Shown: piece after piece, positions 1-64,000 of the stretch
Layout: each line of letters starts with the position of its first letter
Position numbering within the stretch: position 1 is the stretch's first letter
DNA from: Bacteroidota bacterium
GTDB taxonomy: Bacteria; Bacteroidota; Ignavibacteria; UBA10030; BY39
Reading direction: 5' to 3'
Length of the DNA stretch: 64,000 nucleotides
Assembly: GCA_030017895.1 (NCBI GenBank)
Contig: JASEGV010000002.1
Location: forward strand, 25,482-89,481
The notes under the pieces: model-generated
Seen by the model: the letters and a program-made list of their open reading frames with translations, nothing else
The model's database searches: none
What the model was told of the DNA's origin: nothing
Position numbers and translations under genes: made by a program

Positions 1-474
1 ATCATTGATTTGTATTTTGAATCCGCCGATAAGAGTAGGATCGATTTTGAAATGTGTTCGAACTTTCTTTTTTGTGAGACCTTCTAACCGTTTCGTAACT
101 TTCTCTTTTTGTTCATTGCTGAACGCAACTACAGCGGATATATCTGCATTCACTATACCTCGCCTTTCATCTAAAAGTGATTTAAAACTATTGATGATTG
201 CCGGCACAATTGCCTCACGATTTTTAGTGGTTAACAGTAGAAGAAATTTTATAGTAATCGGATCAACTTTATTTTCGAAAAGATCCAACATTATCTTTTT
301 CTTCTTTTCGGTGTTGATGATTGGACTTTTTAAAAAAAGCTTAAAATCGTTCGAAGTATTCAACAACTTCTCGAGGGTTTCAATATCGGAGAAGAGTTTC
401 TCTACTTTATTTTCTTCTACGGCAATCTGTAAAAAAGCCGTTGCATAACGTTGTGCAGCTTTTGATTCTATCAT
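1..474 (-). CDS. atpH: F0F1 ATP synthase delta subunit (OSCP), partial. The 3' end runs off the window start.
   Basis: Absent from the ORF track because there is no stop inside the window. The reverse complement of 421-474 reads MIESKAAQRYATAFLQIAVEENKVEKLFSDIETLEKLL..., a typical delta/OSCP N-terminus. Its position after atpF matches the canonical atpB-atpE-atpF-atpH order. The plus-strand ORF 5..448 is its antisense artefact. Confidence 0.7.
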   Translation of the reverse strand, partial: MIESKAAQRYATAFLQIAVEENKVEKLFSDIETLEKLLNTSNDFKLFLKSPIINTEKKKKIMLDLFENKVDPITIKFLLLLTTKNREAIVPAIINSFKSLLDERRGIVNADISAVVAFSNEQKEKVTKRLEGLTKKKVRTHFKIDPTLIGGFKIQIND

Positions 475-477
475 AGC

Positions 478-963
478 TTAATTTTTCGGCAGTTCATCTA
501 AATATGAATCGACTACTTTCCGATGTTTTTCATCGTCGAGGGTTTCGCCAATTATTTTTTTTGCGGTGTTGATTGCCAAATCGGCAACTTCGCTTCGCAA
601 TTTGAGTAGTGCGGCTTCTTTTTCTCTCTCGATTTCCAATTTCGCCGATTCGACCATATGCCGCGCTTGATGATGTGCCTTCTCAACTATTTCAGCTTTC
701 AGTTTTTCGCCAAGTTCGTGTCCTTCTTTTAATAGCTTCGAGGCTTTAACTTCGGCGTTGGCTATGTGCTTTTTGTTTTCAGCAGCTTGATGTTCGGCAT
801 CGCGTGCAGCTTTCTCGGCTCTGTCAATCGAGCTTCGGATGTGTTCCTCTCGCTTTTCGAGAGCTGTAAGTAGCGGCTTCCATGCTAACTTCTTCAACAA
901 AAACATCAGTATCAGAAAAGTTACTATTGTCCAGATTATTAATCCGGGATTTATATCTAACAT
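478..963 (-). CDS. atpF: ATP synthase F0 subunit b
   Basis: 161 aa with an N-terminal TM helix followed by a long charged coiled coil (KAEIVEKAHHQARHMVESAKLEIEREKEAALL). It lies between atpE and atpH. Confidence 0.85.
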   Translation of the reverse strand: MLDINPGLIIWTIVTFLILMFLLKKLAWKPLLTALEKREEHIRSSIDRAEKAARDAEHQAAENKKHIANAEVKASKLLKEGHELGEKLKAEIVEKAHHQARHMVESAKLEIEREKEAALLKLRSEVADLAINTAKKIIGETLDDEKHRKVVDSYLDELPKN

Positions 964-983
964 TTTATTCTCGAAGTTTTATC

Positions 984-1211
984 TTACTTGGTAGCAAGGA
1001 TTATGCAAATTGCAAGAGCAAAAAATGTTGCACCTTCGATAAGAGCTGCAGCAATTAACATCGAGGTTCGAACTTGACCGGCGACTTCCGGTTGACGTCC
1101 GCTTGCTTCCATTGCTGCTGCTGCAAGCTTTCCGATTCCAAGTCCGGCTCCGATCACTGTTAATGCTGCGCCGATTCCGGCTGCTAAATATCCAAATGCG
1201 TTTGCTTCCAT
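984..1211 (-). CDS. atpE: ATP synthase F0 subunit c (proteolipid)
   Basis: 75 aa hairpin protein with GxGxGxG packing motifs and the conserved ion-binding Glu (LIEGATFFAL). Confidence 0.9.
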   Translation of the reverse strand: MEANAFGYLAAGIGAALTVIGAGLGIGKLAAAAMEASGRQPEVAGQVRTSMLIAAALIEGATFFALAICIILATK

Positions 1212-1251
1212 TTTATATCTCCAATTTTATTTTTTGTTAAGTGTTTATTAA

Positions 1252-2151
1252 TTAATGTGAATTTTCTTTATCAGTACTTACCTGCATCCCAAGTCCCATA
1301 AATAAGGAAGTGAGCATTGTGAAAATGTAAGCTTGCAGGAATGCTACAAATAATTCTAAAATATATATTCCAACAGCAAAAGCAATTGGAATTGGTGCAA
1401 CCCAAATTGTCTTGAATATAAATATCAATCCAATCAACGAAACTATTACAATGTGTCCGCCTGTCATATTTGCAAATAAACGGATACATAGTGCAAATGG
1501 TTTTGTGAACAGTCCGAGGATTTCAATCGGAATCATTATGGGCCAAAGTATCCAATGAACGCCCCCTGTTAAATGAGCAAGGTAATGACCGAAACCTTGT
1601 TGGCGGATGGCAGAAGCCTGTATCATCACAAATGCGATTAATGCCAGAGCGGCTGTTACACTTACGTTGCTTGTAGAAGTTGAACCGTAGGGAACGAGTC
1701 CGGTCAAGTTCATAATTAAAATGAAAAAGAATGTTGTGAGAAAATAAGGCATATAACGGACGCCCTCTTTTCCCATGTTGGGCATTACAATTTCATCGCG
1801 TATAAAAACTACAAACACTTCGATAAAATTACCAATCCCTTTTGGAATTTTTGATTTAGTATTTTTTCGTGCTGCCGCAACAGCAATGAACAAAACAATT
1901 ATTGCCGATATCCAGAGAAAGAAAACATGTTTTGTTATGGAGAAATCAATTTCAATTCCAAATAGGTTGACAGGAGGGAAGTGGGGTAGATTAATATATC
2001 CGAATGGAACTTCGAGGTAGGGCGCATCTTGTGTGTGATGAAGCAGTTCCACGAAAATATTTTCTTTATGTTCAGTGTGTGCCGCAACTGTATCAGTCAT
2101 AGCCGATATTGTGTGTTGCGAAGATTTTAATGTGTCGATTACAGAACTCAT
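1252..2151 (-). CDS. atpB: ATP synthase F0 subunit a
   Basis: 299 aa polytopic membrane protein with the conserved Arg-containing helix (FTKPFALCIRLFANMTGGH). It starts the F0 operon. Confidence 0.9.
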   Translation of the reverse strand: MSSVIDTLKSSQHTISAMTDTVAAHTEHKENIFVELLHHTQDAPYLEVPFGYINLPHFPPVNLFGIEIDFSITKHVFFLWISAIIVLFIAVAAARKNTKSKIPKGIGNFIEVFVVFIRDEIVMPNMGKEGVRYMPYFLTTFFFILIMNLTGLVPYGSTSTSNVSVTAALALIAFVMIQASAIRQQGFGHYLAHLTGGVHWILWPIMIPIEILGLFTKPFALCIRLFANMTGGHIVIVSLIGLIFIFKTIWVAPIPIAFAVGIYILELFVAFLQAYIFTMLTSLFMGLGMQVSTDKENSH

Positions 2152-2616
2152 TTACGATGTTTTTGCTCTAACTTTTTGTTCAATATAAAAAATTTCGAGG
2201 ACAAGAAAAATTACATAATAAATAAAAAGTGAAATAATAAATGCCAATACATGCAGTTTTATAATCTGAATTACGAACAACATAGCAAGCAACAGCACGA
2301 ACATACGAAATCCCATTCCACCGAGAATAGTTTTTAAAAATCTGGTCATCGATTTGTTGAAAGCATATTCGATTGAAAGATATCCGACAATAATATTTGC
2401 TGTGCTTAGTATTGCACCGACAGCTGCGGCAATTATAATTTCCGAGTTCGAATACACAGCCAGTGGATAAGAAGCTATTACTATACTAATTATTAAAATC
2501 CAAAATATTTTTTTGAAGAACGATATATCAATTTTCATTTTTATTTGATGTATTTGATTTTTTGGATTCAGCCGAAACAAACTTAAAGAAATGATAGAAT
2601 CCGGCTGAGATCCCAA
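2152..2616 (-). CDS. ATP synthase protein I-like small membrane protein (AtpI family)
   Basis: Hydrophobic four-helix protein immediately upstream of atpB. The true start is probably the internal MKIDISFF. Assigned by position and hydropathy only. Confidence 0.45.
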   Translation of the reverse strand: MGSQPDSIISLSLFRLNPKNQIHQIKMKIDISFFKKIFWILIISIVIASYPLAVYSNSEIIIAAAVGAILSTANIIVGYLSIEYAFNKSMTRFLKTILGGMGFRMFVLLLAMLFVIQIIKLHVLAFIISLFIYYVIFLVLEIFYIEQKVRAKTS

Positions 2617-2785
2617 AAAAAATTCCTACTATCATAAGCCAGGGTTGTGTCGAGAATTTATCGTCAGCCCATTTACCGACTAAAAACATAATTATAACCA
2701 TAGCTGCCATTTGAACGCCGATAGCTAAATAGGGCATTGCCTCGCGGTAAGCTTTAGCTAAGTGGTTCAAATCTTTTAAATTCAT
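2528..2785 (-). CDS. AtpZ/AtpR-like putative F0F1-ATPase accessory membrane protein
   Basis: 85 aa two-helix membrane protein at the head of the atp operon. It overlaps the downstream ORF by a few codons. Confidence 0.45.
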   Translation of the reverse strand: MNLKDLNHLAKAYREAMPYLAIGVQMAAMVIIMFLVGKWADDKFSTQPWLMIVGIFFGISAGFYHFFKFVSAESKKSNTSNKNEN

Positions 2786-2796
2786 TTTTCGAAAAA

Positions 2797-3171
2797 TTAC
2801 CCTTTTGTATCAGGTTGCAACGGGAGAGTTTTACTCCCCGACATCGTGCAGTTACCGTCGAATATTGCTCCTTCGTCGATAACGAGCTTTGCTGCTCGGA
2901 TGTCGCCGCTAACGATTGCTTTGTTTTCCAGAACTAATTTTTCCTGAACAGTGATGCTGCCTTTTATTTTTCCGCCGATTGAAATATTTTTCGCCGAAAC
3001 AGAACCTTCGATTTCGCCGGATGAGCCAACTGAAACCAATTCGCTCGCAAATAATTCACCGATTACTTTACCGTCTATGCGGATGTTTCCTCTGCTTCGC
3101 AACTTGCCTTCGATGATTGTTCCAGTTCCAATTAAGTTAAGTTCGTTCGAGATTTCACTTTTTGATGCCAA
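2797..3171 (-). CDS. Bactofilin (CcmA-like polymerising cytoskeletal protein)
   Basis: 124 aa. Repeating beta-helix pattern GxIxGxV / IxGxV (GKLRSRGNIRIDGKVIGELFASELVSVGSSGEIEGSVSAKNISIGGKIKG) is diagnostic of the bactofilin DUF583 domain. Confidence 0.8.
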   Translation of the reverse strand: MASKSEISNELNLIGTGTIIEGKLRSRGNIRIDGKVIGELFASELVSVGSSGEIEGSVSAKNISIGGKIKGSITVQEKLVLENKAIVSGDIRAAKLVIDEGAIFDGNCTMSGSKTLPLQPDTKG

Positions 3172-3195
3172 CTAATTAATCCTTCATTTTTTTAA

Positions 3196-4080
3196 TTAAT
3201 TCAATAAATAATCTTTCGGGTCGATTGCAATTTCGTCTTTCCAGATTTCGAAATGCAAATGCGGACCTGTACTTTCTTTACCTGTATTGCCTAACAATGC
3301 AATTGGTTCGCCGCGTCGCACCGTTTGGCCGGTTGTTTTCAAAAGCCGCTGGTTGTGTTTGTAAACAGTTCTGAATCCGTTTGCGTGTGCGAGGATAATC
3401 ATATTTCCATAATCGTAAGACCAGTCGGCAAAAATAATTGTTCCTGGTGCCGAAGCAAATATCGCACTTCCTTCTTTTCCGGAAATATCAATTCCTAAAT
3501 GTCCGTTTTCAAAATTAAAGTCTCTCGTTACCAAACCATCGATCGGTTTTGTAAGCGGGAGGTCGGGCATTCCGAATTCGCCTTGTGTAGAAATTCGCAG
3601 CGGGTTAAATATTTTTTCATCGGAACCGAACAACGGTGTTGTTTCCACTCTTTCGATTTCAACATCAGGCTCAGTTTTTAGATTAATTTTGGGTTCGTTC
3701 GCCGGTTCAGTATATCTTTCTACCAATATGCTATCCGAGTCGCTTATTTTTTCGCCTAAAGCTTTTCTAAGTTTTAAATTGTATTGCCGCAGAACTACGA
3801 TTTCATTAATCAAAGTATTCAGTTTCTCCTGTACCTGAATAATCTGTTTGCCGTATCTGTTCTCGATTTCGGGATCGGTTATCGGAAGAAAATGACCTAA
3901 CGGAGTATAAATTAGTAAACCGATAACGAAAACGGCTATCAATCCAATTGCCGAAACAGACATCAGGAGCAAGCTAAATTTTCCGACAGTAAAGTTCTTG
4001 GCATTTTCAGATTTATTGCCTGGAACAATTACGATAGTTAATTTTTCTTTTTTCCGCTTACGGGGTTCCTTTAATTGCAT
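3196..4080 (-). CDS. M23 family (LytM-type) metallopeptidase, membrane-anchored
   Basis: 294 aa. N-terminal TM segment followed by a coiled coil. The C-terminal LytM domain has HxxxD and HxH motifs (GHLGIDISGKEG...GPHLHFEIW). Confidence 0.85.
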   Translation of the reverse strand: MQLKEPRKRKKEKLTIVIVPGNKSENAKNFTVGKFSLLLMSVSAIGLIAVFVIGLLIYTPLGHFLPITDPEIENRYGKQIIQVQEKLNTLINEIVVLRQYNLKLRKALGEKISDSDSILVERYTEPANEPKINLKTEPDVEIERVETTPLFGSDEKIFNPLRISTQGEFGMPDLPLTKPIDGLVTRDFNFENGHLGIDISGKEGSAIFASAPGTIIFADWSYDYGNMIILAHANGFRTVYKHNQRLLKTTGQTVRRGEPIALLGNTGKESTGPHLHFEIWKDEIAIDPKDYLLN

Positions 4081-4226
4081 AAAATCGGCAAAAATATAAT
4101 TAAAAATGGGGTGAAAACAAAATTGTAATAAAATGGGTTAGTTATAAATTACCTTTCCGATTCGTCTTTCTCGCCGCTCCTCACTTACACCGTTTCTTCG
4201 CTTCACCTTCTCTAAATAATCGGTTT

Positions 4227-4823
4227 TTACTTCGAAGTATGCCTCAGCGCCTGCCTTATTAATTCCTCGACGGATAAATCTTTATTTTCTTTTAATACCT
4301 CTCGAATTGCATTTTCGGCGGTATTGCGATTGTAACCAAGCGATATAAGAGCATTCAGCGCATCGTTCCGCGTTTTAATTTGTGGAGAAGTTGCAGGGAA
4401 GGAGGGAAGTTCTATTTCAGCTTTTCCGATTTTGTCGCGGAGTTCTAATAGCAACCGTTCGGCTGTTTTTCTTCCAACACCTTGAAGCGAAGTCAACGCA
4501 GCAATGTCGCCGGTTTGTATAGCTGATTTCAATTCATCGGCAGTCATTCCTGATAGCATACCCTGTGCGATTTTGGGACCGATTCCGGAAACCGAAATTA
4601 AAAGTTTGAACATCTCCCGTTCCGATTCCGAAGAGAACCCAAATAACAGCAAAGCGTCTTCGCGGACGTGCAAATATGTAAAAACTTTTACCTGATCATT
4701 AGCCGAACTTAATTGCTCGTATGTTGTCAGCGATATGTTTAAACTATATCCAACTCCGTTTACGTCTATCACAATTTCAGTTGGAGTTTTGTAAGTTAAT
4801 TTTCCGGTTAGATATGATAACAT
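4227..4823 (-). CDS. ruvA: Holliday junction branch-migration complex subunit RuvA
   Basis: 198 aa. MLSYLTGKL...VNGVGYSL oligonucleotide-binding fold N-terminus. Contains two HhH motifs (GIGPKIAQ, GVGRKTAE). Confidence 0.9.
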   Translation of the reverse strand: MLSYLTGKLTYKTPTEIVIDVNGVGYSLNISLTTYEQLSSANDQVKVFTYLHVREDALLLFGFSSESEREMFKLLISVSGIGPKIAQGMLSGMTADELKSAIQTGDIAALTSLQGVGRKTAERLLLELRDKIGKAEIELPSFPATSPQIKTRNDALNALISLGYNRNTAENAIREVLKENKDLSVEELIRQALRHTSK

Positions 4824-5427
4824 AGCTTTTAGGTTTTATAGATTTGTTGTTGTCGATTACAAAAGCTTTCCAGTCTTTATATCTTCGAGAGTTCTGTTGA
4901 AATTGTTTTTTGGGAATAATGAGTGAATTGACTGAACGGAACGAGTGGCAGATAGCAACGGCCAGAGCATCTGTAATATCGTAATATTTTGTCCCGACTT
5001 TGTCGGGATGAAGTTTCAGAATCGATTTTACCATATATTGAACCTGTTCTTTTGAAGCGGCGCCGTTACCTACCACAGCTTTTTTAACTTCACGCGGCGA
5101 GTATTCTGATAAAGCAATTTTGTTGATAACTGCCGAAAGCATCGCCACACCGCGTGCTTGACCCAATTTCAAAGCCGACTGTGCATTCTTTCCATAAAAA
5201 GCCGTCTCAATTGCTATTTCGTCGGGCTTGTATTTTTTAATTACGCTATCTAATGTTTGAAATATAACTCCAAGCCGGATTGGTAAATCTGTTTTACTAT
5301 TATTTACAATGGCATCGCATTTAACCAGACTAAATTTTCCGTTGTTCAGTTCGATGATTCCAAAACCTGTAATCATCGAGCCGGGATCAATTCCTAAAAT
5401 TATCCGTTTATTTTTTACGGTTTTCAT
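4777..5427 (-). CDS. ruvC: Holliday junction resolvase RuvC. The ORF carries about 30 extra C-terminal codons that overlap ruvA.
   Basis: ILGIDPGSMITGFGII catalytic N-terminus and the ...DALAVAICH... signature are present. The ORF continues 47 nt into ruvA. Confidence 0.85.
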   Translation of the reverse strand: MKTVKNKRIILGIDPGSMITGFGIIELNNGKFSLVKCDAIVNNSKTDLPIRLGVIFQTLDSVIKKYKPDEIAIETAFYGKNAQSALKLGQARGVAMLSAVINKIALSEYSPREVKKAVVGNGAASKEQVQYMVKSILKLHPDKVGTKYYDITDALAVAICHSFRSVNSLIIPKKQFQQNSRRYKDWKAFVIDNNKSIKPKSYVIISNRKINLQNSN

Positions 5428-5441
5428 CGAAACCTGTTTGG

Positions 5442-6191
5442 TTAAGCTTGATAGTTAGCCAAAACCTTTTCGTCTATATCGAAATTAGGATAAACATTCT
5501 GAACATCTTCGTTTTCTTCTAAAGCGTCCATTAGTTTTAGAACTTGTTCGGCATCTTTACCTTCGACCTTTACTAAATTTTCAGGAACCAAAGAAAGTTC
5601 CGCTGATTCTATTGCGATTTTATTTGCTTCGAGAGCTTTTTTAACAGGTTCAAATGTTTCGGGAGTAGTGTTAACTTCGTAGAACTCGTCTTCCACTTTC
5701 AAATCATCGGCGCCCGCATCTAAAATAATTGCGAGTATATCGTCTTCTGTGTAATTTGATTTTGGAATTTGAATAACACCTTTGCGATGGAAGCTCCATG
5801 CAACCGAACCGGCTGTTGCTAATTTACCGTTGTTACGCTCTAACATATGGCGCAGTTCGGAAACAGTTCTGTTTTTATTATCAGTTACCGATTCGATTAT
5901 CAAAGCAACACCACCGGCACCGTATGCTTCGTAAGTAACGTCTTCGTATGAAACACCGGGGAGCTCGCCTGTACCTTTCATAATTGCGCGTTTGATATTA
6001 TCGGCGGGCATATTACTCGCCTTCGCTTTATCGACGGCTAAGCGTAACCGTGGGTTTCCGTTTGGGTCGCCGCCGCCCATCTTGGCAGCGATAGTTATTT
6101 CTTTAATAATTTGTGTAAAAATTTTTCCTCTCTTCGCATCGGTGGAAGCTTTTTTGCGTTTGATGGTTGCCCATTTTGAATGTCCTGACAT
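5442..6191 (-). CDS. yebC: YebC/PmpR family DNA-binding transcriptional regulator
   Basis: 249 aa. MSGHSKWATIKRKK start is the hallmark of the YebC family. It lies adjacent to ruvC, as is common. Confidence 0.9.
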   Translation of the reverse strand: MSGHSKWATIKRKKASTDAKRGKIFTQIIKEITIAAKMGGGDPNGNPRLRLAVDKAKASNMPADNIKRAIMKGTGELPGVSYEDVTYEAYGAGGVALIIESVTDNKNRTVSELRHMLERNNGKLATAGSVAWSFHRKGVIQIPKSNYTEDDILAIILDAGADDLKVEDEFYEVNTTPETFEPVKKALEANKIAIESAELSLVPENLVKVEGKDAEQVLKLMDALEENEDVQNVYPNFDIDEKVLANYQA

Positions 6192-6219
6192 ATCGCTATT
6201 CTCCTTTTAAAAAATAATT

Positions 6220-7944
6220 TCAGCGTAAATCTCTTATTTTAAGTTGTGGAAATGCATCGCCAGCCGGTGCGCCACCTTGCCAATCCGACTCGTTGATTGA
6301 AAATACCAGATCCATTTCCTTTGTGCTGCTTATAGATGCATTAACTTTGTCTTTCAGGTGACCGAGGTTAAAACCGATTGCATCGAAGACCAAATTGTTT
6401 TGCTTAATTTTTAATCGCAAATGATTTTTTCCAACAATTTTTAGAGGTGCGGTGGCTTGAACTTTTGAAACCAAAAATACGGGGCGCAAGTTACCTGGTC
6501 CGAATGGAGCAAATTCTTTTAATATCTTCTGGAACCGTGGCGTAATATCTGTAAGTTGAATTTCAGAATCAACCTTGATTTCAGGTTTAAGTAGTTCTTC
6601 GCTGAGTAATTCTTTAACTGTTACGTTGAAGGCAAGCTTAAATTCATCGAGCCTTTCCAACTCAACCGAAACACCTGCAGCATACTTGTGTCCGCCAAAT
6701 TGCAATATCGTATCTTCAACCCGCTTTAATGCCTGATAAATATCGAAACCAGCTATGCTTCGGGCTGAGCCTTTTGCAACTCCATCGATAGTGGTCATCA
6801 TAATTGTGGGTAAGTAATATTTTTCGACTAAACGTGAAGCAACAATACCTATCACACCCGGATGCCAATCTTCTTGATGTAAAATAATTGATAAATCGTT
6901 GTCCTCATTTACGTAATTTTCAACAAGTTGTTGGGCGTTGGCGAAAGTATCTTCGTCAATTTTTCTTCGATTTTGATTTTCTGTTTCTAAAACTTTAGCT
7001 ATTTTTAAAGCATCTTGATAGTCGTGGCTGATTAACAATTCTACAGCCCTGCCTGCATCGCCGAGACGTCCGACAGCATTGATACGTGGTGCGAGTATGA
7101 ATACAATTTGAGATGAGCTTAATTCCTCCGACTTAATTCCGGAATTATCCATAAGTGCCCTTATCCCGGGTCTCGGATTTTCATTAATTTTCTGTAGTCC
7201 CAATTTTACAATCGTACGGTTCTCGCCGACAAGCGGAACGATGTCGGCAGTTGTTGCCAACGTAACAAAGTCGATAAATGAAAAAGCAAAATCTTCCTGT
7301 CCAATTTTTTGTCCCACAGCTTGGATAAGTTTGAATCCAACTCCACAACCGCACAGCGATTTAAAAGGGTAGTTACAGTTTGGCAGCAGCGGGTCGAGAA
7401 CAGCATAAGCTTTTGGAATTTCAGCGTTTGGTTCATGGTGGTCGGCAATTATTACATCGATGCCTAATGAATTGGCATAGTCCACTTGTTCGTTGGCAGT
7501 GATTCCACAATCGATAGCGATTAACAGTGTGGCGCCGTGATTTTTTGCTAAATCTATTCCATAATTCGATATGCCATATCCTTCTTTCACACGGTCAGGA
7601 ACATGATAGTACGTATGATCATTAAATTTTTTGAAGAATAGATAGAGCATTGCAATGCCGCTGGTACCATCTACATCGTAATCGCCGTATATCATAATTT
7701 TTTCTTTTGTGTCGAGAGCAGTAAGAATTCGACTCACGGCTTTATCCATTCCACTCATCAGAAACGGATCGTGCAAGTGCTCAAATTTAGGTCTAAAATA
7801 CTGCTTTGCTGAATCGTAATCCTCAATTCCACGATTGACTAATATTTTTGCAATAACATTAGGAACATTTATATCTTTTGAAAGCTTTTCAATTTTTTCA
7901 ATTTGAGGTTCGTTCGTTAAAGTCCATCGGTATTCTCTTATCAT
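6220..7944 (-). CDS. recJ: Single-stranded-DNA-specific exonuclease RecJ
   Basis: DHH motifs (DYDVDGT, IIADHHEP) and a DHHA1 domain are present. I moved the start from 8139 to the ATG at 7944 (MIREYRWTL...). The extra N-terminal ORF segment has no RecJ homology and overlaps the RNase P RNA gene. Confidence 0.85.
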   Translation of the reverse strand: MIREYRWTLTNEPQIEKIEKLSKDINVPNVIAKILVNRGIEDYDSAKQYFRPKFEHLHDPFLMSGMDKAVSRILTALDTKEKIMIYGDYDVDGTSGIAMLYLFFKKFNDHTYYHVPDRVKEGYGISNYGIDLAKNHGATLLIAIDCGITANEQVDYANSLGIDVIIADHHEPNAEIPKAYAVLDPLLPNCNYPFKSLCGCGVGFKLIQAVGQKIGQEDFAFSFIDFVTLATTADIVPLVGENRTIVKLGLQKINENPRPGIRALMDNSGIKSEELSSSQIVFILAPRINAVGRLGDAGRAVELLISHDYQDALKIAKVLETENQNRRKIDEDTFANAQQLVENYVNEDNDLSIILHQEDWHPGVIGIVASRLVEKYYLPTIMMTTIDGVAKGSARSIAGFDIYQALKRVEDTILQFGGHKYAAGVSVELERLDEFKLAFNVTVKELLSEELLKPEIKVDSEIQLTDITPRFQKILKEFAPFGPGNLRPVFLVSKVQATAPLKIVGKNHLRLKIKQNNLVFDAIGFNLGHLKDKVNASISSTKEMDLVFSINESDWQGGAPAGDAFPQLKIRDLR

Positions 7945-7997
7945 ATATATTATGCATTCTTTAAAAGTTAAATTGGAGAAGAAGTAGAAACGACGAC

Positions 7998-8450
7998 AAA
8001 ACGTAAATCTATAAGCCGAATTTTGTTTCCCGTTACCCCGCAAGAAGCGGAGGAACGGGGCTGCAATCATTTCTCTAATGCGACTTACCCATCCTGCTTT
8101 CCCCTCCAAAGAGAGGAAGTTGAACGGACAACTCTTCATTCCGCCAAAACGGAAAAGCGGGACTTACATGGTCTTGCTCCGGATAGGGTTTGCCGTGTGG
8201 CGCCAGAAGCGCCATCCCTTTCGGGACCTCCGCCATTACTGACGAAGCGGTGAGCTCTTAACTCGCCTTTTCACCCTTACTCCATTCGGTCAATAAATTG
8301 ACGGAACGGAGCGGTATTTTTTCTGTGGCACTTTCCGTTGCAGTAACCTTTCGGCTACAGCACCCTCGTTTTCACAAGGTGTCCTGTCCTGCGGAGTTCG
8401 GACTTTCCTCTCCGCAACAAGTTGCGGAGCGATTGCACGATTTACGTTCG
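7998..8450 (-). ncRNA. rnpB: RNase P RNA (bacterial type A)
   Basis: The reverse complement contains P4 5' strand AGGAAAGTCCGAACTCCG and conserved region II AAGGGTGAAAAGG...TTAAGAGCTCACC. It also has GGCAAACCCTATCCGGAGCAAG (compare E. coli GGUAAACUCCACCCGGAGCAAG) and the P4 3' strand ACAAAATTCGGCTTA. P1 is formed by 5' CGTAAATC pairing with 3' GATTTACG. The region has elevated GC and no credible ORF. End coordinates are good to about +/-10 nt. Confidence 0.85.
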
Positions 8451-8498
8451 TCGTCCTACTCTACTATCTACCAATCCGCCAAAGGCGGATTATGTTAA

Positions 8499-8921
8499 TT
8501 AAATTTTTATAGGTTGCTTGCTGTCAATTCCAGCATTAGCAAGAAGGTCAGCATCGCGGTTTAGTTCACGCTTAATATGTTTTATCTCGCACTTAAATCC
8601 GCCTTTGGCGGATCGTAAAACGCACTGCACGCGTTCAAATATCTCTTTTATACCTTCATTCCTAACTCGATATTGCCTGTTCATCTGTCGGACTAATAGT
8701 TCGCTGTCCGAATGGATTGTAATCTTGGTACAATTTAAATCTTTCGCTTTTTTCAGGCATGCGATCAAAGCAGTGTATTCGGCAATATTATTTGTTGCCT
8801 TGCCAATATATCCATTAATCGAAGCAAGTGTATTGCCTGCTTCGTCTATCAATAAAACGCCGATACCACTTTCGCCCGGGTTACCACGCGAGGCTCCGTC
8901 GATGAAGGCATTAATTTTCAT
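8499..8921 (-). CDS. rnhA: RNase H (RNase HI-like, COG0328)
   Basis: 140 aa. DGASRGNPG...AEYTALIACL...HSDSELLVRQM...NRDADLLAN carries the DEDD-type RNase H catalytic residues. Confidence 0.75.
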   Translation of the reverse strand: MKINAFIDGASRGNPGESGIGVLLIDEAGNTLASINGYIGKATNNIAEYTALIACLKKAKDLNCTKITIHSDSELLVRQMNRQYRVRNEGIKEIFERVQCVLRSAKGGFKCEIKHIKRELNRDADLLANAGIDSKQPIKI

Positions 8922-9661
8922 AAAAGGTTTTTACTTCCTTCAACTATTGTATCGGAAACTAATATTCTGCCGCAACGTTCACAAGTAAACATGTTTGTGT
9001 TTTGCCGCAGTTCCTGAATTTTCTGAGGCGGTAAACTATTATAGCATCCGCCGCATGCATTACGTTTAACAGAAACCACTGCTAATCCGTTTTTTGCTTT
9101 CCGGATACGACTGTAAGTCGCTAAATCTTGTTTATTTACACGTGCTACTAACTTTTCGCGCTCGTGTTGTACTTTTAATTCTTCTTCTTCGTTCTCTTTT
9201 ATGATAACATCCAGCTCGGCTTGTTTTTCTTCTAATTCCTCTTCAGCAGTTTTAAGTTCTTCTCTGAGTTTTTCGAGATCCTCTTTTCCATTCTTGATAT
9301 TACCCTCGAAAATTATGATGTCATTTGTCAGTTGTTCAATTTTTTTTTCTGAATTTTCAATTTCGTGAGTCAGTGCATCATATTGTTTATTGGTTTTTAC
9401 TTCGTACTGCTGTTTTTTGTATTTTGTGATTTTTTCGGATAAGCTTATTTGCTCAACATCCCCCTCATCACTTTTTTTCTTGTTGTTCTTAATTTCTGCT
9501 TCCAGTTCTGTAATCTTTGTTTTTAGTGAGTTTACTGCTTCAGTAAGCTGATTCACTATCGCCGGAAGTTCGCCTTTAAAATCTTCAAGCTCATCGAGCT
9601 GAGAATCGACCTGTTGTAGTGCGTATAGAAAACGTAATTTTGTTTCCAATAATTTCTCCAA
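8918..9661 (-). CDS. Coiled-coil protein with a C-terminal C4 zinc ribbon (COG1579 family)
   Basis: 247 aa. Long coiled coil followed by CGGCYNSLPPQ...FTCERCG. This family is commonly found next to Nif3. Confidence 0.75.
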   Translation of the reverse strand: MEKLLETKLRFLYALQQVDSQLDELEDFKGELPAIVNQLTEAVNSLKTKITELEAEIKNNKKKSDEGDVEQISLSEKITKYKKQQYEVKTNKQYDALTHEIENSEKKIEQLTNDIIIFEGNIKNGKEDLEKLREELKTAEEELEEKQAELDVIIKENEEEELKVQHEREKLVARVNKQDLATYSRIRKAKNGLAVVSVKRNACGGCYNSLPPQKIQELRQNTNMFTCERCGRILVSDTIVEGSKNLL

Positions 9662-9667
9662 AATATT

Positions 9668-10774
9668 TTATATGTTTTGAATTGGATTTTTTATCTGCGT
9701 TGTCGCTGAAATCTGAATATTTTCCTTCAGCGAGATAAACTTGTTTTTTAAATAATTCACAATAGAATCGACAATTGCTACTTCGGTTTCGAAATGTCCG
9801 GCATCGACAAGTAGAATTATTCCATTAGCTTCAATGAATGAATGGTATCCCACATCGCCGGTAACAAATGCATCGGCTTTAGCAGCTATCGCATCGGGAA
9901 TTAAGTTGCTTCCTGAACCACCGCAAACAGCTACAGTTTTTATTTTGTCCTGACTGCCTTCGACGTATTTAATGTTTTCGGCATTTAATTTTTCTTTTGC
10001 ATGTTGCAAAAATTTTTTTTGAGTTAATGCTTCTTCAAAAGTTCCGATTGCCCCGGCACCATAATATTCCGATACGATTTCCAAAGGATAGATATCGAAA
10101 GCGGGTTCTTCGTAAGGATGCGAACGACGTAGGGCACTCGTAACATCGGATAATTTCCAATTTGGTACAATCATCTCCAATTTTATTTCTTCCACCTTTT
10201 CGAACTCTCCGGGAGAGCCGATAAATGGTTTGGTCTCCTTGCCCCCTTTGAATGTGCCGATTCCAGAAGTGCGGAAAGAGCAATAATCGTAATTTCCAAT
10301 GACGCCAGCGCCGGCGTTTGCCATACTCTCAGCAACTTTTTCGGTGTAATCGGACGGAACAAACACTGCTATTTTTTTGAAATGCGATTCTGTCGGCTTC
10401 AAAATTTTGATGTTTTTTAATTCCAACTTTTGAGCAAGTGTATAGCTTACACCATATTTAGTAAAATCTAAATTTGTATGAGCGGCGATTACCGAAATCC
10501 GGTTTTCGATTAGTTTAAATATTAATTGTCCGATTCTATCATTAGAATTAATGGATTTAATTGGATTGAATATCAGCGGATGATGAACGATGAGTAAATC
10601 AATGTTCTTGGATATACACTCGTCAACTACATCGATTGTAACATCTAATGCAGCTAAAATTTTATGAACAGGTTTTTCGTAACTGCCAACCTGCAAACCA
10701 ATGTTGTCTCTTTCCCATGCTAATTCTTTGGGTGCCCATTCAGATATTAGGCTATTTATTTCTTTAATCGTCAT
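9668..10774 (-). CDS. Nif3-like dinuclear metal centre protein (GTP cyclohydrolase 1 type 2 homologue)
   Basis: 368 aa. LLIVHHP ... AAHTNLD ... VDAGHFETE metal-binding motifs, with the typical PII-like inserted domain. Confidence 0.85.
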   Translation of the reverse strand: MTIKEINSLISEWAPKELAWERDNIGLQVGSYEKPVHKILAALDVTIDVVDECISKNIDLLIVHHPLIFNPIKSINSNDRIGQLIFKLIENRISVIAAHTNLDFTKYGVSYTLAQKLELKNIKILKPTESHFKKIAVFVPSDYTEKVAESMANAGAGVIGNYDYCSFRTSGIGTFKGGKETKPFIGSPGEFEKVEEIKLEMIVPNWKLSDVTSALRRSHPYEEPAFDIYPLEIVSEYYGAGAIGTFEEALTQKKFLQHAKEKLNAENIKYVEGSQDKIKTVAVCGGSGSNLIPDAIAAKADAFVTGDVGYHSFIEANGIILLVDAGHFETEVAIVDSIVNYLKNKFISLKENIQISATTQIKNPIQNI

Positions 10775-10787
10775 TCTGGAATAAAAA

Positions 10788-10822
10788 AAGTCCTGATTTA
10801 TCAGCAGGACTTTTTTAGAAAC
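10788..10822. terminator. Bidirectional rho-independent terminator-like hairpin
   Basis: AAAAAAAGTCCTGAT-TT-ATCAGCAGGACTTTTTT, a 7-9 bp stem flanked by A-run and T-run. It lies between the REC-DHp gene and nif3. Confidence 0.6.
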
Positions 10823-10985
10823 TCTTTATGTTATTTTTTTCGTTTGTAAAGATTTTTGAGTTGAGGGTATTGTTCTTTTTGATACCCTCGAGAGTCGGAA
10901 AAATTCTTTCAATTTTAAGAGAAAATGTTTGAACACGCATTATCATAACTGTTTTAATATAGAAATATCCGTTTATAAATGCAAG

Positions 10986-11681
10986 TTACTTTAAGGCTTC
11001 GGAAACATCGATATCACGTAATGTTAAGATTTCCTTTTCAATTATTTTCAAGTTTGTAATCAATTCTTGCAAAATTTTTTCAGATTCAGCGGTTAGCTTC
11101 TGGCGCGAAATAATATCGGTGCTTATTCTGATTGCTGCCAGCGGGTTATTGAATTCGTGACAGATAGTAACAATGAGTTCACGGATAGCCTCCGCTCTTT
11201 TCTCAGAAATCATTTTTGTCTTTTCGGCAGTTTCAATTTGTCTTTTTATTTTAACCCGTTCCAAAACAGTTATTATTGCACGCGGCAATAAAGTATCAAC
11301 AGCTTCGTCTTTGATGAGATAATCTTCAACGTTATACCTCATAGCTTCAATAGCTAATTTGAAATTTTTGTGAGTAGTTAAAAATATTATGGGTACCGAT
11401 ATACCTTGTTCGGAAATTTCTTTTACAATCTCTAAACCGTTTTGATCGGGAAGATAATAATCTACCAAAATTAATTGGATGTTCGGGTTGGTTTTTAGTT
11501 CAGCAACTGCTTTCTGACCATTTTCCTTCCAAATTAAATTGAATCTCCTACCGGGGAATTTATTTAAAAGATGCCTTGCTACACTAACATAAGCCGCGTC
11601 ATCGTCAATCAGTAGTATGTTGATTGTATCGAAATCCATCATTTTACCTATTTTTTGAATTATTATAGTATTTGTTATCAT
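10986..11681 (-). CDS. Receiver (REC) domain fused to a HisKA/DHp dimerisation-phosphoacceptor domain, with no ATPase (CA) domain
   Basis: 231 aa. The REC acidic pocket is ILLIDDD...VDYYLPD. The H-box is ICHEFNNPLAAI. The protein ends about 50 aa after the H-box, so the HATPase_c domain is absent. Confidence 0.7.
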   Translation of the reverse strand: MITNTIIIQKIGKMMDFDTINILLIDDDAAYVSVARHLLNKFPGRRFNLIWKENGQKAVAELKTNPNIQLILVDYYLPDQNGLEIVKEISEQGISVPIIFLTTHKNFKLAIEAMRYNVEDYLIKDEAVDTLLPRAIITVLERVKIKRQIETAEKTKMISEKRAEAIRELIVTICHEFNNPLAAIRISTDIISRQKLTAESEKILQELITNLKIIEKEILTLRDIDVSEALK

Positions 11682-11822
11682 AATTTACAAGTATTTTTTT
11701 TTAATTGCTATAAGAGTTGATTTTATTAAATCATTTTCTTAACTTACTAACGTAAAGAACATGAGTTAAAAGAAGGTCGAATTTAATTCGTAAATTCAAG
11801 TAATATAAATTAGGAGCTTAAC

Positions 11823-12191
11823 ATGTCAGAAAAAAGTAAAATTTTAGTAGTTGACGATGAAGATACACTTCGTACAGTTCTCAGTCAGGAGTTAAAAGGT
11901 GAAGGTTATGAAGTTGAAACAGCAGCCGACGGGTTACTCGCCTTAGACGCTATTAAGCAAAATAATTTTGATCTGGTTCTGTTGGATATTAAGATGCCCA
12001 ATATGGATGGTTTCGAGGTTTTAAAGTATATCAAACAAAACCACAAAGATTTAAAAATTATTATGTTGACAGGTTTTGCCGACCTTAAGAATGCAATCGA
12101 ATCAAAAAAATTGGGAGCAGAAGATTTTGTTAGTAAACCTTATGACCTGGTCGATTTACTAACCACCATCGAAAGAGTATTAAGTGAGTAA
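11823..12191 (+). CDS. Single-domain response regulator (CheY-like receiver)
   Basis: 122 aa. VVDDE...LLDIKMP...FVSKP receiver motifs. Its stop abuts the next gene. Confidence 0.85.
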   Translation: MSEKSKILVVDDEDTLRTVLSQELKGEGYEVETAADGLLALDAIKQNNFDLVLLDIKMPNMDGFEVLKYIKQNHKDLKIIMLTGFADLKNAIESKKLGAEDFVSKPYDLVDLLTTIERVLSE

Positions 12192-13571
12192 ATGGTTCAA
12201 CGAGATAAGATTCTTATCGTTGACGATGAGATTCAATTAAGTAATCTTCTTCAGTCCGAACTACAGGAAACTAACCGCTATATAGTTGACCTCGCATTTG
12301 ATGGTGTGGAGGCTATCAATTTAATTCAAAACAATCTTTATGATGTTATCCTCCTTGATATAAAGTTACCTCGTGTGGGTGGATTCGAGGTTTTGCAATT
12401 TATACAGGAAAAGTCGCCGGACTCGCAAGTTATAATTTTATCCCGTTATGGCGATGTAAAAACAGTTGTCCAAACTATGAAACTTGGTGCCTACGATTTC
12501 ATCGGGAAACCTTACGACATTGATGAACTTCTGAATGTACTCGAACGAGCCATCGAAAGGAAAAAACTATTAATAAAAAGTAAACTGTTGGAAAATGAGC
12601 TTTCCAAAACTTCGAGTGCCGAAATTATTGGAAAAAGCCCGGCTTTCTTACAGGTTCTTGATGATGCGCGAAGAATCGCCGACAGCGATTCGTTCGTGTT
12701 GATCGAGGGAGCCAGCGGAACGGGAAAAGAATTAGTTGCCCATTTGATTCACAAGAGTAGTCCGCGAAAAGATTATCCCTTCGTGGCAGTCAATAGTGCT
12801 TCAATTCCGGATACACTGCTGGAGAGCGAATTGTTCGGTTACGAGAAAGGCGCATTTACAAATGCATACGCTGTAAAGCAGGGCTTGGTAGAAGTAGCCA
12901 ATGGCGGAACGCTATTCCTCGATGAAACAGGAGATATCAGTATGCAAATTCAACCCAAGCTTCTACGTTTTTTAGAAACAGGTAATTTCAGGAGAGTTGG
13001 AGGAACACACGAAATTCATGTTGATGTAAGAGTGATATCGGCAACCAATAAAGATTTACACGAAGAAGTTCGTAACGGAAAATTTCGTGAAGACTTGCTC
13101 TACCGTTTGAACGTTGTTACATTACACATCCCGTTATTACGTGATCGGATCGAGGACATTCCGCTTCTGATCGAATATTTTCTGAAGAAAAAAGCAAAAG
13201 TTAAAGAACCAAAAATTATCAGCCCCGAAGCCCGTGAAGTCCTGATGAATTACACTTGGCCCGGTAACGTGAGAGAGTTAGAACATGTAATCGAAGGAGC
13301 CGTCTTACTATCTCCGGATTATATTATCCAACCGACAGATTTAAAGATGCATATTGGAGGCAGACAAAATTCCATCGCGCCACACACTGAAGTTGTTGGT
13401 ATAAATAAAAATTTTAATCATCAAACTCTCTCTATCGATGAAGTCGAAAAAATTCACATCGAAAACGTTTTAAAGATGATGAAAGGGAATAGGACCAAAA
13501 CTGCTGAAGTTCTGAAAATCAGCCAGAAAGCTCTCTACTTAAAAATCAAACGATACGAAATCACACCCTAA
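12192..13571 (+). CDS. Sigma-54-dependent response regulator (NtrC family: REC, AAA+ and Fis-type HTH domains)
   Basis: 459 aa. Has Walker A GASGTGKE, the GAFTNA sigma-54 contact loop (a variant of GAFTGA), Walker B, and a C-terminal HTH. Confidence 0.9.
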   Translation: MVQRDKILIVDDEIQLSNLLQSELQETNRYIVDLAFDGVEAINLIQNNLYDVILLDIKLPRVGGFEVLQFIQEKSPDSQVIILSRYGDVKTVVQTMKLGAYDFIGKPYDIDELLNVLERAIERKKLLIKSKLLENELSKTSSAEIIGKSPAFLQVLDDARRIADSDSFVLIEGASGTGKELVAHLIHKSSPRKDYPFVAVNSASIPDTLLESELFGYEKGAFTNAYAVKQGLVEVANGGTLFLDETGDISMQIQPKLLRFLETGNFRRVGGTHEIHVDVRVISATNKDLHEEVRNGKFREDLLYRLNVVTLHIPLLRDRIEDIPLLIEYFLKKKAKVKEPKIISPEAREVLMNYTWPGNVRELEHVIEGAVLLSPDYIIQPTDLKMHIGGRQNSIAPHTEVVGINKNFNHQTLSIDEVEKIHIENVLKMMKGNRTKTAEVLKISQKALYLKIKRYEITP

Positions 13572-13656
13572 ATAATATTTTTATTGCAATGTAGCCTAAA
13601 TTTTATTAAATTTTCAATAAATTCACCAAAAATTAAATAGCTAAAGAGCGAGTTAT

Positions 13657-16170
13657 ATGAAAGCTATCATAATGGCAGGGGGTTTTGGGACACGACTCAG
13701 GCCTCTAACAGCAAATATACCTAAGCCAATGGTTCCAATTGTAAATAAGCCGATGATGCAGCATATCGTCAGCTTGTTAAAAAACCACAACATAGATAAT
13801 ATTATTTCTTCGCTATTTTACCAACCGGAGGTTATCTCAAGTTATTTCGGGAACGGTGAAAAATATGGTGTAACGATGAGTTACGTACGGGCAGAAGCCG
13901 ACTACGGAACTGCCGGCAGCGTTAAAAATGCGGTCGTGTCGTTGGGAATTTCGAACGATAAAATACTGATTATCAGCGGCGACGTTTTAACAGATGTCGA
14001 TTTAACTCAAGCAATTGAATTTCATAATTCAAAAAAAGCCAAGGCAACGCTTGTATTAACACACGCTAACAATCCGCTGCAATTTGGTGTTGTAATTACT
14101 GAGGATGACGGAAGGATTTCCCGTTTCCTCGAAAAACCTACATGGGGCGAAGTTTTTTCAGATACAATAAATACAGGTATTTATATTTTAGAGCCCGAAG
14201 TACTAAAGCTTATCCCATATCGTGAGGAATTCGACTTCAGCAAGGATTTGTTCCCTTTAATGCTCGAACAAAAAATGGATCTTTACGGATACATTGCCGA
14301 TTGTTACTGGCGGGATATCGGAAATCTTTATGATTATCAAGAAGCACATTTGGATTTCCTGAATGGAAAAGTTAAAGTTAAAACCGACGGTACGCAAAAT
14401 AAAAATTTTGTGTCCGGCGAAAAAACTGTTATTAAAACTGCTCCAGAAAATTTTTCAGGAAATAATTTGATTGGTAAGAATTCCGTGATTGATGAGCATG
14501 CTATTATTTCGAATTCTGTTATCGGCGACCATTGCAAGATAGGGGCAGGCTCAATTATCAAAAATAGTGTAATCTGGAGCGGTTCCAAGATAGGAAAAAA
14601 TTCAGAACTTTCAGCCGATGTGATCGGTTTCGATTGCGATATTCAAGATGAGGTGATTATCGGCGATAATGTTTTTATAAGCGACAAGTGTATCATCGGC
14701 AACAAAGCGAAGTTGATAGCTAATATTAAACTCTGGCCCGAAAAGATTGTAGAAGATTCTGCTGTTCTGAATCGTAGTTTGGTATTAGAAGACCGGTGGC
14801 TGAAAGAATTGTTCACGGATGCACGTGTAACAGGACTTTCGAACCTCGAGATGAATCCTGAATTCGGCGCCCGGCTCGGCGCTGCATTAGGTACATATTT
14901 AGGTGTTGGAAAAATAGTAGCAACAAGCCGCGATTCCGATAATGTTTCACGAATGTTGAATCGTGCTATGATATGCGGTTTACTTTCTGCTGGCGTTAGC
15001 GTGAACGATTTGCGTGCTATGCCAATTCCGCTCGTACGTCACGAACTTAGCACAGGCAACGAAGCAGCGGGCATTCATGTGAGGAAATCTCCTTACAACA
15101 AAGCGATGACTGATATAATATTTTTCGATTCCAACGGAAGAGATTTACCAATCCGGAAAACTAAATCAGTCGAACGGATATTCTTCGGAGAAGATTATCT
15201 GCGTGCACCTGCTAACAAGGTGGGTAGTATCCATTTTTCTGAAAGGACAAACGAAGTTTATCGCCAGAAGTTTTTGTCGTCTTTAAATCTCGAAGCAATC
15301 AAGAAAGCTAAATTCAATATTGTATTGGATTATTCATACGGAGTTGCCTCGACTATTTTCCCAACGCTTTTGGGTTCTTTTAACATTCAATCAGTTGCCT
15401 TGAATTCTCACCTCGATCCGAACAAGTTGACACGCGACGAATTAGAGATTTCCGAATCGCTTAAGCAGCTTGCTCATATAGTTACTTCCTTAAAATACGA
15501 CCTTGGTATTATGATAGATGCAGGATCGGAACGAATTACCATTATTGATGAACTCGGAAATATTCTCGACAGTGAACGCTTATTGACTATGGTGATTAAA
15601 TTATTCCTGGATGTTTATCCGAATACCAGACGAATAGCCGTTCCTATAGTTGCGCCGTCAGAGATTGATGTGCTGAGTAAAGATTGTTCAATTACAAAAG
15701 CAAAAAATTCGCACCTTGCAATGATGGAAGCTGCGTCCGATAAATCGGTTGCATTTGTAGGTGGAACAAAGGGTGGTTTCATATTTACGGAATTTTTCTT
15801 CGCTTCCGACGCAATGTACTCAGCTGCGAAAATAATTGAATTGTTAGCAGTTAGCGGTGAAAAATTCGGATCACTCGATAAAAAAATTATTAAATATTAC
15901 AGCGTTAAACGCGATGTAATGTGTCCGTGGGACTGCAAAGGTAAGGTTATGCGACACTTAAATAAAGCGACAGAAAATGCTGACAGGGAACTTGTGGATG
16001 GGGTAAAAATAAAATTCAATTCCTCACATGATGAAAATATCTCCGCTCAAATAATACCGGATAGAGAAAGGCCATTTTTCCACATACGCACTGAAGCCCA
16101 CACCGAAGAAGCGGCAATTCGGTTGGCGGATGAGTATATGCAAAAAGTAATCGAATGGCGCGACATGTAG
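13657..16170 (+). CDS. Sugar-1-phosphate nucleotidyltransferase (GDP-mannose pyrophosphorylase-like, with left-handed beta-helix) fused to a phosphomannomutase/phosphoglucomutase-like domain with degenerate catalytic motifs
   Basis: 837 aa. N-terminus MKAIIMAGGFGTRLRPLT is an NTP-transferase followed by hexapeptide repeats. The C-terminal four-domain alpha-D-phosphohexomutase fold has non-canonical motifs: TASHNP becomes RKSPYN, DGDGDR becomes DAGSER, and GEES becomes GTKG. Confidence 0.7.
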   Translation: MKAIIMAGGFGTRLRPLTANIPKPMVPIVNKPMMQHIVSLLKNHNIDNIISSLFYQPEVISSYFGNGEKYGVTMSYVRAEADYGTAGSVKNAVVSLGISNDKILIISGDVLTDVDLTQAIEFHNSKKAKATLVLTHANNPLQFGVVITEDDGRISRFLEKPTWGEVFSDTINTGIYILEPEVLKLIPYREEFDFSKDLFPLMLEQKMDLYGYIADCYWRDIGNLYDYQEAHLDFLNGKVKVKTDGTQNKNFVSGEKTVIKTAPENFSGNNLIGKNSVIDEHAIISNSVIGDHCKIGAGSIIKNSVIWSGSKIGKNSELSADVIGFDCDIQDEVIIGDNVFISDKCIIGNKAKLIANIKLWPEKIVEDSAVLNRSLVLEDRWLKELFTDARVTGLSNLEMNPEFGARLGAALGTYLGVGKIVATSRDSDNVSRMLNRAMICGLLSAGVSVNDLRAMPIPLVRHELSTGNEAAGIHVRKSPYNKAMTDIIFFDSNGRDLPIRKTKSVERIFFGEDYLRAPANKVGSIHFSERTNEVYRQKFLSSLNLEAIKKAKFNIVLDYSYGVASTIFPTLLGSFNIQSVALNSHLDPNKLTRDELEISESLKQLAHIVTSLKYDLGIMIDAGSERITIIDELGNILDSERLLTMVIKLFLDVYPNTRRIAVPIVAPSEIDVLSKDCSITKAKNSHLAMMEAASDKSVAFVGGTKGGFIFTEFFFASDAMYSAAKIIELLAVSGEKFGSLDKKIIKYYSVKRDVMCPWDCKGKVMRHLNKATENADRELVDGVKIKFNSSHDENISAQIIPDRERPFFHIRTEAHTEEAAIRLADEYMQKVIEWRDM

Positions 16171-16202
16171 GAAAAATATTTCAAACTTAGAAGGAAATAC
16201 GG

Positions 16203-16682
16203 ATGAAAATAATCGATATCTTAAATGAAAACCTTGTAAAAACAAATCTTATTGGAAATACAAAAGAAGAAATCATCAACGAGATGATAGATTTACTTAT
16301 AGCTTCAAATGCTTCCACGAAAATATTGGAAAAAGAAAAAGTGCGGTCATGTATTTTTGAACGGGAGAAAATTATGTCCACCGGTGTTGGCAACGGATTC
16401 GCAATTCCGCACGGTAAAACCGATGCCGTATCCGATATTATTGCAGCTTTCGGGATTACGGCTAAACCGATAGATTATCAATCGCTCGATGAAAAACCCG
16501 TTCGGTTGGTGTTTTTATTAGTAGCCCGCGATAATATGGTTGGACCCCACATTAAACTTTTAAGCCGCATTTCGCGTTTAATGAACAAAGAAGAATTCCG
16601 TCAGAGACTTCTTAATTTATCCAATCCTGCAGAAGTAATCGATGCCTTCAAAACAGAAGAGTCGTCTTACTTTGACATCTAA
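16203..16682 (+). CDS. ptsN: PTS EIIA(Ntr)-like nitrogen regulatory protein
   Basis: 159 aa. PTS_EIIA_2 fold with the phosphorylatable His in GFAIPHGKTDAV. Confidence 0.7.
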   Translation: MKIIDILNENLVKTNLIGNTKEEIINEMIDLLIASNASTKILEKEKVRSCIFEREKIMSTGVGNGFAIPHGKTDAVSDIIAAFGITAKPIDYQSLDEKPVRLVFLLVARDNMVGPHIKLLSRISRLMNKEEFRQRLLNLSNPAEVIDAFKTEESSYFDI

Positions 16683-16706
16683 TCGAGAAATAATTTAGGC
16701 ATTCAC

Positions 16707-17960
16707 TTGAAATTCAAATCAATAAAAGGTACGAAGGATATTCTACCAGATGAAACTCACCTTTGGCAATTAGTCGAAAAAAATATTCGCGCAACAATGG
16801 AGTTGTTCAATTACAAAGAAATCAGAACTCCCGTTTTTGAAGAAACATCCCTCTTTGCACGAAGCATAGGTGAGTTGACTGATATAGTCGGGAAAGAAAT
16901 GTATTCGTTCACCGACCGCAGCGGCGATAGTTTAACACTAAAACCGGAAATGACCGCTTCGGTTATTCGTGCTTACATCCAACACAATTTGGGTGAGAAG
17001 CTGCCACTTACAAAAGTGTATTACATCAGCCCGGCTTTTCGGCAAGAGCGACCCCAAGCAGGCAGGTTACGGCAATTTCATCAATTCGGTGCCGAGGCAA
17101 TCGGCGGCTCCAATCCTGAAATTGATGCTGAGATAATCGCACTATCGGCGGCTATTTACACAAAGTTTGGCATTCAGGAATTTCAGGTAAAAATTAATTC
17201 TGTCGGATGCCCCATTTGCAGAAACGAGTATAAAGAAAAATTAAAGGAACACTTAAAAAAAGTTTTCGCCAAACTCAGTATCGAGAGCCAGAAACGTTTG
17301 GAAACAAATCCGATGCGTATATTAGACTCGAAAGATGAGATCGATAAAGTTCTTACACAGGATGCGCCGCTGATGATGCACTCTCTCTGCGATGAATGTA
17401 AAAATCATTTTGAAAAATTGCAGGAAGCATTGAACGTTTTAGGTATTCAATACGAAGTAGATGGAAGAATTGTTCGCGGTTTGGATTATTACACAAAGAC
17501 CGCTTACGAAATAACCAGCAATGAACTCGGTTCGCAAAATGCTCTCGTCGGCGGAGGAAGATATGATCTGCTCGTGAAAGAGTTAGGTGGAAAATCGACA
17601 CCGGCAGTCGGTTTCGCTGCGGGTATGGAACGACTATTAATGGTTTTGGAAAAACGTGAAAGCTTGAAACCAAATACACAACATCCAAAATTGTTTATTG
17701 CAGCAGCGGATGAGTTATCTTATAAAAAAGTACTGCACGAGGCAACGCGAATGCGTCGAGCCGGCATTGCATGCGAAATTGATTGGCTGCGCCGCAGTTT
17801 AAAAGCACAAATGCGTGAAGCCGACCGCCAGGAAGCTGATTTTGTAATAGTGATTGGCGAGGAAGAAATCAAAACGAACACTGTCGAACTTAAAGAAATG
17901 AAAACCGGAAATCAGAATAAGTTATCGTTCGATGAACTTGTAAAATTTCTGACATCATAA
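16707..17960 (+). CDS. hisS: Histidine--tRNA ligase
   Basis: 417 aa. Class II aminoacyl-tRNA synthetase motifs and HisRS-specific segments (GGRYDLL, FAAGMERL). It has a TTG start. Confidence 0.9.
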   Translation: MKFKSIKGTKDILPDETHLWQLVEKNIRATMELFNYKEIRTPVFEETSLFARSIGELTDIVGKEMYSFTDRSGDSLTLKPEMTASVIRAYIQHNLGEKLPLTKVYYISPAFRQERPQAGRLRQFHQFGAEAIGGSNPEIDAEIIALSAAIYTKFGIQEFQVKINSVGCPICRNEYKEKLKEHLKKVFAKLSIESQKRLETNPMRILDSKDEIDKVLTQDAPLMMHSLCDECKNHFEKLQEALNVLGIQYEVDGRIVRGLDYYTKTAYEITSNELGSQNALVGGGRYDLLVKELGGKSTPAVGFAAGMERLLMVLEKRESLKPNTQHPKLFIAAADELSYKKVLHEATRMRRAGIACEIDWLRRSLKAQMREADRQEADFVIVIGEEEIKTNTVELKEMKTGNQNKLSFDELVKFLTS

Positions 17961-17962
17961 AA

Positions 17963-18370
17963 ATGAAAAGTAAAATCGACAAAACAGATCAAAAGAATGA
18001 ATTGAACCTGTTTTTGTTCTCAAACTACAATGAACTTACAAAGAAATACATAACTACTTTCCGGTTAGAAACTTCTCAAATATTCACAACATTCAGATAC
18101 GAGATCGATGTAGAAGAAACTATTCACGACAATCACATCACTTTTAAATTGATTGGATTAAAAACACCGAGGTTACTTATTCCCGGCGGTGGTCCAGCTA
18201 CATTTGAAAAAAAATATGCGTCGTTAAAAGGAAATTACATCGTTGAGATAATCGGAATAGATAAACGAGAAAACGTTTTTGAAATACGTATATCAAAATA
18301 TAAAATTAAAGTTATAAAAATTCCTGAAGAAAAATTTATAAATATATGTATCCAGAACTTTTTAAAATAG
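17963..18370 (+). CDS. Hypothetical protein
   Basis: 135 aa with no recognisable motif. It overlaps the lgt start and is supported only as an ORF. Confidence 0.35.
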   Translation: MKSKIDKTDQKNELNLFLFSNYNELTKKYITTFRLETSQIFTTFRYEIDVEETIHDNHITFKLIGLKTPRLLIPGGGPATFEKKYASLKGNYIVEIIGIDKRENVFEIRISKYKIKVIKIPEEKFINICIQNFLK

Positions 18371-19167
18371 GACCGTTTACAATTTACAGTTACGGACTGA
18401 TGCTTGGCATAGCATTCCTAACTGCAAGCTATATACTAACAAGTGAGTTGAAACGAAAAAAATTAGACCCGAATTTAGCATCGACAATTACGTTGCTTGC
18501 TGTTATTTGTGGAATCGTTGGCGCTAAATTATTTCACTTGATAGAAAATTTGGAACACTTTCTGCGATCACCGATCGAGATGATGTTTTCTGCAGGCGGA
18601 CTTACATTTTATGGTGGGTTCATACTTGCTACGATTGTTATAATTTTGTATTTGAAGCAGAAGAAAGTTCCGGTATTAAAAATCACCGATGCGGCAGCGC
18701 CCGGTTTGATGATCGGCTACGGGATTGCTCGTATCGGCTGCCACTTGTCGGGCGACGGAGATTACGGGATGCCGACCAAGTTGCCATGGGCAATGAGTTA
18801 TGAAAACGGCACTTACCCGCCCTCTGCTGCATTCCGCGACTTCCCTGAAATCGTTGAAAAATATGGAGTTAACGGAGTTGTTCCTGATAGTATTTTAGTA
18901 CATCCGGCACCGTTGTACGAACTGATTGCCGCAGTGTTTTTATTTTTAATCCTCTGGAAACTTCGTAAAAAAATTGCACCCGACGGACTGCTGTTTATGA
19001 TTTATCTGACTTTTTCAGGAGCGGAACGTTTCTTTGTGGAGTTCATACGACTAAATCCAATAGTTTTATTCGGACTTTCTGAAGCGCAAATTATTTCTAT
19101 TATATTAATTGCTATCGGAGTTTTAGGTATTTTTTATTTGAAAAGAAAAAATGAGAGAAAAAAGTAA
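18346..19167 (+). CDS. lgt: Phosphatidylglycerol--prolipoprotein diacylglyceryl transferase
   Basis: 273 aa polytopic protein with the Lgt signature HLSGDGDYG / GIARIGC. Confidence 0.85.
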   Translation: MYPELFKIGPFTIYSYGLMLGIAFLTASYILTSELKRKKLDPNLASTITLLAVICGIVGAKLFHLIENLEHFLRSPIEMMFSAGGLTFYGGFILATIVIILYLKQKKVPVLKITDAAAPGLMIGYGIARIGCHLSGDGDYGMPTKLPWAMSYENGTYPPSAAFRDFPEIVEKYGVNGVVPDSILVHPAPLYELIAAVFLFLILWKLRKKIAPDGLLFMIYLTFSGAERFFVEFIRLNPIVLFGLSEAQIISIILIAIGVLGIFYLKRKNERKK

Positions 19168-19903
19168 AATCACACACAACTTAATTGTTGGCAGGAATCC
19201 GGTCATCGAAGCACTTCGTGCTGCTACTCCCATTGTAAAAATTTTCCTTCTACACGGTATCAGAGGCGGAAACATCGAAACAATTTATAAACTTGCACGG
19301 GAGAGAAAAATTCCCTGCATCGAAATCAATCGCAATAAATTTGAGGAATTAACCTCAGGTGATGTTAATCAAGGTGTTGCTGCAATAATCGAAGAGAAAA
19401 AGTTTGTTGACGTAGATGACATACTTGAAATTGCATTAGCGAAAAATGAACTTCCGTTCATTTTGATTTTAGATGAAATTCAGGATCCGCAAAATTTAGG
19501 AGCCATAATCCGGACAGCCGAGTGTGCCGGTGTGCACGGGGTAATTATTCCGAAACACAACGCAGCTCCTGTAACATCGTCAGTTACGAAAGCCTCAGCC
19601 GGTGCAGTCGAATACGTTGCAATGGCGCGCGTTACAAACATCGCACAAACAATTGATGAGTTAAAAGAAAATGGAGTATGGATTGTAGGAACCGACAGTA
19701 GCGCCGATAAAAAATATACTGAGCTTGATTACAAAATTCCGTTGGCATTGGTAGTAGGCAGCGAAGGGCGGGGAATGCGGCGACTTGTAAAAGAGAAGTG
19801 CGACTTTTTAGTAAAGATACCGCTCTTCGGTAAAATCGAATCGCTGAATGCTTCAGTTGCCGCAGCACTTTTAGTGTATGAAGTTGTGAGAAAAAGAAAA
19901 TGA
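19151..19903 (+). CDS. rlmB: 23S rRNA (guanosine-2'-O-)-methyltransferase, SpoU/TrmH family (RlmB-like)
   Basis: 250 aa. N-terminal L30e-like substrate-binding domain plus SpoU motifs (LILDEIQDPQNLGAIIRTAE, VVGSEGRGM, ESLNASVAAAL). Confidence 0.8.
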   Translation: MREKSKITHNLIVGRNPVIEALRAATPIVKIFLLHGIRGGNIETIYKLARERKIPCIEINRNKFEELTSGDVNQGVAAIIEEKKFVDVDDILEIALAKNELPFILILDEIQDPQNLGAIIRTAECAGVHGVIIPKHNAAPVTSSVTKASAGAVEYVAMARVTNIAQTIDELKENGVWIVGTDSSADKKYTELDYKIPLALVVGSEGRGMRRLVKEKCDFLVKIPLFGKIESLNASVAAALLVYEVVRKRK

Positions 19904-20673
19904 ATCGAAAAACAACATTAATTACAGGCGCCTCGGGCGGCATTGGTTTAGAATTTGCTAGATTATTTGCAGGTGATGGTTATGATTTAGTTTTAGTTGC
20001 CCGCAGAATAAATGAACTTGAGAAATTAAAAACTGAATTGGAAAAGGGAAGTAAAGTTTCAGTCAGAGTAATCCAAAAAGATTTAGCGAAACCAACATCC
20101 GCTGAAGAATTATTTAACGAGCTTGAACAAACACAGATAGATGTTTTAGTCAACAACGTAGGATTCGGATCTGTTGGAAATTTTCAAGAAACAGATTGGG
20201 ATGTTCATAACAGTATGATGAATGTTAATATCATCGTACTTGTTCACTTAACCAGACTTTTTCTATCAGGTATGGTTAAACGGGGGAGTGGTAAAATTTT
20301 AAACGTAGCTTCGACAGCGGCATTTCAACCAGGTCCGTTTATGGCGGTTTATTATGCTACAAAATCTTTTGTAGTATCGTTTTCGCAAGCAATCGCAACT
20401 GAACTTGAAGGAAGCGGAGTTACGGTAACTTGTTTGTGCCCCGGACCGACTGTATCAGGTTTCCAAAATACTGCAGGAATGAAAAAATCAAAAATTATGA
20501 AGTTACTAAAATTTTCCAGTTCTCATGATGCAGCTCTTTATGGATACCACGCGATGAATAAAGGGAAAAGGTTAGCTATTCAAGGATTGATGAACAGAAT
20601 TTTTGTTTGCTTAGTAAAATTTATACCGGCAGGATTTGTTTTAAAATTGATTCGATACTTACATAAAAAATAG
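19900..20673 (+). CDS. Short-chain dehydrogenase/reductase (SDR) family oxidoreductase
   Basis: 257 aa. TGASGGIG cofactor motif, NNVG, and the YxxxK catalytic motif (YYATK). Confidence 0.85.
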   Translation: MNRKTTLITGASGGIGLEFARLFAGDGYDLVLVARRINELEKLKTELEKGSKVSVRVIQKDLAKPTSAEELFNELEQTQIDVLVNNVGFGSVGNFQETDWDVHNSMMNVNIIVLVHLTRLFLSGMVKRGSGKILNVASTAAFQPGPFMAVYYATKSFVVSFSQAIATELEGSGVTVTCLCPGPTVSGFQNTAGMKKSKIMKLLKFSSSHDAALYGYHAMNKGKRLAIQGLMNRIFVCLVKFIPAGFVLKLIRYLHKK

Positions 20674-20877
20674 ATCTGTTTTTGGTTTCGGATTGCGCTT
20701 TTCCTGTCTTCTGCAAGCCTCTTTCAACAAAAAATTAAATCATTGTAAAATAAGAACCGAAATAAAAGTATCAGCGTTCAAATTATCTCTGTAGTAAAAA
20801 CGTTCGGCACTGGAAAAACAGAACAGGAAATAGAAACAATATCAGAAAAATGGGTGCTGCATTGCGGAAAACAGATA

Positions 20878-20946
20878 GTTGCTGAGCTTGTCGAAGCAAC
20901 CGTTTTCTAAACTCACCGGTAATGGCGTTTCGACAAGCTCAACGCC
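20878..20946. other. Paired hairpins with mutually complementary 11-nt loops. A structured RNA or terminator element in a convergent intergenic region.
   Basis: Hairpin 1 is GTTGCT[GAGCTTGTCGA]AGCAAC at 20878-20900. Hairpin 2 is GGCGTT[TCGACAAGCTC]AACGCC at 20924-20946. The two loops are exact reverse complements. Confidence 0.4.
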
Positions 20947-21016
20947 CGTATTGGTCTCTGAACTCTTTTTCTTTCTAAAGCAGCACATTTTTTTATTTAC
21001 TCAACTACTCCATTGC

Positions 21017-24000
21017 TTACTTAAGCAGACTCAATTTTTTTACAGAATTAAACGAACCGGCAGTAAGTTTGTAGAAATAAACTCCGCTCGCTAAATGAGA
21101 TGCATTGAAATTAACAGTGTAGTTTCCGGCTTTCATTTCTTCGTTAACTAATGTAGCTACTTCTTGTCCCAATATATTGTAAACTCTAAGAGTAACTAAA
21201 TTTGCTATAGGCAAACTGAATGCAATTGTAGTTGTTGGGTTGAACGGGTTCGGATAGTTTTGACTTAGGTTGAAGTCATCGGGAATTCCGTTACCATTTT
21301 CGTTCACGCTTACACGGACAGGGTCAGTTCCGCCGGCTTCTGTATATCGGGCAGCAAATTCCTGTATGTAAAGATTACCAACTCTGTTATCTTTTATAAT
21401 TAATGTGTTTTCATCGTTCCTTGTTTCAGCGGCACTCGACCAGTTATGCGAGCCGGTTACAACCCATGCAGTTCCTCCATAAGGTTCTGCATCAACGATT
21501 GCGTACTTATGATGTAAAAATCCGGTGCCAACTTTTAACAAAATATCTACACCACTCGATTGCATGTATGGAAATTGTGTCCCGCTATCAGTGTTATTAT
21601 CTAAAATAACACGTGTCTTTTTTCCAGCACTTTTCTTTACTACTATTGAATCGGCTAACTCTTTTCTTGTGAAAGTTAGCATAGCAATATTAATGGAACT
21701 TTGAGTTTTTCCTAAAGCTTTGCCGATATAGGTTGTTGTTCTGTCGCTTGGACTGAAAAACGACTCAATATATTTACCGCCAATAATAAATTTATGCGGT
21801 GTGTTGTTTAGCTTTCTTGCGCCGAATCTAGAAATTCCGGAGTTTGGAGTTTCGGTGTTGGCTCCCCACATTTCTTCGAACTCGCGTGTGTATGCGCCCG
21901 CAAGAGCCACATCCTGGATCTCAATCACATTTTGTCTGTCGGCATCGGTTCCGGGGTCTGTAGCATTCCAAGAACCGGTCCATACCCAAACGCTTTCCGG
22001 CGCGCCGCCGCGATAGTCAAACACAAAAAACTTATTATGATGTAAGCCCGTGCCGTCATTAAGTCCGTAAGCATCGTAGATAACCGTGATTCCATTATTT
22101 GTGAGTGTTGACCAAGGCAAAGTGGTTCTGTTATCGTACTCACCTATTACTCGAACTTTAACTCCACGATTTTTTGCTGCCACCAATGCGCTTGCCACAT
22201 TAGCGCCAACCGTACCGCTTAAACTATAAAGAGCAGCATCAATCGATCTTCGCGAATTGTTTATCCGCTCAATAACTTTTGATGATAAATTTATATTAGC
22301 TAAAGCCGCTTCACCAATCGATAATGTTGTGTTCACACTCTTGCTAAAATAAACATTAATTTTTCCGGTTGTCGGAGATTTTGATGTTGTACTCACTATT
22401 AAATTACCTGCGAAACTTGTATCGTTTCCTGAAACGGAAAAAGCTTGAACGTTATAAATTGTTGCTGCTGTTAAGCCGGTTAATGCTACTGAATGAGATA
22501 TCCTCAAATCATTATCAATTTCGATTACACCTAATTCGTAGTTTGTATTAACTCCATAACGAACACGCGATGTACCGGGAAAAAGTGTTTTCCAGCCAAC
22601 CGTTACCGAAGATGAATCAAGGTAAGTTTCTTCAGGATATTCTGTGAATAAAGGTCCCGATGATATAATGTCTTGAGTAAAGCGAGGCATAACTTGATAA
22701 CCACCGATGTAAGGTGTTGTTGTCTTGTATTGCCCCACGACACCGATTAGGTCGAATGTACCCGCAGGAGCTACTCCGCCGACTAAGTTTGTGTTATTAT
22801 CGATACGCAGTTGAACCGTATCGCTTGTTGAAGCGCCAATCAGGCGGTAGTTCGTATTTGCAGCCCAGTTTGTTACAGGGGTTCCACTTAGGGTGGTAAC
22901 AGTAACACCGATGATGTGTACGAGTTTGCCCTCATAAATTTCAACTCCTCCAACACCATTAAAATTAATCTGTGTTGGTGTTGATATTACGGGATCAACA
23001 AAATTGCCTGTGCTGATAACTGAATACTGTTCGGGCAATTCGATCTGGTTCAATCCACCGAATTGTGTTACTTTTCCAGTTACCTGAATTTCATCACCAA
23101 TATTAACGGCTGCTGAAAATATAGTTCCGTATATCGACATACCGGCGGAATTATCCTGTATAAAACTTGGACTGCCGAATTCGTTCGCGACGGTTATAAT
23201 TCCACGAACAGTTACCAGATCACCGATTCTCGTTGAAGCTCCGTTAGCATCGTTTACTTTTACTTCCGAGATCGGAATTGCTGCACCATAGACAGTAATA
23301 ACCGGGATCGGTGCGACGTCTCCGTAAGTTCCGCTTGCACCCGATTGTGTTTTAAATTTATAATAACCTGTAAAGGTTGCTGATGTAATAGGTGAGATTG
23401 TAATTTCTGTTGAATCTGCACTGAACGATATACCTGTAAAATAAATTGTATCGCCAATTACGCTTGCAGTTGCAATTATGTTTGTGTAACTAACGTCGCT
23501 AATATTCTTTGACCATGAAAATTCGGGTGGGACGATTATTCTTAAATTATTAACAGCAAATGCAGGGTCTTTACGGTATGTAATTTTGATGGTTGTATCG
23601 ACACTGCCATCTAAAAGAGATGGAGTAATTGATACTGAACCTGAACCTTCCGGACGTGCACGTAGTAAAGATATCCAAGCAGAATTTTCTGTTGTATTAC
23701 CGGTTCCACGCGTGATAGTAAGAGTGTTTTGTGACCAGTTTGCTACATCGATTAATTGGCTTACACTATTTCCCTTGAAAGCAGTTGCCGTGTTCGAAGT
23801 TAAAGCAGCCGAAAAATGAACTTTTGGTGCAGGTATGCTGGCTGCATTGGCAGGTCCCCATGAAACACCAAAGATATGTGTTTGTGATGTATTACGGATT
23901 TGAACAGCATCGCTAGTTCCAGCAATTGAAAACACATTGCCAGTAAAGTAAGTAGAATTGTTTGATTTTATTGTAAGTGAATAATCACTCGGATCAAAAT

Positions 24001-24286
24001 CTTCGGGGAAAGTGTTTTCGGGACGAGCAATGATAATAACAGTACCTGATTTGAGATTGTTCCATAGGGCATTTGTTGTAAAGACTAATGGAGCTAATGC
24101 ACCGCCTGTACTCGAAAAATCCCTAATATCCCAGCTCCTTATATCTAACCCATCTTGAACCACGAGCAACTCAACCCATTCATCGTTGCCGCTTGAATTA
24201 TAAAGTTCATTGATAATAATAGATTGTGAAAATATTGAGGAGGTCGCAAAAATCATTACAAATACAAACAAAACAAATTTTTTCAT
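21017..24286 (-). CDS. T9SS-secreted PLD-superfamily phosphodiesterase (two HKD motifs) with an N-terminal lamin-tail domain. Probable extracellular nuclease.
   Basis: 1089 aa. Has a signal peptide. The lamin-tail signature is IIINELYNSSGNDEWVELLV. The HKD motifs are HHNKFFVFD...GSWN and HHKYAIVD...GSHN. The C-terminal Por sorting domain is NYPNPFNPTTTIAF...SGVYFYKL. Confidence 0.8.
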   Translation of the reverse strand: MKKFVLFVFVMIFATSSIFSQSIIINELYNSSGNDEWVELLVVQDGLDIRSWDIRDFSSTGGALAPLVFTTNALWNNLKSGTVIIIARPENTFPEDFDPSDYSLTIKSNNSTYFTGNVFSIAGTSDAVQIRNTSQTHIFGVSWGPANAASIPAPKVHFSAALTSNTATAFKGNSVSQLIDVANWSQNTLTITRGTGNTTENSAWISLLRARPEGSGSVSITPSLLDGSVDTTIKITYRKDPAFAVNNLRIIVPPEFSWSKNISDVSYTNIIATASVIGDTIYFTGISFSADSTEITISPITSATFTGYYKFKTQSGASGTYGDVAPIPVITVYGAAIPISEVKVNDANGASTRIGDLVTVRGIITVANEFGSPSFIQDNSAGMSIYGTIFSAAVNIGDEIQVTGKVTQFGGLNQIELPEQYSVISTGNFVDPVISTPTQINFNGVGGVEIYEGKLVHIIGVTVTTLSGTPVTNWAANTNYRLIGASTSDTVQLRIDNNTNLVGGVAPAGTFDLIGVVGQYKTTTPYIGGYQVMPRFTQDIISSGPLFTEYPEETYLDSSSVTVGWKTLFPGTSRVRYGVNTNYELGVIEIDNDLRISHSVALTGLTAATIYNVQAFSVSGNDTSFAGNLIVSTTSKSPTTGKINVYFSKSVNTTLSIGEAALANINLSSKVIERINNSRRSIDAALYSLSGTVGANVASALVAAKNRGVKVRVIGEYDNRTTLPWSTLTNNGITVIYDAYGLNDGTGLHHNKFFVFDYRGGAPESVWVWTGSWNATDPGTDADRQNVIEIQDVALAGAYTREFEEMWGANTETPNSGISRFGARKLNNTPHKFIIGGKYIESFFSPSDRTTTYIGKALGKTQSSINIAMLTFTRKELADSIVVKKSAGKKTRVILDNNTDSGTQFPYMQSSGVDILLKVGTGFLHHKYAIVDAEPYGGTAWVVTGSHNWSSAAETRNDENTLIIKDNRVGNLYIQEFAARYTEAGGTDPVRVSVNENGNGIPDDFNLSQNYPNPFNPTTTIAFSLPIANLVTLRVYNILGQEVATLVNEEMKAGNYTVNFNASHLASGVYFYKLTAGSFNSVKKLSLLK

Positions 24287-24315
24287 AAAACTTTCCTGTT
24301 TAAATTATAAAAAAC

Positions 24316-24340
24316 AAGAGGCAAATAGCCTCTTCTTGAT
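24316..24340 (-). terminator. Rho-independent terminator-like hairpin (minus-strand sense), downstream of the repressor gene and 30 nt upstream of the nuclease start codon
   Basis: Minus-strand sense AAGAGGC-TATTT-GCCTCTT followed by GTTTTTT. Confidence 0.5.
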
Positions 24341-24512
24341 TAAAAACTGTATAAGACTGTGTAAATCTAATTAAATTTAGTGAGAAAACAAAAGGAGTAA
24401 ATCGATCGAATCCTAAATCCCCGTCTGCCGGCGGGTAGTCTGGCGAGCAGGTAAAAATAAAAAACTTGTGGTGAGCCCTTCGACAAGCACATGACAGCGC
24501 GTAGTCGAAACA

Positions 24513-25166
24513 TTATAAATTCTTTATAACCTTCACAACTCTCCATATAAATCCAACGTCACGTTTTCGAACCGAGACCGGTTCAAAATCAGGATTTAGT
24601 GGAATTAAGTGAATATGTGTGCTGTCGATTTTTACTTTCTTCAAAACATCCTCATCGTTCACACGCACTACACAGATATCGCCGTTGCGAACTTCCTGCT
24701 TCGGACTCACGACGACAATATCACTGTCCTCAATTTTTGGCGACATACTTGCTCCCTTTACAACGAGTGCGAAAGCATTCGGGTCGTTTATATTATCAAT
24801 CGTTACATAACGGTCAACATAATCGGGATGAAAAATAGGAGTAGTTCTCCCCGCAGGAACCGATGAGTACAATGGAATATCCACTAAAGGAATATCTCGT
24901 AAATATGTTGTTTTGTGTAATGGAAAAATTTTTGTCCTGTCGGGCGGCGAATGATACATCTCGCCTTCACCTGTTAGCAGCCATTCAGGTCGCACACCCG
25001 TAAATTTTGCAAGTCGCATCAGATAATTACTGTCGGGGACTTGCTCGCCTTTTTCCCAGCGCTGGAGTGTTCGTGTTGCCACATCAACTTTTTCAGCTAA
25101 TGTGTGTTGGTCGAGTTCTTTGTTCAACCGTGATTCGTTTATACGGTTGCCGATTTTTGATCTCAT
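24513..25166 (-). CDS. XRE-family HTH repressor fused to an S24 (LexA/CI-type) self-cleaving peptidase domain
   Basis: The XRE HTH is LAEKVDVATRTLQRWEKGE. The S24 domain has the catalytic Ser in GASMSP and Lys in VLKKVK. I moved the start to the ATG at 25166 (MRSKIGN...), which is 24 codons inside the ORF-track start. Confidence 0.8.
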   Translation of the reverse strand: MRSKIGNRINESRLNKELDQHTLAEKVDVATRTLQRWEKGEQVPDSNYLMRLAKFTGVRPEWLLTGEGEMYHSPPDRTKIFPLHKTTYLRDIPLVDIPLYSSVPAGRTTPIFHPDYVDRYVTIDNINDPNAFALVVKGASMSPKIEDSDIVVVSPKQEVRNGDICVVRVNDEDVLKKVKIDSTHIHLIPLNPDFEPVSVRKRDVGFIWRVVKVIKNL

Positions 25167-25188
25167 ATTAACCTCTTGTTTATTTGAT

Positions 25189-25202
25189 AGACATATATGT
25201 CT
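25189..25202. promoter_or_regulatory. Perfect 14-bp palindrome AGACATATATGTCT, a candidate operator of the XRE-S24 repressor
   Basis: Found directly in the sequence, 23 nt upstream of the repressor start codon and within the divergent promoter region. It is the only copy in the window. Confidence 0.45.
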
Positions 25203-25333
25203 TTGTATATTATTATCAGCGTCATATTTGTCGCACACTAAAATAAGGAATTATTTTTGAGAAGTCAAGTTTTGATATTTTTAAATGTTTTTGTAGGTTG
25301 AGTTGTAAAATTTATAACATCAAACAAATATAG

Positions 25334-25987
25334 ATGCGCATTTTAGCATTCACTGACATACACGGTTCGTATAACCGGGTTTTAGAGATCATTAAATCAG
25401 AAAAACCCGATATGGTAATTATTGGCGGCGATTTAACAAACTTAGGCAGAGTCCAAGAAGTTGAATCGGTTATACGGCAATTTCAAACTTTAACCCCCAA
25501 TTTGTTTTGTATTGCAGGCAATATGGACTTACCCCAGCATGATGATTTGTTTGATAAACTGAACGTTTCAATCAACGGTAAAGGCATTATTATGAATGAA
25601 GTTGGGATATTTGGTGTATCGGCGGTGCCGACTTCACCACTTCGAACACCTTATGAAATTGATGAAGAAGCAATCTCAGAAAAAATTGCCGAAGGATATA
25701 AAGATGTATTGAATGCAAAAACTAAAATTCTGGTTTCACACGCACCACCTTATGGGACGAAAGTAGATATTGTTCATTCGGGGTATCATGTTGGCAGTTC
25801 GGCTGTTCGGGATTTTATTGAGGCTGAAAAAGTAGATGTAGTAATTTGCGGGCACATACACGAAGGTCGGGGGCAGGATACTTTGGGGAAAACAAAAATA
25901 ATTAATTGCGGGCAAGCAAGCCGCGGTTATTACGCTGTTATACAAATAAGTGAAAAAATAGAAGTTACAAATTCTGAGTACAAATAA
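25334..25987 (+). CDS. Calcineurin-like metallophosphoesterase
   Basis: 217 aa. DIHG ... GGDLTN ... GNMD ... GHIHE motif series. Confidence 0.75.
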   Translation: MRILAFTDIHGSYNRVLEIIKSEKPDMVIIGGDLTNLGRVQEVESVIRQFQTLTPNLFCIAGNMDLPQHDDLFDKLNVSINGKGIIMNEVGIFGVSAVPTSPLRTPYEIDEEAISEKIAEGYKDVLNAKTKILVSHAPPYGTKVDIVHSGYHVGSSAVRDFIEAEKVDVVICGHIHEGRGQDTLGKTKIINCGQASRGYYAVIQISEKIEVTNSEYK

Positions 25988-26607
25988 TGAGTATGAGTAA
26001 TATAAAAGCAATAGTTTTTGATTTAGGAAATGTATTAGTAAAAATCGATTATAAACCTTTGCTTGTTCATACAGGACTTAACGGTAAATTCAGTGAAGAG
26101 GAGGTTTACAATTTATTAGAAAACCCTGCGATTGCATACGAAAGTGGAAAATTAAGTTCGCACGAGTTTTACAACGAAACTATGAGGATGCTTCAAATTA
26201 ATATTGATTATGAGAAGTTTGTTCATGCTTGGTGCAGTGTTGCGACCGTGATGGTTGAAAATATCGAGGAAGTAGTTATTGAACTTGCACGACAATATCC
26301 GTTATATTTATTGAGCAATACTAACGAACTCCATCTGCATCATATTAAAAAGAACTATCCAATTTTAGAAAATTTTCAAAGATTATTTTTATCGTATAAA
26401 ATCGGTGTAATGAAACCGGATGAAGAAATATTTCAATTCATGCTCAATGAATTGGAAATTGAGCCGGAAGATATTTTTTTTATTGATGATAAAATCACAA
26501 ACGTTGAGAGTGCATTCTTACTTGGGATTGATGCTGTTCATTTTCAATCAACAAACGAGTTAAGAAAAGTATTAACCCAAAAATACATATTATCAGCAAA
26601 AAAGTAA
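25987..26607 (+). CDS. HAD-superfamily hydrolase (subfamily IA)
   Basis: 206 aa. N-terminal VFDLGNVL (DxG variant), SNTN, and the C-terminal FIDDK motif. Confidence 0.7.
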   Translation: MSMSNIKAIVFDLGNVLVKIDYKPLLVHTGLNGKFSEEEVYNLLENPAIAYESGKLSSHEFYNETMRMLQINIDYEKFVHAWCSVATVMVENIEEVVIELARQYPLYLLSNTNELHLHHIKKNYPILENFQRLFLSYKIGVMKPDEEIFQFMLNELEIEPEDIFFIDDKITNVESAFLLGIDAVHFQSTNELRKVLTQKYILSAKK

Positions 26608-26732
26608 AAAAAACCTTCACCTACAGTTTGTTATCCAACCCTCGAAATTAGCTTATAAAAGCCAATTTTCTAAAATACTACGACTTTAAAAAACTACCCA
26701 CAAAAATTATTATTAAAAATTTGTTTTTTTGC

Positions 26733-26810
26733 TTGACTTTCAAGGAAAATCGTTTAAATTACCATATAAATTATACAAGAGTGGGTAAAAGTGTGTAGGA
26801 AAATTACCCC
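26733..26810 (+). promoter_or_regulatory. Putative sigma-70-like promoter (TTGACT-N16-TAAATT) followed by direct repeats GTGGG-N5-GTGTG that resemble MraZ boxes, upstream of mraZ
   Basis: TTGACT at 26733-26738 and TAAATT at 26755-26760. The GTGGGtaaaaGTGTG repeats at 26781-26795 have 10-bp periodicity, like the E. coli MraZ TGGGN repeats. Confidence 0.3.
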
Positions 26811-26831
26811 CTTTCAATAATTATAAAATTT

Positions 26832-27281
26832 ATGGCTTCATTTAAAGGAACATACAAATATAGTGTCGACAGCAAAGGTCGCCTGAATATTCCGTCGAAA
26901 TTGCGAAAGCAACTTACCGACGATATCAAGGATCATTTTGTTGTGATGCGCGGATTCGATAAATGCTTGTTCGTTTATCCGATTAACGTTTGGGCAGATG
27001 TTGAAGCGGAATTTATTAAGCTGTCGGCTTATAATTCTGAACATCGCCAATTAGAGCGGACGATATACGCTAATCTTTCAGAAGTGGAATTAGATTCGCA
27101 AGCCCGGATAAGTATCCCACCCGATTTACGCGAATATGCTCAGATCGATAGCGATGCGTTAATAATCGGAATTCGGAATAGAATAGAAATTTGGAATCCA
27201 AAAATTTACGAAGAATATATTAGCAGTCAAGTTGATTCTTACGAAACTGTCGCTCAAAAGGTAATGAACAATCTTGGTTGA
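26832..27281 (+). CDS. mraZ: Transcriptional regulator MraZ
   Basis: 149 aa. Begins with the canonical MASFKGTYKYSVDSKGRLNIP, and the SpoVT/AbrB-like repeat is duplicated. Confidence 0.9.
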   Translation: MASFKGTYKYSVDSKGRLNIPSKLRKQLTDDIKDHFVVMRGFDKCLFVYPINVWADVEAEFIKLSAYNSEHRQLERTIYANLSEVELDSQARISIPPDLREYAQIDSDALIIGIRNRIEIWNPKIYEEYISSQVDSYETVAQKVMNNLG

Positions 27282-27300
27282 TGTTCCTTGATAATATGCA

Positions 27301-28227
27301 ATGAGCTATGAATATCACACGCCGGTTTTAGTCGAAAAAGTTCTTGAGTACCTTATTACTAAACCTGACGGTGTTTATGTCGATGCAACTTTAGGAGGTG
27401 GTGGTCATTCGGAAAAAATTTTAGAACGACTCATACCCACAGGAGTTTTAATTGGAATTGATGCCGATAAAGATGCTCTTGAATTTTCAAAAGTGCGTTT
27501 TGGAGAAAGAGTGTTATTAATACAAAGCAATTTTTCGCATCTCTCCCAAATTCTTTCCGAACATAACTTACCTAAAGTGGATGGTTTTCTTTTTGATTTA
27601 GGAATTTCATCCCGTCAAATCGACTCAGCCCAAAAGGGATTTAGTTTTAGCTGCGATGCTAAACTTGATATGCGTTTCGACTCGAGGCAAGAGTTGGATG
27701 CACATTACATCGTTAATTCGTATTCCGAAGAAGAACTCAGCCGGATATTCTGGCAGTTCGGCGAAGAAAAATTTTCGCGCCGGATTGCAAAAAAAATTGT
27801 TGATTCAAGAACACGTAAATCAATTGAAACTACTTTAGAATTAGCTGAAATTGTAAAATCTGTTGTAAGCGGAAAATTCTTGAATAAATCGTTAGCAAGA
27901 ATTTTTCAAGCTATAAGAATTGAAGTAAACCGAGAATTAGAATCTTTACAGTCGGCTTTAAAAAGTTCATTGATGCACCTGAATCCGGCAGGCAGATTAA
28001 TTGTTATCTCGTATCACTCGCTAGAAGACAGGATTGTAAAGTCGTTCTTCAAGGAGTTTTCAACTCCGACTAGAGATATTACATGGAAATTGACCGGCAT
28101 AGAAACAACGAAGCCGTTAATACGAGTTCTAACAAAGAAACCAATTCTACCTGAAGAACCGGAGATCGTGCAAAATCCAAGGTCTCGCAGTGCAAAACTG
28201 AGGGTAGCTGAGCTTCTAAATGATTAA
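27301..28227 (+). CDS. rsmH: 16S rRNA (cytosine1402-N4)-methyltransferase
   Basis: 308 aa. YHTPVLVEKVLEYL...DATLGGGGHS...FDLGISS are MraW/RsmH signatures. Confidence 0.9.
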   Translation: MSYEYHTPVLVEKVLEYLITKPDGVYVDATLGGGGHSEKILERLIPTGVLIGIDADKDALEFSKVRFGERVLLIQSNFSHLSQILSEHNLPKVDGFLFDLGISSRQIDSAQKGFSFSCDAKLDMRFDSRQELDAHYIVNSYSEEELSRIFWQFGEEKFSRRIAKKIVDSRTRKSIETTLELAEIVKSVVSGKFLNKSLARIFQAIRIEVNRELESLQSALKSSLMHLNPAGRLIVISYHSLEDRIVKSFFKEFSTPTRDITWKLTGIETTKPLIRVLTKKPILPEEPEIVQNPRSRSAKLRVAELLND

Positions 28228-28642
28228 GAATATGTCTCCAAGAAACGAAGATAAATTAAATAATATGACTCCTGATCCACGTTTCGTTTATAATGGATCA
28301 AAAAAAACAGAAGGATTTTTGCCTTCGGAAGTTATGTTGCGAAAAAACAAGTCTGTATCAAATCAAAGACCATCGCTCATAAAAATGGGGCTTATTATTA
28401 TTTTTTGTACTTCTCTCGGTTTGCTTGTAATAAATAATATTTTAACAATAAATTCATTAGTGAAAGAAATCGATTCTTTATCAAAAAAATATAAAACAAT
28501 AAAAAGCACAAACGAATTCTTAATTGCTGAGATTAATAAAAAATCAACATACGAAAGGATTGTTCCCTTAGCTCAACGGGAATTGGGGATGTTCATCCAA
28601 AAAACTCCCTCCGAATGGTTTGAACTTTCCAATAATAAATGA
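28220..28642 (+). CDS. ftsL: Cell division protein FtsL-like
   Basis: 140 aa bitopic protein with a TM helix followed by a coiled coil. It sits between rsmH and ftsI. Confidence 0.6.
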   Translation: MIKNMSPRNEDKLNNMTPDPRFVYNGSKKTEGFLPSEVMLRKNKSVSNQRPSLIKMGLIIIFCTSLGLLVINNILTINSLVKEIDSLSKKYKTIKSTNEFLIAEINKKSTYERIVPLAQRELGMFIQKTPSEWFELSNNK

Positions 28643-30807
28643 TATCGACTCAAAAACATATTGCTTCTCAAAAATTTTTAAGGATTAAACAACGTCGTTC
28701 AAAATTAATATTGCTTGCCTGCCTGGTCGTATTTATTATTATATCAAGTCGATTGATTCAAATTCAGGTAGTGCGGTCCACCGACTTACAATTAGAAGCA
28801 CAATCGCAATACAAGCAGCCGGCAACAATCCCTGCTAAGAGAGGAAATATCTACGATTGTAACGGAAATATTTTAGCATCATCGGCTATGGCAATTAAAG
28901 TTGCAGCCGATTGTTCCTTAATGGATAATGAATCGAAAAATGCGATAGCTAAAAAATTATCTAAATTAACAAACATCAATCCGCGGGTTTATTTAAAAAA
29001 ATTTCATTCTAATAAACGATATGTCTGTTTAGAATCTGAAATTCGTCCGAGTTATAAAAGTTTTTTACAAGAGGACAAACCTCACGGTGTGTTAATTGAG
29101 GAAGTGCCAAAACGTTTCTATCACTATGGAAATTTGGCAGCACAGGTTCTAGGCGGAATGCACTACGATAACTATGGAAAAGGGGGAATCGAAAGTTATT
29201 TCAATTCACAATTGCAAGGGAAGGATGGCTCGATAATAAAATATCGTGATGGTTCACGACGAATTCAACCAGTGCTGGATTTTCCAAAGATCGATCCTCA
29301 AAACGGTAACAGTATTTATTTAACTATCGATTTCGCATATCAGTCTATAGTTGAAGAAGAATTACAAAAGGGTGTGGAGAAATTTCAAGCTGACGGTGCA
29401 ATTGTAATAATGCTGAAACCATCGACCGGAGAAGTATTAGCTGTTGCCCAATATCCAAGTTTTGATCCATCGCACTCGTCACAAGCTGATTTAGCCAATC
29501 AACGAATTAAAGCTCTTACTGATACTTACGAACCCGGTTCGATGTTTAAAATTGTTGCTGCGGCTGCCGCCTTAGAATTAGATCTGGTGAAGCTAGAACA
29601 AAAATTTAATGCCGAAAATGGTAGATATCTTTATCCGGTCGGTAAGAAAGGTATTCTCATAACAGATACACATCCTTATAGTATTTTAACTTTTAAAGAG
29701 GCCATGGAAGTTTCAAGCAATATAGTCTTTGCAAAGATTAATAAAATTGTTGGCTCGGATGCTTTCTACTCACAGGCGCGTGATTTGGGATTTGGGAACT
29801 TCACAAATATCGAACTGCCGGGTGAAGCAAAAGGCCTCCTCAAAAAACCAAACCAATGGTCGGGAACTACCCTGCAAGCGATGTCTCGCGGATATGAAGT
29901 TGGCGCAACTCCGATTCAGATTGCTGCGGCGTATGCAGCACTCGCAAATAAAGGGGTTTTGATGAAGCCATATATTCTGAAACAAATTCAAAATGAAAGG
30001 GGCGATTCAGTAGCCTCAACACAACCAACAATCATTCGTCGTGTATTCAGCGAAAAAACTGCATCCCAACTTTTAGAGATATTCACATCTGTTGTTGAAG
30101 GTGAACGCGGAACGGCAAAATCAGCAATTATAAACGGACTGCGAATAGCCGGAAAAACAGGAACTGCACGCAAAATAGTTGACGGAAAATATTCACAAAA
30201 AAACCATCTCGCTTCATTCGTGGGTTTCTTTCCAATTGAAGATCCTCAAGTAGTTTGTTTAGTAATGCTTGACAATCCAAAAACCGGCGGCTATACTGGT
30301 GGAGTTACAAGTGCAAACATCTTCAAAGCTATTGCTGAACGAATCAGCATTACGAAAAGCTCATTCAATCGGAATAGTGAAACAAATGAAAATAAATTAT
30401 ATGAAGCAAGCGATTTTCCATTAGTTCCGGATGTTTGCGGTATGCAACCCAAAAATGCCGTGCGTTTGTTGGAGAAATTTGGTTTATCTGCTTCAAAAAT
30501 TGGAAACGGAATTTCAGTTTTAGACCAAGACCCGAAACCCGGAACTTTAGTAGCAAAGGGGGCTGAAGTAAAATTGATGTTTGCCAAAACAAATCATGCG
30601 GACGAAAATAGTTTTTATATAGTACCGAATGTAGTTGGGCTTCCATTAAGGCGGGCGGTGAACAGGCTTTCGTTGGAAGGCTTTGAATCGACTGCTCTTG
30701 GTAACGGTATTGTAGTCAGTCAATCGCCCGAAGCGGGAAAATCAGCTTCGCTTAATGCGAATGTGTCTCTAATTTGTGAAGATAAAAAAGTGGCGAGTAA
30801 ATTATGA
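28639..30807 (+). CDS. ftsI: Peptidoglycan D,D-transpeptidase FtsI (class B PBP) with two C-terminal PASTA domains
   Basis: 722 aa. Transpeptidase motifs SMFK, SSN and KTGT. The C-terminus has two PASTA repeats (VPDVCGMQPKNAVRLLEKFGL...; VPNVVGLPLRRAVNRLSLEGF...). Confidence 0.9.
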   Translation: MISTQKHIASQKFLRIKQRRSKLILLACLVVFIIISSRLIQIQVVRSTDLQLEAQSQYKQPATIPAKRGNIYDCNGNILASSAMAIKVAADCSLMDNESKNAIAKKLSKLTNINPRVYLKKFHSNKRYVCLESEIRPSYKSFLQEDKPHGVLIEEVPKRFYHYGNLAAQVLGGMHYDNYGKGGIESYFNSQLQGKDGSIIKYRDGSRRIQPVLDFPKIDPQNGNSIYLTIDFAYQSIVEEELQKGVEKFQADGAIVIMLKPSTGEVLAVAQYPSFDPSHSSQADLANQRIKALTDTYEPGSMFKIVAAAAALELDLVKLEQKFNAENGRYLYPVGKKGILITDTHPYSILTFKEAMEVSSNIVFAKINKIVGSDAFYSQARDLGFGNFTNIELPGEAKGLLKKPNQWSGTTLQAMSRGYEVGATPIQIAAAYAALANKGVLMKPYILKQIQNERGDSVASTQPTIIRRVFSEKTASQLLEIFTSVVEGERGTAKSAIINGLRIAGKTGTARKIVDGKYSQKNHLASFVGFFPIEDPQVVCLVMLDNPKTGGYTGGVTSANIFKAIAERISITKSSFNRNSETNENKLYEASDFPLVPDVCGMQPKNAVRLLEKFGLSASKIGNGISVLDQDPKPGTLVAKGAEVKLMFAKTNHADENSFYIVPNVVGLPLRRAVNRLSLEGFESTALGNGIVVSQSPEAGKSASLNANVSLICEDKKVASKL

Positions 30808-31523
30808 TGTTTAGAATATTCTTGTGCTTAACGATTTCAGTAGCAATTCAAAGTTTGATTTTCTCGCAATCAAAAAAAATAAAATCCGAAACTCAAACCA
30901 GCCATACCCAAGGAGCAAACGGTATTTTAGTACCCGATAGGTCGGTGGTTGTAAAACATTATGATGAAAAAGGTAAAATTGTTTCAGAATCAAATCAGAG
31001 GTTTTGGGAGGAAATTCAAAAAGAAATCACTTACGACACAAAATATTTTTATAACAGCGAAGAGCTTTTAGATTCTTCAATATTATTCGAAGGCGAAAAT
31101 GTTGTTTTAAAGTTGGTGTATGAATTTGATACGACAGGGACTGTTATTGGGGCTGTGGAAATTCTTCCCGACGGAAAATCTTCATTCAGAACTAAATATT
31201 TCTACAACGATAAAAAATTGAAAGTCAGAGAAATCATATCAAATCCGGAAGGTGTAACTTACACAGAAAAGGAATATTCTTACAATAACAAAGGAAAACT
31301 TATTGAAGAAAAAGGAAAAGACAGGGGAACGCCTCGCTATAAGTGGCTTTTTAAATATGACATGAAAAATATTTTGGTCGAACGTAAAATGTTCGACGGC
31401 AACGGAAATTTAATCAGAACAAATAAATATGAAAATAATAACGATGGTAAACCTGTTAAAGAAACCGAAAGTTCACCCGGAAGCCCGTTAAGAATTATAA
31501 AGTACAAATACATTTATTATTAA
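30804..31523 (+). CDS. Secreted repeat protein (KYFYN/YSYNNKGKL-type repeats, MORN/YwqK-like) inserted in the dcw cluster
   Basis: 239 aa with a signal peptide. Contains four degenerate repeats: TKYFYNSEELL, TKYFYNDKKLKV, KEYSYNNKGKLIEE, NKYENNNDGKPV. Confidence 0.5.
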   Translation: MMFRIFLCLTISVAIQSLIFSQSKKIKSETQTSHTQGANGILVPDRSVVVKHYDEKGKIVSESNQRFWEEIQKEITYDTKYFYNSEELLDSSILFEGENVVLKLVYEFDTTGTVIGAVEILPDGKSSFRTKYFYNDKKLKVREIISNPEGVTYTEKEYSYNNKGKLIEEKGKDRGTPRYKWLFKYDMKNILVERKMFDGNGNLIRTNKYENNNDGKPVKETESSPGSPLRIIKYKYIYY

Positions 31524-31526
31524 AAT

Positions 31527-33041
31527 ATGCAGTTAGCGAATTTACTAAATAGTGTAACGGTTATTAAAATTTTCCAGACTCAGTTTGGGAAAATGGCAGT
31601 TACGCACGATGTAGTAATCAACAAAGTTGAATACGACTCGCGCGAAATCAGCCGGGGCGATATGTTTGTTGCACTTCGCGGAAAAAATTCCGACGGACAT
31701 AAATTTATTCAGGACGCCATTGCCAACGGAGCAAAAGTAGTAGTAGTTGAAGACGACAATGCTTTGCCCGATTCGTTTTTTATGCACACAGGTGTGGTAA
31801 AAATCGTCGTCGGGAACAGTCGTAAAGCACTTGCAATTCTTTCTGCAAATTACTGTAAACATCCTGCTGATAAATTAAAAATAATTGGAGTAACAGGAAC
31901 CAACGGAAAAACAACTGCAACACATATAATCAAATCATTATTTGAAGAAAAACAAAATAATAAAATCGGATTGATAGGAACAATAGAAAATAAAATCGGC
32001 GACAAAGTAATTCCTTCGACGCTGACAACACCTGAATCGTTGGAGCTGCAAAAGATGTTTTTAAAAATGAATGAAGCCGGTTGCTCTACTGTAGTGATGG
32101 AAGTTTCCTCGCACGCCCTGCATCAAAACAGAGTCTTTGGGATAAATTTTGCTGCCGGTGTTTTTACAAATTTGACTCAGGATCATCTAGATTATCATGG
32201 GAGTATGGAAGAATACTTCAAAGCAAAGAAAATATTATTCGACAATTTGGATGGAAATGCTGTCGCTATTACAAATTACGATGATGAATACGGACTGAAA
32301 ATCGTAGAGTCAAGCAGGGCTAAGCTAATAACATACGGTACGGATAAGCAAGCTGAGGTCTTCGCAGAAAATATACAACTTTTACCGACATCCACAACAT
32401 TCACCGTAAACTATCAAGGAGACAAATTCGATATTGAATCGCCCCTTGTTGGAAAATTTAATGTGTATAATATTCTTGCAGCTATTTCAACGGCGTTAGC
32501 ATTTGATATCAAGATATCATCGATACAGCATTCTCTTGCAACTATTCCACCTGTACGCGGAAGATTTGAAAATATAGTTTCACCAAAAGGATGGCGGGCT
32601 ATCATCGATTACGCGCACACTCCCGATGCGCTTATGAAATGCTTGCTCGCCATTCGAGATTTGCTGTCGAATCAAAAAACACCGAACGGAAAAATTATTA
32701 CTGTTTTCGGTGCTGGCGGCGACAGAGATAAAACTAAACGACCAATTATGGGAAAAATTGCAAGCGAATTAAGCGACGTTGTAATTCTTACTTCCGATAA
32801 TCCGAGAAGCGAAGACCCTTACAAAATAATTGCTGATATCGCTGAAGGTATTAAAAATAATTCCGGATTTTTCCAAGAGGTTGACCGGCAACGTGCTATT
32901 GAAAAAGCTGTTGAATTGGTATCTAAGGGCGATATTATTTTAATCGCCGGCAAAGGACACGAAAATTATCAGATTATCGGAAATAAAAAAAATCATTTTA
33001 ACGACAGAGAAGTGGTAGAAGAAATTATTCGGCAAATGTAA
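31527..33041 (+). CDS. murE: UDP-N-acetylmuramoyl-L-alanyl-D-glutamate--2,6-diaminopimelate ligase
   Basis: 504 aa. GVTGTNGKTT P-loop and the DNPR motif (TSDNPRSEDP) typical of meso-diaminopimelate-adding MurE. Confidence 0.9.
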   Translation: MQLANLLNSVTVIKIFQTQFGKMAVTHDVVINKVEYDSREISRGDMFVALRGKNSDGHKFIQDAIANGAKVVVVEDDNALPDSFFMHTGVVKIVVGNSRKALAILSANYCKHPADKLKIIGVTGTNGKTTATHIIKSLFEEKQNNKIGLIGTIENKIGDKVIPSTLTTPESLELQKMFLKMNEAGCSTVVMEVSSHALHQNRVFGINFAAGVFTNLTQDHLDYHGSMEEYFKAKKILFDNLDGNAVAITNYDDEYGLKIVESSRAKLITYGTDKQAEVFAENIQLLPTSTTFTVNYQGDKFDIESPLVGKFNVYNILAAISTALAFDIKISSIQHSLATIPPVRGRFENIVSPKGWRAIIDYAHTPDALMKCLLAIRDLLSNQKTPNGKIITVFGAGGDRDKTKRPIMGKIASELSDVVILTSDNPRSEDPYKIIADIAEGIKNNSGFFQEVDRQRAIEKAVELVSKGDIILIAGKGHENYQIIGNKKNHFNDREVVEEIIRQM

Positions 33042-33047
33042 ATTCAG

Positions 33048-34484
33048 ATGCAGCTTACTTTAAACGACATATTATCAATTAATATTTATCAAATTTATAA
33101 CAATAACAATTTGGGTAACGAACGCTTTAAGGGTGTTTCTATAGATTCGCGCACTACCAAATCAGCTGACCTGTTTTTTGCCATTCGGGGCGATAATAAT
33201 GACGGTCATAATTTCCTAGAGGACGCAATATCAAACGGTGCCACAGTAGTTGTTGTCGATAAGAAGTTTTTCTCTAAAGCAATCAATTTTAAAACGAATA
33301 ATAAATTCAATAAACTTTTTGGTGTTACAATCATCGTAGTCGAAAATACATCTGCAGCATTTGGTGAATTAGCTACCGTGTTTCGAAAGAAATTTCAAAT
33401 TCCAATACTTGCAGTAGCAGGAAGCAACGGTAAAACAACAACGAAAGATATGATAGGCAAAGTCTTGTCAGCGAAGTACGATACGTTGGTTACGGAAGGA
33501 AATTTGAACAACCATATCGGGGTTCCATTAACATTGTTTGGCTTGAAACGCAAACACCAGGCGGCAGTAATTGAAATCGGAACCAATCACTTCGGTGAAA
33601 TCGAATATCTCTGTAAAATTTTGCAACCGACACACGGGTTGATAACAAATATCGGTAACGAGCACCTGGAATTTTTTAAAGATATAAATGGTGTTGCAAA
33701 AGAAGAGGGTGAACTTTTCAAGCATTTAACAACCCGCAATAAAGCAGTAGCTTTTGTGAATGCTGATGATAAAAGAATATTAAAATTAAGCCGGACTTTG
33801 GCTCATTCTATTGCTTTCGGTTCAAATAAAAATAGCTTGGATATTATCTGCACTAATCAAACAATAAATGCAAGCGGCAATTATTCAATAGAAGTTTTAA
33901 TTAAAAAATCGAAAAAAAACTTCAAAGTAAATCTTCCAATTCCGGGCAAACATAATATCCAAAATGCACTTGCGGCTTTTACAGTAGGAATTCATTTCAA
34001 AGTACCAACTGCAAAAATTGTGAAAGCTCTCGAAAAGGTTAACCCATCCAGCAAACGGATGGAAACTGTTTCAGTGAAAAAAATAAAAATCATCAACGAT
34101 ACTTATAATGCAAATTTAGACTCGATGTTGGCGGCAATCGAAGTTTTGAAGCAAATGAAATCGCAAGGTAAGAAAATTATTGTTCTTGGAGATATGCTCG
34201 AACTTGGCAAATCATCAAAACAACATCATACATTAATTGGCGAAGCGATAAATAAATATTTTAAAAAGCCGACTGAAACGCCATATCTTTTTACATTTGG
34301 AAAAATGTCGCAGCATATAAATAAAGCAGCAAAATTAAACAATAAAAATCATTACACTGATAAAAAAACATTGACCGAAGATTTGTTAAATATTATTACA
34401 TCCGGCGATGTAGTGCTTGTAAAAGGTTCCCGCGGAATGCGAATGGAAGATGTTGTAAATTCACTAACCGAAAGGCTGAGGTAA
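33048..34484 (+). CDS. murF: UDP-N-acetylmuramoyl-tripeptide--D-alanyl-D-alanine ligase
   Basis: 478 aa. AVAGSNGKTTTK P-loop and Mur ligase domains. Position is canonical. Confidence 0.9.
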   Translation: MQLTLNDILSINIYQIYNNNNLGNERFKGVSIDSRTTKSADLFFAIRGDNNDGHNFLEDAISNGATVVVVDKKFFSKAINFKTNNKFNKLFGVTIIVVENTSAAFGELATVFRKKFQIPILAVAGSNGKTTTKDMIGKVLSAKYDTLVTEGNLNNHIGVPLTLFGLKRKHQAAVIEIGTNHFGEIEYLCKILQPTHGLITNIGNEHLEFFKDINGVAKEEGELFKHLTTRNKAVAFVNADDKRILKLSRTLAHSIAFGSNKNSLDIICTNQTINASGNYSIEVLIKKSKKNFKVNLPIPGKHNIQNALAAFTVGIHFKVPTAKIVKALEKVNPSSKRMETVSVKKIKIINDTYNANLDSMLAAIEVLKQMKSQGKKIIVLGDMLELGKSSKQHHTLIGEAINKYFKKPTETPYLFTFGKMSQHINKAAKLNNKNHYTDKKTLTEDLLNIITSGDVVLVKGSRGMRMEDVVNSLTERLR

Positions 34485-34487
34485 AAA

Positions 34488-35612
34488 TTGCTTTATTACC
34501 TTTTTGAATTTTTATATCGTGAGTTTTCGATTCCCGGTTTCGGAGTTTTCAAATACCTCACATTCCGTGCAGGAGCAGCGGCAATTACTGCCCTGATTGT
34601 GGCTTTTTGGCTCGGTCCGAAAATCATAAAAATTCTGAAGGCAAAACAAATCGGTGAATCAGCAAAATTAGATGCACCCAAAACACACTTGAAAAAAGCC
34701 GGCACACCCACGATGGGCGGCTTAATAGTTCTTGGCTCAATTCTAATTCCGACACTTTTGTGGGGGAATCTCACAAACGGCTACATCGTCTTGATTGTCT
34801 TCGTAACTGCAGGTTTAGGTGCGGTCGGATTTTTGGATGACTATCTCAAAGTTGTTAAAAAGAAACCTAAAGGATTGATCGAAGAGTATAAATTGATTGG
34901 TCAGATTTTAATAGGTTTAATTGTTGGAAGTGTTATCTACTTTTTTCCCCAATGGATTGATGCGACGTTGGTAAAATATAATACGAGTACCACGGTTCCG
35001 TTCTTCAAACATTTAGAATTCGATTTAGGATATTTTTACATCCCGATGGTAGTGTTTATTATTACTGCCACAAGCAATGCAGTAAATTTAACAGACGGTT
35101 TGGACGGGCTGGCAATCGGAACAGTAGGTATAGTTGCGTTGGCATTAGCAGTTATCAGCTATATCAGCGGTAATGCAATATGGAGTGAGTATTTGACAAT
35201 TCCATTTTTAAAAGGTAATGGTGAACTGAGTATCTTTTGCGCGGCGATGGTGGGAGCTGCTCTGGGATTTCTCTGGTTCAACTCGCACCCGGCGCAGGTG
35301 TTTCTTGGTGATACAGGATCGCTTGCGCTTGGCGGTGCAATCGGTGCTTTAACGGTTCTGATTAAAAAAGAATTACTTCTTCCTACACTTGGAGGAATAT
35401 TCTTGATTGAAACTATGTCGGTTATTATTCAACGACTCTATTTCAAATATACCCGAAAACGATATGGTGAAGGCAGGCGCGTTTTTAAAATGGCTCCCCT
35501 GCATCACCACTTCGAAATGATCGGATGGGAAGAACCAAAAATAGTAACAAGGTTTTATATCATAACGATACTGTTTGTAATTTTAAGCTTGGCTACTTTT
35601 AAAGTTAGATGA
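34488..35612 (+). CDS. mraY: Phospho-N-acetylmuramoyl-pentapeptide transferase
   Basis: 374 aa. Ten TM helices. Has NAVNLTDGLDGLA and the HHHFE motif. TTG start. Confidence 0.9.
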   Translation: MLYYLFEFLYREFSIPGFGVFKYLTFRAGAAAITALIVAFWLGPKIIKILKAKQIGESAKLDAPKTHLKKAGTPTMGGLIVLGSILIPTLLWGNLTNGYIVLIVFVTAGLGAVGFLDDYLKVVKKKPKGLIEEYKLIGQILIGLIVGSVIYFFPQWIDATLVKYNTSTTVPFFKHLEFDLGYFYIPMVVFIITATSNAVNLTDGLDGLAIGTVGIVALALAVISYISGNAIWSEYLTIPFLKGNGELSIFCAAMVGAALGFLWFNSHPAQVFLGDTGSLALGGAIGALTVLIKKELLLPTLGGIFLIETMSVIIQRLYFKYTRKRYGEGRRVFKMAPLHHHFEMIGWEEPKIVTRFYIITILFVILSLATFKVR

Positions 35613-36973
35613 AAGATTTCGACAACATAAAAGTTACTGTAATCGGTGCGGCTCGCAGCGGTATTGCTGCTGCTCAGTTATTCAAATCGCACGGCGCTTC
35701 AGTTTTTGTGAGTGAACAAAACAGTACCAATCAAGTTATAACCGCACTTGAATCATTACAGTCGTCCGGTATCGGTATCGAGTATGGCGGGCACACAGAC
35801 CGTGTGTTCGATTGTGCGTTTATGATTATTAGTCCTGGTGTTCCGTCGAATTCTCCGGTTGTCATAGAAGCTCAGCGACGAAGAATTAAAGTAGTAAGCG
35901 AAATCGAAGCAGCTTCATGGTTTTGCCTGGCTCCGATTGTTGCTGTAACCGGTTCGAACGGCAAAACTACTACAACCACGTTGATTGGTGAAATATTCAA
36001 AGAAGCTAAACTCGATAATGAAGTTGCCGGAAATATTGGAACAGCCTTTTCGGGTGTTGTAAATTCTCTAACATTAAATTCAACAGCAATTTTAGAAGTC
36101 AGCAGCTTTCAACTCGATCATGTCGAAATGTTCCACCCTAAGGTATCGGTACTGCTGAACATTACTCCCGATCATTTGGATCGTTATGATAATTCGATGG
36201 ATAAATATTCAGCTTCAAAAGCAAGAATATTTAGTAACCAAACGAACGATGATGTTTTAATTTATAATATCGATGATGAAATTGTAAAGAACATTGTGAA
36301 GTCGGCAATATGTAAATTGTTGCCTTTCAGCATCAAGCAAATGTTGATTGAAGGTGGTTACTTAGTTACAAATGAAAACGGTAAACAACGTTTGGTTATT
36401 AGAATTAATGATGAAGAATTACCTTTAGTCGAAATCCAGGAAATGAATATCAAAGGTTTGCATAATATTTATAACTCCTTGGCTGCTGCATTAGCTGCAA
36501 ATGTTATGGGTATCCAAGCCAAAACGATTTCTCAAGCATTAAAACAGTTTAAAGGTGTTGAACACAGATTAGAATTTGTTCGCGTATTAAATGGTGTAAA
36601 GTATATAAACGACTCGAAAGCTACTAATGTAGATTCTGTATGGTATGCACTCAATGCTGTAAGCGAACCGATTATTTTGTTGCTTGGTGGACGCGATAAA
36701 GGAAACGATTACAGTAAACTCACAGAACTGATACAGGAAAAAGTAAAAGCAATTGTTGCAATCGGGGAATCGGCTGAGAAAGTGTATGATGAATTATCAA
36801 GGTACAAAACAGTACAGATTGTAACTTCAATGGCTGAAGCAGTGAAAGCGGCGGCGAAGTTTGCGGTTACCGGTGATGTTGTTCTGCTTTCACCGGCTTG
36901 TGCATCTTTCGATTGGTTCGATAATTATGAACATCGCGGTAAAGTGTTTAAAGAATTAGTAAATAAACTATGA
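35609..36973 (+). CDS. murD: UDP-N-acetylmuramoylalanine--D-glutamate ligase
   Basis: 454 aa. VTGSNGKTTTT P-loop. Position is canonical. Confidence 0.9.
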   Translation: MKDFDNIKVTVIGAARSGIAAAQLFKSHGASVFVSEQNSTNQVITALESLQSSGIGIEYGGHTDRVFDCAFMIISPGVPSNSPVVIEAQRRRIKVVSEIEAASWFCLAPIVAVTGSNGKTTTTTLIGEIFKEAKLDNEVAGNIGTAFSGVVNSLTLNSTAILEVSSFQLDHVEMFHPKVSVLLNITPDHLDRYDNSMDKYSASKARIFSNQTNDDVLIYNIDDEIVKNIVKSAICKLLPFSIKQMLIEGGYLVTNENGKQRLVIRINDEELPLVEIQEMNIKGLHNIYNSLAAALAANVMGIQAKTISQALKQFKGVEHRLEFVRVLNGVKYINDSKATNVDSVWYALNAVSEPIILLLGGRDKGNDYSKLTELIQEKVKAIVAIGESAEKVYDELSRYKTVQIVTSMAEAVKAAAKFAVTGDVVLLSPACASFDWFDNYEHRGKVFKELVNKL

Positions 36974-38160
36974 AGAGTTCGAAAAAATATAACTATGCCG
37001 ATCTCCCAACGCTTATATGTGTATTGGTATTATTGGCATTCGGCGTTCTTTTAGTTTATACCGCTTCCTCAACGTGGGCTGCTAAAAAATTTGAAGATAG
37101 TGAATACTTATTAAACTCACATGTGTGGAAAGTTTTCGGAGCTGTAGTTTTAATTTTTTTAGGAATGAATTTAGATTATAAACGATATCAAAAATATACA
37201 AAGCTGGCGATGTTTGCTGTATTAGGTTTATTAGTAGCAACATTGATTTTAAAAGGAGAAGTGAAGGGAACATACCGTTTTATGGATTTTGGTCTTGGAG
37301 CTTTCCAACCTTCCGAAATTGCGAAATTTGTTCTTGTTTTTCACCTGTCAGCTTTGATTGCAATAAAGGGGGAGAAGCTTCTTAATTTCAAGGACGGATA
37401 TTTTTCTCTCCTGGTTTGGATTGTTGTGATCACAATTCTCGTGATGATACAGCCAAATTTTAGTATGGGTTCGATGATTTTACTCACCGGTTTTATAATC
37501 ATGTATTTGAGCGGAGTAAGATTTAAGCATTTGATATTAACTATTGTTCCGATAATACCAATTGTAATAATATATTTATTTTTAGCCGAATATCGGTCGA
37601 ATCGCATAGGATTATACTTAAACAATTTTTCATCTTCAATCAAAATAGATATCGAATCAATCAAAGCTGCTGGTAAAGCGTTAGGACAATTATGGCAGGG
37701 AATTCTTGCGTTCGGTAACGGCGGACTTATAGGTGTTGGATTAGGAAACAGCCGTCAGCGCGACTTGTTTGTGCCTGAGGCACATGGTGATTTTATTTTT
37801 TCTATTGTTGGCGAAGAGTACGGTTTAATAGGTACAGTTCTTTTCATGATTTTATTTTTGGTGATTTTTTTAAGAGGATTCAAAATTGCTAAATATACCG
37901 AAGATGCATTTGGAAAATATCTTGCTCTCAGCATCACTGTTCTAATAACATCGTATGCATTTGTTAATGCCGGTGTAACTTTAGGCATATTACCTGTAAC
38001 AGGTTTGCCAATGCCATTTGTAAGTTATGGCGGAACCTCGATTATGGTCTCTGCTTATGCAATAGGAGTTTTACTGAATATTTCTAAACAAACTGATATG
38101 CATCCTAAGTTAATGCGTATCCCGGTTGTCGGAACCGTAAATGCAGAAGGAAATGCGTAA
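36970..38160 (+). CDS. ftsW: Peptidoglycan glycosyltransferase FtsW (SEDS family)
   Basis: 396 aa polytopic SEDS protein lying between murD and murG. Confidence 0.85.
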   Translation: MKSSKKYNYADLPTLICVLVLLAFGVLLVYTASSTWAAKKFEDSEYLLNSHVWKVFGAVVLIFLGMNLDYKRYQKYTKLAMFAVLGLLVATLILKGEVKGTYRFMDFGLGAFQPSEIAKFVLVFHLSALIAIKGEKLLNFKDGYFSLLVWIVVITILVMIQPNFSMGSMILLTGFIIMYLSGVRFKHLILTIVPIIPIVIIYLFLAEYRSNRIGLYLNNFSSSIKIDIESIKAAGKALGQLWQGILAFGNGGLIGVGLGNSRQRDLFVPEAHGDFIFSIVGEEYGLIGTVLFMILFLVIFLRGFKIAKYTEDAFGKYLALSITVLITSYAFVNAGVTLGILPVTGLPMPFVSYGGTSIMVSAYAIGVLLNISKQTDMHPKLMRIPVVGTVNAEGNA

Positions 38161-39280
38161 GTTGAAAGTTCAAAATCATATACGAAAATATTTATTTGCC
38201 GGTGGCGGAACAGGTGGTCACCTTTTCCCCGCTCTGGCAATCGCAGATGAACTAAAGAAACTGGATACCAATGCAGAATTCCTTTTTGTAGGAACAAAAA
38301 ATAAAATCGAAGCTCGTATCGTTCCGCAACGAGGTTATCGTTTTGAAACGATATGGATCAGCGGCTTCCAACGTAGTTTACAATTACAAAATTTATTATT
38401 TCCATTTAAAGTAATTATTTCATTGTTGCAATCTTTTAACATAATCAATCAATATAAGCCATCGATCGTAATCGGTACCGGTGGTTATGTGTCCGGACCA
38501 ATTTTATTAGCCGCTTCGATTGCAGGAATCAAAACAATTCTTCATGAATCGAACAGTTACCCCGGCGCCGTTACACGATTCTTATCGAAGAGAATGACGA
38601 AAGTTTTCATAACATTTGATGCTACAAAAAAGTGGTTGAAACTTTCAAACAACATCGAAATGACGGGAAATCCGACACGTAACGAATTAGGAACAATCTC
38701 GAAATCCGATGGGGTGAAGTATTTCGGTTTATTCGATTCCAGAAAAACTCTGCTCGTATTTGGCGGTAGTTTGGGTGCGGCATCCATTAACACTGCACTA
38801 ATGAATATGATAAAAACTATTCTAAATTCTAATATTCAGATAATCTGGCAAACAGGTGAGAGCGATTTCGAAAGAGTTAAATCCAAATTAAACGAGTTGG
38901 AAATCAACAGCAGTGATGGAATTTGGATCGGAAAGTTTATCGATAAAATGGAGTATGCTTACGCATCGGCTGATGTTGTTTTGAGTCGTGCAGGTGCCAC
39001 AACTTTGGCAGAAATTACACGGCTTGGTAAAGCGGTTATTTTAATTCCGTATCCGCATGCTGTGGCTGATCATCAAACGATTAATGCACGAACTCTTGAA
39101 GAAGCCGGCGCTGCTTTGATGATACAGGATTCAGAACTGATGAATGAAGCTGAAAAATTAATTCTCTCACTCATGAATAACGATCACTTACGGGCTGAAA
39201 TGAATAAAAAATGTTTAGGATTAGGAAAACCTGATGCGGGAAAAATTATCGCATCTAAAATTATAAAAATGGTGAACTGA
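38141..39280 (+). CDS. murG: Undecaprenyldiphospho-muramoylpentapeptide beta-N-acetylglucosaminyltransferase
   Basis: 379 aa. GGGTGGHLFPALA N-terminus and a GT-B fold. Confidence 0.9.
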   Translation: MQKEMRKLKVQNHIRKYLFAGGGTGGHLFPALAIADELKKLDTNAEFLFVGTKNKIEARIVPQRGYRFETIWISGFQRSLQLQNLLFPFKVIISLLQSFNIINQYKPSIVIGTGGYVSGPILLAASIAGIKTILHESNSYPGAVTRFLSKRMTKVFITFDATKKWLKLSNNIEMTGNPTRNELGTISKSDGVKYFGLFDSRKTLLVFGGSLGAASINTALMNMIKTILNSNIQIIWQTGESDFERVKSKLNELEINSSDGIWIGKFIDKMEYAYASADVVLSRAGATTLAEITRLGKAVILIPYPHAVADHQTINARTLEEAGAALMIQDSELMNEAEKLILSLMNNDHLRAEMNKKCLGLGKPDAGKIIASKIIKMVN

Positions 39281-39281
39281 T

Positions 39282-39776
39282 ATGGAAAAAGCATTCAAAT
39301 ACAAACTCGATTTCTACTACCAGCAAGCTTTAATTTATTTAATAACTCTGATATTATATGTTGGCTTGAAGGGTAGCTTTATAGAAGATTCTTTTTCACT
39401 CGTTTTCAAAGACCCTATTATTTATATAATACTATTTTTTGTTTTAGGATCGTTCATAATATTACTGTTGAATGTTATCCGTAAACGCAGGTTGATTATT
39501 GGTGAGGATAAAATAATTTTTTCTCACAAATTTCACCAGCACGAAGTGAACTTGTCCGATATTGAATGGATATACATCGGACGTGAGAGGTCGGTAAAGA
39601 CTGCCGGTAGGTCGCAGGTAATCGTGTTTAAGCTCAAAGGTCGTTTGCGCTTGTATCGCATTCGACTTGGAAGATACGAACATCAAAGAGAACTGCTTCA
39701 ATTATTAAATGAACGAGTAAAACAAATTCCGCATAAAAAACATTGGCGGGATACTATAAAACCTTATTATAGATAA
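39282..39776 (+). CDS. Small membrane protein with a bacterial PH-like domain, inserted between murG and murC
   Basis: 164 aa. Two TM helices, then IIGEDKIIFSHKF...VIVFKLKGRLRLYRIRL, which resembles the bPH fold. Confidence 0.45.
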   Translation: MEKAFKYKLDFYYQQALIYLITLILYVGLKGSFIEDSFSLVFKDPIIYIILFFVLGSFIILLLNVIRKRRLIIGEDKIIFSHKFHQHEVNLSDIEWIYIGRERSVKTAGRSQVIVFKLKGRLRLYRIRLGRYEHQRELLQLLNERVKQIPHKKHWRDTIKPYYR

Positions 39777-39780
39777 GAAT

Positions 39781-41166
39781 ATGTTTTCATCAATTAAAAA
39801 AATTCATTTTGTGGGAATTGGCGGTATCGGAATGAGCGGTATTGCTGAAATCCTGCTCGACCAAAATTTCATAGTCAGCGGCTCCGATAAGTCGCTGAGC
39901 GAAATTACCGAAAGGTTAGCAGAACTTGGCGCGGAAATTTTCGAAAATCATTCCGCCTCAAATATCAAAGATGATGTAGATGCACTAGTTTATTCTTCTG
40001 CGGTGCCTCTCGATAATCCTGAAGTCGTTGAAGCAAAGCGGAGAAAAATTCCGGTCATCCGCCGTTCTGAAATGCTTGCAGAGGTAATGCGCCTGAAATA
40101 CGGAATCGGTATCGCCGGAACTCACGGTAAAACCACTACAACTTCGATGGTCAGTTTGGTTCTGTTAGAGGGCGGCTTAGACCCGACTGTAATTGTGGGT
40201 GGCAGGCTTGACGGATTTGGTGGTTCGAATGCGCGGCTCGGCAAAGGTGATTTCATCGTAGTAGAAGCTGACGAATTCGACCGCTCGTTTCTCTCGATAA
40301 CTCCAACAATTGCTGTCCTCACTACACTCGAGACCGACCATCTCGATTGTTACCGCGACCTTGAGGATATAAAAAGTGCCTTTGTTCAGTTTGTAAACAA
40401 AGTTCCTTTTTACGGTTTCGTTGTTTTGTGTTTAGATGAACCTGCTTTACAAGAAATTATGTCGCAATTATCCAAAAAGAAAATTATTACTTACGGGCTG
40501 AATCCGCAAGCCGATATACAAGCGGTTGATATAAAATTCCAAAAAGATAAATCTGAATTTACATTGTTGAAAGATCGGACCGAACTCGGGCGAGTAACGT
40601 TGAAAAGCCCCGGTGTTCACAATGTTCAAAACGCATTGGCAGCAATTAGTGTAGGAATTGAACTTGGAATTCCTTTCGAAAAAATAAAATCAGGTATTGA
40701 AAAATTTACAGGTGTTTACCGCAGGTGGGAAAAGAAAGGCGAAATAAACGGCATCAGTGTTTACGACGATTACGCACATCATCCCACAGAAAGTAAGGTA
40801 ACCCTTGCGGGTGCCAAACAAGGTTGGCGGCGACGTATTGTTTGCGTGTTCCAACCTCATCTTTACTCGCGCACGCGCGATTTCTATGAAGAATTTGGCA
40901 AATCATTTTTATTATCAGATGTTTTGGTTGTTACCGATGTTTATCCGGCGCGCGAAGAACCAATTCAAGGCGTTTCGGGTGAACTTATTACGAACGCAGC
41001 CAAGCAATTCGGGCATAAAGATGTTCATTATGTTCCAAATAAAATCGATGTGCCCAACTATCTGATGAAAATTGTAAAACCGGGCGATATAGTTATTACT
41101 ATGGGTGCCGGCGACATATACAAATACGGCAACGAATTTTTGAACAAATTAAAATCGGTGAATTAA
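39781..41166 (+). CDS. murC: UDP-N-acetylmuramate--L-alanine ligase
   Basis: 461 aa. HFVGIGGIGMSGIAE N-terminus and the GTHGKTTTT P-loop. Confidence 0.9.
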   Translation: MFSSIKKIHFVGIGGIGMSGIAEILLDQNFIVSGSDKSLSEITERLAELGAEIFENHSASNIKDDVDALVYSSAVPLDNPEVVEAKRRKIPVIRRSEMLAEVMRLKYGIGIAGTHGKTTTTSMVSLVLLEGGLDPTVIVGGRLDGFGGSNARLGKGDFIVVEADEFDRSFLSITPTIAVLTTLETDHLDCYRDLEDIKSAFVQFVNKVPFYGFVVLCLDEPALQEIMSQLSKKKIITYGLNPQADIQAVDIKFQKDKSEFTLLKDRTELGRVTLKSPGVHNVQNALAAISVGIELGIPFEKIKSGIEKFTGVYRRWEKKGEINGISVYDDYAHHPTESKVTLAGAKQGWRRRIVCVFQPHLYSRTRDFYEEFGKSFLLSDVLVVTDVYPAREEPIQGVSGELITNAAKQFGHKDVHYVPNKIDVPNYLMKIVKPGDIVITMGAGDIYKYGNEFLNKLKSVN

Positions 41167-41170
41167 TTTT

Positions 41171-42085
41171 GTGATTTCAATTGATGAAATAAAAAACTTT
41201 TTTCAAGGCAGCATTCTTGTTAACGAGCCGATGAGTAAATACACATCTATGCGTGTTGGCGGTCCGGCTGATTTACTGATTACGCCTGCCAATAAAGAAG
41301 ATGCTGTGAATTTAATTACTTATTTGCAAAAAAATATCATCGATTATATCGTAATTGGCAACGGCACGAATTTGTTAGTCAGCGACGACGGTGTTCGTAG
41401 TGTTGTAGTAAATTTTTCATCCGGACTGAATCAGATTAAGATCGAAAATAAATTAGTTAAAGCAGAAGCCGGAATTATTCTGGCGCGGTTCGTCGATTTT
41501 TGTATCCGCCAGAGCCGCGGCGGTGTCGAAAAATTAGCCGGCATACCCGGAACAATCGGCGGTGCTATACTAATGAACGCAGGTGCTTACGGTTCGCAAA
41601 TATCCGATTTTATATGCGAAATCGAAATTGTTAGAGACGGAGAGTTGCAAAAAATAAAAAAAGAAGATGCGAATTTCGGTTACCGCACTTCTGGTTTTGT
41701 AAACTCAGCAATAATCGGTGCGTCGTTTGATTTGCCCGATGGAAAAATAGATGAATTGCTGAGGACGAAGACCGATTACCTGCAACGCCGTAACCAGTCG
41801 CAGCCGCTGAATTTTCCTAATTCAGGCAGCATCTTTAAAAACCCTGAAGGCAATTATGCCGCTAAATTGATTGAAGAAGCGGGTCTGAAAGGTACGCGTC
41901 TTGGTGCTGCCCAGATTTCTGAAAAGCACGGAAATTTTATTGTTAATCTTGGCGATTGTTCGGCTAACGATATTATTCAATTGATTAACATTGTACGAAA
42001 AACTGTTTACTCAAAAAATAAAATAAAGTTAATTCCTGAAATCAAACTTGTAGGTTTTAATAACGAAGTACTCGATGAATTCTAA
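41171..42085 (+). CDS. murB: UDP-N-acetylenolpyruvoylglucosamine reductase
   Basis: 304 aa. FAD-binding MurB fold (RVGGPADLL, GNGTNLLVSD, SGSIFKNP). GTG start. Confidence 0.85.
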   Translation: MISIDEIKNFFQGSILVNEPMSKYTSMRVGGPADLLITPANKEDAVNLITYLQKNIIDYIVIGNGTNLLVSDDGVRSVVVNFSSGLNQIKIENKLVKAEAGIILARFVDFCIRQSRGGVEKLAGIPGTIGGAILMNAGAYGSQISDFICEIEIVRDGELQKIKKEDANFGYRTSGFVNSAIIGASFDLPDGKIDELLRTKTDYLQRRNQSQPLNFPNSGSIFKNPEGNYAAKLIEEAGLKGTRLGAAQISEKHGNFIVNLGDCSANDIIQLINIVRKTVYSKNKIKLIPEIKLVGFNNEVLDEF

Positions 42086-42853
42086 ATGACACTGAAAACC
42101 ACATACTTAATCTTTTTTGTGTTGATAATAATTTTATTCTTTCTCCTGTGCGGATTTGCTAACCAATGGAAGCAAATTATTGTAGTAGAAAAAGTAGAAG
42201 TGCAGGGTATATATATTCTTCCTGAAAGAGATGTTGTAAAATTGGCTGCTATCAAATTCGGTACTCCGATTTTTGAGATTAACCTCGACAACATACGAAC
42301 AGAGCTTTTGCGTAATGAATACATTGAAGAAGCAAATATCAGCAGGAGCTTTTCGGGAACACTGCATCTTGTAATTCGCGAAAGGAAGCCAATCGGTTCG
42401 TTGATGTTCAATAAAATGTGGTACGTTGATGGTGATGGTACTTTGTTGAGTAAAATTCCCGCGAGTGTGGTTCTGGACCTTCCAATAATTTCAGGAGTAA
42501 GGCTTGAACCGGAAAAAATAAAAGGGGGAACAGTAATTTCTTATACCGATGCTCAGACGGCTATTTCAATTTTAACGGAAGTAATGAAAATTGATGAAGA
42601 TTTGTATTTCTTAATTTCTGAAATAGATCTTAATTACGGAAAAGACATTATAATTCATTCGGCAGATTATGGTGTGCCGATAAATATAGGACGCGGTAAC
42701 TACACTCATAAGTTGAAATTGCTATCAGCTTTTTGGCAGAAGTATGTTGTTACACGCGATTCACAAAATTTAGAATCGGTAGATGTACGTTTTAAAAATC
42801 AACTTGTCGTAAAATGGAAAGAAGAACCCAAAGCAAAAGAAAGAACGATATAA
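42086..42853 (+). CDS. ftsQ: Cell division protein FtsQ (POTRA-containing)
   Basis: 255 aa bitopic protein with a POTRA domain, upstream of ftsA. Confidence 0.75.
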   Translation: MTLKTTYLIFFVLIIILFFLLCGFANQWKQIIVVEKVEVQGIYILPERDVVKLAAIKFGTPIFEINLDNIRTELLRNEYIEEANISRSFSGTLHLVIRERKPIGSLMFNKMWYVDGDGTLLSKIPASVVLDLPIISGVRLEPEKIKGGTVISYTDAQTAISILTEVMKIDEDLYFLISEIDLNYGKDIIIHSADYGVPINIGRGNYTHKLKLLSAFWQKYVVTRDSQNLESVDVRFKNQLVVKWKEEPKAKERTI

Positions 42854-42864
42854 AAAGGTATAAA

Positions 42865-44100
42865 ATGGAGAATGAAATTTTAGTAGGACTAGATATTGGC
42901 ACAACAAAAGTTTGTGCGGTTGTAGCAAAAATTGATGAACAATCTAATATAAATATTTTAGGTGTCGGATTAAGTCCATCTGATGGATTAACTCGTGGTG
43001 TTGTAACTAATATCGAAAAAACAGTACGTTCGATTAACAGCGCAATTGCCGAAGCTGAGACGAGGTCGGGCATTCAAATTCAATCTGTGATTGCCGGAAT
43101 AGCCGGCGAGCATATCCAAAGTTTTCAAAGCCGCGGTGTAATTGCAATAAGCAATCCCGAAAACGATATAGCTAAAGGTGATGTCGATCGCTTGATCGAA
43201 GATACAAAGCGTGTTGCTCTTCCCTCCGATAGAAAAATTATACACGTTATCCCGCAAGAGTTTATTATCGATGGACAAGATGGTGTGAAAGATCCGGTCG
43301 GAATGTCGGGTGTTCGGTTAGAAGCAAATGTACATATAATTACCGGTTTGATTTCGGCAGCTCAAAATATACACAAATGTGTCGAACGAGCCGGACTTCA
43401 AATTTATGATATGGTACTTGAACCGCTTGCTTCAAGTTATGCTGTTTTAGATGACGAAGAAAAGGAAGTTGGTGTTGCTTTGCTCGATATTGGCGGAGGG
43501 ACAACCGACCTTGCAGTATTCGAGGATAAAACAATTCGCCACACTGCTGTAATTCCCATTGCAGGTAATCAGGTTACAAACGACTTGCGAAAAGTGCTTG
43601 GAATTTTAACCGAGCAAGCAGAGAAGTTGAAATGCCAGAATGGTTTTGCTTACCTACCAAGCGTAGTTGATGATGGACCAATAATTCTTCCCGGAATCGG
43701 AGGCAGACCACCGTTAGAAGTGGATAAACGACTTGTAGCACAAATAATTCAGCCAAGAATGGAAGAGATTTTAGAGATTGCTTTATTGGAAATAAAACGA
43801 TCAGGATCATCTAAGCATTTAGGGGCAGGTATTGTACTGACCGGCGGTGGTTCGTTAATAAAAGGCACAGCAGAACTGGCAAAAGATGTATTGGGAATGC
43901 CTGTTAAAATTGGAATCCCTTCAGGATTTAAAGCTGGTTTAGTCCGCGAAGTCGAAAATCCGATATATGCTACAAGTGTTGGCTTGGTTTTGTACGGCTT
44001 ACGAAATCGTGCGCTCCGTTTATCCGGGCGTAATGGAAAGAAAAAAGGTTCAGTAAAAAAAGTTTACGAATTTATGAAAGACTGGTATAAGAATATTTAA
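42865..44100 (+). CDS. ftsA: Cell division protein FtsA
   Basis: Actin-like ATPase (LVGLDIGTTKVCAVVAK, DIGGGTTD). I moved the start to the ATG at 42865 (MENEILVGLDIGT...). Confidence 0.9.
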   Translation: MENEILVGLDIGTTKVCAVVAKIDEQSNINILGVGLSPSDGLTRGVVTNIEKTVRSINSAIAEAETRSGIQIQSVIAGIAGEHIQSFQSRGVIAISNPENDIAKGDVDRLIEDTKRVALPSDRKIIHVIPQEFIIDGQDGVKDPVGMSGVRLEANVHIITGLISAAQNIHKCVERAGLQIYDMVLEPLASSYAVLDDEEKEVGVALLDIGGGTTDLAVFEDKTIRHTAVIPIAGNQVTNDLRKVLGILTEQAEKLKCQNGFAYLPSVVDDGPIILPGIGGRPPLEVDKRLVAQIIQPRMEEILEIALLEIKRSGSSKHLGAGIVLTGGGSLIKGTAELAKDVLGMPVKIGIPSGFKAGLVREVENPIYATSVGLVLYGLRNRALRLSGRNGKKKGSVKKVYEFMKDWYKNI

Positions 44101-44139
44101 TTAATTAATTTTTTTAAAACAAAATAAGGAGATATAGAG

Positions 44140-45315
44140 ATGATAGAACTCGATTATAATTTTGACCGTGGTGCAAAAATCCGCGTCGTTGGTGTAGGCG
44201 GTGGCGGCGGAAATGCGATCAACAGTATGATTGATATGGGCTTGAATGGTGTAGATTTTTTTGTAATCAATACCGATTTACAAGCACTTGAAAGAAGCAA
44301 GGCGCCTAATAAAATTCAGGTCGGAAAAAATCTGACTCGCGGTTTAGGCGCCGGAGCCGATCCTCAAACCGGTATGCGTGCAGTCGAAGAAGACAGAGAC
44401 GAGTTAGCACGTGCTTTAGCTGGAAGTGATATGGTATTTGTTACAGCAGGTATGGGGGGTGGCACAGGTACTGGCGGTGCGCCAATCGTTGCCAACATTG
44501 CTAAAAGTATAAATGCGTTAGTAGTCGGAATTGTTACTAAACCGTTCAACGTCGAAGGTAAACATCGTATGGCGAATGCTGATGCCGGTCTCGAAGAACT
44601 GAAAAAGCATGTCGATACACTCATCATAATTCCGAATCAAAAATTAATTTCGATAGTTGACAGAGATACGCCGCTTACCGCAGCTTTCAATAAAGCCAAC
44701 GAAGTGTTATATAATGCAACCCGCGGTATCTCCGATATCATAACTGTTCCCGGATATGTTAACCGTGATTTTGCTGACATCAGAACAATTATGAAGGAAG
44801 CCGGCGATGCTTTAATGGGTACAGGCAGAGCCAATGGTGAAAATCGTGCAGTCGAAGCCGCTCACGCAGCAATTTCCAGTCCTTTACTCGACGGCGTTTC
44901 TATAGCAGGTGCACAAGGTGTTCTTGTTAATGTATGTGGCGGCCCCAATATGTCGCTTGTTGAAGCGGATGAAGCAGTTCAAGTAATTCACGATGCTGCC
45001 GGTGAAGATGCTAACATCATTATGGGATATGTTGTAGATGAATCTTTTGGCGACGATATAATGGTTACTGTTATCGCTACCGGTTTTAACCGACGCGGCA
45101 TAGGTTCTGTCCGTCCTGTCAAAAGAGATATTAAGATTGTAGAAAGAATTCCGGCAGGAATACAAGACATCAGAACATTGGATGAGCCGACAATAATCAG
45201 AAAAGGTATTGATCTACATTCCCAGATTCACAAAGCGTCAATCATCGAGGATCAGGAACGGATATTCAAAACCGATTCAAGCAAACCGGCATTTTTAAGA
45301 AAAATTATGGACTGA
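44140..45315 (+). CDS. ftsZ: Cell division GTPase FtsZ
   Basis: 391 aa. GVGGGGGNAIN and the tubulin signature AGMGGGTGTGGAP. Confidence 0.95.
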   Translation: MIELDYNFDRGAKIRVVGVGGGGGNAINSMIDMGLNGVDFFVINTDLQALERSKAPNKIQVGKNLTRGLGAGADPQTGMRAVEEDRDELARALAGSDMVFVTAGMGGGTGTGGAPIVANIAKSINALVVGIVTKPFNVEGKHRMANADAGLEELKKHVDTLIIIPNQKLISIVDRDTPLTAAFNKANEVLYNATRGISDIITVPGYVNRDFADIRTIMKEAGDALMGTGRANGENRAVEAAHAAISSPLLDGVSIAGAQGVLVNVCGGPNMSLVEADEAVQVIHDAAGEDANIIMGYVVDESFGDDIMVTVIATGFNRRGIGSVRPVKRDIKIVERIPAGIQDIRTLDEPTIIRKGIDLHSQIHKASIIEDQERIFKTDSSKPAFLRKIMD

Positions 45316-45439
45316 AATCTGAAAAAATAAACATTCACGGAGTCGGTATTAGAAAGAAAGAAAAAATTCCGTCGCCAAACTACTATACGAAAAAATGTTG
45401 TTCTAAATAAAATATCATTAACTAATTTATGAGGTTCTT

Positions 45440-47398
45440 ATGAAACAATGTTTTGTATTAGCTGTAATTTTAGGATTTCTTTTTACATTCGCAGTATTTG
45501 CCCAGCAATTAGAAATCCATCACATCAATGTCGGACAAGCCGATGCGACATTGATCAAGTCGCCAACAGGCATTACGGTCTTAATTGATGGTGGCAATAC
45601 GGGAAATGGAACAAATATTATTCGACCCTATTTAACTTCACTCGGTATTACGTATCTCAATTATGTAATATGTTCACATTATCATGCCGACCACATAGGT
45701 GGTTTAGATGAAGTGATAAATGGAATGGGCGCTTCTAACATCGGTGCGGTATATGACAGAGGACGCGATGCACCGCTCCCGACTACAGTCGCATTTACTG
45801 ATTATGAAATTGCTGCTAATTCAACCGGTCGCCGATATAAAGTTGTACTCGGTCAAGTACTCGATCTTGGCGGGGGGTTAACAATGAAATGTGTAGCTAC
45901 TGACGGAGAAGTAATAAATTATGGGCTAGTACCCAATGCTACAAAAAGCGAAAATGATTTAAGCGTCGGCTGGCTTTTAAATTATTTATCATTCCAGTAT
46001 TTTACTGGAGGCGATTTAGGAGGTGAAACTACATATTATGCCGACAACGAAACACCTCTCGCACCTCAAGTAGGTAATGTTGACGCTTTTAAAATCAATC
46101 ATCACGGAAGTCAGTACAGTACCAATCAAACTTTTGTGAATACACTCAGTTCTGAAGTTTGTATCATTCCGGTTGGTACTAACACATACGGTCATCCAAC
46201 ACAAGTAGTACTCGACCGTCTTGCAACAGCAAATAGTTATATATATCAAGTTGCAACTGGTTCAGGAGGAACAATCCCCTTTGGAAAAGGAGTTGTTGCA
46301 AACGATCATGTCATCTTGAAAACTTCGGGTAGCAATTATACAATTTCTTATGGTGCAACAACTCATACATATCCCGGCGACGGACGTTTGGTCGATACGT
46401 TTGCCGATGGTAACTTTACTTCGTATCCTGTGTGGGGTGGAACAACATCCACTTGGTCTCTGATAACCAGCAGCGATGTTGCTGCAGGAGCAACAAACTC
46501 CAACACATTACGTTTGAATGTTACAACTGCAGTTGTAGGAACACAATATTTAAGTACACAACGAACTGCCACATGGGGGACATCTCAATCGTGGTCTTTC
46601 TGGTTGGGGCGGCGCCTGCAAGCCGCTACTGTCGCCAATCATAATATCGTTTGGTTGTGGGCAAACGAAGCAAATTTAGTATCATCTACAGTTGATGGGT
46701 ATCGTATCCGTTTCGGCGATGACTCAGGCGGCGATAATATAGTTTTACAAAGTGTAACAAATGGAGTGGCAACGGATATCATAACTTCTTCAGGTACTGT
46801 TCCAAACGCTTTAACAGATATTGGATTTATGGTTCGTGTAACGCGCACGAGCAGTTCGGGTTGGACAGTTTACACATCTGCACTTCCTACAGCAAACGGT
46901 ACCGGAGCTGTTGCAACCGCTTTGCCGACTGCAGCGAATACGTCAGTGAATCAGGGCAGTGTAACAAATTCCACATACACAAATTTTACAAACGGATATT
47001 TTGGATTTACTGCAGTCCATTCGTCTGGTGCGGATGCGCGTGCAGGCGCGGAGTTTGACCAACTTTATTTTGACATCAGCAGCGGTTCACCACTCGGCAA
47101 ACCGGTTATTATTGCAGAAAACAATGCCCAACCATTTAGTTTTCAATTGTCTCAGAACTTTCCCAATCCCTTCAATCCAGCTACGGTGATCAAATACCAA
47201 ATTCCCGACGCAGGTATTGTTAATTTAAAAATATACGATTTGTTAGGAAGAGAAGTTGCTACTTTAGTTAATGGATTTGTAGATGCCGGTTCTCACGAAG
47301 TTGTATGGGATGCTGCAAATTATCCAAGCGGCGTTTATGTGTATAGATTATCAACTAGAAATCATTACAAAATTAATAAAATGATGTTAATAAAATAA
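45440..47398 (+). CDS. T9SS-secreted metallo-beta-lactamase-fold hydrolase (ComEC-like MBL domain) with a Por C-terminal sorting domain
   Basis: 652 aa with a signal peptide. The MBL motifs are HINVGQADATL...IDGG...SHYHADHIGG. The C-terminal T9SS domain is FPNPFNPATVIKYQIP...SGVYVYRL. Confidence 0.75.
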   Translation: MKQCFVLAVILGFLFTFAVFAQQLEIHHINVGQADATLIKSPTGITVLIDGGNTGNGTNIIRPYLTSLGITYLNYVICSHYHADHIGGLDEVINGMGASNIGAVYDRGRDAPLPTTVAFTDYEIAANSTGRRYKVVLGQVLDLGGGLTMKCVATDGEVINYGLVPNATKSENDLSVGWLLNYLSFQYFTGGDLGGETTYYADNETPLAPQVGNVDAFKINHHGSQYSTNQTFVNTLSSEVCIIPVGTNTYGHPTQVVLDRLATANSYIYQVATGSGGTIPFGKGVVANDHVILKTSGSNYTISYGATTHTYPGDGRLVDTFADGNFTSYPVWGGTTSTWSLITSSDVAAGATNSNTLRLNVTTAVVGTQYLSTQRTATWGTSQSWSFWLGRRLQAATVANHNIVWLWANEANLVSSTVDGYRIRFGDDSGGDNIVLQSVTNGVATDIITSSGTVPNALTDIGFMVRVTRTSSSGWTVYTSALPTANGTGAVATALPTAANTSVNQGSVTNSTYTNFTNGYFGFTAVHSSGADARAGAEFDQLYFDISSGSPLGKPVIIAENNAQPFSFQLSQNFPNPFNPATVIKYQIPDAGIVNLKIYDLLGREVATLVNGFVDAGSHEVVWDAANYPSGVYVYRLSTRNHYKINKMMLIK

Positions 47399-47409
47399 GA
47401 GAGGGTTAA

Positions 47410-49200
47410 ATGAAAAAACTAATAGCTTTAATCACGCTATTAACAGTATTAAGTACTGTTAATTCACAAGAACCACTTTCGTTCCGCAATAAGGCGCTGG
47501 GTGGGATAGTGTCTGACAATCTGGATCTTATTTACGACCCGATTGAATTACGATTTGTAGATACTCTGCACTTATACACCAATCTCAGTAATTTAACAAG
47601 TGGGTATGAAGAGATTTTCAATAATCTTACTGACAATGAGTTGTTGTTAGGCGCTTCTCGACAAAACCCATTTTACAATAAGCACTAGCTTTCTGCTTTG
47701 GTCAGGTTTAAAAAATCTAAATCACCACGTTTTTTAGGGATGGATACTGATTTAAATGGTGGAAACGATTTTTGGGGGAATGGTGAAATTGAAAGCGAGT
47801 TCACGCATTATTATGATGCCTTGCCACCTTTTAATGGATTATACGATTTGAGAAGAACCATATATCAGAAAAAATATTCTGTATATCAAAATGATGGTTA
47901 TGGTTTTATTATTAACAACAGTTTTTTGCTACAAGATTACACACTCGGTTTAAAGTTAACAATCGGAAATTGGGGTAACGAAAATAATGATGCATCAATG
48001 TCATTAGGTTCGAGAAGGAATATGTTATATGGTGTATGGTGGACTGACGCGTCTTTCAGTCGCTCAGTAGATGAGTATTACCTCGATTCAAACTATTCGC
48101 GTCTCAGATGGTCGGAGGCGGGAGTTTTTAAAACGACGAATGATAATCCTTATTTTCGCATGATGGCTTCAATTATGAAACCGATGTGGGGATATGAACT
48201 GCGAGGCGATTTGAATTTTTACACTATCGATAACGCAATGAAAACAAATGATTTATACACCGGAGGTTTTGAATATTTCAGTCCAACGATAACCGGTTAT
48301 GCACGAAGATATTCTGAAAGTGATATGTTTAAGCGTGAACAGAGTCGTGATGGAACAGGATTGGGTTTGGGGATCTCTGCCCGCCGTACATTTAATCAAC
48401 AAAATGAACGGAGGAATGATGGATTTGTATTAATAGGATTTTCTGCCGTGTTTGAATCCTTTGATTACGATGATGCGACATCCAGAGACTTTTCAAGTAG
48501 TGAAAAAGTATACGACGGAACCGGAGGGTCAATCGATTTTGAACAATCTGTTATTAATAAAAACCAAACAGGCGATGATGGAATAGGTTCAACGAATATT
48601 CTTAACTTCGTATCCAGATTTAATATACCACTCATTGAGGGTGTCCATTTTGGACTTGGAGGATATTATTCAATCTATTCTACAAAAATTGAGACGAACT
48701 ATATTGAGGAAGTTAAAAACACGACCAACTACGAGCGCACAGATGGTGTCCCAAATGCATTGGATATGGTGAGGACGGAAACCTTCAGTCAGACCGCCAA
48801 TCGAACGATGAAAGACTATCTAACAATCTTAACTATCCCAGTCGGTATCGAATACCGTTTTACTGAAAGCAAAGCTTGGGCACTAAGATTCGGGTCGGTT
48901 TTCCGATACATAAACCAAACAAACGACGAGGAAAAGAAAATAAAAAATGCAGAACCCTGGATAAATAAAATAGTTTATGGAGACGGAACGTCAACAACAA
49001 CCACTAACGCTAACCGCTATCTTTCGTATGCTGAACACAGCTCAGAAAGCAACAGCAATACGCTTTTAACATACGGACTCGGTTGGAATCCAACCCAAAA
49101 TCTTCAGATTGATATACTTACTTATTTTGATACAAGAAACTATGATACAATTATCCAATATCTAAAGAGTCTTCACCTCTCGTTTGTGCTGAAGATTTGA
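47410..49200 (+). pseudogene. Outer-membrane-protein-like gene interrupted by a single in-frame TAG (47686-47688). A signal-peptide exon of 92 aa is followed by a 500-aa body in the same frame.
   Basis: ORFs 47410..47688 and 47698..49200 share a reading frame and are separated only by the codon TAG. The first ORF has a signal peptide (MKKLIALITLLTVLSTVNSQE). The second ORF begins at a non-ATG (TTG) codon with no ribosome-binding-site context of its own. Confidence 0.5.
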
Positions 49201-49233
49201 TTGGATGTGTGAAACTAAAAAAAGGAACCTATT

Positions 49234-49680
49234 ATGAATGCCAAAAAAATATTGGAATTAAAGGATAATAAAATCTATCAAATCCGGGAGGAGGCAGTTG
49301 TTTTTGAAGCGATAGAAGAATTGACGAAAAATAAAGTCGGGTTGCTGATCGTGAATAACTCGAACGGCGATATTTCAGGCGTCATCTCAGAGCGCGACAT
49401 AATACAAAAATGTGTTTATCAAAAAAAAGATCCGTTGCATATGAAAGTTAGTGAAATTATGACTCCTCGCGAGAAAATAGTTGTCGCCGCAGAAGAAGAT
49501 GATATTCAAAGTCTAATGAACACGATGAATGAAAAAAGAATCAGGCACCTTCCGGTATTCAGAGGCAAAGAAATGACAGGCGTTATTTCGATTGGCGATA
49601 TTATAAAAAATATGCTCGAGATAAAGGATTACGAAATTAAATCTTTGATAGAATACATTTCTGGAAAATATCCGAGATAA
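49234..49680 (+). CDS. CBS-pair domain protein
   Basis: 148 aa with two CBS motifs (LIVNNSNGDISGVISERDI; VFRGKEMTGVISIGDI). Confidence 0.8.
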   Translation: MNAKKILELKDNKIYQIREEAVVFEAIEELTKNKVGLLIVNNSNGDISGVISERDIIQKCVYQKKDPLHMKVSEIMTPREKIVVAAEEDDIQSLMNTMNEKRIRHLPVFRGKEMTGVISIGDIIKNMLEIKDYEIKSLIEYISGKYPR

Positions 49681-49686
49681 ATATTT

Positions 49687-50295
49687 TTGAGTAATAAGGA
49701 AAGAGTTTTATTTTCGATCGTCGGTATCGACCTTGCTGGCAGCCCGATGCGGAACACAGGTATTTGTTTACTGAAAGGGAAGAATGTAGTTAAGTATGCG
49801 ACTGTATATTCAGATTCTGAAATAATTTCTTTTGTGGAAGAAGCTAAGCCAGCTCTTGTTGCAATAGATGCGCCATTAAACCTGCCTCCCGGACGAAAAA
49901 ATATTGAAGACAGGAATGGCGAGCATTTCCGTCCGTGCGATAGGGAGTTGTTGAAACGCGGTATCCGGTTCTTTCCGATTACACTTGGTCCAATGCGTCC
50001 TCTAACTGTCCGTGGGATTAAACTGAAAAAAAAATTGCAAAGAAAAGGATACAAGGTCATTGAAATTTACCCCGGTGCCGCTCAGGATGTGTGGGGTATT
50101 CCACGAAAACAAAAAGGACTTCCAAAACTCAGGCGCGGTTTAGAAAAGCTTGGACTAAAAGGTTTGAATAAGGATATGAACGGCGATGAGCTTGATGCTA
50201 TTACTGGGGCATTAACTGGAAGATTATTTTTACTGCGTAAAACTGAAGTGTTAGGGAATTTTAAAGAAGGGGCGATTGTGGTGCCGCAGAAATAA
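49687..50295 (+). CDS. DUF429-family protein (predicted RNase H-fold, RuvC/YqgF-like nuclease)
   Basis: 202 aa. GIDLAGS...GICLL...AIDAPLNLP has the YqgF/RuvC-like acidic-residue pattern. TTG start. Confidence 0.55.
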   Translation: MSNKERVLFSIVGIDLAGSPMRNTGICLLKGKNVVKYATVYSDSEIISFVEEAKPALVAIDAPLNLPPGRKNIEDRNGEHFRPCDRELLKRGIRFFPITLGPMRPLTVRGIKLKKKLQRKGYKVIEIYPGAAQDVWGIPRKQKGLPKLRRGLEKLGLKGLNKDMNGDELDAITGALTGRLFLLRKTEVLGNFKEGAIVVPQK

Positions 50296-50393
50296 AATAA
50301 AAGTGTAATCCAAAAAATTTGGGTAAAAGACGGATTGCCTTTAACGTTTATTTTTTGTAAGTTTCCAGCTATAGAAACTGCTAAAATGAATTA

Positions 50394-53300
50394 ATGAAAA
50401 TTAAAACCATGCAATCGGAATCATTATTCCCCATCCTTGAGAACGAACAGCGTTGGGAAACAAAAGGAATATTCTCAGAGCATTATCTACAAACTCGTCT
50501 GAGGGAATCTCATTATTGGCCCAAAGATGAAGATGCCCGTCCAATTTATGATTTCGTTGCTGAATTATGGAAGAAGAGGTTTATAGGACTTTCGAAAGGT
50601 AACGAGGAAACAACTCGGCGTGAATTCCTGGAAAAGATTCTTGAGAAGTTAGGCATTTCATTTTATTCGAACCTCGGATTACCTGAGTCGGAGCGTGCAC
50701 AGACACCAGATTATCTTCTTTTCGAAGATGAAGAAACTAAGAATCGTGTATTCAACGAGGATAATGAAGTAAAACACCAGGCGGCAATCGGTTTGATGGA
50801 AGCCAAAAAAGTTCATCATCCGCTTGATCAAGTTTCGAAGAAGGAAACACCCGGACGTTTTCCACACCAACAGATGAAGGATTATCTGAGTCAAGCAACA
50901 AACAAAACAGGGGAGGCATATTTTAGGTGGGGTATTTTATCAAATGGTAATGTGTGGAGATTATACTGTCGTGATGCTCATCCCTCATCGTATTTTGGAT
51001 TCCATCTTGCAGGACCCGAAGAATATTTTTGCACTTTTGATGACTTTAAAATCTTTATCACCCTTTTCCAGCCGCAGGTCTTTGTAAAAAAAGATGGACG
51101 ATGCGCTCTTGATGAGATACGTGAAGAAGCAATTAGTTTCCAAACAACTCTGGAAGAAGATTTACGTCGCCGTATTTTTGCCGTTGTGCTTGATCTTGCA
51201 AATGGGTTTTGGAAATTCAAAGAAAACAAACTTAGCGAAAGAGATCTTCCGGATCTCTATAACAACTGCTTGATTTTGCTTTACCGTTTGTTATTCATTC
51301 TCTATGCTGAGGGGAGAGGTTTATTGCCTGTGAAGCTTTCAGGTGCCGGTTCTAACAAAAACTATCGAGAGAGATTTTCATTACAAAGATTCAATCTCCG
51401 TCTCAAGAAGGCAACCGAATTCCATTCTGATAATTTTACCGATTTATACGAAGAACTTCTAAAACTATTTCATCTTATCAACGGCGATAAACCTAAACTA
51501 AATAAAGAATGCGATGTTCCAAGATATAACGGCGGACTTTTTCATCCCGGCAACCATTTAAAACTTGAACAATGGCGTGTTGGTGAAAAAGCACTTGCAC
51601 AGGTATTGCGTGATTTGATTTTTAGTGCCGGGCATACGGAGCGCAGTAAACAAGGTGAATTCGAATGGGGTGCTATTGATTATGCCGATTTGGAAGTTCG
51701 ACAACTCGGTGATATTTATGAGGGATTACTTGGTGGTCATATAGAACTTCAGAACGATAAACTTGTCCTTCGCAGTGAAAAAGGAGAACTCCAAATATCG
51801 GGTACTTTCTACACTCCGGATTGGGTCGTACGTTTTCTTGTTGAGAAGACACTCAAACCGCTAATTGACGCAATAGAAAAGAGTGAAGGGGTCTTGAGCG
51901 CTCTGAAGAAGAAAAAGAAAGATAACTCATTCGCACTTAAAGTATTGAAGCTTAACGTTCTAGATAATGCTATGGGTAGCGGACATTTTCTTGTCCGTGC
52001 TACTGAATGGCTTGCCGACCAAATCGTTTATCATCCAACAACAAAATTTCAGATTGAGAATGTGCCACCGGGAATTTCTCAAGAGCAAGCCGAAGTTGCT
52101 TACTGGCGACGGCGCGTTGTTGAAGCATGTATCTACGGTGTAGATTCAAATCCTTTGGCAGTTGAGCTAACGAAACTTTCACTCTGGCTCACGTGTATTG
52201 CTTCGAATGAGCCGTTAAATTTCCTCGATCATCATCTCCGTGCCGGCAATTCATTGATCGGTGCGAAACTTCACGAATTATCCGTGTTACCAATTCATCA
52301 AAAGGAAGAGCAAATACATTTTACATTTGGTAAAAATCTTACAGAAGCAGTAAGTGATGCCATAAAAGAAATTGAAGCTATCGAGGAAGAAGCTTCGACC
52401 GAGATTGATATTGTGAAGAAGAAGGAAGAACGCTGGCGGGATAAAGTTATAAAACGACTCGATCCTTTCAGAGATGTTGCAAACCTCTGGATATCTGCCG
52501 CTTCTGGATTGACCATCAATGAGGCGGAATACACGCAGCTTGCTTCTGGATTTATTACTTCACCGAAACCGCGCTCAAAGGAATTCCAAGAGTTCAAATC
52601 TACACTTGATAAGTTTAAAGATGAATACAAACGCATTACTGACTATTTGATGCCGTTTCACTGGGAGTTAGAATTCCCGGATGTTTTTTTTCACGACGAT
52701 GGAACCATAAAAGACAATCCTGGCTTTGATGCGATTCTTGGAAATCCACCGTACATCTCTACACAAACATCAAGCGGTTTTGAATACCGAAATGCATTTG
52801 AGCAACGGTTCGGTTTCGTTGATGATCTCTATGTACACTTTGTGTTTCAAGGATTTAAGCTACTCCGTAACGGGGGAACTTTTGGCTACATCGTTTCTGA
52901 CACCTTCTTTACGCTTGCAACAAAATTGCGTATGCGCGAGCTTCTCCAGCATAACCGGTTGTTTTACATTGGGCAATGCGATCCATTTACCGCGACGGTG
53001 GATGCTGCAATTTTCGTTGCTGAGAAAAAAGATGCAAAAGAAAATTATGATCTGCATTTCATACAGGCACGTTATAAAACAGACGGTAGCACGCCCGACA
53101 AAGAACTTGTTGAGCTTGCCACGAAGCCAATGCCTCTTCTGATTAACGGCACAGCGCCAATAGAGGTAGGCGGAGGACAGCATCATGTTCTTCATGGAAA
53201 TCAGGGTTGTTTACGTTTGCATCGAATTGGCGTTGATGCGTACCGTTCCGCTGTCAAGTCAACGTTCTTTGAGCCAACAAATGCGATAACTCTTTTATAT

Positions 53301-54680
53301 AATAGATTTAATGAACCACTCAAGAAACTAGTTACCACATGGTGGGAGAAAATTGAAACATCGAAAAAGTATGATGACAATCGCGAAGAAATATTTCGCT
53401 ATCATCAAACACTGAAGCCAGGAGATGTATCACTCGTCGGTTTAATTGCCGATGGTGGACAAGGAATGAGGACGGCAAACAACGGCAGATTTCTTGGTTT
53501 TATTGAGAAAACTGAACAAGCAAAAGATATAGAGCAACGTAGGAAAGAACTTACGCACTTATGGAATATGAACCCCCAAGTCAAAGTACCTTTTGCGAAA
53601 CTGCTTGAAGAAAATGAAGGTGACTTTGAAGCTATTGTTGAACCGTTAAAGAATCAGTTTGATCCTCTCCGAATTTTGGGATTAAAACGTGGAGAAATTT
53701 ATAGGATTGTTCCAAATGAGTTGTTAGCAACACAAGAAGATTTTAACCGTGCTTACGAATTGAGAAAAGCGGAGCTTGAAGAACGATGGAAAGAATCAAA
53801 GGATTTTAAAGCTCCTTACGAAGAGTTGAAGAAAATACACGGCGAAAGGTTTTGTGAGATTTTTCATACTCTTGCAACTCGACTAAAGAAAAAGAAGCTT
53901 GCTATTACACGCCTTGGTGTTCATTCCGGTGAATATTATTTAGACGAGGTAGATGCCCCACGTATTACAACTATCTATAATGGTTTAGATGGTAAACGAG
54001 TTTGGGTTGCATTCCGTAAAGGTGATCCAGAAGGAAATAAATGGACAGATATTGAACCGCTCTACATTAAATGGTCAAATGAGAATGTAAGCTTCTTGCA
54101 CAATAATAGTGGAAGGCCAGAACCCACTATGCCAGTAATCCGAAATGCACATCTGTATTTTACAGAAGGTGTAACCTATACTTTACTTGGCAATCACGTT
54201 GAACTAAAAGCAAAGCTTCAACCCAAATGTGTGTTCGATGCAGGCGCTTCTCGCCTTACACCAAGCGTTAAGGGAATTTCTGCCTACACGTTTTTAGCGG
54301 TGTTGAACAGTAACATTTTTAGTTTCATTATTAGGAAGTTTATCAAGAACACAGCAGCATACGAAATCAACGATCTACGAATGGCACCATTTGTCATCCC
54401 CTCTAAAGACCAAGCCGCTAAACTTGAGACGCTTGCCAAGAGAGCCGTCGAAGCAAAAGAGCTTACGCTTAGAAAACTAGACCCATCGGTAGAGTTAATA
54501 AAATACTCCCGGCAGTTAGTAAAGGAACAGCAAAACGCACCTAAGTATCTCCAACCGCGCCCACAATTGTTATTACTCGATTCTTCAGAAGAATGTCTCC
54601 ACGCCATTGAGCTTGCAGTCCAATGGGAAGTGGAAAAGCTGTACGGCGTAGAAGGCACAGGACCGTTTGAGGAGTTTTAA
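50394..54680 (+). CDS. Single-chain restriction-modification enzyme of Type IIG/IIL architecture. It has an N-terminal PD-(D/E)xK nuclease, an Eco57I/PglX-type gamma-class N6-adenine methyltransferase, and a C-terminal target-recognition domain.
   Basis: 1428 aa. The PD...EAK motif is TPDYLLF(x29)MEAKK at about aa 105-138. Methyltransferase motif X is GTFYTPDWVV (aa 470) and motif I is VLDNAMGSGHFLV (aa 522). The family hallmarks YGVDSNPLAVELTKLSLWL and FHWELEFPDVF are present. Motif IV is NPPY (aa 784), followed by FGYIV. The C-terminal TaqI-C-like target-recognition domain ends with AYTFLAVLNSNIFSFIIRKF. Confidence 0.8.
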   Translation: MKIKTMQSESLFPILENEQRWETKGIFSEHYLQTRLRESHYWPKDEDARPIYDFVAELWKKRFIGLSKGNEETTRREFLEKILEKLGISFYSNLGLPESERAQTPDYLLFEDEETKNRVFNEDNEVKHQAAIGLMEAKKVHHPLDQVSKKETPGRFPHQQMKDYLSQATNKTGEAYFRWGILSNGNVWRLYCRDAHPSSYFGFHLAGPEEYFCTFDDFKIFITLFQPQVFVKKDGRCALDEIREEAISFQTTLEEDLRRRIFAVVLDLANGFWKFKENKLSERDLPDLYNNCLILLYRLLFILYAEGRGLLPVKLSGAGSNKNYRERFSLQRFNLRLKKATEFHSDNFTDLYEELLKLFHLINGDKPKLNKECDVPRYNGGLFHPGNHLKLEQWRVGEKALAQVLRDLIFSAGHTERSKQGEFEWGAIDYADLEVRQLGDIYEGLLGGHIELQNDKLVLRSEKGELQISGTFYTPDWVVRFLVEKTLKPLIDAIEKSEGVLSALKKKKKDNSFALKVLKLNVLDNAMGSGHFLVRATEWLADQIVYHPTTKFQIENVPPGISQEQAEVAYWRRRVVEACIYGVDSNPLAVELTKLSLWLTCIASNEPLNFLDHHLRAGNSLIGAKLHELSVLPIHQKEEQIHFTFGKNLTEAVSDAIKEIEAIEEEASTEIDIVKKKEERWRDKVIKRLDPFRDVANLWISAASGLTINEAEYTQLASGFITSPKPRSKEFQEFKSTLDKFKDEYKRITDYLMPFHWELEFPDVFFHDDGTIKDNPGFDAILGNPPYISTQTSSGFEYRNAFEQRFGFVDDLYVHFVFQGFKLLRNGGTFGYIVSDTFFTLATKLRMRELLQHNRLFYIGQCDPFTATVDAAIFVAEKKDAKENYDLHFIQARYKTDGSTPDKELVELATKPMPLLINGTAPIEVGGGQHHVLHGNQGCLRLHRIGVDAYRSAVKSTFFEPTNAITLLYNRFNEPLKKLVTTWWEKIETSKKYDDNREEIFRYHQTLKPGDVSLVGLIADGGQGMRTANNGRFLGFIEKTEQAKDIEQRRKELTHLWNMNPQVKVPFAKLLEENEGDFEAIVEPLKNQFDPLRILGLKRGEIYRIVPNELLATQEDFNRAYELRKAELEERWKESKDFKAPYEELKKIHGERFCEIFHTLATRLKKKKLAITRLGVHSGEYYLDEVDAPRITTIYNGLDGKRVWVAFRKGDPEGNKWTDIEPLYIKWSNENVSFLHNNSGRPEPTMPVIRNAHLYFTEGVTYTLLGNHVELKAKLQPKCVFDAGASRLTPSVKGISAYTFLAVLNSNIFSFIIRKFIKNTAAYEINDLRMAPFVIPSKDQAAKLETLAKRAVEAKELTLRKLDPSVELIKYSRQLVKEQQNAPKYLQPRPQLLLLDSSEECLHAIELAVQWEVEKLYGVEGTGPFEEF

Positions 54681-54732
54681 ATGAGCAAGCGCGGGAAATA
54701 ATTTTATCTCTATACCTGAAAGGAGGATAGGA

Positions 54733-55554
54733 ATGGAAAACAATAAAGTCGCTTTATTCAAAGGAAGACAAATTCGGAGAATAATTCATAACAATGAATG
54801 GTGGTTTGTAGTTGAAGATGTAGTACTCGCACTGACTGATAGTTTAAATCCGAAAGACTACATAAATAAGATTAGACGACGTGATCCGGAACTTGCCAAA
54901 GGGTATGGACAAATTGTCCATACCCTTCCCATCTTAACAGAGGGCGGAATGCAACAAATGAATTGTGCTAACACCGAGGGCATCTTCCGTATAATTCAAT
55001 CCATCCCGTCGCCCAAAGCCGAACCGTTTAAACGCTGGTTAGCAAAAGTCGGTTACGAGCGCGTTCAGGAAATTGAAAACCCGGAATTGGCAACAAAACG
55101 CACAAGAATGCTATACAAGCTCAAAGGATATCCGGAAGATTGGATAGAAAAACGGATGCGGGGAATTGCAATCCGTGAGGAACTTACAGACGAATGGCAA
55201 AAGCGTGGGGCTGAAGAACAAAAAGATTATAAAATTTTGACTGCCGAAATATCGAAAGCAACTTTCGGTGTTACACCATCGCAATATAAAAAACTGAAGA
55301 GATTAAAACGGGAAAACCTCCGCGACCACATGGACGACCTCGAATTGATTTTTACGATGTTGGGTGAGCGGGCTACGACTGAAATTCACCGGACAGAAAA
55401 TTCACACGGTGTTCCTAAATTAAAATCGGATGCAAAAGCCGGTGGAGATATTGCCGGCGGCGCAAGGAAGAAGTTAGAAAAAAGGTTAGGCAAATCTATC
55501 GTTTCAAAGAAGAACTATTTACCAAAATTAAAGCGGCGGAAATTACCCCGTTAG
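54733..55554 (+). CDS. Bro-N domain protein of the DinD (DNA-damage-inducible protein D) family
   Basis: 273 aa. The N-terminal Bro-N region is FKGRQIRRIIHNNEWWFVVEDVVLAL. The C-terminal half resembles E. coli DinD (KRWLAKVGYERVQE..., KLKRLKRENLRDHMDDLEL). Confidence 0.65.
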   Translation: MENNKVALFKGRQIRRIIHNNEWWFVVEDVVLALTDSLNPKDYINKIRRRDPELAKGYGQIVHTLPILTEGGMQQMNCANTEGIFRIIQSIPSPKAEPFKRWLAKVGYERVQEIENPELATKRTRMLYKLKGYPEDWIEKRMRGIAIREELTDEWQKRGAEEQKDYKILTAEISKATFGVTPSQYKKLKRLKRENLRDHMDDLELIFTMLGERATTEIHRTENSHGVPKLKSDAKAGGDIAGGARKKLEKRLGKSIVSKKNYLPKLKRRKLPR

Positions 55555-55654
55555 ATGCTTTGGCAAGTAAACCGCAGCTTACATTAATGGAGAAAGAATA
55601 CAATGAAAGTAATGCGGCTAAAGCATTTATTTTTTAAATTCCTAGCGAAGCAAA

Positions 55655-57031
55655 TTATCCAATATCAGAATTATCTTCTCTTTCCAACCCATACTTCTTA
55701 ATCTTACTGTGCAGGTGGCTTCTCTCGATATCGAGTGCTTTGGCGGTTTTACTTTTATTCCATTTGTGTAAATCGAGTAAGCGTTTTATGTACAGCGCTT
55801 CCGACCTATTCTTGAACTCCTGAAAATTATGACTCGTCGAAACTATATCATCAAGAACGCCCCCTTTTGCGCCACCCACAGTTTCGAGTGCATCAACATC
55901 TATCGTATTTCCAGAAGCCATTATTACAAGCCGTTCAATTATATTCCGAAGCTCACGAACATTACCGCTCCATCCAAGTCCATTAAGATAATCTAATGCC
56001 CTGTCGGAAATTTTCTTTGGTGCAAATCCGTTGCGCTTGCAAATATCTTCTGCGAACGCTTTGGCTAATATTGGAATGTCTTCACGTCTTTCACGTAGGG
56101 AAGGCACGTGTATAGGGATAACATTCAGACGATGGTATAAATCTTCTCTGAAATTACCTTTTTTAATTTCCTCAATCAAATTTTTATTTGTTGCTGCAAT
56201 TACACGAACATCAACAGAAATTAATCTATTGCCGCCAACTCTCTCAATTTTTCCTTCTTCGAGTACACGTAAAACTTTTGCTTGAGCAGCTAAACTCATG
56301 TCCCCGATTTCATCGAGGAAAATTGTGCCGCCGTCGGCTTGCTCGAACTTACCAATGCGCTGCGCAGTTGCGCCTGTGAATGAACCTTTCTCGTGTCCGA
56401 ACAACTCCGATTCAATCAAATCGTGAGGAATAGCAGCACAGTTTACTTCGACCATTGTTTTTGCGGAACGCTTGCTAAAACGATGGATTGCTTTAGCTAC
56501 TAATTCTTTGCCGGTTCCGTTTTCGCCGGTTATCAGAACTCGTGTGTCGGTCGGAGCTATTCGCTCAATCAGCGATAATATCTTTTTAAGCTTCTGGCTC
56601 TCTCCTAAAATTTTATCTTTACCTTCAAGTTTCTGACGGATTGTTTCTATTTCAGAAGTTAATTTTTTATGCTCGAGAGCGTTGCGAAGCGTTACAAGCA
56701 ATTTGTCTCTATCGAGCGGTTTGGTTAAAAAATCGAAGGCGCCTAATTTTGTTGCCTCGACGGCAGTCTCGATTGTGCCGTGCCCGGATATCATTATTAT
56801 AGGCAAGTCGGTATGCCGGCTTTTTATAGTTTGTAATACTTCGATGCCATCCATACCCGGCATTTTTACATCGAGAAGAACAGCGTCAATTTGATTTTCA
56901 GGATTATTCAGAGCAGCTAATCCTTTCGATCCATCTTCAGCAAGCATTACTTCATATTTTTCGTAGGTGAGTATCATTTTAACTGCATCGCGGATACTCT
57001 TCTCATCGTCAATTATTAAGATTGTTTTCAT
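55655..57031 (-). CDS. Sigma-54-dependent response regulator (NtrC family)
   Basis: 458 aa. REC domain (ILIIDDE...[11 protein letters not shown]), AAA+ domain with GENGTGKE and GSFTGA, and a C-terminal HTH. Confidence 0.9.
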
Positions 57032-57157
57032 AATTAATTCGTTGTTCGTTTATCTTTTTTTTTTGCATAGATTATTCGGGTATATCGAACTCAACCCCTA
57101 TCAAGGTGTAGGGGATGAGTTGGATTTATAAATTAGTAAAACCAACATAATATCTGA

Positions 57158-57886
57158 TTACGGCACAACTGTGTATAAGATATCCGATGGTTTTGCGTTC
57201 TTATTTTTCATCAGCAACAAACCAAACCTTTGTCCATCTTTATTTGCTTCCATGTCACGCTCATCATAATTACCGTCTTTAATATATCTATCTTCAATCT
57301 TTTCTACAAACGACGAATACCTTTCAGCCAGTCCCTCCGATTCGAAAACATAAATTAAAAAAGCCGAACCGAATATGTGCTGTAATTTGTCCCTGTCGCC
57401 ATACGGATACGAGGGAGAGTTGCTATAAAAATGTGTAGGAAGATTAGCGGTTCGCATTTGAAAATCTTCTTTATTTTCACTGGTTAAAGGAATGTAAAGA
57501 TTTATCAGCGGAATTTTTATACCGAGTGTGTAATGGTCGAGTGTAGCGATTGAACAAATTAGAAGAGATATTCCGGTATTGCCGCGTGTAAGTTCTTTAG
57601 CTTTTTGATATATCAAATCAACAGCCGCCAAATCACCGTTCTGTTTCCTGAAGTTAACGAATTCATCATCACGGATAAATGATTTTAATTCACCACTGTT
57701 CTTCAAAAGAAAAGGAGGGAAGAGTGTAATCATCGACTCAAATGCAGAATAATCAATTCGACTTGAATCCAGCAAATGAGTTCGAGCAAAATTAATTTGA
57801 GGATAACCCAAGGCAACAAAAATTAAAACAATATTAGTCATGTTAAGCAAATACCGTCTCATAAAAACCCAATTCCAATTCTCCAT
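57158..57886 (-). CDS. Hypothetical protein (possibly membrane-anchored)
   Basis: 242 aa. Has an N-terminal hydrophobic segment but no recognisable catalytic motif. The start could be an internal Met. Confidence 0.4.
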   Translation of the reverse strand: MENWNWVFMRRYLLNMTNIVLIFVALGYPQINFARTHLLDSSRIDYSAFESMITLFPPFLLKNSGELKSFIRDDEFVNFRKQNGDLAAVDLIYQKAKELTRGNTGISLLICSIATLDHYTLGIKIPLINLYIPLTSENKEDFQMRTANLPTHFYSNSPSYPYGDRDKLQHIFGSAFLIYVFESEGLAERYSSFVEKIEDRYIKDGNYDERDMEANKDGQRFGLLLMKNKNAKPSDILYTVVP

Positions 57887-57900
57887 AATTCAATTAATCC

Positions 57901-57917
57901 ATCCGCCATAGGCGGAC
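57901..57917. repeat. Copy of the palindromic element ATCCGCC-NNN-GGCGGA(T/C), followed by a direct repeat of ATTTATCCA
   Basis: ATCCGCCATAGGCGGAC. It is related to the copies at 8474-8490 and 8597-8613. Confidence 0.5.
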
Positions 57918-57951
57918 TCCATTTATCCATTTATCCAATGAGTCAATCATT

Positions 57952-59598
57952 CTATGTTTGTATTACTCCCGGATTGAAGCGCTGAATGTTTGGATTATTC
58001 GATGCAATCTCCAAAGCGTATGATATAATCTTCCGTGTATCTAACGGGTCGATGATGTCGTCAACCCATAATCGGGCTGCTGCGTAGAGCGGGTCAAGCT
58101 GGCGGTCGTAACGTTCATGGATTTCGGAAAGCATCTTCTGCTTTTCGTCCTCGGAAATTTTATCCTTGTTGCCGCCCAAGCGGATTGTTAACAAAGTTTC
58201 GCTCGACTGTTTTCCGCCCATAACTGCAATTTGAGCTGTGGTCCAAGCGAAAATAAACCGGGGGTCGTAAGCTTTGCCACACATAGCATAATTTCCGGCA
58301 CCGTAGCTGTTGCCGATTACGAAAGTAATTTTCGGGACAACGCTGTTAGCAACTGCGTTTACCATTTTTGCACCATCCTTAATAATGCCGCCTTGTTCCG
58401 AACGGGTTCCGACCATAAACCCCGTAACATCCTGAAAAAAGATAAGCGGTATATTTTTTTGATTGCAATTCATTATGAACCGAGTGCCTTTATCAGCGCT
58501 GTCGCTGTAGATAACACCGCCAAATTGCATTTCGCCTTTTTTGGTTTTTACAAGTGCACGCTGGTTGGCAACAATACCTACTGCCCAGCCTTCGATGCGT
58601 GCATAAGCCGTGATGATAGTTTTTCCAATTCCCGCTTTATACTCGTCGAACGAATCCTCGTCAACGATGCGGGCTAAAATCTGGTAAGTATCGTATGGTT
58701 TGGTTCTGTCGTCTGAAAAGATACCGTAAATTTCTGTGGGGTCGAGCTTCGGCGGTTTGGAAGCGATCCTGTCAAATCCGGCTTTGGGTGTATGTCCGAG
58801 CTTGCTTATGATGTTGCGAATGGTTTCCAGACAAACTTCATCGTTCGGCATTTTATAATCTGTAACGCCGCTTATTTCGCAGTGCATAGATGCGCCGCCT
58901 AATTCTTCGATATCGGCATCTTCGCCGATTGCGGCTTTAACGAGTGCTGGTCCTGCTAAAAATAAGCTTCCGTTTTTTTCTACAATCATAGCTTCGTCAC
59001 TCATGATCGGGAGGTAAGCTCCGCCCGCCACGCAAGGCCCCATAATCGCGGAGATTTGGACAATTCCCATCGATGACATTACTGCGTTGTTACGAAAAAT
59101 TCTGCCGAAGTGTTCTTTATCCGGAAAAATTTCATCCTGCATCGGAAGGAAAACACCAGCCGAGTCGACAAGGTAAACTATTGGAAGACGATTCTCCATC
59201 GAGATTTCCTGCGCTCGAAGATTTTTTTTACATGTAATCGGAAACCATGCGCCTGCTTTAACTGTCGCGTCGTTTGCGACGATTACCACATCTCGACCGT
59301 GAATTTTTCCGATGCCGAAAATTGTTCCTGAGGCCGGAGCTCCGCCGTATTCGTTGTACATATCATAAGCGGCAAATAGACCGATTTCGAGGAAATAACT
59401 TCCGGAATCGATCAGCTTTTCAATTCTCTCTCGTGCGGTTAGTTTGTTTCGTTTATGATGCCGTTCGATGAGTTCCTTACCACCGCCCAATTTGATGATA
59501 TCGGCTTTCGCTTTTATCTTTCTTACTAAATTTTTGTTAAAGTCCTCGTTGCGGTTGAAGCCGTTGTCGTGTGGTATTTCAGTTCCAAGTTTTGCCAT
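57952..59598 (-). CDS. Acyl-CoA carboxylase carboxyltransferase subunit (methylcrotonyl/propionyl-CoA carboxylase beta-like)
   Basis: 548 aa. Tandem carboxyltransferase (crotonase-fold) domains with the conserved ...GGAYLP... and ...GNSYGAGNYAMCG... segments. Confidence 0.8.
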   Translation of the reverse strand: MAKLGTEIPHDNGFNRNEDFNKNLVRKIKAKADIIKLGGGKELIERHHKRNKLTARERIEKLIDSGSYFLEIGLFAAYDMYNEYGGAPASGTIFGIGKIHGRDVVIVANDATVKAGAWFPITCKKNLRAQEISMENRLPIVYLVDSAGVFLPMQDEIFPDKEHFGRIFRNNAVMSSMGIVQISAIMGPCVAGGAYLPIMSDEAMIVEKNGSLFLAGPALVKAAIGEDADIEELGGASMHCEISGVTDYKMPNDEVCLETIRNIISKLGHTPKAGFDRIASKPPKLDPTEIYGIFSDDRTKPYDTYQILARIVDEDSFDEYKAGIGKTIITAYARIEGWAVGIVANQRALVKTKKGEMQFGGVIYSDSADKGTRFIMNCNQKNIPLIFFQDVTGFMVGTRSEQGGIIKDGAKMVNAVANSVVPKITFVIGNSYGAGNYAMCGKAYDPRFIFAWTTAQIAVMGGKQSSETLLTIRLGGNKDKISEDEKQKMLSEIHERYDRQLDPLYAAARLWVDDIIDPLDTRKIISYALEIASNNPNIQRFNPGVIQT

Positions 59599-59634
59599 AA
59601 GAATATTTTAGATTGATGATTTGGGATTTATGAA

Positions 59635-60024
59635 TTAATTAATAATTCTTTCAGGATCTTTATTAAGTTCACGTAAACGCAACGCATAACTATGACTTTT
59701 ATCCCATTCTTTGAATTTGCGAACTCTCAGAAAGTCTCTGTAATCAGTTATCAGCTCTTCCAAACTTGCGCGGGCAACATTTGTGAGTTTGATTTCTGTT
59801 TCTTTGGATGTCCCGGAAGCCATGCTGGCTTCCACAATGTTTTGTTTTCCAGAGCGGGCAGCTTGTATCATTTGGTCGATTGTGCGATCTCCTCTAGAAA
59901 AAAATCTCTTACAAAAATAAACCGTACCATCATAAACAATTTCAGATTTTTTGTATGAAAGCAATTTTTTGTAGCCGCCGTGTACCGGTATAAAACCATT
60001 CGGAGAAGAGTGATTACCTAGCAT
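59635..60024 (-). CDS. Four-helix-bundle protein (23S rRNA intervening-sequence protein / Avd family, TIGR02436)
   Basis: 129 aa. TIDQMIQAARSGKQNIVEASMASGTSKETEIKLTNVARASLEELITDYRDFL matches the family consensus. Confidence 0.75.
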   Translation of the reverse strand: MLGNHSSPNGFIPVHGGYKKLLSYKKSEIVYDGTVYFCKRFFSRGDRTIDQMIQAARSGKQNIVEASMASGTSKETEIKLTNVARASLEELITDYRDFLRVRKFKEWDKSHSYALRLRELNKDPERIIN

Positions 60025-60206
60025 TGTTTATATTTTCTGCTTGTTTCTTTAAAGGACAATAAGGACAGCAACGACATTGAATTACTCAATTGAAAACTTA
60101 TGTTATTCAGATCTGCTACAATATATAATTTTTGTGGGAAATATGAAAGACGGTAAAAAAACTCGCTGATTGTTTTTCTAATTAATATCCCGATAAATTA
60201 AGTGGC

Positions 60207-60351
60207 ATAACGGCATTGCGCCTAACCCACCGCCTATAACAAGAACGACAAACTAAAACACAACTGCCGATGATTAAGCCGAAGGTGCGTAACTTGTTTT
60301 CGTCCACACCGAAGGCAAGTTAATTAGTTAGTCCGTCAGCTGACGAAGAAC
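60207..60351. repeat. Copy A of a repeated GC-rich non-coding element (motif 1 TAACGGCATTGCGCCTAACCCACCGCCTATAAC; motif 2 CGTCAGCTGACGAAGAAC)
   Basis: Motif 1 at 60208-60240 and motif 2 at 60334-60351. The surrounding 420-nt spacer has no ORF and elevated GC. Confidence 0.5.
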
Positions 60352-60446
60352 ACTTAGAACAAGCACACCGAACGAAAACTGAAACCCCGAAATCCCACAT
60401 TAGCCAAACTGTATAAGCAGTCGGGTTGAGTTGCTTCTTTAGTGTT

Positions 60447-61136
60447 TTACAATATTTTATAATAGATATTAACCAAAGCATTAACTGAATTCAACATTTC
60501 TTCAGCTTCTCTTCTGTGAAATACATTCCAAGAATTATAATTAGTTGAGAATTCTAATTCAATATTTGAAAATATATTGTAAGAAATTCCCATTCCCAAA
60601 CTATAACCATACCGCATTCCGTTTTTATAACTTCGAAATTCAGAAGTGTAGTCAGTTTCAGCAAGCTCAATAAACACATCATCAAAATAATTAATGGAGA
60701 CTGAAGCAGCAACAAAAGGCTTTAAGAAATAAAAACTGAAAAAGTAATTTGTTCCCATTTGAAATGACCATATATCCATTTTTGTAGTAACATCTTTAAG
60801 GAATTCTCTTTGCATAAAAACATCATAGATATACATGGATTCGTTTCCTCTAAGATGCAGGTAATTAAGACCGGCAGTTAAACTAAGTGGTAAATTTTCA
60901 AATGAATATTTAGCTCCAAATTTAAATTGAAGTTCACGACTTAATCCCAATCCGGTCAAGTTAGTAGTAGTCCCGTTAATATTTTCATATATTCCCAGCC
61001 GACCAAAATTATCAGTATAGTAATTGTTCCCATTGATAAAATTTAAACCGCTTCCTAAACCAATAGATAATGATTGAGAAAAAATATGCGCTGAGAAGAA
61101 CAGGATCAAAACGAATGTTATTTTTAATATTTTCAT
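60447..61136 (-). CDS. Outer membrane beta-barrel protein (OmpA/OmpW-like small porin)
   Basis: Signal peptide MKILKITFVLILFFSAHIFSQ followed by alternating amphipathic beta-strands with aromatic girdles. I moved the start to the ATG at 61136; the ORF track's GTG at 61166 is less likely. Confidence 0.6.
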   Translation of the reverse strand: MKILKITFVLILFFSAHIFSQSLSIGLGSGLNFINGNNYYTDNFGRLGIYENINGTTTNLTGLGLSRELQFKFGAKYSFENLPLSLTAGLNYLHLRGNESMYIYDVFMQREFLKDVTTKMDIWSFQMGTNYFFSFYFLKPFVAASVSINYFDDVFIELAETDYTSEFRSYKNGMRYGYSLGMGISYNIFSNIELEFSTNYNSWNVFHRREAEEMLNSVNALVNIYYKIL

Positions 61137-61167
61137 TTTAAATGTCCCCTTGATTGTTTGAAACACC

Positions 61168-61270
61168 TAACGGATGGCGGCTAAGTTGCCGCACTGATAA
61201 CTTTCAAATTACATCCAGACCGTTACGCGCTAAGAAGTTTGCAGTACGCTAATTGCGTCAGGTTGATGTG
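61168..61270. repeat. Copy B of the repeated non-coding element (TAACGGATGGCGGCTAAGTTGCCGCACTGATAAC ... GCGTCAGGTTGATGTG)
   Basis: Motif 1 at 61168-61201 and motif 2 at 61255-61270. Lies between the outer-membrane-protein start and the methyltransferase stop. Confidence 0.5.
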
Positions 61271-61294
61271 CTGGTTAGCCGGCAACAAAAAATA

Positions 61295-62239
61295 TTAATG
61301 ACTACCGTTTAGAACAGTAACTTTTGCTGATTTAATTTCGAAAGGATCGAAAGCCATCTTCTCTTGATTTTTGAATGCGTTGATTCGATTGTTGCAAAGT
61401 TTGATATATTCTTCGCTGATTTCGTAGCCCACGAATTTTCGATTACATTTAAGCGCCACCAAGCCAACTGTTCCACTGCCCATAAACGGATCGAGAACAA
61501 TATCATCTTCGAAAGAGTAGAGTTGGATTAAACGATAAGGAAGTTCTTCCGGAAATGGAGCTGGATGACCAATTCTTCTAGCAGATTCGGCATTCATTGA
61601 CCAAATTGATTTTGTCCATTCCAAAAATTGTTCTTTTGTAATCGTGTTTTGCTTTCCCTTTGCAACCCTTGAATAACTACCCTTTGAAAAAACTAAAATA
61701 TATTCATGAATATCTCGAAGAATCGGATTGGCAGCAGAGAGCCAACTTCCCCAAGCCGTAGAGGGACTAGCACTTGCAGCTTTATTCCAAATGATTTCGC
61801 CACGCATATTAAAACCGATTTCGAGCATGATGCGGGAGATATAATCGGATAATGGGATATAAGGCTTCCTACCTAGATTAGCAACATTGATACAAACACG
61901 ACCACCATTGATAAGAACACGATAGGTCTCTGAAAAGACATTTTTTAATAAAGAAAGATATTCATCAAGAGAGAGATCGTTATCATATTCCTTTGAGACA
62001 TTGTACGGAGGAGAAGTAATCATCAGATGAACACAATTATCAGGTAGTTCTTTCATCTTCTCTGAATTTCCAAGAATAATTGTGTTTTCTAAATTTGGAG
62101 GAAAAACATTCTCTTCAGACGATACAGGTTCGTTCGGCGTCATTGTTCCATAAAGACGGGAATTATAGAACTTGGACGAATCATGATTGATACGACCACT
62201 TGTGCCAAAAGAGCTTGTCTCGGTACCTTTGTGTTTCAT
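61295..62239 (-). CDS. DNA methyltransferase, beta-class (N4-cytosine or N6-adenine; PF01555 N-4/N-6 methylase family)
   Basis: 314 aa. Motif IV SPPY (MITSPPYNV) precedes motif I DPFMGSGTVG, which is the beta-class permutation. Confidence 0.85.
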   Translation of the reverse strand: MKHKGTETSSFGTSGRINHDSSKFYNSRLYGTMTPNEPVSSEENVFPPNLENTIILGNSEKMKELPDNCVHLMITSPPYNVSKEYDNDLSLDEYLSLLKNVFSETYRVLINGGRVCINVANLGRKPYIPLSDYISRIMLEIGFNMRGEIIWNKAASASPSTAWGSWLSAANPILRDIHEYILVFSKGSYSRVAKGKQNTITKEQFLEWTKSIWSMNAESARRIGHPAPFPEELPYRLIQLYSFEDDIVLDPFMGSGTVGLVALKCNRKFVGYEISEEYIKLCNNRINAFKNQEKMAFDPFEIKSAKVTVLNGSH

Positions 62240-62240
62240 A

Positions 62241-63098
62241 TTAACTTCTAATAAGTGATAAAAACTTTTCTGCTTTCTGAATATCCGTCTTTTCTTTTGC
62301 CGCTATGGAGATAATCTCGCCCAAATTGACTTTTGTGATCATTGAGGAAAAGAAATTTAACTCTTCTTTGATGAAAGCACTGAGTATGTTTTGGAGTTGT
62401 CTAGAATCAGAGACGGTTTGAAACCCTAACTTTGGACTGGATTTGATAAAATCAGCTTTGGTCGGTGAAGGATTCAGAGATATAAATCCTTGGATAACAC
62501 CAGATGTTTTTAGAAAGTCAACCTTGCCAACATAAGAATCGGTAATGGGACTATTACCTAGAACAACGATGGGAATTTTTGTTGCTGAAATACCAGAGAC
62601 ACGGATATTGATAGACTTGCCAATGGCCTTTAGCATAGAATCGGAACGAAGCAGCGAAGGGTTGCCTTTGTGAGTCTTATAATCGCCAAGAAGTGAGATG
62701 GTATTTGTTTTCTTTTCATATCGGTAATTTGAGACAACACTCATCTTGACTTCAAAGAGTAACTTGATATCATTGGCGTTTTGATTTACGCCATCCTTCG
62801 TACAAAAAGCTACATCGGCGCTTGATTGCCGTGTTAATCCTAATTCTTCACATACAACTCCATTAACTGCATATAGTTTGAACGCTTTGGCAATTGGAGA
62901 AAGAAGATTCTTTGCCCAGTTTTCTGTGAATTGACCAATAAGAGAATTCCTACTTTGGAGAGTTTGGCCTTCAGCATTGCTTCCTTTGGGAATATAGGCA
63001 AAATAGCCACCAGTGAGCTTATAAAAAAGTTGCTCTGGAGGAGCGAAACTTTTCAAAGATTCTTTGAGGAATTGTATTTCAGTCTCAGTATTCCACAT
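62241..63098 (-). CDS. Putative Type II restriction endonuclease, partner of the adjacent methyltransferase
   Basis: 285 aa. Its stop is 1 nt from the methyltransferase start. Candidate PD-(D/E)xK motif is ADVAF...LLFEVKM. Otherwise no family-level similarity, as is typical of REases. Confidence 0.55.
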   Translation of the reverse strand: MWNTETEIQFLKESLKSFAPPEQLFYKLTGGYFAYIPKGSNAEGQTLQSRNSLIGQFTENWAKNLLSPIAKAFKLYAVNGVVCEELGLTRQSSADVAFCTKDGVNQNANDIKLLFEVKMSVVSNYRYEKKTNTISLLGDYKTHKGNPSLLRSDSMLKAIGKSINIRVSGISATKIPIVVLGNSPITDSYVGKVDFLKTSGVIQGFISLNPSPTKADFIKSSPKLGFQTVSDSRQLQNILSAFIKEELNFFSSMITKVNLGEIISIAAKEKTDIQKAEKFLSLIRS

Positions 63099-63190
63099 AA
63101 TATTATATGATAATATAGTGATTTGCCCATTTAGAAACTAATCTTGCAAAAAGCAAAAGTTACTGATTGTTTTTTAAGCGCGTTGTCGGC

Positions 63191-63368
63191 TAACGGCGTT
63201 GCGGTTAATCTGCTGCCAAGAACAAGAATGCAGCATTGAAAAACCCAAGCCGATAATTATTAAAAAATTTTTTTTGTGCGACTACTTTGAACAAGACTGC
63301 CGACACGGAACAACTACTTTTACAATTACACAAATGCCGAGTGCGAACTCGCAGTCAGCTTGAACCGC
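63191..63368. repeat. Copy C of the repeated non-coding element (TAACGGCGTTGCGGTTAATCTGCTGCCAAGAAC ... GCAGTCAGCTTGAACCGC)
   Basis: Motif 1 at 63191-63223 matches copy A at 24 of 33 positions. Motif 2 is at 63351-63368. Lies between the REase start and the next gene. Confidence 0.5.
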
Positions 63369-63389
63369 TTGTTATATTGCGTTTTATAT

Positions 63390-64000
63390 TTATTCTCCAT
63401 TAATCCAATTTGCCCAATTTCTAAAAGTTCCGTTATCAGGTAAAGACCACTTCTGAGTAATTGTCATCCAGAAATATTCATCAATTAATTTTGGAACGCT
63501 TGAGTTTGGTCTTTGAAATTTTTCAGGTAAATCAGCTAAAGTAAAACCATTTTCTATACAGCTTGCTTGTAAAGAAATTAATTCATTTTTTATATGACGA
63601 ATATATTTAACATACGAATCAGATGATTTACGATAACCTAATTTTTTAATGATTGGATTGTCCCAAGGTGCAAAGCATTTTGGTCTGATGGCAAATAAAA
63701 TTTTAGCAGCTCCAATAGCACCAAATCTTTTTGTTATTTCATTATTCCCGCGGTGCTGAATTGAAGCAAGGCGATTCATTAAAGATTCAAATAATTCGTG
63801 AATTATCGGATAATCATCTTCCGTTAGTTCCCAAATGTTTTTATCATATGGGAAAAGTTGATTTGAAATCTGGTTATACCATTCTAAAAGTTCATTTTGT
63901 GCAGTATTATGATAAACAATTGCAAATTGACGGCATCCCCACTTATTAAGCCATTTTAACAGTGTTAAACGATGTTCTTGATTATTGAGGATATCAATCA
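63390..64000 (-). CDS. Hypothetical protein, 5' partial. The ORF continues past the window end.
   Basis: The ORF track shows 129 aa from the Met at 63779. The same frame stays open with no stop through 64000 (..IDILNNQEHRLTLLKWLNKWGCRQFAIVYHNTAQNELLEWYNQ..), so the gene is longer than 203 aa. No recognisable motif. Confidence 0.4.
   Translation of the reverse strand, partial: IDILNNQEHRLTLLKWLNKWGCRQFAIVYHNTAQNELLEWYNQISNQLFPYDKNIWELTEDDYPIIHELFESLMNRLASIQHRGNNEITKRFGAIGAAKILFAIRPKCFAPWDNPIIKKLGYRKSSDSYVKYIRHIKNELISLQASCIENGFTLADLPEKFQRPNSSVPKLIDEYFWMTITQKWSLPDNGTFRNWANWINGE

What the first reader, a model, noticed from the sequence alone, without database searches (positions are those of the whole stretch)
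50394..54680. Oversized (1428 aa) single-chain RM enzyme with PD-ExK nuclease, Eco57I/PglX-type gamma N6-adenine methyltransferase and target-recognition domain
The protein shows the hallmarks of Type IIG/IIL enzymes (MmeI/Eco57I) and of BREX PglX. These are GTFYTPDWVV (motif X), DNAMGSGHFL (motif I), YGVDSNPLAVELTKLSLWL, FHWELEFPDVF and NPPY. It also has a TaqI-C-like target-recognition-domain tail (AYTFLAVLNSNIFSFIIRKF). It is 400-500 aa longer than MmeI-class enzymes. There is a roughly 470-aa region ahead of the methyltransferase that contains a PD..(x29)..EAK nuclease motif. A further block of about 300 aa (aa 900-1200) sits between the methyltransferase core and the target-recognition domain and has no obvious assignment. 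No BREX partner genes (brxA, brxB, brxC, pglZ, brxL) and no helicase motifs are present, so it looks like a stand-alone defence enzyme with extra modules. Together with its neighbours this is the most plausible candidate here for a non-standard defence locus.
Basis: partly seen in the sequence, partly recalled or inferred. Interest (0 to 1): 0.7.

Follow-up and report, generated by a model that had tools for sequence, protein, structure and literature searches.

The report
Stand-alone Type IIG restriction-modification enzyme
This gene encodes a large single-protein restriction-modification enzyme (DNA cutter, DNA methylase and sequence reader in one chain) from a widespread but unstudied branch of a well-known enzyme class, so it is a real but fairly ordinary bacterial defence gene.

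Summary
The ORF at 50394-54680 (+) is real and intact: 1428 aa with every quoted motif in place. It is a single-chain Type IIG-type restriction-modification enzyme. Its parts are an N-terminal RecB/HsdR-like PD-(D/E)XK nuclease (D106, E136-x-K138 and Q160xxxY164, all invariant in the family), a helical spacer, an Eco57I-type gamma N6-adenine methyltransferase (NPPY 784-787), and a PglX/TaqI-like target-recognition region.

The size is not anomalous. More than 100 full-length colinear homologues of 1350-1540 aa were found, and 328 relatives occur in about 186,000 species genomes; the 80 loci returned were all uncultivated MAGs. The "unassigned" aa 900-1200 block is not an extra module. It is the proximal part of the recognition region, shared with proteins that score as ordinary Type IIG enzymes, plus a clade-specific tandem duplication of a ~60-75-aa helical insert.

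No BREX, DISARM or helicase partners occur in the window. No neighbour gene is conserved across 74 related loci, so the Bro-N and DUF429 neighbours are incidental. The protein is already in NCBI (MDI6802404.1) with a generic Eco57I-domain name.

Verdict: new, uncharacterised member of a known kind. The recognition site and cleavage geometry are unknown. Interest is low to moderate.

The parts
50394..54680 (+). Complete ORF, 1428 aa: single-chain nuclease-methyltransferase-TRD (Type IIG-type RM enzyme); NCBI MDI6802404.1
50451..51098 (+). N-terminal PD-(D/E)XK nuclease domain (aa ~20-235), RecB/HsdR-like
50706..50885 (+). Nuclease catalytic motifs: P105-D106, E136-A-K138, Q160-x-x-x-Y164 (E71 upstream is also conserved)
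   Evidence: At least 95% conserved in 110 family members and invariant in the 60-sequence alignments. The QxxxY motif of RecB/HsdR nucleases is described in PMC2475608.
51099..51788 (+). Helical spacer / N-terminal helical domain (aa 236-465)
51789..53072 (+). Gamma-class N6-adenine methyltransferase domain (aa 466-893): motif X 470-479, motif I 524-533, NPPY 784-787, with a poorly conserved insert at ~aa 625-755
   Evidence: Pfam Eco57I 3e-28 and N6_Mtase. PADLOC DrmMI 1.4e-93 and REase_MTase_IIG 4e-43. Motif invariance.
53073..53993 (+). Mid-block (aa 894-1200): proximal part of the recognition region (conserved aa ~940-1040, including GLIADGGQGMRTANNGRF) plus a helical insert
   Evidence: AF2 model pLDDT 90. 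phmmer gives 210 cluster representatives, with the block at the same relative position in 1100-1350-aa Type IIG-scoring proteins.
53529..53939 (+). Tandem duplication of a ~60-75-aa helical module (aa ~1046-1103 and ~1121-1182); the 1360-aa variants have one copy
   Evidence: Smith-Waterman score 54 against shuffles 24.2+-4.5, 0 of 1000 reaching it. Overlapping BLAST segments.
53994..54398 (+). Beta-rich TRD core (aa 1201-1335), PglX/TaqI-like
   Evidence: Foldseek BrxX 9ewz 1.4e-7, PglX 8c45, CamA, M.BseCI and M.TaqI, with assignment to this stretch by inference. Sequence alignment to BrxX residues 710-866. Profile 1.4e-18. Weak Pfam TaqI_C hit.
54399..54677 (+). C-terminal helical region with the conserved ...EKLYGVEG.GPF[DENS][ED]F tail (aa 1336-1428)

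Best explanation
The gene encodes a stand-alone Type IIG-type restriction-modification enzyme, with restriction, modification and specificity in one polypeptide. Shown: the domain order is RecB/HsdR-like PD-(D/E)XK nuclease, then helical spacer, then Eco57I-type gamma N6-adenine methyltransferase, then PglX/TaqI-like target-recognition region, then a C-terminal helical region. The nuclease and methyltransferase catalytic motifs are invariant across the family. The C-terminal recognition part diverges faster or is exchanged between relatives. There is no conserved partner gene. Inferred, by analogy with BpuSI, Eco57I, MmeI and DrdV: the methyltransferase-TRD unit binds a short asymmetric site and, with AdoMet, methylates one adenine to mark host DNA. 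On unmodified foreign DNA the N-terminal nuclease, held away by the helical spacer, cuts at a fixed distance to one side of the site. Because no companion methylase is adjacent, host protection probably rests on methylation of one strand only, as in MmeI-type (Type IIL) enzymes, and cleavage probably needs more than one enzyme-site complex. The recognition sequence and cut distance cannot be derived here.
Confidence: 0.8

Rival explanations
1. It is effectively an orphan (modification-only) methyltransferase whose N-terminal nuclease-like domain no longer cuts DNA. It would serve epigenetic regulation or would be a decaying RM remnant.
For: It is a solitary gene among housekeeping genes next to the dcw cluster. 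The closest relative in L011 (91% identity) appears disrupted: its ORF is 1288 aa, with database fragments of 1158 and 1113 aa. This shows that members do decay.
Against: The window copy is full length. All PD-(D/E)XK and QxxxY residues are invariant across more than 100 homologues from many phyla, which implies selection on nuclease activity.
Confidence: 0.07
2. It is the methyltransferase component of a multi-gene BREX-, DISARM- or MANTIS-like system, or of an SNF2-helicase-paired system, whose partners are encoded elsewhere.
For: The best PADLOC hit is DrmMI at 1.4e-93. The TRD is closest to PglX/BrxX. Haloarchaeal relatives at ~30% identity are directly followed by an SNF2 helicase scoring as BrxHII/DrmD.
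Against: NCBIfam PglX models are far below cut-off (103.9 against 500 bits). No DrmA/B/C/D, BrxA/B/C/L, PglZ or helicase occurs in the 64-kb window. Nine contexts from six look-ups and 74 genome loci show no recurrent partner, and only one weak SNF2 hit lay ~5 kb away in 80 loci. The protein carries its own conserved nuclease. MANTIS needs four separate genes.
Confidence: 0.06
3. It works as a three-gene unit with its immediate neighbours DUF429 (PDC-S44-like) and the Bro-N protein (PDC-S13-like), forming a non-standard defence locus.
For: The three genes are on the same strand with short gaps of 98 and 52 bp. Both neighbours match PADLOC defence-candidate families. Two close homologues have an ORF6N (KilA-N-like) gene upstream.
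Against: Neither neighbour, nor ORF6N, is found by tblastn next to any of 80 related loci, including the 91%-identical orthologue. De novo clustering finds no shared flank family in more than 5 of 74 loci.
Confidence: 0.05

Closest known systems
Type IIG restriction-modification enzymes with an N-terminal PD-(D/E)XK nuclease (BpuSI, Eco57I family; DrdV)
   Different: About 400-550 aa longer than BpuSI (870 residues in the PDB chain) or DrdV (~1015). No sequence-level hit to them, even with a family profile. The nuclease carries the RecB/HsdR QxxxY motif. The recognition region is PglX-like, with a duplicated helical insert.
MmeI family (Type IIL)
   Different: Pfam MmeI_Mtase (17.8 against 27 bits) and MmeI_hel (13.2 against 27) are below cut-off. 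No MmeI_N, MmeI_TRD or MmeI_C hits.
BREX PglX / BrxX methyltransferase
   Same: The only solved structures detectable by sequence: TRD plus C-terminal region, 1.4e-18 with the family profile, with aa 1200-1370 aligned to BrxX 710-866. Best Foldseek match for aa 860-1428.
   Different: NCBIfam BREX models are far below cut-off. No BREX partner genes. This protein has a conserved N-terminal nuclease, which PglX lacks (my knowledge of PglX). It also has ~210 extra residues between the methyltransferase core and the TRD core relative to BrxX.
DISARM class 1 DrmMI and haloarchaeal nuclease-methyltransferase + SNF2 helicase pairs
   Same: Highest-scoring PADLOC family (DrmMI PDLC02643, 1.4e-93 over the methyltransferase core). 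Haloarchaeal plasmid proteins are ~30% identical and colinear over aa 23-880.
   Different: DISARM needs DrmA, DrmB and DrmC (plus DrmD in class 1) (bioRxiv 10.1101/2021.12.28.474362), and none is present. The helicase partner seen in 2 of 4 haloarchaeal loci is absent from this clade.
Type I HsdR / RecB-family nuclease domain
   Different: No helicase motor is attached or adjacent. The domain is fused directly to a methyltransferase-TRD.

Membership tests
Type IIG RM enzyme | Endonuclease and methyltransferase domains in one polypeptide | tested here: met
   PD-(D/E)XK fold at aa ~20-235 and Eco57I/N6_Mtase at aa 438-855 in a single 1428-aa ORF. Catalytic residues of both are invariant.
Type IIG RM enzyme | Target-recognition domain in the same chain (or a separate S subunit) | tested here: met
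   The aa 860-1428 model matches the TRDs of PglX, CamA, M.BseCI and M.TaqI. The C-terminal part diverges or is swapped among relatives. No hsdS-like gene was found among the scanned neighbours.
Type IIG RM enzyme | Sequence match to Type IIG family models | tested here: inconclusive
   PADLOC REase_MTase_IIG models hit at 4e-43 and weaker. The reported best stretches cover mainly the methyltransferase core, and DrmMI scores higher. Colinear distant relatives score strongly as Type IIG. REBASE is not available.
Type IIG RM enzyme | AdoMet-dependent or AdoMet-stimulated cleavage at a fixed distance from an asymmetric site | not testable with these tools
   Requires biochemistry.
MmeI family (Type IIL) | Pfam MmeI_N / MmeI_hel / MmeI_Mtase / MmeI_TRD / MmeI_C domains above gathering score | tested here: not met
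   MmeI_Mtase 17.8 bits and MmeI_hel 13.2 bits, both against a cut-off of 27. The other MmeI domains were not detected.
MmeI family (Type IIL) | Methylation of one strand only, with no companion methylase | tested here: inconclusive
   No adjacent second methylase. The nearest one (61295-62239, minus strand) has its own partner ORF. Strand-specific methylation is not testable here.
BREX PglX | Score above the NCBIfam PglX cut-offs | tested here: not met
   BREX_1_MTaseX 103.9 against 500 bits. BREX-2, -5 and -6 models are far below cut-off as well.
BREX PglX | Operon with brxA/brxB/brxC/pglZ/brxL | tested here: not met
   None among the flanking genes or the large ORFs of the window, nor in related loci.
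DISARM class 1 DrmMI | Sequence match to DrmMI models | tested here: met
   PDLC02643 at 1.4e-93, with aa 469-844 matching profile positions 555-942 of 1347. This is the methyltransferase core only.
DISARM class 1 DrmMI | Neighbouring drmD (SNF2), drmA (helicase), drmB (DUF1998) and drmC (PLD) | tested here: not met
   Absent from the window. The only PLD protein (21017-24286, minus strand) has a T9SS secretion tail and lies 26 kb away. Absent from 74-80 related loci.
Type ISP (LlaGI-like) / Type I | Helicase/translocase motor in the chain or as a subunit | tested here: not met
   No helicase domain in the protein or in its neighbours.

The most novel reading that the evidence does not exclude
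The 'long' C-terminal architecture could give this MAG-restricted clade a mode of assembly, autoinhibition or partner recruitment not seen in characterised Type IIG enzymes. That architecture combines a PglX-like recognition region, a duplicated helical insert and an invariant extreme C-terminal ...YGVEG.GPF[DENS][ED]F tail, fused to a RecB/HsdR-type nuclease. The clade would then be a functional intermediate between classical Type IIG restriction and the PglX/DrmMI methylases of BREX and DISARM.
Probability: 0.1. Interest if true: 0.45.

Novelty: new member of a known kind. Interest (0 to 1): 0.22.

Why it matters
This is mainly a clean-up result. A protein that looked like an oversized, multi-module defence enzyme is a regular member of a large, uncharacterised Type IIG clade. 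It has practical value because Type IIG enzymes couple one recognition module to both methylation and cutting, so new clades are sources of new specificities for biotechnology. It has evolutionary value because the clade joins a Type I/RecB-like nuclease to a PglX-like recognition region and a DrmMI-like methyltransferase core. That illustrates how the BREX and DISARM methylases relate to classical single-chain restriction enzymes. None of this would surprise an RM specialist.

Tried and rejected
1. BREX PglX: rejected, because the NCBIfam scores are far below cut-off and there are no partner genes.
2. DISARM DrmMI: the resemblance is real but limited to the methyltransferase core, and DrmA/B/C/D are absent. 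The 1089-aa PLD protein at 21017-24286 is a T9SS-secreted enzyme, not DrmC.
3. Helicase-paired system, as in the haloarchaeal relatives: no SNF2 gene next to the family; there was one weak hit ~5 kb away in 80 loci.
4. MANTIS/Gao_RL: a four-gene system, not applicable.
5. Functional unit with Bro-N, ORF6N or DUF429: not conserved with the gene.
6. TRD shufflon or programmed inversion: only short, chance-level repeats were found.
7. Promoter and terminator scan: uninformative, with counts below the shuffle expectation, and the sigma-70 consensus may not suit this phylum.
8. Sequence search of the PDB with the single protein and with a family profile: no solved Type IIG enzyme was detected, only PglX and orphan gamma methyltransferases.
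10. GC content shows no compositional anomaly at the gene.
Full report
**Observation**

The ORF at 50394-54680 (+) exists as described. It has an ATG start and 1428 codons with no interruption.
- GTFYTPDWVV at aa 470-479
- DNAMGSGHFL at aa 524-533
- YGVDSNPLAVELTKLSLWL at aa 581-599
- FHWELEFPDVF at aa 755-765
- NPPY at aa 784-787
- AYTFLAVLNSNIFSFIIRKF at aa ~1297-1316
- P105-D106, then 29 residues, then E136-A-K138

Pfam finds Eco57I (PF07669, 3e-28, aa 579-855) and N6_Mtase (aa 438-605). It also gives sub-threshold hints of HSDR_N (aa 99-192), MmeI_hel (aa 295-383) and TaqI_C (aa 1219-1328). GC content at the gene is unremarkable.

**Context in the window**

The gene lies just downstream of the dcw cluster, whose last genes are ftsA (42814-44100) and ftsZ (44140-45315). 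The genes that follow are:
- an MBL-fold protein with a T9SS sorting tail
- two ORFs with no family match (92 aa and 500 aa)
- a CBS-domain protein
- a DUF429 protein (49687-50295), which matches the PADLOC candidate PDC-S44

The target gene comes next. After it are a Bro-N protein (54733-55554; PADLOC candidate PDC-S13 at 5e-109; phrog_15286 at 1e-83, Ant-like) and then a sigma-54 response regulator on the opposite strand.

The large ORFs elsewhere in the window are housekeeping genes: a PBP, RecJ, HisRS, NIF3 and a carboxyltransferase. There is also a secreted PLD with a T9SS tail. No helicase, BrxA/B/C/L, PglZ or DrmA/B/C/D was found anywhere.

**Family**

The exact protein is in NCBI as MDI6802404.1, named [quoted passage not shown], from a MAG. 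The large protein database gave 1894 homologues. The best 120 are mostly full-length and colinear, at 46-77% identity and 1350-1540 aa. The sources name them as coming from Ignavibacteria, Thermodesulfovibrionales, Planctomycetota, Verrucomicrobiota, Armatimonadota and others.

A scan of one genome per species (185,579 species) found 328 relatives. The best 80 are all uncultivated MAGs. The length of 1428 aa is therefore the family norm. PADLOC's own Type IIG models are 1429-1584 positions long.

**Conservation**

In an alignment of 110 family members, the following are each at least 95% conserved, and they are invariant in the 60-sequence alignments:
- nuclease residues E71, P105-D106, E136-A-K138, Q160 and Y164
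- methyltransferase motif X
- motif I (D524, G528-S-G-H-F)
- N784-P-P-Y787

In the structure model, D106 directly precedes a beta-strand, and E136 lies in the next strand with K138 just after its end. Q160xxxY164 lies on the following helix. This is the canonical PD-(D/E)XK arrangement plus the QxxxY motif. That motif is reported as characteristic of RecB-family nucleases and Type I HsdR subunits (PMC2475608). Both catalytic activities therefore appear to be under selection.

**N-terminal 470 aa**

The HsdM and PglX matches presumably fall on the helical part, although residue ranges were not reported. The region ahead of the methyltransferase is thus the standard Type IIG nuclease plus helical spacer, not an extra module.

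**C-terminal 569 aa (aa 860-1428)**

This model is confident (pLDDT 90.2, pTM 0.88). Foldseek matches the TRD-bearing parts of BrxX/PglX (1.4e-7), CamA, M.BseCI and M.TaqI, over about 230-260 residues. By sequence, aa 1200-1370 align to BrxX residues 710-866, and a family profile raises this match to 1.4e-18.

The secondary structure of the model reads as follows:
- the last methyltransferase strands run to about aa 893
- a beta/alpha segment covers aa ~923-1004
- a short beta segment at aa 1012-1037 carries the invariant GLIADGGQGMRTANNGRF
- a helical insert spans aa ~1041-1196
- the beta-rich TRD core spans aa 1204-1334
- C-terminal helices end the chain

**The "unassigned" aa 900-1200 block**

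A phmmer search of aa 880-1200 against 1.84 billion cluster representatives found 210 hits at E <= 1e-3 and 148 at E <= 1e-10. The aa ~940-1120 core recurs at the same relative position, around residues 750-1100, in proteins of 1100-1350 aa.

Those proteins are colinear with the query from about aa 295 to about aa 1380, at 25-30% identity. They score as Type IIG enzymes: PADLOC REase_MTase_IIG PDLC03601 at up to 2.9e-146, and in several of them Pfam Eco57I with MmeI_hel, and TaqI_C in one.

Within the block, aa ~1046-1103 and aa ~1121-1182 are a tandem duplication. The local alignment score is 54, against 24.2 +- 4.5 for 1000 shuffles, none of which reached it. The ~1360-aa variants have a single copy. 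The block is therefore the proximal recognition region plus a lineage-specific duplicated helical insert.

**Modularity**

In the ~1360-aa relatives, aa 1-1118 are 60-80% identical to the query, but aa 1124-1428 are only 40-52% identical. A second class of 1170-1300 aa shares aa 1-~880 at 34-55% identity. It has an unrelated, shorter C-terminal half ending in the common ...LYGLT.EEI..VE motif. The long class ends in an invariant ...YGVEG.GPF[DENS][ED]F. A constant nuclease-methyltransferase core with exchangeable recognition modules is what is expected for Type IIG enzymes.

**Partners**

Nine genomic contexts from six look-ups have flanks of housekeeping genes, integrases and, for the two closest relatives only, an ORF6N gene.

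In 80 genome loci, tblastn found no Bro-N, ORF6N or DUF429 homologue. It found only one weak SNF2 hit, about 5 kb from the gene. De novo clustering of 542 flanking ORFs found no family present in more than 5 of 74 loci, and those few differ in size, position and strand. Even the 91%-identical orthologue (L011) has different neighbours. The gene is a mobile, self-contained unit. No inverted repeats or silent TRD cassettes are present.

**Relation to BREX and DISARM**

NCBIfam PglX models are far below their cut-offs (103.9 against 500 bits). The best PADLOC score is DrmMI (1.4e-93), with the reported best stretch covering the methyltransferase core.

Haloarchaeal plasmid proteins are ~30% identical and colinear over aa 23-880. 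In two of four examined loci they are directly followed by an SNF2 helicase, and the one scanned, in Halolamina, scores as BrxHII/DrmD. One haloarchaeal homologue is solitary and one is disrupted by an IS element.

The wider superfamily therefore includes helicase-paired forms, but the window's clade does not. DISARM class 1 requires DrmD plus DrmABC (bioRxiv 10.1101/2021.12.28.474362). MANTIS requires four separate genes. Neither applies here.

**Mechanism**

Shown:
- the domain architecture
- intact and conserved catalytic motifs for both activities
- an exchangeable recognition module
- the absence of partner genes

Inferred by analogy with BpuSI, Eco57I, MmeI and DrdV:
- AdoMet-dependent m6A methylation of a short asymmetric site marks host DNA.
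- Unmodified DNA is cut at a fixed distance by the N-terminal nuclease.
- With no companion methylase, protection probably relies on single-strand methylation, as in MmeI-type enzymes, and cleavage probably needs more than one enzyme-site complex.

The recognition site and the cut distance are unknown.

**Verdict**

The interpretation as a stand-alone Type IIG-type enzyme is supported. The suggestion of extra, unassigned modules and of a non-standard defence locus is not supported. This is a new, uncharacterised member of a known kind, and its interest is low to moderate.

Limits of this analysis:
- REBASE was not available.
- No full-length model was made.
- The fold-search outputs give no residue ranges.
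- All function rests on homology.

Noticed in passing
window 54733-55554 (+): A 273-aa Bro-N domain protein lies 52 bp downstream of the RM gene. It is a full-length match to the PADLOC defence candidate PDC-S13 (5e-109) and to phrog_15286 (1e-83), and its N-terminus resembles phage anti-repressors (Ant). Two close homologues of the RM gene have an ORF6N (KilA-N-like) gene upstream (L001 9338-9898; L005 4322-4993). No such gene is found in 80 other related loci.
   Followed up: partly
window 49687-50295 (+): A 202-aa DUF429 protein lies immediately upstream (98-bp gap). It matches the PADLOC defence candidate PDC-S44 (4e-16). It is not conserved next to relatives of the RM gene.
   Followed up: partly
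window 61295-63098 (-): A separate probable small Type II RM pair. It consists of a 314-aa N6_N4_Mtase (PF01555, 1.4e-48) at 61295-62239, abutting a 285-aa ORF with no Pfam or PHROG match at 62241-63098 that is a candidate restriction endonuclease.
   Followed up: no
window 47410-49200 (+): Two ORFs (92 aa and 500 aa) between the MBL/T9SS protein and the CBS protein. Neither has a Pfam or PADLOC match, and the 500-aa ORF also has no PHROG match. Function unknown.
   Followed up: no
window 21017-24286 (-): A 1089-aa protein with two PLD-like domains and a T9SS C-terminal sorting domain. It is a secreted phospholipase-D-family enzyme and should not be mistaken for DISARM DrmC.
   Followed up: partly
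L010 5974-13099; L091 4974-12094: On haloarchaeal plasmids (Halolamina pCBA1230-02, Halobacterium salinarum PHS4), a ~1390-aa nuclease-methyltransferase is followed, with overlapping stop and start codons, by a ~980-aa gene annotated as helicase-related. The methyltransferase protein is ~30% identical to the window protein over aa 23-880. In L010 it scores best as DrmMI (4e-117) and the helicase scores as BrxHII/DrmD (1e-171). In both loci a TATA-box-binding protein gene comes next. This looks like a two-gene DrmMI+DrmD-like module without DrmABC.
   Followed up: partly
window 54633-54677 (aa 1414-1428): The extreme C-terminus ...EKLYGVEGTGPFEEF is among the most conserved stretches of the protein. 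G1423, P1424, F1425 and F1428 are at least 95% conserved, and all 'long-class' relatives examined end in GPF[DENS][ED]F. It replaces the ...LYGLT.EEI..VE ending of the short class. Its role is unknown; it could be an interaction or autoinhibitory tail.
   Followed up: partly
L011 10001-14272: The closest relative (91% identity, Bacteroidetes MAG DeMMO2_4) appears interrupted. Its longest in-frame ORF is 1288 aa, and the database holds 1158-aa and 1113-aa fragments. It sits in a completely different gene neighbourhood. This points to mobility and occasional decay, or to an assembly error.
   Followed up: no

Follow-up and report, generated by a model that had tools for sequence, protein, structure and literature searches.

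The window, by which we mean the whole 64,000-nt stretch of DNA analysed, carries a 273-aa open reading frame (ORF) on the forward strand behind a gene for a 1428-aa restriction-modification (RM) enzyme, both oriented in the same direction (Table 1). The ORF listing gave exactly the extent and strand claimed in a preliminary description of this DNA, and the upstream frame ends at 54680, which leaves the 52-nt gap after the RM stop codon that had also been described. The upstream enzyme matches the Pfam models Eco57I (E 3e-28) and N6_Mtase (4.5e-7), has DrmMI as its best PADLOC match (1.4e-93) with REase_MTase_IIG at 4e-43, and contains a PD(106)...E(136)AK nuclease motif at residues 106-138. 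Among the window ORFs, no DISARM genes were found near it other than this DrmMI-like match. Judged from its sequence, the enzyme combines a PD-(D/E)XK motif, a predicted gamma-class N6-adenine methyltransferase and a C-terminal specificity region in one polypeptide, the arrangement that defines type IIG enzymes. On its downstream side the 273-aa ORF is followed by a possible terminator hairpin, not called by a consensus terminator scan, and by a convergent response-regulator gene.

Table 1. Features of the RM enzyme-DinD locus, in window coordinates.
Feature	Position	Strand	Basis
Type IIG-like restriction-modification fusion enzyme, 1428 aa	50394..54680	+	Pfam, PADLOC, nuclease motif
Spacer, 52 nt	54681..54732	+	
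Conserved cassette leader, 48 nt	54685-54732	+	Matches 3' end of HKD-SNF2 helicase gene in related operons
DinD-family / PADLOC PDC-S13 gene, 273 aa, ATG start	54733..55554	+	ORF listing
Bro-N DNA-binding domain, residues 13-105	54769..55047	+	Pfam PF02498
Hypervariable mosaic segment, about codons 25-75	54805..54957	+	Nucleotide identity, entropy
Perfect 14+1+14 palindrome AAGGGTATGGACAA-A-TTGTCCATACCCTT, codons 56-65	54899..54927	.	Repeat search
All-helical C-terminal 'DinD' domain, residues ~110-252, DdrC-CTD-like	55060..55488	+	Model helices, profile alignments
Possible terminator: long imperfect hairpin, then UUAUUUUUU	55554..55637	+	RNAfold -22.6 kcal/mol, z only -1.4; weak evidence
Sigma-54 response-regulator gene, convergent with DinD-like gene	55655-57031	-	

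A profile search with PF02498 bore out the N-terminal Bro-N domain that had been proposed for the 273-aa protein (E 3e-14; 53.8 bits where the Pfam gathering score is 25.6; profile positions 1-92 of 96). Over its full length the protein matches the PADLOC PDC-S13 model PDLC04920 (E 5e-109, residues 1-268 on profile positions 1-272 of 286) and PHROG 15286 (1e-83); NCBIfam holds no family for it, and no recognisable effector domain (nuclease, ATPase) was detected. More than 8000 homologues were found in many phyla, the best 120 at 79-100% amino acid identity. The preliminary description had likened the C-terminal half to E. coli DinD, and at profile level this resemblance stands: the window protein matches PDLC04919, the model to which E. 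coli DinD itself belongs (2.4e-121), at residues 148-235 (E 1e-4), and residues 122-250 of E. coli DinD in turn match PDLC04920 (E 2.2e-16). This homology is visible only to profiles, since direct BLASTP between the two proteins was not significant (E 0.05-0.5). The limitation to the C-terminal half did not survive, because E. coli DinD also has an N-terminal Bro-N domain (E 1.5e-7) and the whole 273-aa protein is therefore DinD-like in architecture. The ORF is a full-length member of the DinD family (PDC-S13), made up of a Bro-N and a helical C-terminal domain. E. coli DinD (PcsA) is of nearly the same length (274 aa), has the same two-domain architecture and falls in the same PADLOC family by reciprocal model matches; it differs in its sub-model, in the lack of significant pairwise similarity and in setting, as dinD stands alone on the chromosome and has a LexA box (CTGT-N8-ACAG, positions 5698-5717 of locus L001), whereas the window gene stands behind an RM enzyme, with no LexA-type control recognised in its 52-nt leader. 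PDC-S13 is listed by PADLOC as a single-gene phage-defence candidate, PDC families having been picked for their embedding in defence operons; the DinD family qualifies because it is often found within DNA-cutting immune operons, and the window copy has such a position beside its type IIG enzyme. The name PDC-S13 was not found in the papers and PADLOC embedding-preprint supplements searched, and papers in the searched literature that pair dinD with defence use dinD-lacZ as an SOS reporter only.

Proteins with Bro-N or KilA-type domains had been described beforehand as usually phage anti-repressors or DNA-binding modulators; the first of these assignments is unlikely for this family. The N-terminal Bro-N domain is shared with phage Ant, but the window protein has no ANT, KilAC or P22_AR domain (Pfam, E<=0.01), Ant families of PHROG match only residues 1-119 (1e-10 to 1e-7), which is the Bro-N part, and the window offers no prophage context. 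Relatives occur in only 4 of 50,697 phage records, all of them short unannotated contigs.

The AlphaFold2 model of the protein (pLDDT 90.7) comprises a DHD-like N-terminal and a helical C-terminal domain, with helices at 94-252. Among solved structures, the only Foldseek matches at E<=1e-3 were six chains of DdrC (E 3.9e-7 to 4.8e-5 over ~245 columns), a protein of the Deinococcus damage response whose homodimer recognises nicks and double-strand breaks and bridges them (PMC11347143). DdrC of Deinococcus radiodurans (PDB 7qvb, 7udi, 8u0g) likewise pairs a DHD/Bro-N-like N-terminal with a helical C-terminal domain, and the rmsd between model and DdrC is large (8-16 A) because the domain orientations differ. 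A profile search of PDB sequences placed DdrC in the top three positions (E 0.04-0.08) with nothing else near significance, profile A3 positions 139-254 aligning with DdrC 114-223 (E 0.04); hhalign returned a consistent register (E 0.0014-0.0026) at a probability of only 11-17%, and E. coli DinD alone as query gave no match. Sequence support for homology to DdrC is weak. Both proteins belong to DNA-damage-response families, but identity is ~10-12%, the N-terminal domain of DdrC is shorter, and DdrC has been called Deinococcus-specific, with no known occurrence in immune operons. In the literature searched, DdrC and DinD are not named together in any paper.

The spacer upstream of the DinD-like gene contains a TAATTTTA motif (54701-54708) and a GGAGG ribosome-binding site (54722-54726) 6 nt 5' of the ATG. 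A consensus scan, ill-suited to Bacteroidota promoters, detected neither a sigma-70-type promoter nor a terminator in this junction. Given the common strand, the 52-nt gap, the ribosome-binding site and the absence of a junction terminator in that scan, we infer that the gene shares a transcript with the RM enzyme, in line with the earlier suggestion that this was plausible; an internal promoter may lie within the conserved leader. The leader marks a sharp boundary: blastn homology to the related operons L083-L085 begins at 54685, and homology to the RM orthologue L092 stops at 54678. Elsewhere these 48 nt have their counterpart at the 3' end of a helicase gene, which points to transplantation of a cassette, and the DinD-like gene behaves as a single-gene cassette joined directly after the type IIG stop codon. 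A transposable element was considered and rejected, as no transposase or integrase genes and no inverted, direct or terminal repeats were found flanking the cassette. The gene is itself a 5'/3' mosaic. Nucleotide identity to locus L002 is 53-70% at codons 25-75 and 84-100% past codon 75, identity to L085 is 91-98% at codons 25-75, and nucleotide entropy peaks at codons 31-75, the rest of the protein being strongly conserved.

Such mobility could be that of an anti-restriction, anti-SOS or selfish hitch-hiker, an inhibitor of RecA or of DNA ends that spreads horizontally and does not serve, or even dampens, the RM enzyme, by a logic like that of PsiB/Ard in plasmid leading regions. Besides the cassette-like boundaries and the mosaicism, this reading can draw on the strong conservation of the protein in phyla far removed from one another and even in archaea, a sign of frequent horizontal transfer, and on a plasmid copy near genes for a zincin-like metallopeptidase (which we take to be ArdC-like), DUF4942 and RhuM. 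E. coli DinD, moreover, reportedly inhibits RecA filaments. An invader-borne anti-defence gene would not, however, be expected to be as rare as this family is on plasmids (21 of 72,556) and in phages (4 of 50,697), the cassette has none of the flanking signatures of an element, and copies within RM and CRISPR operons of hosts have the same strand as their neighbours and are translationally coupled to them. We consider a hitch-hiker very unlikely.

Conservation of the specific gene pair was a check proposed in the preliminary description, and its outcome was divided. RM-enzyme orthologues (67-90% identity) were found by protein search in unrelated chromosomal contexts, while a metagenome scan with the enzyme as query gave no relative. 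All four distinct orthologue contexts lack the DinD-like gene, and conservation does not extend to the specific pair; the slot 3' of the enzyme is occupied elsewhere by unrelated cargo (M78/HTH with DUF4411, DUF4325 and others), and next to orthologous RM genes ORF6N and KilA-N proteins take up similar positions. The closest relatives of the DinD-like protein (81-96% amino acid identity), in contrast, lie in other RM-type operons in 7 of 7 distinct contexts, so the RM link holds at class level. Their operons are of the HKD-SNF2/type IIG kind, where 2-nt gaps separate the gene from its HKD-SNF2 and type IIG neighbours, or of type III, where it lies between mod and res; other relatives follow N6_N4 methylases, a more distant one has cas4 on one side and cas1 on the other in a type I-B CRISPR-Cas system, and one metagenome-assembled genome has three copies, each adjoining a different RM-type gene. 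Across the family, 10 of 77 genome loci (a lower-bound count) are beside immune genes and most of the 77 are solo, many with housekeeping genes as neighbours; an RM-independent function is therefore the rule. RM/Cas-like genes nevertheless make up 4.6% of genes within +-2 positions against 0.5% at >=5 positions (Fisher p 1.2e-4).

These contexts bear on whether the two genes are neighbours by chance, through recombination that brought a widespread DNA-damage-response gene next to an RM gene with no functional link in the genome of the window. The missing pair in the orthologous contexts, the variable cargo of the downstream slot and the prevalence of solo members would all fit, but the uniform RM setting of the closest clade and the enrichment at adjacent positions would not, and nor would the published hsdS fusions or the PADLOC HsdS model that contains a DinD domain. 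We therefore judge chance placement quite unlikely. The same literature corrects the statement that the arrangement is not a described one: an active type I system has a dinD homologue as a fusion with hsdS (PMC4996451), a dinD/RhuM-domain CDS has been recorded between type I core genes (PMC9881135), and the PADLOC PDC-S13 match of the window protein leads to the same correction. The closest general parallel is with genes embedded in RM, BREX, DISARM or Hma operons ('guilt-by-embedding'), of which PrrC in type I RM is the classic case. These too are single accessory genes on the same strand with tight spacing, and the DinD-like gene similarly recurs inside or at the end of RM operons of unrelated types. 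PrrC is almost exclusively embedded, whereas the DinD-like family is mostly solo, has type IIG, type III and CRISPR-Cas hosts, and lacks a recognisable effector domain.

The hypervariable segment of the gene contains the perfect palindrome listed in Table 1. Synonymous-codon entropy drops to 0.43 at the palindrome against 0.83-0.94 elsewhere in the gene, and in an alignment of 83 sequences 88% of its cells are paired, compared with 65.6% when shuffled (0/500) and 41-52% when slid. Both sides have changed in 11 of the 12 pairs; these compensatory changes alter the protein and range from CPR bacteria to E. coli, where dinD (about codons 56-69), like plasmid homologues, has a palindrome at the same codons. 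The alignment indicates that the palindrome is conserved family-wide by compensatory change and is under selection. It is lineage-specific, symmetric on both strands and situated in the hypervariable part of the DNA-binding domain, and it is present equally in solo copies, among them E. coli dinD with no RM partner. Propionibacterium phage E6 Ant has, at the corresponding place, a perfect 13+1+13 palindrome that shares the outer arms. Neither the palindrome nor its half-site has a further copy in the window, Rfam has no family there, and the literature searched contains no description of an intragenic palindrome in dinD; the dinD antisense site reported in a tisAB paper is at the 3' end of dinD, away from it. 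The alignment does not favour an RNA-only hairpin: on the sense strand, G.U pairs (26) show no clear excess over A.C pairs (20), and we also count against it that complementarity reaches the 1-nt centre in 59 of 83 sequences. Readings of the hairpin as a frameshift signal, an internal start or a terminator were dropped for want of a slippery site, a conserved internal Met and a U-tract. The palindrome probably acts in cis, as a DNA element linked to the variable DNA-binding region of the protein itself. The ddrC gene has no comparable palindrome at the equivalent place, so this element lends no support to the DdrC link.

A dyad-symmetric site tightly linked to a gene for a Bro-N DNA-binding protein is what a transcriptional controller of the RM operon would have, the protein acting as an analogue of a C-protein or anti-repressor that binds its operator and times or balances R and M; copies frequently lie in the middle, flanked by R-type and M-type genes, and the ORF6N and KilA-N proteins beside orthologous RM genes are similarly placed. 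The position of the dyad speaks against this role: C proteins are small HTH proteins whose dyad operator (C-box) precedes their own gene or the R gene, but the only dyad here lies inside the CDS and not at a promoter, with no second copy in the window, and it is equally present in RM-unlinked copies. Known controller proteins also have nothing like the large DdrC-like C-terminal domain, high conservation of the protein extends to operons whose promoters and enzyme types are unrelated, and an HTH_3-type domain, looked for with Pfam as the mark of C proteins, is missing. We rate a controller as very unlikely too.

A second reading of the palindrome comes from BstA, which combines a KilA-N-like DNA-binding domain with a cognate, DNA-based and lineage-specific aba element that overlaps its own CDS (PMC8585504). 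By analogy, the DinD-like protein could be an autonomous single-gene abortive-infection or replication-blocking defence, in which Bro-N binds invading DNA, the palindrome is an aba-like self-immunity element and RM adjacency is co-location. Its listing as a single-gene phage-defence candidate, the solo majority of copies and a lineage-specific, two-strand-symmetric element in a hypervariable DNA-binding segment agree with this, as does the N-terminal position of a KilA-N/Bro-N-kind domain in both proteins. The analogy is incomplete, however: aba runs across the start codon and bears terminal direct repeats in place of a palindrome, the C-terminal domain of BstA is, as far as tested, unrelated to that of the DinD-like protein, and BstA is prophage-borne, whereas the DinD-like family is almost absent from phages. 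No family member has a reported defence phenotype, E. coli dinD being a conserved, dispensable chromosomal SOS gene with no known phage phenotype (PMC2577331), and the 2-nt operon junctions between R and M genes suggest functional coupling over mere co-location. Autonomous defence is accordingly rather unlikely in our estimation.

The 273-aa protein is most likely a DNA-break-binding accessory or second-layer factor, as we infer from its predicted fold and its contexts. The full explanation, that of a DinD/PDC-S13 cassette with a DdrC-like fold which serves DNA-cleaving immunity in this capacity, is one we favour tentatively and place a little short of an even chance. The gene would be transcribed together with the RM enzyme, and the protein, as a dimer, would bind DNA discontinuities made by the nuclease. 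Once bound, and in keeping with the RecA inhibition reported for E. coli DinD, it would modulate RecA-dependent recombination at these discontinuities, with the outcome either that cut invader DNA is not rescued or that damage from self-restriction is limited. It would be a generic factor for DNA-cleaving immunity and no dedicated partner of the type IIG enzyme in the window. Standing against a break-binding accessory are the location of most relatives away from immune genes, the RM-enzyme orthologues that do without the gene, and the weak sequence support for DdrC.

A wider conjecture, which we think unlikely, is that DinD, DdrC and the PDC-S13 proteins embedded in RM and CRISPR operons form one ancient break-sensor family, and that the palindrome of DinD/PDC-S13 genes is a cognate element, recognised in an aba-like manner or as a cruciform or hairpin, that marks the own replicon against foreign or broken DNA. 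If this were true, the position of the site within the specificity-coding segment would prevent its genetic separation from the specificity in the DinD/PDC-S13 branch, though not in ddrC. For annotation, the label 'prophage antirepressor' is unsuitable for DinD/PDC-S13 genes. DinD has been an SOS reporter for decades while its function has stayed unsettled, and its intragenic palindrome is an unexplained, easily mutable handle that is accessible in E. coli. The DdrC-like predicted fold offers DinD and PDC-S13 one concrete activity, the recognition of nicks and double-strand breaks, and such break recognition is a possible reason for the recurrence of this family in DNA-cutting operons.

As the preliminary description had stated, a same-strand gene follows the 1428-aa RM ORF after a 52-nt gap (RM end at 54680), and its product joins an N-terminal Bro-N domain (residues 13 to 105; Pfam, E 3e-14) to a DinD-like C-terminal half, in which no Pfam domain was found. 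The gene is real and was correctly described. No NCBIfam model matched the protein, and the full-length sequence matched PADLOC model PDLC04920 (E 5e-109) and PHROG 15286 (1e-83; no function annotated). It is an additional member of PDC-S13, a catalogued, uncharacterised family of phage-defence candidates, for which autonomous defence is a rival to any function tied to the RM enzyme. BLASTP found no significant similarity between the window protein and Escherichia coli DinD. The latter also has a Bro-N domain, and matches PDLC04919 of PDC-S13 (2.4e-121), PDLC04920 over residues 122 to 250 (2.2e-16) and a PADLOC type I specificity-subunit model with a DinD-like N-terminal part. The two proteins have their whole architecture in common, and the earlier domain description, though right, understates their likeness.

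From an alignment of 50 sequences, AlphaFold2 gave a model (mean pLDDT 90.7) with a beta/alpha domain (residues 6 to 89) and helices (94 to 252). Six DdrC chains were its only Foldseek matches at E<=1e-3 (E 3.9e-7 to 4.8e-5, probability 1.00, ~245 columns). The family profile retrieved DdrC from PDB sequences at E 0.04 to 0.08, and hhalign against DdrC gave the identical register (E ~0.002) with a probability of only 11 to 17%. Remote homology of the window protein to DdrC is probable, and shown only at the level of the fold. DdrC acts as a homodimer: it binds to nicks and to the ends of double-strand breaks, bridges pairs of lesions, and compacts DNA or circularises it. The study describing it identified no informative relatives (PMC11347143); no joint mention of DdrC and DinD was found in the literature searched.

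Coordinates of features in the window and in compared loci (L001, E. coli K-12 dinD locus; L008, L083, L084 and L087, other loci with a DinD-like gene; L097 and L098, plasmid homologues)
Feature	Location	Strand	Remark
DUF429 protein gene	49687-50295	+	202 aa; 98 nt 5' of RM gene
GGAGG before DinD-like ORF	54722-54726	+	
DinD-like ORF	54733-55554	+	273 aa
Perfect 14+1+14 palindrome	54899-54927		codons 56-65, in Bro-N coding region
129-aa ORF	59635-60024	-	
HKD(PLD)+SNF2 helicase, DinD-like gene, type IIG RM operon	L083:6795-14274; L084:6861-14112; L087:3807-12553; L008		
DinD-family gene between cas4 and cas1 of type I-B CRISPR-Cas	L098:5995-6891		45% identical; Arcobacter cloacae plasmid pACLO
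E. coli K-12 dinD	L001:5761-6585		
Strongest palindrome in E. coli dinD	L001:5934-5965		
DinD-family plasmid neighbourhood	L097:1-5489		Haliscomenobacter plasmid pHALHY01

The RM enzyme (window positions 50394 to 54680) has Eco57I/N6_Mtase domains (Pfam), matches type IIG and DrmMI models (PADLOC) and carries a PD..EAK motif at residues 106 to 138, indicative of a type IIG-like fusion enzyme; no further DISARM or BREX genes were seen nearby. A DUF429 protein gene precedes it on the same strand. A protein-collection search did not find the exact 1428-aa entry (top full-length match 77% identical), whereas its DinD-like neighbour is an exact NCBI entry; in the source record the RM gene may be a pseudogene or a split annotation.

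Orthologues of the RM enzyme (77%, 90%, 80% and 67% identity) occupy four unrelated chromosomal contexts, in none of which a six-frame HMM search found a DinD-like gene. Their 3' cargo consists of Peptidase_M78/HTH and DUF4411 genes, of genes for a 281-aa protein and DUF4325, or of genes for 325-aa and 164-aa proteins, and the variety in the slot behind this enzyme (L090 to L096) suggests a hot spot where accessory genes are exchanged. One orthologue (L090/L091) has an ORF6N gene (KilA-N superfamily) immediately 5' of it, and another (L094) has one nearby. As a partner of this enzyme the window gene is not conserved, and conservation of the pair holds at the class level only, relatives being found inside other RM-type operons. 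Relatives 86 to 96% identical are the middle gene, with 2-nt gaps, between HKD+Snf2 helicase (PADLOC C3a139, 8.7e-50) and type IIG enzyme (5e-255) genes, a helicase-nuclease and type IIG pairing that may itself be an RM variant without prior description. This operon is inserted 3' of a zinc-ADH gene in L084/L085 and L087 to L089, with an ACPS gene on its far side in L084, L087 and L089 and an IetA-like AAA ATPase next after it in L087 to L089; the flanks of L083 differ. Elsewhere the DinD-like gene follows an N6_N4 methylase gene after 12 nt (L002), lies between type III mod (2e-225) and res, or has Cas7, Cas4 or Cas12a/Cpf1 as direct neighbours (Pfam counts), and a single MAG holds three copies, each with a different RM-type neighbour (L002, L008, L086). 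Chance adjacency is a rival explanation here. Many neighbours are housekeeping genes, above all in CPR genomes, and the most recurrent neighbour family occurs at no more than 7 of 77 genome loci. An RM or Cas gene lies within two genes at 10 or more of the 77 (a lower-bound count), and such genes make up 4.6% of near genes compared with 0.5% of those at least five positions away (p 1.2e-4). The preliminary description had taken the arrangement for undescribed, a claim that published cases do not support: an hsdS fused to a dinD homologue still functions as a specificity subunit (PMC4996451), and a dinD/RhuM-domain CDS has been listed between type I core genes (PMC9881135). The position class is already known for PDC-S13, and the window is distinctive in that the host is type IIG and the gene stands at the end of the operon.

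Window positions 54685 to 55535 are about 90 to 91% identical (blastn) to L083 to L085, the match starting 48 nt before the ATG, in what is there the 3' end of the helicase ORF. Similarity to the RM orthologue locus L092 ends at 54678, two bases short of the stop-codon end, placing the joint within 54680 to 54685. Codons 25 to 75 resemble L084/L085 and the remainder is closest to L002, the final codons and stop being L002-like, not L084-like. The gene is a recombinant mosaic, transplanted as a cassette about the size of its ORF; the cassette showed neither terminal repeats nor a transposase or integrase gene.

A word-indexed search returned at least 8000 matches, the best 120 of which are 79 to 100% identical (all except one at least 80%) and include as named sources Bacteroidota, Patescibacteria, Omnitrophota, Elusimicrobiota, Brocadiia and one Altiarchaeales archaeon. 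An exhaustive search of 50%-identity representatives gave 654 clusters at E<=1e-30. Relatives are rare in phages (only 4 of 50,697 records) and on plasmids (only 21 of 72,556), and the frequent label 'prophage antirepressor' is therefore misleading; a transcriptional controller is a further rival reading of the gene. On pHALHY01 the DinD-family gene lies near RhuM family, SLOG, DUF4942 and zincin-like metallopeptidase genes, the last possibly ArdC-like, a set reminiscent of anti-restriction or leading regions; the DinD-like gene has as another rival explanation that it is an anti-restriction or selfish gene.

Beyond the established family identity, predicted fold, recurrent embedding in DNA-cutting immune operons, cassette transplantation and selection on the palindrome, we propose that the DinD-like gene would be co-transcribed with the RM gene, and that its product would bind nuclease-made DNA discontinuities and modulate RecA-dependent processing. 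The last step draws partly on E. coli DinD, which reportedly inhibits RecA filaments. The effect could be to reinforce restriction or to protect the host.

When 83 coding sequences were compared, the palindrome codons had a synonymous-codon entropy of 0.43, versus 0.83 to 0.94 everywhere else. In a 12-pair structure 88% of cells are paired, compared with 65.6% in shuffles (0/500) and 41 to 52% with the partner slid; both-side changes occur in 11 of the 12 pairs, with 199 compensatory cells against 68 expected. Lineage-specific arms differ widely (for example AAGGGTATGGAC, GGGTGGGGGC, GTTGTCGAC, CAACCGTTCCC and CAACCTATGGAC), and arm changes alter the encoded amino acids. On the sense strand G.U pairs (26) are not more frequent than A.C pairs (20), and in 59 of the 83 sequences the dyad reaches a 1-nt centre. 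A hairpin acting purely as RNA is therefore less favoured than an element at the DNA level or homogenisation through template switching, although as RNA it would still fold stably (-25.7 kcal/mol, z -3.7). No Rfam family was found at the palindrome and no second copy within the 64-kb window. Elsewhere in the window lies a 129-aa ORF, whose product may resemble the four-helix-bundle proteins that 23S rRNA intervening sequences encode. The nearest precedent for the palindrome, by analogy only, is aba, the cognate DNA-based element that overlaps the CDS of BstA, a protein with a KilA-N-like domain. Phage Ant genes vary (palindrome present in Propionibacterium phage E6, absent in two others, weak in one), and ddrC has no such palindrome. 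The strongest palindrome lies at equivalent codons in plasmid homologues 40 to 51% identical (L097 to L100) and in E. coli dinD (TGACCATTTCGAGGA..TCCTCGATATGGTCA), and all DinD-family genes examined have it at codons ~56 to 69 with compensatory upkeep. Two results extend to the whole family, E. coli DinD included, and add to the interest of the finding: the fold resembling that of DdrC and the palindrome conserved inside the gene.

What the first reader, a model, noticed from the sequence alone, without database searches (positions are those of the whole stretch)
60025..63389. Three related GC-rich non-coding elements bracket the outer-membrane-protein, methyltransferase and REase genes
Three ORF-free spacers lie upstream, in the minus sense, of the four-helix-bundle gene, the outer-membrane-protein gene and the REase-methyltransferase operon. 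Each contains a conserved motif of about 33 nt, TAACGG..TTGCG..TAA....C.GC.....AAC, at 60208-60240, 61168-61201 and 63191-63223. Copies A and C match at 24 of 33 positions. A second shared motif, GTCAGCTTGAAC-like, follows 85-160 nt later at about 60334, 61255 and 63351. The spacers are clearly GC-richer than the surrounding AT-rich DNA. This pattern fits a repeated regulatory or leader element such as a shared operator or promoter, or a small structured RNA family. It could also be the scar of a repeated element that mobilised these cassettes.
Basis: seen in the sequence. Interest (0 to 1): 0.55.

Follow-up and report, generated by a model that had tools for sequence, protein, structure and literature searches.

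The report
Integron attC sites between gene cassettes
The three repeated GC-rich spacers are attC recombination sites of an integron gene-cassette array, a well-known gene-capture system already reported in this bacterial group, so the finding is real but ordinary.

Summary
The repeats are real. Motif 1 sits at all three stated positions, and A and C match at 24 of 33 positions. Motif 2 is right for B and C but misplaced in A: the true copy is at 60417-60434, not 60334.

Together the two motifs are the ends of integron attC sites, with the + strand as the recombinogenic bottom strand. Motif 1 is R' (RYYTAAC) plus L'. Motif 2 is L'', carrying the two canonical extrahelical bases (T and G, 6 bp apart), followed by R'' (GTTRRRY).

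A pattern scan found over 120 metagenomic loci with the same element. In 127 unique copies the R/L stems covary strongly. Copies form arrays with one ORF per unit. One array (L171) lies next to an integron integrase (TIGR02249, 418 bits) whose nearest named relatives are from Melioribacter and Ignavibacteriales. Two Melioribacter roseus strains differ by a 1,015-bp cassette inserted exactly at G|TT and carrying an attC of this family.

The window therefore holds the end of a cassette array: partial ORF, attC_C, putative REase plus MTase, attC_B, OMP, attC_A, four-helix gene. No intI is in view.

The window copies are decayed: C slightly, B and A clearly. Integrons in Ignavibacteriae are already published, so this is a new member of a known kind. 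One unexplained feature remains: an AAACAATCA box after each R'.

The parts
63188..63377 (+). attC_C (190 nt), with the + strand as bottom strand. R' GGCTAAC 63188-63194. UCS 63195-63200. L' GCGGTTAATCTGCTGC 63201-63216. L'' GCAG-T-CAGCTT-G-AACCGC 63351-63368, with extrahelical T at 63355 and G at 63362. R'' GTTATAT 63371-63377. Best preserved copy.
   Evidence: 15 of 16 L-box pairs are Watson-Crick and 4+1 of 7 R-box pairs form. nhmmer with HMMs built without the window copies gives E = 8e-9 (5' module) and 2e-9 (3' module). It aligns end to end with 192-nt metagenomic copies.
61165..61280 (+). attC_B (116 nt). R' ACCTAAC 61165-61171. L' GCGGCTAAGTTGCCGC 61177-61192. L'' TGCG-T-CAGGTT-G-ATGTGC 61254-61271, with T at 61258 and G at 61265. 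R'' GTTAGCC 61274-61280. It has a 42-nt internal deletion relative to the 160-nt subtype and a weakened L box.
   Evidence: 8 Watson-Crick plus 2 G-T of 16 L-box pairs, and 5 of 7 R-box pairs. The 5' module scores E = 1e-10 and the 3' module is below threshold.
60205..60444 (+). attC_A (240 nt), the last attC of the array. R' GCATAAC 60205-60211. L' GCGCCTAACCCACCGC 60218-60233. L'' GCAG-T-CGGGTT-G-AGTTGC 60417-60434, with T at 60421 and G at 60428. 3-nt spacer. R'' degenerate, TTTAGTG 60438-60444 (the GTT is lost).
   Evidence: 12+1 of 16 L-box pairs and 3 of 7 R-box pairs. The 5' module scores E = 9.5e-5. It is the same subtype as the attC at L171:9427-9652, which lies in an array next to an integron integrase.
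63194..64000 (-). Cassette 1 (partial). The ORF is open from the window end (63998) to its stop at 63390, has no known family, and is followed by attC_C.
61171..63193 (-). Cassette 2 (2,023 bp, two genes). Putative restriction enzyme 62241-63098 (no family match) and N6/N4 DNA methyltransferase 61295-62239, followed by attC_B.
   Evidence: PF01555 at E = 1.4e-48. The upstream ORF has no Pfam, NCBIfam or PDB match, so 'REase' is inferred from adjacency only. A 38%-identical MTase sits in another array of this attC family (L193).
60211..61170 (-). Cassette 3 (960 bp). Beta-barrel outer-membrane-like protein 60447-61136 (likely ATG start at 61136), followed by attC_A.
   Evidence: Weak Opacity and DUF3575 hits; ORF map.
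59635..60210 (-). Segment after the last attC. It holds the four-helix-bundle gene (59635-60024, TIGR02436). No attC follows it, and only 36 nt separate it from the housekeeping carboxyltransferase gene. It is either an orphan last cassette or junction DNA.
   Evidence: The gene has no homologue at the syntenic position in Ignavibacteria relatives, whereas the downstream neighbours (242-aa protein, NtrC-like) are conserved there.
60167..60175 (-). AAACAATCA box, 29 nt past R' of attC_A. Function unexplained.
61151..61159 (-). AAACAATCA box, 5 nt past R' of attC_B and 14 nt before the OMP ATG. Function unexplained.
63164..63172 (-). AAACAATCA box, 15 nt past R' of attC_C. Function unexplained.

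Best explanation
The three elements are attC sites, the cassette-associated recombination sites of an integron. The region from 59.6 kb to beyond 64 kb is the distal end of a chromosomal integron cassette array, or a CALIN (an attC cluster lacking an integrase), in an Ignavibacteria-like genome.

How it works. When the + strand (the bottom strand) is single-stranded, it folds into a hairpin. R' (RYYTAAC) pairs with R'' (GTTRRRY). L' pairs with L'' through two 6-bp stems and one 3-4-bp stem. These stems are interrupted by an extrahelical G and an extrahelical T on the 3' arm, which mark the strand for the integron integrase. IntI cleaves within R' (top strand G|TT), so whole cassettes are excised by attC x attC exchange or inserted at attI.

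Shown here: the site architecture, covariation of the stems across 127 copies, array organisation, linkage of the family to an integron integrase, and a natural cassette insertion at G|TT in Melioribacter roseus.

Inferred: that the window copies were made and moved this way. Copy C may still be usable. B (internal deletion, weak L box) and A (R'' GTT lost) are probably decaying, leaving the OMP and R-M cassettes fixed.
For: (1) Architecture. The modal ends of the family are GCCTAAC...GTTAGGC, and the AAC/GTT triplets are present in at least 121 of 127 copies. The extrahelical G is present in 117 of 127 and the T in 115 of 127, separated by a 6-bp stem. These match the published attC definition (PMC5027507; PMC8352920).

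(2) Covariation. The 23 canonical pairs are 89.5% paired, against 80.2 +/- 0.5% (maximum 81.4%) in 500 partner shuffles. There are 260 double-change cells against a mean of 82 (maximum 104). The correct register gives 91.6% paired and 220 compensatory cells; slid registers give at most 44% and at most 42. RNAalifold predicts the same R/L stems with the two bulges de novo, and 7 of 20 pairs show compensatory changes.

(3) Folding. A consensus-like member folds into the canonical hairpin as its ssDNA minimum-energy structure. So do 81 of 124 family members.

(4) Organisation. There are arrays of 5-7 copies on one strand (L094, L098, L179, L194). In 80 of 98 copies a top-strand ORF ends within 90 nt before R'', against 35 of 98 in the control orientation.

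(5) Integrase linkage. L171 carries an integron integrase (TIGR02249, 417.7 bits, cut-off 265) followed by cassettes with attCs of the same subtype as window copy A. Its closest named relatives are Melioribacter roseus (71%), Stygiobacter and Ignavibacteriales.

(6) Natural experiment. Two M. roseus strains differ by a 1,015-bp cassette inserted 130 nt downstream of intI at ...TAAATAATAG|TTATACC. The cassette ends ...GGGTTAAGCACAACG|TTATACC and carries an attC of this family.

(7) In the window. There are exactly three 5'/3' module pairs, all on one strand, each after a minus-strand ORF or ORF pair.
Against: No integrase or attI lies in the window, because the array runs off the end at 64000. 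The window's own system is therefore unverified. The source genome could not be retrieved.

The window copies are among the weakest of the family in stem stability (bottom 1%, 7% and 13%). Their ssDNA minimum-energy folds do not contain the canonical hairpin.

Lengths of 190 and 240 nt exceed the classical 57-141 bp range.

The unpaired spacer is asymmetric (5-6 nt on one arm, 2-3 nt on the other) rather than 5-6 nt on each arm.

The conserved AAACAATCA box to the right of each R' is not predicted by the standard model.

IntegronFinder's own attC covariance model could not be run here.
Confidence: 0.93

Rival explanations
1. The elements are a family of structured non-coding RNAs or cis-regulatory leaders transcribed with the flanking genes. 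The covarying stem would be an RNA hairpin acting as an attenuator, a stabiliser or a protein-binding site.
For: The sequence is conserved and the stem covaries. The elements lie in intergenic positions between co-directional genes. Covariation alone cannot distinguish a DNA hairpin from an RNA hairpin.
Against: No Rfam family matches even at E up to 10. The stem carries the specific attC signatures: RYYYAAC/GTTRRRY ends and G and T bulges 6 bp apart on one arm. The family is linked to an integron integrase, and a cassette insertion breakpoint falls exactly at G|TT. The interior shows no conserved structure.
Confidence: 0.03
2. The elements are MITE- or REP-like selfish repeats with terminal inverted repeats, scattered by a transposase and unrelated to the neighbouring genes.
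For: They have inverted-repeat ends and many copies in metagenomes. The window copies are decayed.
Against: The copies are strictly orientation-locked to the ORFs (80 of 98 against 35 of 98). They are spaced one per gene or gene pair in tandem arrays. They occur nowhere else in the 60 kb of housekeeping DNA in the window. They sit next to an integron integrase rather than a transposase. The M. roseus insertion is a gene plus one element bounded by G|TT, with no target-site duplication.
Confidence: 0.02
3. The similarity is chance or low-complexity resemblance between GC-richer spacers.
For: B taken alone is not significantly similar to A or C in pairwise alignment. A short motif search with 3 mismatches is near chance level.
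Against: A-C alignment gives z about 7-9. HMMs built from independent sequences hit all three copies and nothing else.
Confidence: 0.005

Closest known systems
attC sites of sedentary chromosomal integrons (for example the Vibrio cholerae repeats; taxon-specific attC families as in Ghaly et al. 2021, PMC8352920)
   Same: R'/R'' core sites and L'/L'' inverted repeats. Extrahelical G and T separated by 6 bp on the bottom strand. One site after each promoterless cassette. Sequence is conserved within a host lineage, including the long variable terminal region. Arrays sit beside an IntI gene.
   Different: The host group is Ignavibacteria rather than Proteobacteria. The sites are longer (typically 158-200 nt, window copies 116-240 nt) than the classical 57-141 bp. 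The unpaired central spacer is asymmetric (5-6 nt against 2 nt) because the L box has three extra base pairs. At least three sequence subfamilies co-occur in one array here.
The Melioribacter roseus P3M-2 integron, and integrons in Ignavibacteriae as reported by IntegronFinder (PMC9024848)
   Same: The attC family is the same. The integrase clade is the same as that of the metagenomic array L171, which carries window-type attCs (71% identity). The integrase is co-directional with the cassettes that follow it.
   Different: The window shows only the far end of an array with no intI or attI in view. Its attCs are more degenerate. The cassettes differ (R-M pair, OMP). The AAACAATCA box is not seen in other arrays.
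CALIN (cluster of attC sites lacking an integron integrase)
   Same: At least two attC sites on one strand with no integrase nearby within the sequence available. The attCs are partly degraded, as expected of decaying arrays.
   Different: It cannot be told whether an integrase lies beyond position 64000, so the CALIN label is provisional.
attC of the aadA7 cassette of class 1 mobile integrons (sequence recalled from memory, not checked here)
   Same: The bottom-strand L''-R'' segment GTCGGCTTGAAC-GAATT-GTTAGAC closely resembles window 63354-63377, GTCAGCTTGAAC-CGCTT-GTTATAT. The same bases are bulged.
   Different: aadA7 attC is about 60 nt with a tiny terminal loop. The window sites carry 60-180 nt of interior sequence.

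Membership tests
integron attC site | The bottom strand starts with R' 5'-RYYYAAC-3' and ends with the complementary R'' 5'-GTTRRRY-3' (PMC5027507) | tested here: met
   Family: GCCTAAC (54 of 127) and GTTAGGC (46 of 127) are the modal ends, and AAC/GTT are nearly invariant. Window: B has ACCTAAC/GTTAGCC and C has GGCTAAC/GTTATAT, each with one off-consensus base. A has R' GCATAAC, but its R'' is degenerate (TTTAGTG).
integron attC site | L'/L'' inverted repeat forming a stem, shown by covariation | tested here: met
   Pairing is 91.6% with 220 compensatory cells in register, against at most 44% and at most 42 when slid. Shuffle control. De novo RNAalifold. Window copies have 15 of 16 (C), 13 of 16 (A) and 10 of 16 (B) pairs, counting G-T.
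integron attC site | Extrahelical bases on the L'' arm, usually a G and a conserved T, separated by a 6-bp stem | tested here: met
   G is present in 117 of 127 copies and T in 115 of 127, with 6 bp between them. All three window copies have both, at 63362/63355, 61265/61258 and 60428/60421.
integron attC site | Unpaired central spacer of about 5-6 nt on each arm | tested here: inconclusive
   The 5' arm has 5-6 nt (84 and 43 copies). The 3' arm has only 2 nt (TG or TT), or 3 nt in window A. The distance from the extrahelical G to R'' is 8 nt; that this equals the aadA7 spacing is recalled from memory.
integron attC site | Length 57-141 bp (the classical range; chromosomal integrons often have longer terminal structures) | tested here: not met
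   The family is mostly 158-200 nt and reaches about 250 nt. Window copies are 116 (B), 190 (C) and 240 (A) nt. This range describes the sites known at the time and is not a functional requirement (PMC5027507).
integron attC site | Located 3' of a co-oriented ORF, one per cassette, in tandem arrays | tested here: met
   Window ORF map. Family test: 80 of 98 against 35 of 98 in the control. Arrays in L094, L098, L179, L194 and L171.
integron attC site | Recombined by an integron integrase, with crossover at G|TT of R' | tested here: met
   Met for the family only. An IntI (TIGR02249, 417.7 bits) adjoins an array with these attCs. A 1,015-bp cassette insertion polymorphism is bounded by G|TT next to intI in M. 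roseus. Activity of the window copies themselves is not testable with these tools.
complete integron (intI + attI + cassette array) | An integron integrase gene and attI adjacent to the array | not testable with these tools
   A motif scan for the conserved H-x-L-R-H box of tyrosine recombinases found no candidate in the window. The array runs off the window end, and the source contig could not be retrieved.
Rfam RNA families / cis-regulatory RNA | Match to a curated covariance model | tested here: not met
   No hit in the spacers at gathering threshold or at E up to 10.

The most novel reading that the evidence does not exclude
The window's array has something extra that the standard integron model does not predict. 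An AAACAATCA box lies 5-29 nt to the right of every R' core, which puts it inside the start of the next cassette. The 9-mer occurs only at these three places in 64 kb and is absent from 123 of 124 other family members. This box, together with the long interiors that are conserved within each attC subfamily, might be a host-specific accessory site. It could be a binding site for IntI or a host factor, or a cassette-borne expression signal. That would define an Ignavibacteria-specific variant of cassette recombination or expression.
Probability: 0.1. Interest if true: 0.45.

Novelty: new member of a known kind. Interest (0 to 1): 0.2.

Why it matters
The main value is annotation. These spacers should be labelled as attC sites, and the OMP gene and the methyltransferase/putative-nuclease pair as integron gene cassettes, meaning horizontally acquired accessory genes.

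The result also documents an abundant attC family with unusually long sites. The family is tied to Ignavibacteria-type integrases, has recognisable subfamilies, and includes a natural cassette-insertion polymorphism. This could help assign metagenomic cassettes to hosts.

It shows a restriction-modification pair carried as a two-gene cassette. It also shows attC decay at the distal end of an array, which is how cassettes become fixed chromosomal genes.

None of this changes current understanding of integrons.

Tried and rejected
Rfam at gathering threshold and at E up to 10 found nothing in the spacers.

Exact-sequence look-ups of three window proteins to recover the source contig all failed. 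One query was, in hindsight, a truncated ORF.

The best relatives were only 73% identical, none carried the motif, and their syntenic loci have no array.

Plain ssDNA folding of the window copies does not give the attC hairpin. This first argued against the attC idea. It was resolved by showing that consensus family members do fold that way and that the window copies are decayed.

A first attempt at constrained folding used wrong hand-read coordinates and was redone. The coordinates for copy A were then fixed by hand and verified.

The sigma-70 promoter and intrinsic terminator scan was at chance level.

The AAACAATCA box was considered as an IHF-like site or a Bacteroidetes-type promoter by eye. 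Neither fits, and the box remains unexplained.

The putative REase has no Pfam, NCBIfam or PDB relative. I ran no further search on it.
Full report
WHAT IS IN THE SEQUENCE

From 59.6 kb to the window end there are five minus-strand ORFs:
- a four-helix-bundle protein (59635-60024, TIGR02436);
- a beta-barrel outer-membrane-like protein (60447-61136);
- an N6/N4 DNA methyltransferase (61295-62239, PF01555, E = 1.4e-48);
- an ORF that ends at 63390 and is still open at the window end.

The ORFs are separated by spacers A (60025-60446), B (61137/61167-61294) and C (63099-63389). The other 59 kb of the window is housekeeping DNA, including RNase P RNA at 7996-8448.

CHECKING THE OBSERVATION

A and C align over almost the whole of spacer C, far better than shuffled sequence: local z about 7.4 and global 45.5 against 13.6 +/- 3.5. 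B alone is not significant in pairwise alignment.

The real homologue is at 60417-60434. The elements are GC-richer (0.42-0.48) than their surroundings (0.36).

WHAT THE ELEMENTS ARE

Read on the + strand, each element has this order:
- it begins with NNNTAAC;
- after 5-6 nt comes GCGsyT-AAnyyr-CyGC;
- near its other end comes GCrG-T-CrGsTT-G-Arynrc;
- after 2-3 nt it ends with GTTAnnn.

This is the layout of the bottom strand of an integron attC site: R' (RYYYAAC), spacer, L', a variable interior, L'' with extrahelical bases, spacer, R'' (GTTRRRY). The definition is in PMC5027507 and PMC8352920.

THE WIDER FAMILY

To test this reading beyond three copies I scanned public metagenome contigs with a degenerate pattern from motif 1. 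Almost every hit carries the complete element, including the second motif at a fixed distance.

Pairing 5' and 3' module hits from nhmmer gave 127 unique elements. Most are 158-200 nt long. They fall into subfamilies that correspond to window copies A, B and C.

STRUCTURE

Across the 127 copies:
- the modal ends are GCCTAAC and GTTAGGC;
- the bulged G is present in 117 and the bulged T in 115, always 6 bp apart;
- the 23 canonical pairs are 89.5% paired, against 80.2 +/- 0.5% in partner shuffles;
- there are 260 double-change cells, against a shuffle maximum of 104.

Sliding the partner arm by 1-3 nt collapses pairing from 91.6% to at most 44%, and compensatory cells from 220 to at most 42.

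RNAalifold, run on an independent MAFFT alignment of 32 copies of the 160-nt subtype, predicts the same R and L stems with the same two single-base bulges. It predicts no conserved structure in the interior, and 7 of 20 pairs show compensatory changes.

A consensus-like copy folds into exactly this hairpin as single-stranded DNA, as do 81 of 124 family members.

CONTEXT OF THE FAMILY

Copies form same-strand arrays of 5-7 units on longer contigs (L094, L098, L179, L194). In 80 of 98 cases a top-strand ORF ends within 90 nt before R'', against 35 of 98 in the control orientation.

Contig L171 encodes an integron integrase (TIGR02249, 417.7 bits, cut-off 265). It is followed, on the same strand, by cassettes whose attCs belong to the subtype of window copy A. 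The closest named relatives of that integrase are from Melioribacter roseus (71%), Stygiobacter electus, and Ignavibacteriales and Melioribacteraceae MAGs. This is the same group as the closest relatives of the window's housekeeping genes.

Two M. roseus assemblies differ by a 1,015-bp insertion 130 nt downstream of intI. The empty site reads ...TAAATAATAG|TTATACC. The filled site reads ...TAAATAATAG|TTAGGC...[ORF]...GCCTAAC-CAGTG-CTTCAACCCGAC...GGGTTAAGCACAACG|TTATACC. That is one gene plus one attC of this family, bounded by G|TT. It is a natural record of attI x attC insertion for this attC family.

INTERPRETATION OF THE WINDOW

The region is the far end of an integron cassette array, in this order:
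1. cassette 1, partial, 63194 to beyond 64000;
2. attC_C, 63188-63377;
3. cassette 2, 61171-63193, with the putative REase and the MTase;
4. attC_B, 61165-61280;
5. cassette 3, 60211-61170, with the OMP;
6. attC_A, 60205-60444;
7. the four-helix-bundle gene, with no attC after it;
8. the conserved chromosomal genes.

The four-helix gene is absent from the syntenic position in relatives, whereas the next two genes are conserved there.

If the arrangement follows L171 and M. roseus, any integrase would lie beyond 64000 on the minus strand. It is not in view, so the choice between a complete integron and a CALIN stays open.

STATE OF THE WINDOW COPIES

The window copies are weaker than most of the family.
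- C has 15 of 16 L-box pairs and intact AAC/GTT.
- B has a 42-nt interior deletion and only 10 of 16 L-box pairs.
- A has lost the GTT of R'' and has a 3-nt spacer.

Their stem stabilities fall in the lowest 13%, 7% and 1% of the family. Their minimum-energy ssDNA folds prefer local hairpins. With HMMs trained without them, all three 5' modules are found, but only the 3' module of C.

I infer that the distal cassettes are becoming fixed. This is an inference and was not tested.

COMPARISON WITH WHAT IS KNOWN

Complete integrons in Ignavibacteriae have already been reported by the IntegronFinder authors (PMC9024848). attC families conserved within a taxon are also known (PMC8352920). The present case is therefore a new member of a known kind.

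It differs from the textbook attC in three ways:
- length, with 116-240 nt here and typically 158-200 nt in the family, against 57-141 bp;
- an asymmetric central spacer;
- three subfamilies present in one array, whereas the peat-metagenome arrays of the B subtype look homogeneous.

WHAT REMAINS UNEXPLAINED

The 9-mer AAACAATCA (minus sense) occurs exactly three times in the 64-kb window, always 5-29 nt beyond an R' core. That places it in the first bases of the next cassette. The shuffle expectation for the whole window is 1.2.

The 8-mer AACAATCA, which the box contains, appears at the equivalent position in only 1 of 124 other family members. Exchange at G|TT does not predict conservation there. 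I could not assign the box a function.

VERDICT

The regulatory-RNA or operator reading is not supported, and the 'element that mobilised these cassettes' reading is right. The elements are integron attC sites. Interest is low (0.2).

Noticed in passing
window 60167-60175, 61151-61159, 63164-63172: An AAACAATCA box (minus sense) follows every attC R' core by 5-29 nt. These are the only three occurrences of the 9-mer in the window. The box is absent from the same position in 123 of 124 related attCs elsewhere. Function unknown.
   Followed up: partly
L207 11111-12125 against L208 (Melioribacter roseus, GCA_049325435.1 against CP003557.1): A 1,015-bp gene cassette (a Ni_hydr_CYTB-family ORF plus an attC of about 183 nt) is present in one strain and absent in the other. 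It is inserted 130 nt downstream of intI, exactly at G|TT. This locates attI downstream of a co-directional intI in this clade and shows that the integron has been active.
   Followed up: yes
L208 2973-9807 (M. roseus P3M-2): Small unknown ORFs (one PIN-like) lie upstream of intI on the same strand. At least one attC 5' module is at 5104-5140. This suggests a second cassette cluster on the other side of the integrase, which is an unusual layout.
   Followed up: no
L081-L086 (IMG/VR viral contigs); L082 is the same contig as L087: Contigs classified as viral carry complete attC elements of this family (93-196 nt). L082/L087 also has a 52-aa stretch similar to the N-terminus of the integron integrase, about 1.2 kb from the attC. 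These could be misclassified contigs, prophage neighbourhoods or phage-borne cassettes.
   Followed up: no
window 60331-60343: A 13-nt insertion specific to attC_A contains the palindrome GTCAGCTGAC.
   Followed up: yes
window 61165-61280 against 60205-60444 and 63188-63377: The R-M cassette ends in a 'B-type' attC. That subtype otherwise forms homogeneous arrays in peat and wetland metagenomes (Ga0182021, Ga0187886). Its neighbours here are A- and C-type, which co-occur with each other elsewhere. This hints that the R-M cassette came from a different integron pool.
   Followed up: partly
window 62241-63098 (-): The 285-aa ORF directly upstream of the methyltransferase has no Pfam, NCBIfam or PDB sequence relative. 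If it is the restriction enzyme, it belongs to an undescribed family.
   Followed up: partly
window 7996-8448 (-): Bacterial RNase P RNA, class A (187.5 bits), with several large insertions relative to the Rfam consensus.
   Followed up: no
L129 3-107: A contig edge encodes the last 35 residues of an integron integrase, 74% identical to the L171 enzyme. The same short contig carries a window-type attC. This is a second integrase-attC linkage.
   Followed up: partly
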